Shown: positions 1-25,228 of the stretch, in pieces | Position numbering within the stretch: position 1 is the stretch's first letter | Layout of the letters: every line of letters starts with the position of its first letter | DNA from: a virus | Lineage: Duplodnaviria > Caudoviricetes | IMG/VR virus record: IMGVR_UViG_3300045580_000568 | Location: 1 to 25,228 of that record | Direction: 5' to 3' (one strand) | DNA: 25,228 bases | The notes under the pieces: generated by a model | Database searches by the model: none | What the model saw: only the letters and a program-made list of their open reading frames with translations | What the model was told of the DNA's origin: nothing | Translations under genes and position numbers: made by a program

Positions 1-1
1 A

Positions 2-277
2 TACAATGCATCTAAAAATTATATTGATAAAAAATTACGTGATAAGGTTGTTAGAACTATGGGTGCATCAGGTGCAGAGTATAAAAGTATAGTTTATCCA
101 GTTATAAAGTCTGAGGTAAGAGATGTTTCTGGAGCAGGAGACTCATTCATGGCTGGACTTTGCTGCAATTACATAAAAACAGGAAATGTAGTTGACTCCA
201 TAATATTTGCTAATAAATGTGCATCAGAGGTTGTTAAGCACAGGGGGGTCACCGTTCCAGATGGCATCACTTTATGA
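2..277 (+). CDS. hldA: PfkB-family sugar kinase, HldA/RfaE domain I-like (heptose-7-phosphate kinase), 5'-truncated
   Basis: Frame is open from position 2 (YNASKNYIDKKLRDKVVRTMGASGA...), so the ATG at 59 is internal. C-terminal PfkB signature DVSGAGDSF and the 'AN..AS.VV...G' tail. Adjacent to HldC/HldD-like genes. Confidence 0.8.
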   Translation, partial: YNASKNYIDKKLRDKVVRTMGASGAEYKSIVYPVIKSEVRDVSGAGDSFMAGLCCNYIKTGNVVDSIIFANKCASEVVKHRGVTVPDGITL

Positions 278-681
278 GGAAAGTATTGGTCAATGGTGTT
301 TTTGACATAGTTCATTCTGGCCACATTGACTTACTTAAATTCGCAAAGGGACTAGGAGATCATCTGGTTGTTGCTATAGACTCTGATCGCAGGGTAAGAG
401 AAACAAAGGGCGCTAATAGACCTTGCAACGATCAATATTCAAGAAAAATAGTAATGGAATCGATAAGATACGTCGATGATGTTATTGTTTTTGACAATAT
501 AGAAGAACTAAAAAAAATTCATCTAACAATTAGCCCAGATTTTCTTGTAAAAGGATCAGACTGGGACATAGATTTCATAAGATCCAATGATGGTGTAATG
601 GAGAATACTAAAATAGTGATATTCCCCAGAAATGATTTCAGGTCTACTACAATGGCTATAGAAAGGATAAAATCAACATGA
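274..681 (+). CDS. hldC: HxGH-family nucleotidyltransferase, HldC/RfaE domain II-like (heptose-1-phosphate adenylyltransferase)
   Basis: NGVFDIVHSGH (HxGH), LVVAIDSD, KG..RP, VDDVIVF, PDFLVKGSDW and C-terminal RSTT..IERI. ATGA overlaps on both sides. Heptose specificity is inferred from neighbours. Confidence 0.8.
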   Translation: MRKVLVNGVFDIVHSGHIDLLKFAKGLGDHLVVAIDSDRRVRETKGANRPCNDQYSRKIVMESIRYVDDVIVFDNIEELKKIHLTISPDFLVKGSDWDIDFIRSNDGVMENTKIVIFPRNDFRSTTMAIERIKST

Positions 682-1580
682 TAGCCATTACTGGAGCCTG
701 CGGTTTCATAGGAAGCGTGCTGTTGGGAAGCCTTAATAAAAAAGGCATAAGCGATGTGCTGGTGATTGACGATTTTGAGATCGATAGCAGGGTTGGATAT
801 GCCTACAAAGCAAACTATACCTATTTGCAAAACAAGAAGTTCAAGTCTGTATATCCAATAGTTTTTGATGGAGAGCGTCCATTTGGAGATAGTAAAATAG
901 ACTTTATATTTCATATAGGCGCTATATCTAATACTATGGAGAGATCTGTAGAAAAGATAAACAAGTACAATGTTCAGTATACAAAGTGCTTAGATTACTA
1001 CTGCAGAAAGAAAAACATACCTATGGTTTTTACTTCCTCTGCTGCTGTATATGGTAATGGAAAAGGTCCTTTAAATCTTTATGCTAAATCAAAGATAGAA
1101 TGTGAAGACATGATATCCGATCATGCAGTTTGCCTTAGGTTATTTAACGTATACGGACCAAATGAGTATCACAAGGCAAACATGTCTTCAGTTGTTCTCA
1201 AGTGGACTGACGAATTCATAAACACTGGTTTTATAGATGTGTTCGAAAACTCTGACAATTACTTCAGGGATATAGTGCATGTCGGCGACGTATGCGAGAT
1301 AATGTGCAAGATCCTTGAAGACTATAAGCCTGGAGTCTACGATGTTGGCAGCGGCAATGCATTTAGCATGGACTCGATTGCCGATATTGTTTCAAAAAAG
1401 ACTGGTGGCAAGAAAAGATATGTTAAAATGCCAAGTGAACTTAAGAGCCAATATCAAGTTTTTACAAAGGCCAACAATGAGGCGCTTTCAAGCGGTGGAT
1501 ATGAAGTTGATTTCACAGACATAGAAAAAGGCATAGAATCATATATTGATATGATAATGAATAAAAAAGAGACCATATGA
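678..1580 (+). CDS. hldD: ADP-L-glycero-D-manno-heptose 6-epimerase (extended SDR)
   Basis: ITGACGFIGS Rossmann motif, IFHIGAIS.T, TSSAAVYG, PLNLYAKSK (YxxxK) and LRLFNVYGPNEYHK..MSSV, plus 'MP..LK.QYQ.FT.A', all characteristic of HldD/RfaD. Confidence 0.88.
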   Translation: MIAITGACGFIGSVLLGSLNKKGISDVLVIDDFEIDSRVGYAYKANYTYLQNKKFKSVYPIVFDGERPFGDSKIDFIFHIGAISNTMERSVEKINKYNVQYTKCLDYYCRKKNIPMVFTSSAAVYGNGKGPLNLYAKSKIECEDMISDHAVCLRLFNVYGPNEYHKANMSSVVLKWTDEFINTGFIDVFENSDNYFRDIVHVGDVCEIMCKILEDYKPGVYDVGSGNAFSMDSIADIVSKKTGGKKRYVKMPSELKSQYQVFTKANNEALSSGGYEVDFTDIEKGIESYIDMIMNKKETI

Positions 1581-1948
1581 ACAGTATTGAATTCAGAGAA
1601 TGTGGTGAGGTGATAAAGAAATGGGGCAAGGAAAAGATAATAGTTAACAATCACTATTACTGCGGTAAGATACTTTGCATAAATGCAGGCAGAAAGTTCA
1701 GCATGCATTTTCATATGAAAAAAGACGAAACATGGTATGTTTCTCAAGGTAGTCTCATACTTAGATGGATAGACACAGAGAGTTCTATACAGCACGAAAA
1801 GAAAATAAATAAAAATGATGTTATAAGAATAAGACCAGGAATTCCTCATCAGTTAGAGGCGTGCGAAGACTCCGAAATATTTGAAGTTTCTACTCATCAC
1901 GAGGATGGAGATAGCTATAGGGTGCAGCCAGGAGACAGTCAATCATGA
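1577..1948 (+). CDS. Cupin-domain protein (sugar isomerase-like, mannose-6-P isomerase C-terminal / D-lyxose isomerase type)
   Basis: K.WGKE..I.N...YCGKIL, SMHFHMKKDETWYV (cupin motif 1), I.PG.PHQL (motif 2), EVST.H...DSYR. Confidence 0.8.
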   Translation: MNSIEFRECGEVIKKWGKEKIIVNNHYYCGKILCINAGRKFSMHFHMKKDETWYVSQGSLILRWIDTESSIQHEKKINKNDVIRIRPGIPHQLEACEDSEIFEVSTHHEDGDSYRVQPGDSQS

Positions 1949-2781
1949 AATATGTATTTGATATAGACAATACATTAGTAAAGACTGTGGGAAGCGATTA
2001 TTCAAACAGCTCTCCCATACAATCTAGAATATCATATGTAAACAAACTGTACAATGAAGGGCATCACATAACTTTGTATACAGCCAGGGGTACAAGGACT
2101 GGAATAGATTACAAGGAATTCACAAAGAAGCAGATGGATAGCATGGGAGTCAAATATCACGAGCTCTTGACGGGCAAAATGGACTATGACTATTTTGTCG
2201 ATGACAAGGCTATATCCATATCAGAATTTGATGCAATGGTGAGGAATACTTCCGTAAAATCTAACTACAAGACAGGGGCTGACTCAGGCTACAATTACGA
2301 TGACTTCAAGAGATTTGAATGCTTGAGAGGAATGGAGTATGGATCCATACTTGATGTGGGCTCTGGTCCATGCATGCTTTTAAAATGGTTAAAAAATAAC
2401 AACATAGAGTCGGATTATGAAGCCATGGATATACGGGAGGAAGCACTAAGCGAGTGCGATTGCAAGACTCATAGCGAAATTCCTAAAAGGAAGAAATACG
2501 ATATGGTTTGTCTTTTTGGAGTTTCTGACTATGTAGATGACAAGCCAGACAGTGAGAAATATAAGAAAGAAGAATTTTATAATCTTTTAAAGCTGGCATT
2601 AAAAAGAGCAAGAGAATACGTGATTTTTAGTCTTGTCAAGGATATTGTAAAGAGCAACAGGTTAGTCAGGTATAGCCTGGATGAAATAAAAGAAATGGCA
2701 AAAGAATCTAAACTTAAAATTATAGAAATAGATGCGGATTCCGAGCCTACTGAATACATTGTAAAATGTAAGGTTTCCTAA
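1945..2781 (+). CDS. HAD-like phosphatase (capsule-biosynthesis phosphatase type) fused to a class I SAM-dependent methyltransferase
   Basis: N-terminal ~100 aa: VFDIDNTL (DxD), LYTARG, GK.DYDYFVDDKA. C-terminal part: SILDVGSGP (motif I), YEAMDI (motif II), YDMVCLFG. Confidence 0.75.
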   Translation: MKYVFDIDNTLVKTVGSDYSNSSPIQSRISYVNKLYNEGHHITLYTARGTRTGIDYKEFTKKQMDSMGVKYHELLTGKMDYDYFVDDKAISISEFDAMVRNTSVKSNYKTGADSGYNYDDFKRFECLRGMEYGSILDVGSGPCMLLKWLKNNNIESDYEAMDIREEALSECDCKTHSEIPKRKKYDMVCLFGVSDYVDDKPDSEKYKKEEFYNLLKLALKRAREYVIFSLVKDIVKSNRLVRYSLDEIKEMAKESKLKIIEIDADSEPTEYIVKCKVS

Positions 2782-2785
2782 AATA

Positions 2786-2814
2786 AAGGGTATGTTGTCA
2801 GATATTGGGTAAGG
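2786..2814 (+). promoter_or_regulatory. Putative phage late promoter, GGTAT-N16-TA (weakest copy)
   Basis: AAAGGGTAT (GGTAT 2789-2793), 16 nt, TAAGG at 2810. Intergenic, upstream of the fibre cluster. Confidence 0.4.
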
Positions 2815-2836
2815 AAAAGCAGAAAAAGAGGATTGC

Positions 2837-4987
2837 ATGGCTAGAGAATCAATAATTCAAGTATTTTACGGAGGCTCCGCTACAACTGCCCCAGGAGACC
2901 TTTACGACGGCGAATTTGCATTCGCAAATGGAAGCGGAAGTAATAAGAAGCTCTTCATCGGATCTGGTGGTAACAACACCGCAAACTGGATTGGTGCAAT
3001 AATAGAGGATCAGTCAACTATAAACTGGTCGTCTGTGACTAGCGAGAACAATAAGATACCGACTCAATATGCCGTCAAGTCGCTGAGCAGCAGCTATCTT
3101 CCTCTTGCAGGCGGAAGCATGACAGGCGATATTACGCTTGGAACCGCTGCAGAAATCAACTTTACGGCAACAGGTGGCGGCGGTGGAACCATAAAGATAC
3201 AGGCTCCTTCGGCCACTACGGGCAACTCAGCCTATACCTTCACGCTTCCTGTTAATGATGGATCTGCAAATGAGGTTCTCACCACTGATGGAAATGGAGC
3301 GCTAAGCTGGGCAAGCGCAGGAACTGCAACAAATGTCAGTGTATCTAACGATGACAGCAGCACTACTACATACATAGCATTCACTACAGTTACATCTGGC
3401 AACACCGGCATACTTGTTGACGGCGATGGTCTTACCTACAATGCCTCCACTGATACCCTGACTCTTGCTGGTGATGCTGCGATAAACGGCGGTGATGTCA
3501 CGACCACTGCATCTACAGCCACCTTATTCAATGCCAATGCCACTACGCTCAATCTTGGTGGCGCAGCTACTGCGATCACCATGGGTGATTCGACGAGTGC
3601 CACGACCACGATTCGTGGTGGCACACTTGTCGGAAACACCACCACCCAGAACCTTTTCAACACCACCGCCACAACTCTAAATGTCGGTGGTGCAGCAACT
3701 GCAATAACAATGGGTGCAACGGCTTCCACTACCACCACCATACGTGCCGGTACATTGGTTGGCAATACTACTACGCAGAATCTTTTCAACAGTACCGCCA
3801 CAACCCTAAACATTGGAGGTGCCGCAACCAGCGTGTCCATCGGCGCTGCCACGGGAACATTGAGTCTAAATAATCCTAATATAAATTTATCCTCATCTGG
3901 AGCGACATTTTACACCACTGGGCCCAGCGTCGGAAACAGTCATCTCACATTCAGCAATGACGGAGAAGTGAGGATAGCGCCAACCAACACAAATGCAATT
4001 GGTGCTGGAGGTTCCTATCCTTCAATTGTTGTTCAGAATCAAGATACTGGAAATGCTCAGGTTCAAATTACTGGTGGAAATCTCTACCTTGGGCGAACTA
4101 CAGCTAACGGAATCACTTATTCCGCAACAAGCATTATTTTCGAGGGTTCAACTGACGATGGTTTCGAAACAACCGTAACGGTAACTGATCCTACTCAGGA
4201 CAGGACTATTACCCTGCCTAATGCTTCAGGAACTGTGGCATTGGTTGCTGGATCCGATACTCAGGTGATGTTCAATGATGGCGGCAGCGCTCTCGGCGGA
4301 GATTCCGGTCTCACATACAACAAGTCAACAGGTCTTCTTACCGTAGGAGGAGATCTTGCTGTTAATGGCTCCACCAGTGCAGACATAACTACTACAACTT
4401 CTTCTGCAACGCTTTTCAATGCAAATGCTACCACAATAACCATAGGTGCAGCGGCGACTACCTTTACATTGGCAGGAGCATCTGCGGCGCAGACAGTTAC
4501 AATTGGTGGATCCTCCACTGGTGACTCTACCTACAACTTGGCAACAGGAGCAACCGGAGGTACAAATACAACAACAATAAATATAGGAACTGGAGGAACC
4601 GCAGGATCTACCACTAATGTAAACATAGGTACAGTTAGCGAAAAGGGTACTGTAACCGTAGGAAATAATCTGACTGTAACTGGTAATCTTACTGTCTCTG
4701 GAACCACAATCACCGCAAATGTGGATACTGTATCAATAGAAGATCCTCTTCTTTTTCTTGCCAATAATAATACATCCTCTGATGCAGTTGACATAGGTTT
4801 CTACGGAGTATATGATACGAGCGGTTCTCAGGATCTTTATTGTGGATTTTTCAGAGATGCTACTGATAATAAGTTTAAGTTATACGTTGGATCGCAGTCT
4901 GCTCCTTCTGGCGCAGTGATAAGTACCAGTGCCACTGGCTATGCCACTGCTACATTAGTGGCAAATATAAGCGGTGGCACTTTCTAA
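2837..4987 (+). CDS. Thr/Gly-rich tail fibre / virion structural protein
   Basis: 716 aa, T/G/A/S-rich beta-repeat composition. N-terminal 'L.DGE.A....KLFIG' adaptor-like segment, YLPLAGGSMTG, VLTTDGNGALSW, 43-aa internal repeats, and 'GNLTVTGNLTVSGTT...IEDPL..L...N...DIGFYG' segment typical of environmental phage fibres. SD GAGG. Confidence 0.7.
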   Translation: MARESIIQVFYGGSATTAPGDLYDGEFAFANGSGSNKKLFIGSGGNNTANWIGAIIEDQSTINWSSVTSENNKIPTQYAVKSLSSSYLPLAGGSMTGDITLGTAAEINFTATGGGGGTIKIQAPSATTGNSAYTFTLPVNDGSANEVLTTDGNGALSWASAGTATNVSVSNDDSSTTTYIAFTTVTSGNTGILVDGDGLTYNASTDTLTLAGDAAINGGDVTTTASTATLFNANATTLNLGGAATAITMGDSTSATTTIRGGTLVGNTTTQNLFNTTATTLNVGGAATAITMGATASTTTTIRAGTLVGNTTTQNLFNSTATTLNIGGAATSVSIGAATGTLSLNNPNINLSSSGATFYTTGPSVGNSHLTFSNDGEVRIAPTNTNAIGAGGSYPSIVVQNQDTGNAQVQITGGNLYLGRTTANGITYSATSIIFEGSTDDGFETTVTVTDPTQDRTITLPNASGTVALVAGSDTQVMFNDGGSALGGDSGLTYNKSTGLLTVGGDLAVNGSTSADITTTTSSATLFNANATTITIGAAATTFTLAGASAAQTVTIGGSSTGDSTYNLATGATGGTNTTTINIGTGGTAGSTTNVNIGTVSEKGTVTVGNNLTVTGNLTVSGTTITANVDTVSIEDPLLFLANNNTSSDAVDIGFYGVYDTSGSQDLYCGFFRDATDNKFKLYVGSQSAPSGAVISTSATGYATATLVANISGGTF
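3524..3860 (+). repeat. 129-nt (43-aa) degenerate tandem repeat, about 2.6 copies
   Basis: LFN..ATTLN.GGAAT units begin at 3524, 3653 and 3782. A further dispersed copy begins at 4412. Confidence 0.85.
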
Positions 4988-5025
4988 TCCAACTTGACAC
5001 GCTATAATGGAATTTGGATGCATAT

Positions 5026-6147
5026 ATGGCAATAGTTCGTGAAAGCATAATACAGAATCTGTATTCAACGACCCTATCTGCCACTCCAGATTCAAATCTA
5101 CAACTCGGTGAGATTGCAATAAATGCAGCCGACGAAGCAATTTTTATAAAGAACTCTTCTGGTTCCATCAAGAAACTGTCAAGTACTTCTGATTTTACTG
5201 CGAATTACGTAACCATATCTACGTCACAGACCGTGTCTGGTGACAAGGTGTTCTCTGGAACAGTTCTATTTAATAATGGAATAGTATTTGAAGGCAGTAC
5301 TGCAAACGAATTCGAGACCACATTGGGAGTAGTTGATCCTACTTCAGACAATTCAATAAATCTTCCTAATGCAAGCGGAACAGTTGCCCTTGTTGGGGGA
5401 TCTGACACTCATGTCCAGTATAACAGCAGCGGTGCACTTGCTGGATCTTCAAATCTCACATTCGATGGCAGCAACCTCAAGATAGCCCTTCAAGGGGATA
5501 TAAGGCTGGGTGCTTCATCGTCTTCCAATTACATCGGCATTCAGGCTCCTACTGATGTGGCTGCTAGCAACATATATACATTGCCATCATCGGTAGGTTC
5601 CGCAGGTCAGGTGCTAAGCATATCCTCTGCAGTGGGATCTGATGCAAGCCTGCAGTGGTCTTCTACGGTTTCGTCAGTAAACAACCTGACTGGAAATGTC
5701 TCGCTTTTTGCCTATCAATCTACTCCTCCTACTTCCGGCATATCGCCAGGATCAAGGTGGATGGATTCCGAGACGGGAGAAGAATATGTATATGTAAACG
5801 ATGGAAGCTCCAATCAATGGATTCAGCCATCGCTTAATCCGCTGTTCGGCACTGTATCTGGAGTAGTTACATCGGTGACATCTTCATCGTATGCTGCAAC
5901 TGGCTCTGATTATTACATAGGCGTTGACTACGCTGGCAATGTAACCATTACTCTTCCTCCTTCTCCTCAGGCAGGAAGGATGGTTGTTGTGAAAGACGAA
6001 TCAGGTGAGGCTGGCAACGCTGGAAGATCAATAACGATAGTTTCTGACAATGTCGCCGATCTTATTGACAACGATACATCTATTATTCTTAATATAAACA
6101 ACGGTGGCATTAATCTTATATATAGAAATGGATGGAGAATAATATGA
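5026..6147 (+). CDS. Tail fibre-like virion structural protein
   Basis: Start reassigned to ATG 5026 (MAIVRESIIQ, paralleling MARESIIQ of the upstream gene). LQLGEIAINAADEAIFIK adaptor-like motif, FEGST...LPNASGTVAL module, VSSVNNLTGNV, 'G.RW.DS.TG..Y.Y..DG.S.QW' and 'TITLP.SP..G..VVVKDE' modules. Confidence 0.7.
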   Translation: MAIVRESIIQNLYSTTLSATPDSNLQLGEIAINAADEAIFIKNSSGSIKKLSSTSDFTANYVTISTSQTVSGDKVFSGTVLFNNGIVFEGSTANEFETTLGVVDPTSDNSINLPNASGTVALVGGSDTHVQYNSSGALAGSSNLTFDGSNLKIALQGDIRLGASSSSNYIGIQAPTDVAASNIYTLPSSVGSAGQVLSISSAVGSDASLQWSSTVSSVNNLTGNVSLFAYQSTPPTSGISPGSRWMDSETGEEYVYVNDGSSNQWIQPSLNPLFGTVSGVVTSVTSSSYAATGSDYYIGVDYAGNVTITLPPSPQAGRMVVVKDESGEAGNAGRSITIVSDNVADLIDNDTSIILNINNGGINLIYRNGWRII

Positions 6148-7364
6148 GCTATTTATTTAGCGATAAGGTTGCTTTTAAGGGTGATGCCATAGATGCGTTC
6201 GGCAGGCTGAAGGTAAGTCAGCCATTTACATTGTTTGATTCCCAGCATAGATACCAAGAAAACGACAAATGGGACACTTCTACTGTAACCGGCGGTTCTT
6301 TTACTTATTCTACAAATGAAAGTTGTGTAAATATATCTTTAAACACTGCTTCTGGTGCCAAAGTGGTCAGGGAGACAAAGAGAGTTTTTCCATATCAGCC
6401 CGGAAAATCTCTTTTGATATTAAACACATTTGTATTTGCTCCTAAGAAGACAAATCTTAGGCAACGTGTAGGTTATTTTGGAACCCAGAACGGTATATAT
6501 CTTGAACAGAGTGGTACAAATGTATATCTTGTTCTTAGAACATATGTAGGTGGTTCTGTGGATGACACTACATACAAGGTTGCTCAATCTGCTTGGAATG
6601 GAGACAAGTTTGATGGCACTGGCGCAAGCGGGGTAACAATAGATCTTACCAAGGCAAACATACTTTGGATTGATATCGAATGGCTAGGTGTTGGAGATGT
6701 GAGAGTCGGCTTTGCAATAGACGGAAGACCCGTGGTTGCTCACACATTTTACAATGCCAATCAGCGTACTACTACATATATGACCACGGCATCTTTGCCT
6801 TTGCGTTTTGAGATGGAGAATACCGGAGCTACTGATTCTTCATCGTCTTCCAAACATATATGCAGCAGCGTCATGTCGGAAGCTGGATACGAGGGTTTCA
6901 GTAGAAGATACAATGTAACTAAAAATGGTTCTAGTGGTACTACTCTTACAACTGCAGGCACTGAATATCCCATGGTGGCTATTAGGTTAAATTCAAGTCG
7001 TCTTGATTCAGTTGTAATACCGTCTAATATAAGTGCTGTTCTTGAAGAGACCGCAAGTAATAAACCAGATACGGTATTATATAGAATATTGCTTAATCCT
7101 ACATTGACTGGGGCAAGCTGGGCTACCCATTACAATGGAAATGTAGACTATGATATAAGTTCAACTGCTATTTCTGGTGGAACTGATATAATAGGCGGCT
7201 ATATAAGCAGTAGCGGAAGCTTATCGGTATCTACTATAAATGATTTCAATTTTCAACTTGGAAGGACGCAAGCTGGTGTCAGTGATGTCTTTGCTCTTAC
7301 ATTCACTCCTATAAACGCGGGCGCGATTGTTTATTGCGACTTATCATGGTTTGAGATAATATAA
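6144..7364 (+). CDS. Conserved phage virion structural protein (beta-rich)
   Basis: Start probably ATG 6144 (ATGA overlap, SD GGAG). DAFGRLKVSQPFTLFDS.HRY, YQPGKS, RVGYF...NG, Q..WNGD..DGTG.SG and D.EWLGVG.VR.GF recall a family common in aquatic myoviruses. Function inferred from context. Confidence 0.6.
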   Translation: MSYLFSDKVAFKGDAIDAFGRLKVSQPFTLFDSQHRYQENDKWDTSTVTGGSFTYSTNESCVNISLNTASGAKVVRETKRVFPYQPGKSLLILNTFVFAPKKTNLRQRVGYFGTQNGIYLEQSGTNVYLVLRTYVGGSVDDTTYKVAQSAWNGDKFDGTGASGVTIDLTKANILWIDIEWLGVGDVRVGFAIDGRPVVAHTFYNANQRTTTYMTTASLPLRFEMENTGATDSSSSSKHICSSVMSEAGYEGFSRRYNVTKNGSSGTTLTTAGTEYPMVAIRLNSSRLDSVVIPSNISAVLEETASNKPDTVLYRILLNPTLTGASWATHYNGNVDYDISSTAISGGTDIIGGYISSSGSLSVSTINDFNFQLGRTQAGVSDVFALTFTPINAGAIVYCDLSWFEII

Positions 7365-7373
7365 AAACAAAAT

Positions 7374-8537
7374 ATGCCTCTTAATTTTCCATCATCTCCA
7401 TCGTTGAACGAGATATACTCGTCGGGAGGAAATTCGTGGATATGGTCAGGAAACGCATGGAAAACCTACAATTCTAGTTTTGATGCCAGTCTTGTTCTGA
7501 ATGGCGATCTTATATTTGAAGGCGCTACGAACAACAACTATGAGACAACCGTTAGCGTGGTAGACCCAGATCAGGATAGGACAATCACACTTCCCAATGC
7601 AAGTGGTACTGTGGGACTGGTTCCTGGGTCGGATACTTATGTTGTATTTAATGATGGCGGCTCACTGGGTGGAGACTCTGGTCTTACATACAATAAGCTC
7701 AACGACACACTTACTGTAGGAAGCGGATCAAAGAACATACAGATATATTCAGAGTCTGCTGGTGGCAGGTTGGTTGTTCCCGGTAACACTTCTACAGAGT
7801 TAATTATACAAGCAGGGACCAATGGCGCTGGATCTGTTAAGATAGGGGATCATGACAACAGCAACCAAGGCACAAAGATAATAGTAAACGATTCTTCTCA
7901 GACAATTGACATACAAGGTACATTGTCTCTTACTAGTCCAGATGGAAACTATACAAATACATTTCCAACAGGTTTTGGCTCGAATGGTCAGGTTCTTACC
8001 ACGAATGGATCTGGAACCCTGTCATGGTCTACGGCTAGCGGAGGTGGGGGTAGCGGAACAAAGACCTATGCTGTTTTTACTCCACTCAATAATCAACCAC
8101 CAGCATCCGCATATGCAACCCTAGATACAAGAAATTCAATAATGGTTTTGGATTTCGACGCAGCAAGTGATGAATCTGCCTTATTCGTAGGAATAATACC
8201 AGAAGGTGCATCCTTGGGTAGTGGACTTAAGATAAGAATTCATTGGATGGCTACATCTGCAACAAGTGGAACATGCAGATGGGGTGTTCAATTGGAAAGA
8301 ATGAATACCGATGCCGATGCTGACTCATTCGACACTGCAGCGACCGCTGGTACTGCAACAAATGCAACTTCAGGAATAGCAACTGTCACAGAAATAACCA
8401 TAACTACCATAGATTCAATTGCAGCAGGGGAATTGTTTAGACTAAAGGTTTATAGGGACGCTGATGGTACTTCAGGTACCGACGACATGATAGGAGACGC
8501 GGAACTAGTTGCGGTGGAAGTCAGGAGCGCCTCCTAA
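7374..8537 (+). CDS. Tail fibre-like virion structural protein
   Basis: N-terminal 'LNFPSSPSLNEIY......W.W.G.AW' module, third copy of the FEGAT...LPNASGTV module, GQVLTTNGSGTLSW, and a C-terminal beta-sandwich-like domain. Confidence 0.7.
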   Translation: MPLNFPSSPSLNEIYSSGGNSWIWSGNAWKTYNSSFDASLVLNGDLIFEGATNNNYETTVSVVDPDQDRTITLPNASGTVGLVPGSDTYVVFNDGGSLGGDSGLTYNKLNDTLTVGSGSKNIQIYSESAGGRLVVPGNTSTELIIQAGTNGAGSVKIGDHDNSNQGTKIIVNDSSQTIDIQGTLSLTSPDGNYTNTFPTGFGSNGQVLTTNGSGTLSWSTASGGGGSGTKTYAVFTPLNNQPPASAYATLDTRNSIMVLDFDAASDESALFVGIIPEGASLGSGLKIRIHWMATSATSGTCRWGVQLERMNTDADADSFDTAATAGTATNATSGIATVTEITITTIDSIAAGELFRLKVYRDADGTSGTDDMIGDAELVAVEVRSAS

Positions 8538-9163
8538 TGGCTTACGCATGTAATGGTTCTCAAATTCTTAGGACTGCTCCAGAGAATTTATTTTTGTATC
8601 CATTTACGATGAACATATGGGCTTATAGAAATGCGACAGGTAGTCAACATAATCTCATTTTGATGCATAATGTCAATGACGCTCAGCGTTTTGCTTTATT
8701 TGTAAACTCTCTAAATATTCCTGTCATGGCTGCCGTAGATTCTACGGGAGTAACTACAACATCAATTACTTCAGTTACTGTTGGCTCTGGATCTTGGTTC
8801 ATGATGACAGGAGTATTTACATCAGCAACCAATAGGACTGTATATTTCAATGCTTCTTCTAGTCAGTCTTCAACCATATCTCGAAATCCCAATACTCCAA
8901 GCAGAATGCTTATAGGAGGTTTGTATAATAACGCTACAACTCCAAATCTCAATGGCAGCGTATGTGAAGCAGCAGTTTGGAATGAATCATTGACTTCTAC
9001 TGAGATAAATTCTCTTTATAACGGCGCGAAAGCAAGTTTAATAAGACCACAAAACCTAAGAACATACTATCCACTGATAAGGGAAGTCGTAAATCATTCT
9101 GGAACTCATACTATAAATGACAACACCGGAACTATAGTTGATCATTACAGGAGATATGGATGA
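8537..9163 (+). CDS. LamG/concanavalin A-like lectin domain protein
   Basis: FTMNIWA, 'GSWFMMTGVF....RTVYFN', MLIGG, 'LNGSVCEAAVWNESLTSTEINSLYNG' match the LamG-like jelly-roll pattern. TAATG overlap. Confidence 0.7.
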   Translation: MAYACNGSQILRTAPENLFLYPFTMNIWAYRNATGSQHNLILMHNVNDAQRFALFVNSLNIPVMAAVDSTGVTTTSITSVTVGSGSWFMMTGVFTSATNRTVYFNASSSQSSTISRNPNTPSRMLIGGLYNNATTPNLNGSVCEAAVWNESLTSTEINSLYNGAKASLIRPQNLRTYYPLIREVVNHSGTHTINDNTGTIVDHYRRYG

Positions 9164-9621
9164 GCCAGTACGCATATGTTGAAAATGGCGCAATAGTAGA
9201 ATTTAAAGAGATATCAGATGATACTTATAATTCGTGGGTATCATCAGGAAATCCAAAGAAAGACTTTTACAAAATTGTAGTATTTAATCAGCCTCCAATT
9301 GTCTCTGATTCGGAAGTGGCAACCTATGTATTTGAGATAGGAATTAATTCGGTCACGCAAGTATGGTCTGTTAGAAATAAAAATGCAGACGAACTTAGAA
9401 AAACATATACTGCATATCAATTTATACTTAGATTTACTTCCGAAGAAAGAACGGCATATAGAAACGCGGCAAAGACAGATGACAATGTAGCGGACTTCAT
9501 GAGTCTTGCTCAGGCTGCACAGGAGATAATAAACGACGATCCTATGACTGTTGCAGGCATGAATTACTTAGTTAGTCTTGGTATAATAAGCGAAGCAAGA
9601 AAAAACGAAATACTTGGGTGA
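9160..9621 (+). CDS. Hypothetical protein, possible tail fibre assembly/chaperone
   Basis: Follows fibre genes. MSQYA.V..G.IV start and C-terminal 'F..RFT.EE........I...DP....G...LV..G.I...R..EIL' pattern seen downstream of phage fibres. Confidence 0.5.
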   Translation: MSQYAYVENGAIVEFKEISDDTYNSWVSSGNPKKDFYKIVVFNQPPIVSDSEVATYVFEIGINSVTQVWSVRNKNADELRKTYTAYQFILRFTSEERTAYRNAAKTDDNVADFMSLAQAAQEIINDDPMTVAGMNYLVSLGIISEARKNEILG

Positions 9622-9627
9622 TCTTGC

Positions 9628-9657
9628 AAAGGTATACAAGATTTAGATATTTAATTA
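9628..9657 (+). promoter_or_regulatory. Putative phage late promoter, AAAGGTAT-N16-TAAT
   Basis: GGTAT 9631-9635, 16 nt, TAATTA at 9652. Intergenic, upstream of the terminase operon. Confidence 0.55.
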
Positions 9658-9679
9658 AATGCAGGAAAAGGGTTGCATC

Positions 9680-10039
9680 ATGCAGCAAACTGCCTTGCGT
9701 TACATCTTGGTCGTTCCTGCTTACAAGCAGATTGCAGTTAACGCCATTTTGCGCAAGCTGGAAGACAGAGCCAAAGCTTTGTATTCCATAGAAAATGGCT
9801 GCTCTAGATTTGGGGTATTTCCCCCATCTCATTTTTATTGTGCATACCTGACTCAAGAGGCATTTGATGTTGCTACTATTGTTTTGGATAACAAAATGTC
9901 TCACTGCTACTGGTGTAGTTTCTTCGATGGGGATTTCGTTTGGGATACTAATTCGGCAGAGTGTGCGACAAGAATTGGGGAAAAAGTGTCTGATAATGAG
10001 TTTCTCAAGTTCATAGGTCTTAAGTCGATAAAAAAGTAA
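9680..10039 (+). CDS. Hypothetical protein immediately upstream of terL
   Basis: ORF 9659..10039. ATG 9680 preferred because it has a purine-rich SD (AGGAAAAGGG) and lies downstream of the putative promoter. TAATG coupling to terL. No TerS motif recognised. Confidence 0.55.
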   Translation: MQQTALRYILVVPAYKQIAVNAILRKLEDRAKALYSIENGCSRFGVFPPSHFYCAYLTQEAFDVATIVLDNKMSHCYWCSFFDGDFVWDTNSAECATRIGEKVSDNEFLKFIGLKSIKK

Positions 10040-11871
10040 TGGCAAAAAGAGGAAGACCAACAAAACCTAGCGAGTTCCTTAGACAGCTAGGAGATCTTAG
10101 AAAGGTAATAGAGAGCACATCTACATCCTCGGATGTGCATAGGAAAATCCCTTCAATAGAGGAGTTCATGGACAGCGAGGACTATCTAGCCTTGCCTTTG
10201 AGAACTCCTCAGCCTGTAAAACTTTTCCCCATGCAGAGGATAGCACTTAAGGCTTTTTATAGAGGCACAGAAGGCAATGAAAATCTTGTGCTTACAAAAG
10301 AAGAGCTGCAACTTTGTCGTGATATGGGCTTGGACGATGAGGATAATGGCGATTTTATATCCAAATATGAATCCGGCAATTTATTTACTGAAATGGTTCT
10401 TGTATGGGGCAGAAGGTCGGGAAAAGATTTTTGCGTTGCAATTATAGCTCTGTATGAAGCTCTTAAGTTGCTAGAAGCTCCCAGTGGCGATCCTCATGCC
10501 CTCTATGGGCTAGGTGGAGGAGCTCCTTTTAATATTCTTACGATAGCAAACTCTGCTTCTCAGGCTCAGGTTCTTTTCAATGAAATAAAAGACAAAATAC
10601 TTCCGTCCAAGTATTTTCAGACCAAGATGAGCAATGAGAGCATAACTAGTGACTCCATACATTTGCTTACTCCAGCAGACATGAAGAAAAACATGGAGAT
10701 GAAGGCTAAAAACCTTCCTCAGACATTGGGAAGCGTTATAATAAAATCAGGTCACAGCAATTCTGACTCATTGGCTGGTATAGGTTGCTACTGTCTTCTG
10801 CTGGACGAGATAGGTCTTTACAAGCAGACATCGGGAGCATCAGGCGGAGAGGCTATTTATAGAACACTTACTCCTGCAACCGCTACTTACGTTAGGAAGA
10901 AGAAATTTATAGACAAGGATGGAAATGAAGTAGAAAAATCCATATATGATGGTAAGATTATATGCATAAGCAGCCCTCGAGGAAAGGAAGGCATATTCTA
11001 TGAATTATTTTCTGGTTCTAAGTCAGTCCCTCACCGTATAACATGCAGGCTTCCAACTTGGAAGGTTAACATAAACCAGTCACTTGAAGATCTTCGGACT
11101 AAATTTGGAGCAATGAGCGACGAAGAGTTCATGATGGAGTTTGGTGCAGAATTCTCGGGAATGTCTGGCCAGACATTTTTCTCAAGAGATGTGGTGGAGT
11201 CATGTTTTGTAAACAATCTTAAGCTTAAGGAAAGAGGAGAGGCAGGTAGGATGTATTATTGCCATCTTGATCCTGCTACGAGTTCTCACAATTATGCTTT
11301 GGCTGTAGTCCATAGAGAGGACTTTGTAAATAAAGAGACAGGAAAAGCAGATTTTAGAGTTGTAGTTGACCACCTTAAGGTATGGACTCCGAGTAAAAAT
11401 AGGCCTATAGTTAGCAGAGAAATAGACGACTATATCATTAAATTAAATCAAAACTTTCTTCTAGCCCAGGTGTCTTTTGACCAGTGGAATTCCGCTCAGA
11501 GCATAGAGAACCTTAGGAAACATGGTATCCCAGCCAAGCTTACAAGATTTACAAAAAGATACAAAATAATTATATACGACAACTTGTACGACATAGCAAG
11601 TTCTGGCAGACTGAAGATTCCGCACGATGATATACTGAAAAACGAAATGATATATCTTCAGAGAAGGTTTACTCCTACAGGATACAGGGTTTTTGCCAAA
11701 AAAGACGGTCTAGTAAAAACAGATGATTCTGTGGATGCGCTGGCTGGTGCTTGCTATGGATGCATTCAGGAAAATGTAGAAAGGCTGCCAAGCGGAAGGC
11801 TGGCTAGAATGAATTTATGGAGTCTACCATCAAGTTCTCCAGGATTGAGTAATCCCTTTTTTAACAGATAA
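10039..11871 (+). CDS. terL: Terminase large subunit
   Basis: Q motif (LFPMQ), Walker A WGRRSGKD, ANSASQA, Walker B LLLDEI, coupling motif ISSP.G, EFGAEF, and RNase H/RuvC-like nuclease acidic residues HLDPA, FDQWNS and DDSVDAL. Confidence 0.93.
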   Translation: MAKRGRPTKPSEFLRQLGDLRKVIESTSTSSDVHRKIPSIEEFMDSEDYLALPLRTPQPVKLFPMQRIALKAFYRGTEGNENLVLTKEELQLCRDMGLDDEDNGDFISKYESGNLFTEMVLVWGRRSGKDFCVAIIALYEALKLLEAPSGDPHALYGLGGGAPFNILTIANSASQAQVLFNEIKDKILPSKYFQTKMSNESITSDSIHLLTPADMKKNMEMKAKNLPQTLGSVIIKSGHSNSDSLAGIGCYCLLLDEIGLYKQTSGASGGEAIYRTLTPATATYVRKKKFIDKDGNEVEKSIYDGKIICISSPRGKEGIFYELFSGSKSVPHRITCRLPTWKVNINQSLEDLRTKFGAMSDEEFMMEFGAEFSGMSGQTFFSRDVVESCFVNNLKLKERGEAGRMYYCHLDPATSSHNYALAVVHREDFVNKETGKADFRVVVDHLKVWTPSKNRPIVSREIDDYIIKLNQNFLLAQVSFDQWNSAQSIENLRKHGIPAKLTRFTKRYKIIIYDNLYDIASSGRLKIPHDDILKNEMIYLQRRFTPTGYRVFAKKDGLVKTDDSVDALAGACYGCIQENVERLPSGRLARMNLWSLPSSSPGLSNPFFNR

Positions 11872-11872
11872 G

Positions 11873-11902
11873 GCAGGTATGGTTTAAAATAACCACTAAT
11901 AT
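11873..11902 (+). promoter_or_regulatory. Putative phage late promoter, CAGGTAT-N16-TAATAT (possibly leaderless transcript)
   Basis: GGTAT 11876-11880, 16 nt, TAATAT 11897-11902, then 6 nt to ATG 11909, which has no SD. Confidence 0.55.
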
Positions 11903-11908
11903 ACAGTC

Positions 11909-12619
11909 ATGTTCAACCTATCAAAATTTATAAACAAAGTATTCGGCATGGAAAAAATTGCTGCAAGGGAATCCGAGCTAGAGGCAGAGAGGAAGAAGCA
12001 GGGATTATCTGCAGGCGAAGATACTGTTCAAAAGGCTCTGCATGTCGACAGGCATGACGAGGATATGCCTGTTATTGAATCTAGTCTTGACGATGCCAGG
12101 TCTGGATCGGATGTCGATTCCGTCATAGAAGCATCTATAGAAAATCATAAGGGGTATGCTGGCAGGCAGTCAGATAAAACTGACAACTATGGAGATGTTA
12201 CTCCCATGTCTGTGGCTTCTGAATCATGGGACTCAGCGGCTCGTGAATTGTACAGAAAAGAACTTGAAAAAATGGGCGAAAATAAATCTTTGCTCAGTAA
12301 GTACATTGGAGACAGGCACAATATTGAACTGAAGAAGAAAAGTATTCCCGCTGCAAACTATGGTCTTCCTAATAATCCAGAAAGATTCTCTTCTTTTGAT
12401 GGAGTTCCAGTTGCTGATGCCACTAAGAATATGAAGAATTATTCTAGCAAACCTAAGATAGAGAAGATTGCTTCCAACATAATGGACATAGATGCCATGA
12501 GGTTTGCAATAGAGTATTCTGCAGCGCAAAGAGGATTCAAGACTCAGAAGGAAGAGACTATTCTTGCTAATTTGACTTCAGAAAAGAAGAGAATACTTAG
12601 CGGGAATATAAGTGTTTAA
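11909..12619 (+). CDS. Hypothetical protein (putative head-associated)
   Basis: 236-aa ORF starting MFNLSKF. Contains EKIAA and EKIAS motifs. Confidence 0.65.
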   Translation: MFNLSKFINKVFGMEKIAARESELEAERKKQGLSAGEDTVQKALHVDRHDEDMPVIESSLDDARSGSDVDSVIEASIENHKGYAGRQSDKTDNYGDVTPMSVASESWDSAARELYRKELEKMGENKSLLSKYIGDRHNIELKKKSIPAANYGLPNNPERFSSFDGVPVADATKNMKNYSSKPKIEKIASNIMDIDAMRFAIEYSAAQRGFKTQKEETILANLTSEKKRILSGNISV

Positions 12620-13091
12620 GATATTGTCCTCATCTTACCTGAGGAGAACAGCTCAGAGCAGATCTGGAACTCCTGTGGCTTTTCAAAGTCCATTCGAGAA
12701 AAAAGATCCATACAAGTTGTATACTTTGCCAAATGATGGCAACGGCAGAAAAATGACCACTATGGGTACTCAGGGCTTCAGTGGTCAGCCTTCGGATGTT
12801 TCTAGCGCAATGGTTGGCGGCACTAAATTTGAAGGTGTAAATCCAGACATTCCGCACCCATTCTCTGAACGAGGCGATGATAAATCTGGATATTCTGATC
12901 CAGATCATCCGTTTTACCCTGATGACAGTCAGCCATCAGGGGGCACGGGCAATTGGCAGGCATTTGTCAGCCCAGACAATCCTTTATCTATAAACCAGCA
13001 GGCTTTTGACCCATCTCAATCTCTAGACCGCAATCCTCGTGGTCCTCAAGGCGACCTTGAGAGCAAGATAGTAAGCCTGGGTCGAAAATAG
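12612..13091 (+). CDS. Hypothetical Pro/Gly/Asp-rich protein
   Basis: GTG start overlapping the upstream stop. RRTAQ motif followed by low-complexity, probably disordered sequence. Confidence 0.6.
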   Translation: MFKILSSSYLRRTAQSRSGTPVAFQSPFEKKDPYKLYTLPNDGNGRKMTTMGTQGFSGQPSDVSSAMVGGTKFEGVNPDIPHPFSERGDDKSGYSDPDHPFYPDDSQPSGGTGNWQAFVSPDNPLSINQQAFDPSQSLDRNPRGPQGDLESKIVSLGRK

Positions 13092-13106
13092 CCTAAAGGA
13101 GAAAAT

Positions 13107-13757
13107 ATGAAAGTTAAAGTTACTAATAAAGTCAAGGGAGAGATTGTTATTCCATGCTTGGGTGGATCCCTAAAGAAGGGGGATACTCTGAATATAGATG
13201 CATATAAATCTTCTCATCAGGATGTTCTGTGGGCTCTCCATCATGGATATTTAGAGCTGCTTGATAAGAATCCGGGAGAAGAGCCCATGGGTGATGTTGT
13301 TTGTTTTACAAACAGCACCAATAGGACATTGACTGGAAGGATGTTCGCCAAGCCTCTGGATCCATCTCGAAGCATTGTTGTGAAAAAGAGCGATCCTGTT
13401 TTCGAGGAACTTATGCGAATGGTTACAGCAGGAAAGTTGAAAGCAACCTCAAATGATTCTGAAAAAACAGACAATGAGGTAAAACCAGCTTTAGATAAGC
13501 AAGTTGCAAATGACAACTCTAAGAAAGACGCTGCTAGTAGCAATAACAATGCAATAAGATCATTTAAGAAGACATCTAGCTCAAAAAAGAAAAAAGACAA
13601 CAGTTCCAAGTCTGAACAGGCAAAAAATGATAAAAATTCAGATATTTTGTCTGCTCGGGAGGATAAGGTGTCTGCATCTCCAAAAATAAGTAATGGCACC
13701 ACGGTAATGCAGTCAGATGGGATAATTTTTGCAGATATGAATGGTGAAGTTACATGA
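13107..13757 (+). CDS. Hypothetical protein with two tandem small domains and a Lys/Ser-rich tail
   Basis: Strong SD AAGGAG. Two ~55-aa units ('VTN.......L....L..G....I ... L..GYL' and 'FTN.T...L.....L.P..S.VV ... M..AGKL'). Confidence 0.7.
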   Translation: MKVKVTNKVKGEIVIPCLGGSLKKGDTLNIDAYKSSHQDVLWALHHGYLELLDKNPGEEPMGDVVCFTNSTNRTLTGRMFAKPLDPSRSIVVKKSDPVFEELMRMVTAGKLKATSNDSEKTDNEVKPALDKQVANDNSKKDAASSNNNAIRSFKKTSSSKKKKDNSSKSEQAKNDKNSDILSAREDKVSASPKISNGTTVMQSDGIIFADMNGEVT

Positions 13758-13897
13758 AAAGAATAGCATCAGACAGTGCAAAAAATAAGATAATGAAGAC
13801 TAAGAAGAGAAATAGATCTACTCTTTGTAGATACTTTACTCTTATATATCCTAAGGAATATGCAGAGGGAGTTGCTGGTGGCAAGTGTCCAAAATGA
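13754..13897 (+). CDS. Small basic protein (47 aa), absent from the ORF track
   Basis: ATGA overlap with the upstream stop. Translates to MKRIASDSAKNKIMKTKKRNRSTLCRYFTLIYPKEYAEGVAGGKCPK. Fills the gap and shares a motif with the C-terminus of 16630..17325. Confidence 0.7.
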   Translation: MKRIASDSAKNKIMKTKKRNRSTLCRYFTLIYPKEYAEGVAGGKCPK

Positions 13898-14657
13898 TTC
13901 GTTGAAAGAAACTATAAGTAAGATGGTTATATCTGACTTAAACGGATATGGCATTGAATTTGTAAATGGAGCTGTAATTTTAAATAAGCAAAACCAAGGC
14001 GATGTAGCTGAATTCTGCAGAAAGCAAAAAGAAAAGCTAGTTGATCTAGAGTCTAATCTTAAGCAGGTATGGAATTCAATACCTCTTTACTTGGCTGAGG
14101 ACATTGGAGTCTCTTCCCCAGAAGGGAGAAGAGTGCTTAATCAAGCGATATACTGCCTATACAGGAAGTCTGTCCGTCATGACGTGCTCAAGTCTATGAG
14201 GATATCTCATTATTTGGAAAAAGCCTATTCGGAATCTTTTGAAAGATGGAGCGATAAGACCTCTGAAGACCTTGCATACGTTTGCATGAAAATAGATCAG
14301 ATAGAAAGCAGTATAAGAAAGACTGCTTTTACATGCGCTGCGGTTAGATACCTTGACGACGAGATAAAGAAATTTGCTCAAACAAATGGCACTTCAGTCC
14401 AGGGTCCATATTCCAATCTTGATCTGCCCGTGGCAGAGCGCTGGTACTTGTGGTCTGATGTTTCAGACGAGGTTGATGGCAGAAGAGACTCAATAAGATC
14501 GTCAAGAAGATACCAGATGGGATTGGAGGATTCTGATCCATCAAGTGTAAAAGAAGGTTTCTACTGGCGGGAACTTAGAAATGAGCCATATAAATTCGAC
14601 ATGCTTTATCCAGACTCTCCGTATCCATACAGGAGTTTAATATGGGGGAATCCATGA
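13878..14657 (+). CDS. Hypothetical protein (putative head-associated)
   Basis: ORF 13860..14657. GTG 13878 preferred (SD GAGGGAG 6 nt upstream). RKTAF and KKFAQ motifs precede a Trp/Tyr/Pro-rich C-terminal segment. Confidence 0.65.
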   Translation: MASVQNDSLKETISKMVISDLNGYGIEFVNGAVILNKQNQGDVAEFCRKQKEKLVDLESNLKQVWNSIPLYLAEDIGVSSPEGRRVLNQAIYCLYRKSVRHDVLKSMRISHYLEKAYSESFERWSDKTSEDLAYVCMKIDQIESSIRKTAFTCAAVRYLDDEIKKFAQTNGTSVQGPYSNLDLPVAERWYLWSDVSDEVDGRRDSIRSSRRYQMGLEDSDPSSVKEGFYWRELRNEPYKFDMLYPDSPYPYRSLIWGNP

Positions 14658-15016
14658 GTAATATAAATGCAAAGACATCAATGCTTTCCTTGTTTGTATC
14701 ATCGAATAGCGGTAATAGTCCATTTCAGGGAAGAATTCTTCTTGACATGTTCAAGTTTGGCAAGGGCAAGTTTTTAGGCATACCTTCTCATGTTGGGTCT
14801 TCTCAGATAAATGACCTCAAGATGTCAGGATTGATAGATATCGATAGGAACAACAACATATACCCGACAAAAAATGGCAGAAGAGTGCTGGAAAACCTTA
14901 TCCTTGGAGAAGATGACTGCACGTATCCTCTTAAGGAGGCAAGGGCTGCGGATAAGTTCAAAAAAGGAATTCCGCTTCATCTTTTGGCAAAATCTTCTTC
15001 TGTCTCGAGGATGTGA
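14654..15016 (+). CDS. Hypothetical protein, possible winged-helix domain
   Basis: ATG 14654 (ATGA overlap, GGGGG SD). 'INDLKMSGLI....NNNIYPTKNGRRVL' resembles the wHTH wing/'T..G' pattern. Confidence 0.5.
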   Translation: MSNINAKTSMLSLFVSSNSGNSPFQGRILLDMFKFGKGKFLGIPSHVGSSQINDLKMSGLIDIDRNNNIYPTKNGRRVLENLILGEDDCTYPLKEARAADKFKKGIPLHLLAKSSSVSRM

Positions 15017-15222
15017 TGGAAGTCGTGTTCTTTTATAAAGATCAAGCAGACAAGAAGAGCCTGGTAAACAGGATAGGCAATCAGGACTGGGCTGAAGATT
15101 TCGAGGTATCTGACAGTCAGTCAAGAGTAATAGTTTCTGTTGCATCTGGCATGGAGGATGAAGCTGATTCATTCTCCATAAAAGAAAGATATCGAGGAAG
15201 AAAGGTAATAATCGATGCCTAG
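15013..15222 (+). CDS. Small hypothetical protein
   Basis: 69 aa, overlaps both neighbours and fills the gap in a coupled gene array. Confidence 0.55.
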   Translation: MMEVVFFYKDQADKKSLVNRIGNQDWAEDFEVSDSQSRVIVSVASGMEDEADSFSIKERYRGRKVIIDA

Positions 15223-15976
15223 GGGTATGGCTCAGATATCTTGCGAAATAGCTGATAATCCGTCAGCATATCAGCGCGGTCTTATGTTTAGAAAAGACCT
15301 GCCAGAGGACAGCGGCATGCTTTTTGATTTCAAAAAAAGCCAAGGACTTTCATTCTGGGGCATGAACACATTTATTCCTTTAGACATTGCATTTATCACA
15401 GATGAAGGAATAATAGACAGTATAGGCATTATAAAACCGCATAGACTTGAGTCTGTGAAAAGCACAAAGCCATGCAAATACGCAGTTGAAGTTCCTGAAG
15501 GAACTTTTTCTAGGCATGGAATCTCATCTGGTGACTTTGCTGAAATATTGCGCAACGGATCAACGGCTAGCGTTATACTGATTAAAAAAATACCACATGG
15601 CAGCATTAAAGTGGCGGCATCCGACATGGATGTCGGTGGTAAGTTCAATATAGAAAGCGAGACAGAGCCGGCCAAGGATTCCTTAAAAAGAATTACTACT
15701 GCGCCTGCTGTGCCCAGTTTTTCTGGGGTATTTGATGCTCTTAAGTGGTGTATCGCAAATAACCAAGTATGTAGAATATCATACAGAACCGAAAGCGGCA
15801 GGGTGGTCAATAGGGATGTTGAGCCTCACGATATATTCTATAGTAGCAATAAACGTCATCAAATATTGTCGGCTTGGGACGAAAATGCTGTAAGTCCTCG
15901 TAGTTATATTGTAATGAGAATAATTTCTTATGCAATTCCTGGAAGGAAATTCACTCCAAAAATACAACTTTACTAA
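15215..15976 (+). CDS. DUF192-domain / WYL-domain fusion protein
   Basis: N-terminal EIAD....QRGLMFR..LP...GMLF.F....SFW..NT.IPLDIAFI...YAVEVP.G (DUF192). C-terminal ISYRT..G....RDVEPH......LSAWD.....RSY...RI (WYL, SH3-like). Confidence 0.8.
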   Translation: MPRGMAQISCEIADNPSAYQRGLMFRKDLPEDSGMLFDFKKSQGLSFWGMNTFIPLDIAFITDEGIIDSIGIIKPHRLESVKSTKPCKYAVEVPEGTFSRHGISSGDFAEILRNGSTASVILIKKIPHGSIKVAASDMDVGGKFNIESETEPAKDSLKRITTAPAVPSFSGVFDALKWCIANNQVCRISYRTESGRVVNRDVEPHDIFYSSNKRHQILSAWDENAVSPRSYIVMRIISYAIPGRKFTPKIQLY

Positions 15977-15977
15977 T

Positions 15978-16571
15978 ATGGAAAACTTAATTAAAGAAAT
16001 TATCATATCAGCACAGGGGTTAGACAACAGGGGCATGCACAAGGAGTCCAAGGCTCTAGATGATATTGCCAGTTCTCTTATCATGATAAAAGAGGCTCAA
16101 TACGACGGCACTCAAGGGTATTTTGTAAGAAATACAAGATGCTGGAACGGTTGTTTCAGAGAGAAAAGAGCCAAAGGGATGACATCCAATGAGGCTTGGG
16201 AGTCATGCCATTCCGAGTGGTTAGATACTGCAATGGGCAATGGCTCTGAAAAATGGGACAAATATGCTGGAGACGAATCTCCAATCAAGGTAGCCAGCGT
16301 CAACGACTTCATATCCATATCCGCAGACGAGGCCCTTAACAATGTAATTAATGATAGGGTGGACAGTGGAATCTCCATCGAGCATGCTGTGCCCATGAGC
16401 CTTGCAGAGAGAAGCATAGCAATCGCTTCTAAGCTTTCTGGCGTAGCCGATGAACTGCAAAAAATAGCGTCTGAGACATCTGTTTCTGGAACATCTGAAA
16501 CTTTGTCAAGCATAGCTGAAGAGATATCCAACATAGCAGCGGAAGAATATGTAAAATCTATATCATATTAA
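15978..16571 (+). CDS. Hypothetical protein (putative head-associated)
   Basis: ATG 15978 directly after the upstream stop. Helical 'A..LD..G....S..LD' N-terminus, then KEAQ, a Cys/Trp segment (CWNGC...AWESC), KVAS and KIAS. Confidence 0.65.
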   Translation: MENLIKEIIISAQGLDNRGMHKESKALDDIASSLIMIKEAQYDGTQGYFVRNTRCWNGCFREKRAKGMTSNEAWESCHSEWLDTAMGNGSEKWDKYAGDESPIKVASVNDFISISADEALNNVINDRVDSGISIEHAVPMSLAERSIAIASKLSGVADELQKIASETSVSGTSETLSSIAEEISNIAAEEYVKSISY

Positions 16572-16601
16572 AAAGGTATTGATTGATAAAAATAGTATAT
16601 A
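16572..16601 (+). promoter_or_regulatory. Putative phage late promoter, AAAGGTAT-N16-TATATA
   Basis: GGTAT 16575-16579, 16 nt, TATATA at 16596. Intergenic, followed by SD AAGGAG and ATG 16630. Confidence 0.55.
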
Positions 16602-16629
16602 AAATGCCAATATTAGCAAGGAGCAATAA

Positions 16630-17325
16630 ATGAAATTCTTTTCAAGCAAGATATATGTGAATGGAGCAAGCAGGAGTTTTGATGACATCGTAAAGGATGT
16701 CGCTGGGGGCATGAAGAAGCAGGCCAGCGTGCAGGCTGATGCACCACAGCAGGTTAAAGAAGCCAAGAAGGCAAAAACAAACGCTGATGGTGATCCTAAA
16801 GGCAAGGGCAAGGGCAAGGGCGAGAGCGTATTAACTCCTGCCCAGAAAAAATTGCCTCCTGCTCTTAGGAATGCGATAGAAGGCAAAAAGTCATCTGTCA
16901 ACGGAGAGGAAGTTAAAATAGCTTCTATCAAGGCAAGAGACAATAATACTGCAGAGGTTGAATTTGCTCCAACGGTAGCAAAGTATGCAGAGATCGAGAT
17001 ATCTGATGATGGTCGCGTTAAATCTGCTGGATGGAGCGAGTCAATGGGTTCCACTGAGTCCATGATGTCCGCGGAGTCCAAGGAGGAAGGCGACAAGCAT
17101 GAGGACGATGATGTGGAGGCTGCAGCCTCTGGCGCAGAAGCAGGCGTAGGTGAAGGTGCAGAGGCAGGAATGGGATGCGAGTCCTGTGGCACTACCATGG
17201 CTTCTTCCAGCGACTTTGTCAAGGTAGCCAATCTTACTGACAAGCAGAAGTCAGCTTTCCGTAGTTACTGGCAGAATGTGTGGCCGAAAGAGTTCATTGA
17301 CGCCGTATTAGATAAGGATCAGTAA
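16630..17325 (+). CDS. Hypothetical protein (putative head-associated, multiple K-x-A motifs)
   Basis: SD AAGGAG. KQAS, KEAK, KIAS, KYAE, KSAG and KVAN motifs, a KGKGKGKG run, LTPAQKKLPPAL, an acidic tract, CESC, and C-terminal YW..VWPKEF.DA. Confidence 0.75.
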   Translation: MKFFSSKIYVNGASRSFDDIVKDVAGGMKKQASVQADAPQQVKEAKKAKTNADGDPKGKGKGKGESVLTPAQKKLPPALRNAIEGKKSSVNGEEVKIASIKARDNNTAEVEFAPTVAKYAEIEISDDGRVKSAGWSESMGSTESMMSAESKEEGDKHEDDDVEAAASGAEAGVGEGAEAGMGCESCGTTMASSSDFVKVANLTDKQKSAFRSYWQNVWPKEFIDAVLDKDQ

Positions 17326-17966
17326 TGTCTATACTTCCTGTAGGTCGAAGAGCCGAGATGGTCGGGCAGATGTTTAAGCTGGCTAATGATATGATTAGTC
17401 AGCCTTCTGCTGCTGGTCAATCGCCCATGCCGAACGACCTGCCAGACGCTAGTATTGCACCTGCTAATGATGAGGCAGCGTTGCCCAGTTCGGAGATGGG
17501 CAACGCTGCTGATGATTCAGCAAGCTTTCACGATTTTGTTTACAAGCAATTGCAGTCATCTTTAGGTATAGATCCTCAGATAATATCCAGAAAGAGTAGT
17601 TCTTTAATAAAATTTGAAGAAGACATAGACTCTGGAAAAATGTCTGGTCATTTCTTGGTTCCAGTGGAATTGCCTAGTGGCGAACGTGTTTCTCACGAAA
17701 AAGCCAAGGAAATAGCTGCTGCTGTATTTTCTCAATTTGGACTAAAGGGAAAGATAGGAAGAGATGAGAAGAGGAATTTCTATGTCATATCTTTTGTGAC
17801 AAAAGAAGCAGAAGTTCCAAAGAGTTCAAATGAAGGATCATTTTCAAATTTGCCAGACAATGAAGTTGAAAAAAAGATAACTACAGCATCAGTTCAGAAT
17901 GATATGATTAGTATGAGAAAGAACATGCTTGTGGATGCTCTTCGAAGAAATGGATACATAAAATGA
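17325..17966 (+). CDS. Hypothetical protein
   Basis: 213 aa, TAATG overlap with the upstream gene and ATGA overlap with the downstream gene. Confidence 0.65.
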   Translation: MSILPVGRRAEMVGQMFKLANDMISQPSAAGQSPMPNDLPDASIAPANDEAALPSSEMGNAADDSASFHDFVYKQLQSSLGIDPQIISRKSSSLIKFEEDIDSGKMSGHFLVPVELPSGERVSHEKAKEIAAAVFSQFGLKGKIGRDEKRNFYVISFVTKEAEVPKSSNEGSFSNLPDNEVEKKITTASVQNDMISMRKNMLVDALRRNGYIK

Positions 17967-18640
17967 TATTTAGAAATAAAGATGCTGCTAACAGTTCCAT
18001 ATTTGGAGATAGTAAACAAGAGGAAACAAAGGCTCCTGCTGCGGATGATTCTTTTCTCGAGTCTATGAGAAGAAAAGCATGGAGTGAGCCAAGCAAAGGC
18101 GGAGATGGGATAAGAAATTCAATAAATAGAGCATCTTCTTCATCTGATGATGCTTCTCGTTCTGGAAGAGCATTTTTAGGAATGCATTCTGCTAGAAGCA
18201 TATTCGACAACTCCACATCTTTAGAAAAAAGCGCAGACAGCAGGCTGATTTCAGACATTAAAAAAATAGAAGACAAGGCAATTCGTAGCGCTCAAGAGAG
18301 TGAGCGACGATCAGTGTCTAATCCTGCTGGAGAAGAATTCAAGGCTAGCTCTTCCATGCACGCAAAGGAGCATGGAAGAATGGGCACTTCAGCCAGGAGC
18401 GTAAGCATATTTGATGCAAAGCCTTTTGAGCGTCTTTCAGATAAAAAAGCTGATCTAAAGAAGGATCAAGTGGCGAGTTCTGAAAAAACAGCATCTTTAT
18501 CTGCTGGAAGGCAAATGACTTCTAATTCTGTTTTTGAGAAATCTTTCGATTCTCTAAGTCAATCAGAAAAAAAAGATACTGTTCACCAAAGTTCTGTTGA
18601 TAGAATATGGAATGCTCTGAAAGGAAAAGAGAATGGCTAA
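17963..18640 (+). CDS. Hypothetical Ser/Lys-rich protein
   Basis: 225 aa, repeated S-I/V-F-D/G/E motifs (SSIFG, RSIFD, VSIFD, NSVFE), plus RSAQ and KTAS. Confidence 0.65.
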   Translation: MIFRNKDAANSSIFGDSKQEETKAPAADDSFLESMRRKAWSEPSKGGDGIRNSINRASSSSDDASRSGRAFLGMHSARSIFDNSTSLEKSADSRLISDIKKIEDKAIRSAQESERRSVSNPAGEEFKASSSMHAKEHGRMGTSARSVSIFDAKPFERLSDKKADLKKDQVASSEKTASLSAGRQMTSNSVFEKSFDSLSQSEKKDTVHQSSVDRIWNALKGKENG

Positions 18641-19643
18641 TGTTTTTAATTTTAGCAAATTTTCACAATTAACAGATTCTGTTCCTGCAAGAGAAACCAT
18701 TACAGAAGATCCAGCATTTGGATCATCTGCTAATCCGTCATTGCTTATGGATCAGGCTCCAGATGCTTCTGGGTTTCCAGCAGATGAAATGGAATCAGCG
18801 ATCAGTGTTCCTGTTTTTAATAATGGATGCGAGCTTTTTAATAAACTTAAAGAGTATAGCCAGGGTAAGAAGGATCCCGGAGAAGCTTATTCAGAAGTAT
18901 GGAACAACTATTTTGCAAAGTTTGTTTCAGGAAGCGAAGGTTCGTCTGCTTTTGAGGATGGCTTGAAGAGATTTTATGAGCAGCCATACGACAGCAACGA
19001 AGCTAACAAGATAGCAATGGATCTATTCGAGATATATAAAAACATGGCTGGAACTACCACTCAACCAATAATGGCCGAACAGAAAGCAGCATCAGATATC
19101 GACTCCATAGTCAAGCTTAGCGATGATGCCATTTCTGCCATGGCAAGAACCTCAGCGAAAGCAAGATCTTCCAAGTCTTACAACATGGCTAAGATAGCCC
19201 AGCACAAGTCCATGGTTGATTCTGTTATAATGACTGGTCCAAATCAAGTAAGTATTTCTCCATTTACCAGAGACTTGCAGTCATCAATGCACCTTGTTGA
19301 GCAAAACAAAGGCTTTGGCCTGCGCGTTGGCGATATACTCGACATAGACTTCGAATCCATATGGCGCAGCAGCGTCATGGATAAGTACTACCGAAGCACC
19401 AGAGATTCTTCTGGAATGTACGGTGGTGGATACATAGATGATAAGTTTGAAGTGAATAGATACATTCCAGAAGGCAACAACTATCAGTTGCCTCCCGGAA
19501 TTCGCAATAGACCATACATACCAGAATCTGGTTTGTTAGAAGCAAGAATGGAAGTCGCCCGTGGTCAGAAGGACAGACTCAGCGATCCAAGAAAATTCGC
19601 AAAAGTGTATAATCATTCTTTTTCCAATAAAAAAAAAGTCTGA
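18633..19643 (+). CDS. Hypothetical protein (putative head-associated), short form of a possibly frameshifted gene
   Basis: 336 aa. VFNFSKFSQ and YNMAKIAQ motifs. Ends AAT AAA AAA AAA GTC TGA. Confidence 0.75.
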   Translation: MANVFNFSKFSQLTDSVPARETITEDPAFGSSANPSLLMDQAPDASGFPADEMESAISVPVFNNGCELFNKLKEYSQGKKDPGEAYSEVWNNYFAKFVSGSEGSSAFEDGLKRFYEQPYDSNEANKIAMDLFEIYKNMAGTTTQPIMAEQKAASDIDSIVKLSDDAISAMARTSAKARSSKSYNMAKIAQHKSMVDSVIMTGPNQVSISPFTRDLQSSMHLVEQNKGFGLRVGDILDIDFESIWRSSVMDKYYRSTRDSSGMYGGGYIDDKFEVNRYIPEGNNYQLPPGIRNRPYIPESGLLEARMEVARGQKDRLSDPRKFAKVYNHSFSNKKKV

Positions 19644-19849
19644 CTCTTAATAAGAATGCCAACAGGATAATTAGTCCAGGAGAAGCCCTTGACCGGGCTT
19701 TTTCTGTTATAGATGGTCCAAAGACTAATCCTAATAAGGGCAAGAAGCGTCTATGTCCTATATGTCAAAGCGATTGCGCGGCTGATGCTGGCAGTTGCCA
19801 CAATTGTGGAGCGATACTCTCGGAGAGAAACGCTGTCTATGGAAAATGA
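19631..19849 (+). CDS. Zinc-ribbon C-terminal extension of 18633 gene, reached by -1 frameshift or slippage
   Basis: -1 frame is open from the A-run to TGA 19847-19849 and has no ATG/GTG/TTG. It encodes SLTLNKNANRIISPGEALDRAFSVIDGPKTNPNKGKKRLCPICQSDCAADAGSCHNCGAILSERNAVYGK. Confidence 0.65.
   Translation, partial: KKSLTLNKNANRIISPGEALDRAFSVIDGPKTNPNKGKKRLCPICQSDCAADAGSCHNCGAILSERNAVYGK
19683..19703 (+). terminator. Intrinsic terminator-like hairpin
   Basis: AAGCCC-TTGACC-GGGCTT followed by TTT (5 T after the GC core), 40 nt downstream of the 19643 stop. The stem is short. Confidence 0.4.
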
Positions 19850-19868
19850 ACCATCCGAAATGTAGATT

Positions 19869-22800
19869 ATGACAAAGAAAAACAACAAGGAAAATGAAGT
19901 CTTAAAGACATCTCAGTCATCTGGGGACATGAGCAAGCTTGCCTCTGGAGGTGCTGTTCATATGCCCATTACTAAGGCTGCTCAGTACGTTGGAGGCTCC
20001 GCAAGCACCATATTTACTCAGCCTATGTTCTTCAGTCCGCTTCATACTCCCCAGAACTGGCAGATAGCAAGCAAGAGAAGGGAAGTAACCCAGTGGGCAA
20101 GATTCTACTATGAGAATGAGCCCAAGGCTGCCGCTGGAGTTGATTTCTATGCCAATTTTCCCATGAACGGGTTTAAGTTGGAATGTAAGGACAGAAAAGT
20201 TCTTGCATTCTTTGAGCATATGGTGGAAAAGCTAGATCTGGATGGCTGGCTTCGCAAGATCAGTCACGAGTACTACTTGATAGGCGATGTTTTCGTATTC
20301 ACAGAAGTTGAATGTCCGGTTTGCAATGGAACTGGAGAGCGTTCTGATGGAATGATATGCAATCATCCAGACGGGGTCATAAAGAGAATACTAGTATTGA
20401 ATCCAGACTTCGTTGAAGTGCAGCGCACTCAACTTGCAGACGAGCCATCGGTGGTGCTTCTTCCAGATGATGACTTGAAGAAGGTTGTTTCTCAGAAGCG
20501 ACCTCTTGAAGTGTATAACAGAATACCAGAGAATGTCAAGAAGATGGTGATGTCTGGCGCTCCCATACCTCTTTCTCCAAGATGTGTAAGTCATATAAAG
20601 AGAAAAGGAGCGCCCTACGGCACTTACGGAGAATCTTTGCTTAGAAGACTATTCACGATTATATCTTATAAAACAAAGCTAATGACGGCAAATTGGATTG
20701 CTGCAGAGCGTCATATTCTTCCAGTTCGAGTGGTGAAGGTGGGCAGCGAAAATCGTCCTGCAAGCGAAGCCGATATTGCCGATGCTCAGTCTCAACTTGC
20801 TTCGGTTGCAAACGATCCCAATCTTACCATCGTAACACATCATGCTTTTGAAATGGACTTTGTCGGAGCTACAGGTAAAATTCATGACATGAGCACTCAG
20901 ATGGAGGCCATAGGCAAAGAGATGCTTGATGGTCTCATGCTGCCTCAGACATTGCTCAACGGCGAGATGGCAGGGTATTCTTGTCACGATGAATCAACGC
21001 TCACTCTTACTGACAGTGGCTTTAAGAGATGGGATGAAATAAATGCTAACGACAAAATAGCATGCTACAACCCTGATACTAAGGAATTAGAATATCATAA
21101 CTATATAGACAAGCATGTGTACGATTTCAATGGAGAAATGGTTCAGTTTTCCACTGACAAGATAGATATATGTGTCACGCCAAACCATAGAATGTGGTCT
21201 GCAAAGAGAGATAGTGATATATTTGAGTTTATAGAAGCCAAAGATGTAAAACCAAGAGCCTCATTTGTTGGTGTTGTTCAGGGTTTCTGCGGTAATAGCC
21301 AAGACAGCTTTGTCATAGGAGACTTAGAAATTCCAATTTATCAGTATTGTGAACTAGCAGGATTGTTTGTTAGCGAAGGATATACATCAAAAGACAAGCG
21401 AAGAAGTGGCAATCGTCACACTTTTAGCATATGTCAAAAAGAAAATGGCAAAGCCTTTGAAAAAATTGAAGATTGTCTTGACAAGACAAATATGAATTAT
21501 TGGATAAACAATAATGCGTTTAATGTATGGAGCCCCTGTTTGGCTGATCACTTTCATGAAGAATACGGCCATAGATCAGTTAACAAAAAATTGCCTACAT
21601 GGTTAAAAAATCTTTCTCCAGAATATCTTGAAATACTTCTGAAAGCAGCTCTTGCTGGAGACGGATATGAGCATCGCCACCATGGTCGTAAGGCTAATAA
21701 TTATGTCTATTGTACATCTAGCAAGCAGTTGAGTGAAGACATTGCGGAAATTGCTTTTAAATGCGGATATTCAGTAAAAATAGTTAATAGAAAAAGTAGG
21801 ATAAGCAACAAGAAGTATTTCAATGAAAAGGGTTATGAAATAGCGACCAGGCATGCTCAGTACGAAGTTCAAATATCAAATGGATTTAAAGGAAGAAAGC
21901 CTACGCTTTGCTCTAAGTCATTGAAATATGCCAATAAGGAAAAGACGCTTGTTCCCTATTCTGGCAAAGTATTCTGCTTCACTGTTCCCCATGGCATATT
22001 CGTCACCATGAGAAATGGCAAAATAGCCATACAGGGAAATTCAGCTGCAGTAGGAGTCGAAACATTAATAAGAAGGCTAGAGACATGGAGGAACGAACTT
22101 GCTCAATGGGTGGAGAAGAATATATTTCTTCCAGTTGCTCAAATGCAGGGATTCGTTGATGTTTTTAAGTCAAAACTAGTAGGGGAAACGGTATATCTAT
22201 ATCCGAGGCTCAAGTGGAACGATCTGAATCTAAGAGACAATACGTCAAAGTTGCAAAACTTAATGCAATTGCATGACAAAGGTCTCATATCAACTCAGAA
22301 ACTTTTAGAAGAATTTAATATAGATTATGACACTGAGATAAATAGGCTGAGAGAAGAGCAGATAACAGCAGGTAAGGGCGGTTCTGTCATCGGAGGGTCT
22401 GGTGGGGGTGGAGATTCTGGTGGCGGAATGCCACCACTGGCGGGCGGCGGACCTCCACCTGACATGGGCGGCGGACCTCCTCCTGATATGGGCGGCGGAC
22501 CTCCTCCTGACATGGGCGGCGCTGGCGGTATGCCGCCGCTTGCAGGAGCAGAGGCACCACCTGCTGGAGGTGAGGCTGGAGGTGGCGCTCCGCCACCAGC
22601 GGCAGGAGGACTATCTTCATCGGCAGGAGTCATACCTGATAAGATATACAAGAAGGGAAAGGCTCCCAAGGCTGAAAAAAAAGATACCCATCCTTCTGAG
22701 CAGCCCAAGCCTGTTTACCTTACCAAGCCAGAGCAAAAACTTTATTCTATATTGTCAAGGCTAAAGATTCCTTATAGACTGTTTGCGCAGTTCAAGCAGA

Positions 22801-23135
22801 ATACTCCTTATTCAACTAGTCCTTATCTGTTGGACTTTGCTTATCCAGAGATAGGAATAGACCTTGAGGCAGATGGAGACTTCTGGCATTCTGATCCAGA
22901 GTCTGTTTCTAGGGACAAGCAGAGAGATGAAAACCTGGCTTCTATGGGATGGCGTGTTGTCAGAATCAAGGAGCATGCATTGAATAATTCTGCTGACGAA
23001 GTTGAGAAGATAGTCTATGCCAATATAAGGGAAGCAGCTTTAGAAAGAAAACAGTTAAATAAGAAGGCTTCATCAGGTAAAATAAGTATCATAGATAGCG
23101 AATTATGCACAGTGTACAAGCCAGCGGAAGAATGA
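19869..23135 (+). CDS. Portal protein with intein, Gly/Pro linker and C-terminal DUF559/Vsr-like endonuclease domain
   Basis: Lies between terL and the protease. Portal-like features: 'R.YY..EP.....VD....FP..GF', 'Y..IGDVF', 'LNPD.V', 'H.K.....YG.YG.S.L', 'I...ML.GL..P..LL.G....YS/SA.V', 'W..LNL', 'KGLIS.Q.LL'. Predicted 735 aa after splicing. Confidence 0.8.
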   Translation: MTKKNNKENEVLKTSQSSGDMSKLASGGAVHMPITKAAQYVGGSASTIFTQPMFFSPLHTPQNWQIASKRREVTQWARFYYENEPKAAAGVDFYANFPMNGFKLECKDRKVLAFFEHMVEKLDLDGWLRKISHEYYLIGDVFVFTEVECPVCNGTGERSDGMICNHPDGVIKRILVLNPDFVEVQRTQLADEPSVVLLPDDDLKKVVSQKRPLEVYNRIPENVKKMVMSGAPIPLSPRCVSHIKRKGAPYGTYGESLLRRLFTIISYKTKLMTANWIAAERHILPVRVVKVGSENRPASEADIADAQSQLASVANDPNLTIVTHHAFEMDFVGATGKIHDMSTQMEAIGKEMLDGLMLPQTLLNGEMAGYSCHDESTLTLTDSGFKRWDEINANDKIACYNPDTKELEYHNYIDKHVYDFNGEMVQFSTDKIDICVTPNHRMWSAKRDSDIFEFIEAKDVKPRASFVGVVQGFCGNSQDSFVIGDLEIPIYQYCELAGLFVSEGYTSKDKRRSGNRHTFSICQKENGKAFEKIEDCLDKTNMNYWINNNAFNVWSPCLADHFHEEYGHRSVNKKLPTWLKNLSPEYLEILLKAALAGDGYEHRHHGRKANNYVYCTSSKQLSEDIAEIAFKCGYSVKIVNRKSRISNKKYFNEKGYEIATRHAQYEVQISNGFKGRKPTLCSKSLKYANKEKTLVPYSGKVFCFTVPHGIFVTMRNGKIAIQGNSAAVGVETLIRRLETWRNELAQWVEKNIFLPVAQMQGFVDVFKSKLVGETVYLYPRLKWNDLNLRDNTSKLQNLMQLHDKGLISTQKLLEEFNIDYDTEINRLREEQITAGKGGSVIGGSGGGGDSGGGMPPLAGGGPPPDMGGGPPPDMGGGPPPDMGGAGGMPPLAGAEAPPAGGEAGGGAPPPAAGGLSSSAGVIPDKIYKKGKAPKAEKKDTHPSEQPKPVYLTKPEQKLYSILSRLKIPYRLFAQFKQNTPYSTSPYLLDFAYPEIGIDLEADGDFWHSDPESVSRDKQRDENLASMGWRVVRIKEHALNNSADEVEKIVYANIREAALERKQLNKKASSGKISIIDSELCTVYKPAEE
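20982..22040 (+). mobile_element. Intein with LAGLIDADG homing endonuclease (353 aa)
   Basis: N-junction GYS|CHDESTLTLT.SGFK (block A), TPNHRMW (block B), LAGLFVSEG and LLKAALAGDG (LAGLIDADG blocks C/E), YSGKVFCFTVP (block F), C-junction IAIQGN|S. Confidence 0.92.
22443..22514 (+). repeat. 24-nt tandem repeat x3 (GGGPPPDM)
   Basis: GGCGGCGGACCTCC(A/T)CCTGA(C/T)ATG at 22443, 22467 and 22491, flanked on both sides by GGMPPLAG. Confidence 0.95.
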
Positions 23136-23136
23136 T

Positions 23137-23550
23137 ATGATCAAAACATCTGCAAAAAGAATAAAAGATCGTAACATTTCATGGAAAGAGGCTTATACGG
23201 AAAGAACACAGCCTCTTAAGGATCGCTACGATGAGCAAATCGGGCTTGGGTCTTATTATCGTTGGGAGGGTCACGACTACACCACGAACAGTGACTACTA
23301 CGTGGTGTGCTCTCCTGCGAAGACAAAAGATCTCGATGATGCTTTTTTTGCGGGAATAAAGAAGCTGCCACCTATATACAAGAGGGATGTAACCAAGGTT
23401 TATTCTCCCTATGGCAAGTATTTTAACAACATATCAAGTGCCCTCAGCTTTTTGAGTGAGAAATACAACATACCATACCCAAAAGGTCAGGTTAACTACA
23501 CAGATGAAAATTTGCACGGCATAAAAATACCTCGTTTTATAAAGGCATAA
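23137..23550 (+). CDS. Hypothetical protein between portal and protease
   Basis: 137 aa, Tyr-rich, with 1-nt gaps to both neighbours. Confidence 0.7.
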   Translation: MIKTSAKRIKDRNISWKEAYTERTQPLKDRYDEQIGLGSYYRWEGHDYTTNSDYYVVCSPAKTKDLDDAFFAGIKKLPPIYKRDVTKVYSPYGKYFNNISSALSFLSEKYNIPYPKGQVNYTDENLHGIKIPRFIKA

Positions 23551-23551
23551 A

Positions 23552-25228
23552 ATGGAAGAACAAGAAAGCGAAGATGTTCTTATAAAAAAGAGCTTTAGAT
23601 TCACCTCCGACAGGGAGGTTTCTGCATTGAATGTGCCTCGCAACTGGGAGGAAATAAATACTGCTTCATTGGTAAAGCATGCCTCCATGGACAAGGACGG
23701 CATACTTGCGAACAAAAGCGGTAAAAAAATTGATCTAGGCGGATTTGACATAAAGAAGGCAATAGGTGACAATCCTGAGTGCTTGTTTGTAAAGGTTTTT
23801 GCAATTAAAAAGGACGAAGTCAACGACAACGGTGACTATTTTAATGAAACGGAATTAAAGAAGGCTACCAAGACGTTCATAGGAGTCCCTGTTTTTGTCA
23901 ATCATCAAAATGATGACATAGAAAAGGCAAGAGGAAAGGTAGTCCATGCATGGTATGACGATGAGCGCGGTGGCATCTACACCATAAACATGGTGGACAA
24001 AGTTGCTTTTCCTCGTTTGGCAAGGGGTCTAGAGGCTGGTTATGTAACGGGAAGTTCAATGGGATGCTCTGTGGCTTATAGCTGCTGCAGTGTATGCCAT
24101 ACTCGTGCTGCAACTGCCAAAGAATTCTGCAGTCATATAAAAGAGAGGAAAAAGAGACTTTTCACTGGCGAATGCGAGTGCAAGTATCATGACCGTCCCA
24201 ATGCTGGCGAGGAGCCATGTCCTTTGTGTGGCAAGGAAAAGGGCGAGAAGAAGACAAACAAGTTCAAGGATCAGAAGATATTCGAGCACAACTATGGAGT
24301 CAAGTTCATAGAAGACAGTTTTGTTGTAAATCCAGCATGCCATGATTGCCTTGTCGCCGACATACTTAATCCAAGTGAGTTAAGCAAAAAAGTTGCTCAT
24401 GTATCTGATATTATTAAGAAATATGCACAAGAAGCATCATCTCAGGAGCCTAATGATGGGTGCAACGATGGCGGATGCTCTCTTAAGAAAGTGGCTGGAA
24501 CTAAAGAAATAGGCGACCTCAATGAAGCCATGAATAAGATGGAGAGGGTCGTTCGTTCTATGATGGCTCAGAAATCCAAAGTATCCCTTGAATATGTTTC
24601 AGATATAATCAAGGTATGCGCAGATGTTCAGAAGATAGCTGACGAACTTGTAGAGATGGGATATGCCAGACTTCCATCTCCTTCCGAAGATCAGGTTGCA
24701 TATGGAGTAGATACTCATGCTTCTCCCATAACGGCTCAGTCTTCTATTCCTCAGACAACTCCTGAAGCAATGCCTCCTGTTGCTGCGCCTCCTGTTGCTG
24801 CCAGACCTCCGGTCTCCGCTCCTGCTCCGCAGGCCTCCAGTCCACAGACCACAGAGTATGGCGATGACATAGGCAGGGTAACAAAACCTACTTTTATGCC
24901 AAGAAAGTCAGAATCTGCAGAGGATTTTATTAAAATAAGTAATATGATACGCGATAGGGTTTCTAATTTTGCAGAAAAAACAGCGGAGGAATTGGATTTG
25001 GGACTAAGCTCAGACTATCGCGCCACTGACGGCAATCGCTCCATTGTCATTACTACAGATGACGATGGAGATATGTTCGTTACGGCGTTTGAGGGAACAC
25101 GAATGATCAAGTGGGCAAGCGTCGATGCGCTTGATCCAGAAATAAGGAAATTGGCAATGAACGACCCCACGGATGCCGCCAGAAGGTTGTTAATGTCAGA
25201 ATTGGGCGGCTTCAATTGGAGCGAAGAT
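23552..25228 (+). CDS. Prohead (capsid maturation) protease, HK97/assemblin fold with Zn-finger insert, 3'-truncated
   Basis: Not in the ORF track. Open from ATG 23552 to the window end (559 codons). NDNGDYF, TFIGVPVFVNH (His codon 23903), GKVV, LARGL..G...GSSMG (Ser codon 24056), CSVC..CSH, FIEDSFVVNPA, then helical and Pro/Ala-rich regions. Confidence 0.85.
   Translation, partial: MEEQESEDVLIKKSFRFTSDREVSALNVPRNWEEINTASLVKHASMDKDGILANKSGKKIDLGGFDIKKAIGDNPECLFVKVFAIKKDEVNDNGDYFNETELKKATKTFIGVPVFVNHQNDDIEKARGKVVHAWYDDERGGIYTINMVDKVAFPRLARGLEAGYVTGSSMGCSVAYSCCSVCHTRAATAKEFCSHIKERKKRLFTGECECKYHDRPNAGEEPCPLCGKEKGEKKTNKFKDQKIFEHNYGVKFIEDSFVVNPACHDCLVADILNPSELSKKVAHVSDIIKKYAQEASSQEPNDGCNDGGCSLKKVAGTKEIGDLNEAMNKMERVVRSMMAQKSKVSLEYVSDIIKVCADVQKIADELVEMGYARLPSPSEDQVAYGVDTHASPITAQSSIPQTTPEAMPPVAAPPVAARPPVSAPAPQASSPQTTEYGDDIGRVTKPTFMPRKSESAEDFIKISNMIRDRVSNFAEKTAEELDLGLSSDYRATDGNRSIVITTDDDGDMFVTAFEGTRMIKWASVDALDPEIRKLAMNDPTDAARRLLMSELGGFNWSED
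24773..24802 (+). repeat. 15-nt tandem duplication (PPVAA x2) in the protease linker
   Basis: CCTCCTGTTGCTGCG CCTCCTGTTGCTGCC. Confidence 0.8.

Follow-up and report, generated by a model that had tools for sequence, protein, structure and literature searches.

A conserved A-run before the portal gene in a family of big phages: a very probable recoding site with comparative marks of RNA-polymerase slippage

In the 25,228-base stretch of tailed-phage DNA analysed here (IMG/VR record IMGVR_UViG_3300045580_000568, positions 1 to 25,228; hereafter the window), the gene directly before the portal gene ends in a run of nine A's which, as far as the comparison of sequences can tell, is a deliberately maintained slip site. 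Recoding of some kind almost certainly takes place at this run, joining a zinc-ribbon extension to some copies of a 336-aa protein, and the pattern of conservation among homologues makes programmed transcriptional slippage the probable mechanism. The features concerned are collected in Table 1.

Table 1. Features of the window and sites compared with them
Feature	Position	Strand	Remarks
Terminase large subunit, head-module start	10039..11871	+	phrog_2, E 3.8e-30
Pre-portal gene; its 336-aa short product ends in KKKV	18633..19643	+	head-module protein, K-x-A motifs
Slip site T-A9-G	19628..19638	+	A9 = 19629-19637; -1 frame shut on the 5' side by T plus AA
-1 frame extension, 72 codons (70 new residues)	19631..19849	+	without start codon; long product 405 aa
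Frame-0 stop	19641..19643	+	3 nt 3' of the A-run
Hairpin	19678..19707	+	about 40 nt 3' of the run; closest clade only
Zinc-ribbon motif CPIC-x11-CHNC	19754..19810	+	in the extension; small beta domain confident in model of naturally fused homologue
Motif CCGAAAT(C/G)TA	19854..19863	+	3' of the extension stop, 5' of the portal ATG; conserved in closest clade
Portal gene	19869..23135	+	phrog_16240, E 2.7e-38; Pfam: intein-like LAGLIDADG insert, C-terminal DUF559
gp5 to gp6 site	phage G, run at 5839		T-A9, -1 frame
gp17 to gp18 site	phage G, run at 16357		T-A9, -1 frame
Tail-chaperone-like -1 junction	L173, 1501-1953		A9
Tail-chaperone-like -1 junction	L175, 1225-1908		A_AAA_AAC
Tail-chaperone-like -1 junction	L176, 1336-1818		G_GGA_AAA
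Tail-chaperone-like -1 junction	L183		A8
Tail-chaperone-like -1 junction	L184		A9

The proposed slip site and its surroundings

The reading frame of the 336-aa protein closes with AAT AAA AAA AAA GTC TGA, and apart from the A9 within these codons no run of A or T in the window reaches nine. Immediately upstream, TAA at 19628-19630 closes the -1 frame, which then stays open to 19849 without a single ATG, GTG or TTG; its stop lies 19 nt ahead of the portal ATG. An earlier note on this DNA, made from the letters of the window, had described this arrangement of an A9 end and a start-less zinc-ribbon frame, and our coordinates are the same. Addition of one A, or a tandem -1 shift at the in-phase X_XXY_YYZ heptamer (A_AAA_AAA, 19631-19637), leads to a product of 405 aa, while loss of one A or addition of two leads to one of 338 aa. 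Compared with Pfam, the extension gives weak zinc-ribbon matches, all under the cut-off (DZR, E 0.002).

A 3' stimulator pairing 19640-45 with 19673-79, which the note had suggested, does not form: no such stem is found, and the MFE fold leaves 19638-19664 unpaired (z +1.0). Members of the window's clade do have a hairpin 25-65 nt 3' of the run (z -1.6 to -5.2), but its registers differ between them, it is absent from the clade whose extension lies in the +1 frame, and in the window its distance from the run is too great for a frameshift stimulator. The motif CCGAAAT(C/G)TA, present in single copy and kept in L004-L006, L056, L058, L060 and L061, is possibly a promoter or a translation signal. 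No terminator was called on the + strand near the slip site or in the extension, and an Rfam search returned nothing close to a gathering score. A frame-0 ATG reading frame at 19713-19865 was considered as a gene and rejected; it is broken in L001-L003, and strain differences are missense in its frame.

We place the pre-portal gene in the head module because of the gene order in G001, a complete record of 461 kb, where the terminase is followed by several unknown genes, the pre-portal gene, the portal, a 1542-aa gene, a 195-aa structural gene and the major head protein. The best cultured match to the window's portal is gp14 of Bacillus phage G, at 32.7%. The window's portal also has a Gly/Pro-rich repeat stretch, and its DUF559 domain is nuclease-like; the portal of G001 carries a comparable domain at its C-terminus. 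Upstream, the head-module genes at 11909-18640 are rich in K-x-A-[QSAD], possible prohead-protease sites, and 15215-15976 is a fusion of DUF192 and WYL. The region at 59-2781 carries what appears, by its motifs, to be a sugar-nucleotide cluster (cytidylyltransferase, heptose epimerase, cupin and HAD-methyltransferase).

Conservation of the A-run

Homologues of the pre-portal gene fall into at least 351 cluster representatives (50% identity) at E 0.001, and none was found among genome contigs or deposited (cultured) phages. For comparison of the loci themselves, 136 sequences, the window included, were reduced to 101 distinct usable loci by dropping 35 that were duplicates or whose contig ended within 100 nt of the stop; 92 of these form the in-group, and nine distant out-group loci lacking the ribbon were set aside. 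A metagenome scan contributed 80 matches of 132. The tree is a quick tree with many forks open, and statistics on RNA folding and Shine-Dalgarno (SD) pairing were taken on 46 representatives below 85% identity.

Each of the 24 homologues of comparable length closes with a KKK tract, and 91 of the 92 in-group loci have A9-A13 at the junction (A9 in 30, A10 in 53, A11 in six, and A12 and A13 in one each). The exception, L035, has A7 and is in frame, but other single-base breaks occur in the same record (G006), and outside this one error-prone record no in-group locus has a run of 6-8 A. The first A falls on codon position 1, 2 or 3 in 57, 1 and 33 loci, so that the run is independent of codon phase. 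Relative to the gene, the extension lies in the -1 frame in 76 of the 91 loci, in the +1 frame in nine and in frame 0 in six; both directions of shift are thus present among homologues. Seven of the nine +1 loci form a single clade (quick-tree SH-aLRT 97), and the two single ones, L086 and L111, could be errors. Whatever the frame of the extension, a stop in a frame other than its own is found no more than 10 nt from the run (91/91), the base 5' of the run is T or C in all 46 representatives, and the Cys motif is found in 81 of 85 out-of-frame extensions.

The note had taken in-frame fused homologues as grounds for refutation; in six of the 91 loci gene and ribbon are indeed fused in frame, yet every one of these retains A10-A13 with a stop 0-1 nt 3' of the run in another frame, and they favour recoding. 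Among the 150 listed of the 351 representatives, KKK forms the end of 93; the ribbon is in frame in 36, KKK preceding it in 26 of these and being absent in ten. Alignment of homologous loci, which the note had called for, finds the A-run, the nearby stop and the Cys-motif extension kept in nearly all of the in-group. The note's proposal that a conserved recoding site adjoining the portal gives rise to two isoforms, of 336 and 405 aa, is strongly supported. Its further claim of a fixed ratio between them can apply only lineage by lineage, because in some the long form is encoded in frame.

Chance can be excluded as the source of this pattern because AAG makes up 31% of upstream Lys codons (473/1547) and yet never interrupts the run, because only one of 82 other KKK tracts lies within an A9, and because other runs of nine or more are rare (five in 322,658 nt). 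In whole records the A9 is the only one on either strand in G005 (68 kb) and G004 (94 kb) and one of three in G003 (494 kb); G001 has ten A9 runs, of which only the junction run has the design of a slip site.

In a distant clade (L044, L047-L050 and L052-L055) the conserved domain stands before the portal with a different, ribbon-less tail, and L047 alone among these has an in-frame T-A9-G. L042, L043 and L045 have tails of 685-1113 aa with apparent intein-like inserts and retain the terminal A10-A11 run. A word search for longer homologues found one. The homologue P0021 is labelled Candidatus Pacearchaeota in NCBI and is probably a phage contig in a bin.

Selection on the extension

A homopolymer is an obvious place for an assembly error, and the note had named A10 in the reads as an outcome that would undo its case. 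On contigs, where rare variants are invisible, the A9 stands: contigs of four runs align to this stretch without an indel, a strain from an independent run (X5, which is not flagged as a potential source) spans it with 13 substitutions and no gaps, and L056, whose protein is 98% identical to that of the window, has A9 as well. X3, which leaves the site uncovered, and X6, whose cover extends for 25 letters to one side of it, were left out of the count. The six strain differences within the extension comprise five silent third positions and a change of TGA to TAA in the -1 frame, and five of the six are missense if read in frame 0. Across seven clades dN/dS of the extension is 0.12-0.25; the window's own clade gives no such figure, its pS of 0.76 being saturated (pN 0.32). 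By these substitution patterns, the extension is under purifying selection. Homopolymers are indeed error-prone, and L035, perhaps with L086 and L111, looks like an error, but the same break in 85 distinct loci, the gap-free independent strain, the silent strain differences and the low dN/dS effectively refute both an assembly error and a decaying pseudogene.

Selection also reaches back to the run itself. The first 26 codons 3' of it show an excess of third-position differences in all five clades tested, and in the +1 clade the 26 codons before its ATG are conserved in frame (pN 0.31, pS 0.61). This bears on a further possibility, that the zinc ribbon belongs to a small gene of its own, begun at a near-cognate start or by re-initiation, and that the A-run merely encodes lysines. 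Some ATG, GTG or TTG does precede the first Cys in 54 of 81 ribbon-bearing extensions, and in the +1 clade an ATG stands four codons ahead of this Cys in all seven members and could start a separate short ribbon. However, 27 of the 81, the window among them, have no such start, and where starts exist their positions are scattered. CTG at 19640, which the note had considered as a start, is replaced by CTA, ATA and CTA in L002, L003 and L062. With selection on the codons after the run, fused homologues in existence and the run uninterrupted despite the use of AAG upstream, we consider a separate gene very improbable.

Alternatively, the run might slip during DNA replication, such that the population would be a mixture of ON and OFF genomes. 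Run lengths of 9 to 13, the 36 fused sequences among the 150 listed of 351 representatives, and sister lineages in different states (L026 off and L030/L033 on; L042 off and L045 on) are what such phase variation might leave behind. Yet the state is fixed in all 84 clusters at 95% identity, and three near-identical strains all have A9, although these are contigs, in which rare variants are hidden. Moreover, changes in length are compensated, the frame being preserved (A11 in L020, L107 and L129), and 85 of 91 loci are out of frame despite selection on the extension. Phase variation is accordingly an improbable account.

Slippage by polymerase or ribosome

We propose that the A-run is a site of programmed transcriptional slippage. 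While its 9-base rA:dT hybrid lies on A9, the multisubunit RNA polymerase of the host would realign and add or drop A's. Normal translation of A9 mRNA would yield the 336-aa protein, A10 mRNA would yield the 405-aa protein with its zinc-ribbon tail, and A8 or A11 mRNA would lead to the 338-aa dead end. Both products would be needed; in the lineages that encode the extension in frame, which keep the run and the adjoining stop, slippage would produce the short form instead. By analogy, the ratio would be in the tens of percent. Slippage is favoured over ribosomal shifting because the run shows a length threshold and is independent of both phase and direction. Nine A/T is the reported threshold or working length for bacterial polymerase (PMC5009743, PMC1088944), and the occurrence of both directions in one family is a criterion for transcriptional realignment (PMC3711429). 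Regarding the polymerase, three of three near-complete relatives have a sigma-70 gene and none has an RNA polymerase beta gene, in a search that covered the beta subunit.

Some observations count against slippage. The -1 direction is by far the commonest (76/91), the ten fused representatives without KKK (among 36 such in the 150 listed) imply that some lineages manage without the switch, and with the polymerase of E. coli, A runs cause less slippage than T runs (PMC6260861). The competing mechanism is ribosomal recoding on a uniform mRNA, either by a tandem -1 shift at A_AAA_AAA or by sliding on AAA codons, in both cases free of a stimulator; in the +1 clade it would take a -2 or +1 shift. 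It gives the same 405-aa product, so that mass spectrometry by itself would not tell the two apart, and both processes may act at one site. An in-phase A_AAA_AAA is present in all 76 of the -1 loci, with three consecutive AAA codons in 53 and two in 23. Phage frameshifts without a stimulator are known (PMC5009743), sliding on iterated AAA codons reaches several frames (PMC4363877), and the tail-chaperone-like -1 junctions of one clade (L173, L183 and L184), presumably ribosomal, also have A8-A9.

Against this, ribosomal recoding leaves the floor of nine A's in every phase unexplained, and likewise the +1 clade, since the direction is not uniform across the family. A_AAA_AAG, the heptamer on which E. 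coli ribosomes shift most readily (PMC5009743), occurs in only 24 of the 76 -1 loci, and no other type of heptamer is found. There is neither an SD signal nor 3' structure: over the 46 representatives, nested folds of the 60 nt after the run have a mean z of -0.63 versus -0.79 in the control, and upstream SD pairing, at -2.6 kcal/mol, is weaker than in control windows (-3.6), with one representative in 46 reaching -6 kcal/mol or better. Sites of the ribosomal type in the same phages can be shorter, such as A_AAA_AAC in G001, G_GGA_AAA in G005 and A_AAA_AAG at gp22/gp23 of phage G. We regard ribosomal recoding as unlikely. The note had put -1 ribosomal frameshifting first and A9 transcriptional slippage in brackets; it is the bracketed mechanism that fits the homologues better.

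The tail-chaperone-like junctions are labelled by their design and position, without a family match; they have A8-A9 in one clade, and A6 and G_GGA_AAA in others.

Protein features and a possible function

The 336-aa protein has no match in Pfam, PHROGs, PDB sequences, BFVD or the Atlas, in searches made with weak structural models; fold searches gave nothing clear (none at E 0.001 in BFVD, best Z 5.5), and Atlas matches were under 0.9. Residues from about 61 to 140 are modelled with confidence as a helical domain, and the conserved C-terminal part, taken by itself, gives a poor model (pTM 0.36). For a naturally fused homologue the model (pTM 0.29) shows the ribbon as a small domain of its own, carried by a disordered linker. 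The likeliest role of the pre-portal product would be as an abundant internal head protein or a portal-associated one, of which a fraction carries the zinc-ribbon module.

What might become of this module is suggested by the K-x-A motifs. K-x-A-[QSAD] is enriched in the pre-portal family (537 occurrences versus 111.5 in shuffled sequences) and in the head-module genes of the window, and 31 of 46 representatives, where 7.4 would be expected, have a K-x-A no more than 13 residues from the long-form junction. We suggest, by analogy, that K-x-A at the junction is a maturation site, recognised by the prohead protease. The literature searched offered no support for K-x-A as a protease site; the motif of the SPN3US prohead protease is A-X-E (PMC10052503). 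Both forms of the protein would enter the prohead, where cleavage at the junction may cut off the zinc-ribbon piece during maturation, freeing it at a set fraction of the copy number.

Similar sites in Bacillus phage G

Bacillus phage G (NC_023719.1, L136; 497,513 bases), the one megaphage known in culture, has 18 runs of A9 or longer, and only two of these combine the end of a long reading frame with a long -1 frame. Both lie between the terminase and the major capsid gene, and both are unannotated. They resemble the window's site in their head-module position, their T-A9 followed by a stop within 3 nt, their -1 frame leading into the next annotated gene and a junction KKK-V-T-A as in L026/L031; they differ in having no zinc ribbon, and between gp5 and the pre-portal gene of the window no homology is detected (hhalign 0.2%). 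With no relation detected between these two, the recoding trick would recur in unrelated head genes. We also tried gp5 as a homologue of the window's 16630-17325, and no homology was detected.

A relative of phage G, G002 (58% in gp5), keeps both runs (L163 and L168), the second with changed phase, and is without the ATGs annotated for gp6 and gp18. In the unannotated stretch before gp6, 39 of 62 residues are identical between the two phages, and differences fall on the three codon positions in the numbers 16/8/31; the 27 codons before gp18 include 15 identical ones and show no third-position excess (9/9/9). PMC12484599 lists gp5, gp6, gp17 and gp18 as hypothetical, and the only frameshift we found named in it is that of the tail chaperone; PMC8570332 gave the same result. 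In the literature searched, the scope of which did not extend to the 2020 phage G proteomics, the gp5 and gp17 sites are not described as recoded. Elsewhere in this genome, the gp22/gp23 endolysin (L136, 19865-21534) is annotated as joined, with A_AAA_AAG (A6G) at the junction.

Combining these observations, a broader scheme can be put forward tentatively, and as a whole it is rather doubtful. In giant tailed phages that encode sigma factors, a superfamily extending from the uncultured lineages to phage G, slippage of the host polymerase on A9 would be a general means of fixing head-protein stoichiometry in several genes unrelated to one another, and the slipped junction would at the same time create a K-x-A prohead-protease site. 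A minority module, in the present family the zinc ribbon, could thereby ride an abundant protein into the prohead and then be cut free.

Likeness to known systems

The site has analogues in several known systems. In dnaX of Thermus thermophilus, the source of tau and gamma, an A9 late in the gene with stops nearby in the other frames produces a long and a short product, a design that the six in-frame relatives match exactly (PMC5009743, PMC1088944). Unlike dnaX, most lineages here encode the short form and would slip to the long one, and the gene belongs to a phage head module, in at least 351 clusters at 50% identity known here from sequence. A second parallel is tssM1 of Citrobacter rodentium (A11) with tssM3 of Yersinia pseudotuberculosis, where poly-A slippage occurs in a structural gene of a phage-like machine and the ratio matters; one orthologue slips to the long form and the other to the short, at 15-25% (PMC4256274). 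However, slippage is rare among tssM genes, which are cellular, whereas here the run is the rule (91/92 loci) and the setting is a phage. The tail-chaperone G/G-T -1 frameshift is similar in that a morphogenesis gene of a phage receives a C-terminal extension at a set ratio with little or no stimulator (PMC5009743, PMC8570332), but its in-phase heptamers vary, while the head-module site is a pure run of at least nine A's in any phase and direction. The same phages, furthermore, have separate chaperone-like junctions besides the pre-portal A-run.

The phage structural genes in which we know of recoding achieve it at the ribosome. We found no report of polymerase slippage in a head gene of a dsDNA phage, or of the pre-portal family, in the literature searched, most subscription papers falling outside its scope. 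What emerges is a family-wide and deeply conserved head-module recoding site in a large, so far undescribed clade of phages with big genomes, whose records reach 505 kb, bearing comparative marks of polymerase slippage. In consequence, hundreds of database proteins of the pre-portal family would be annotated as truncated, their tails missed or split. Phage G is cultured and has two matching sites, and so the idea of slippage can be tested in a phage grown in the laboratory.
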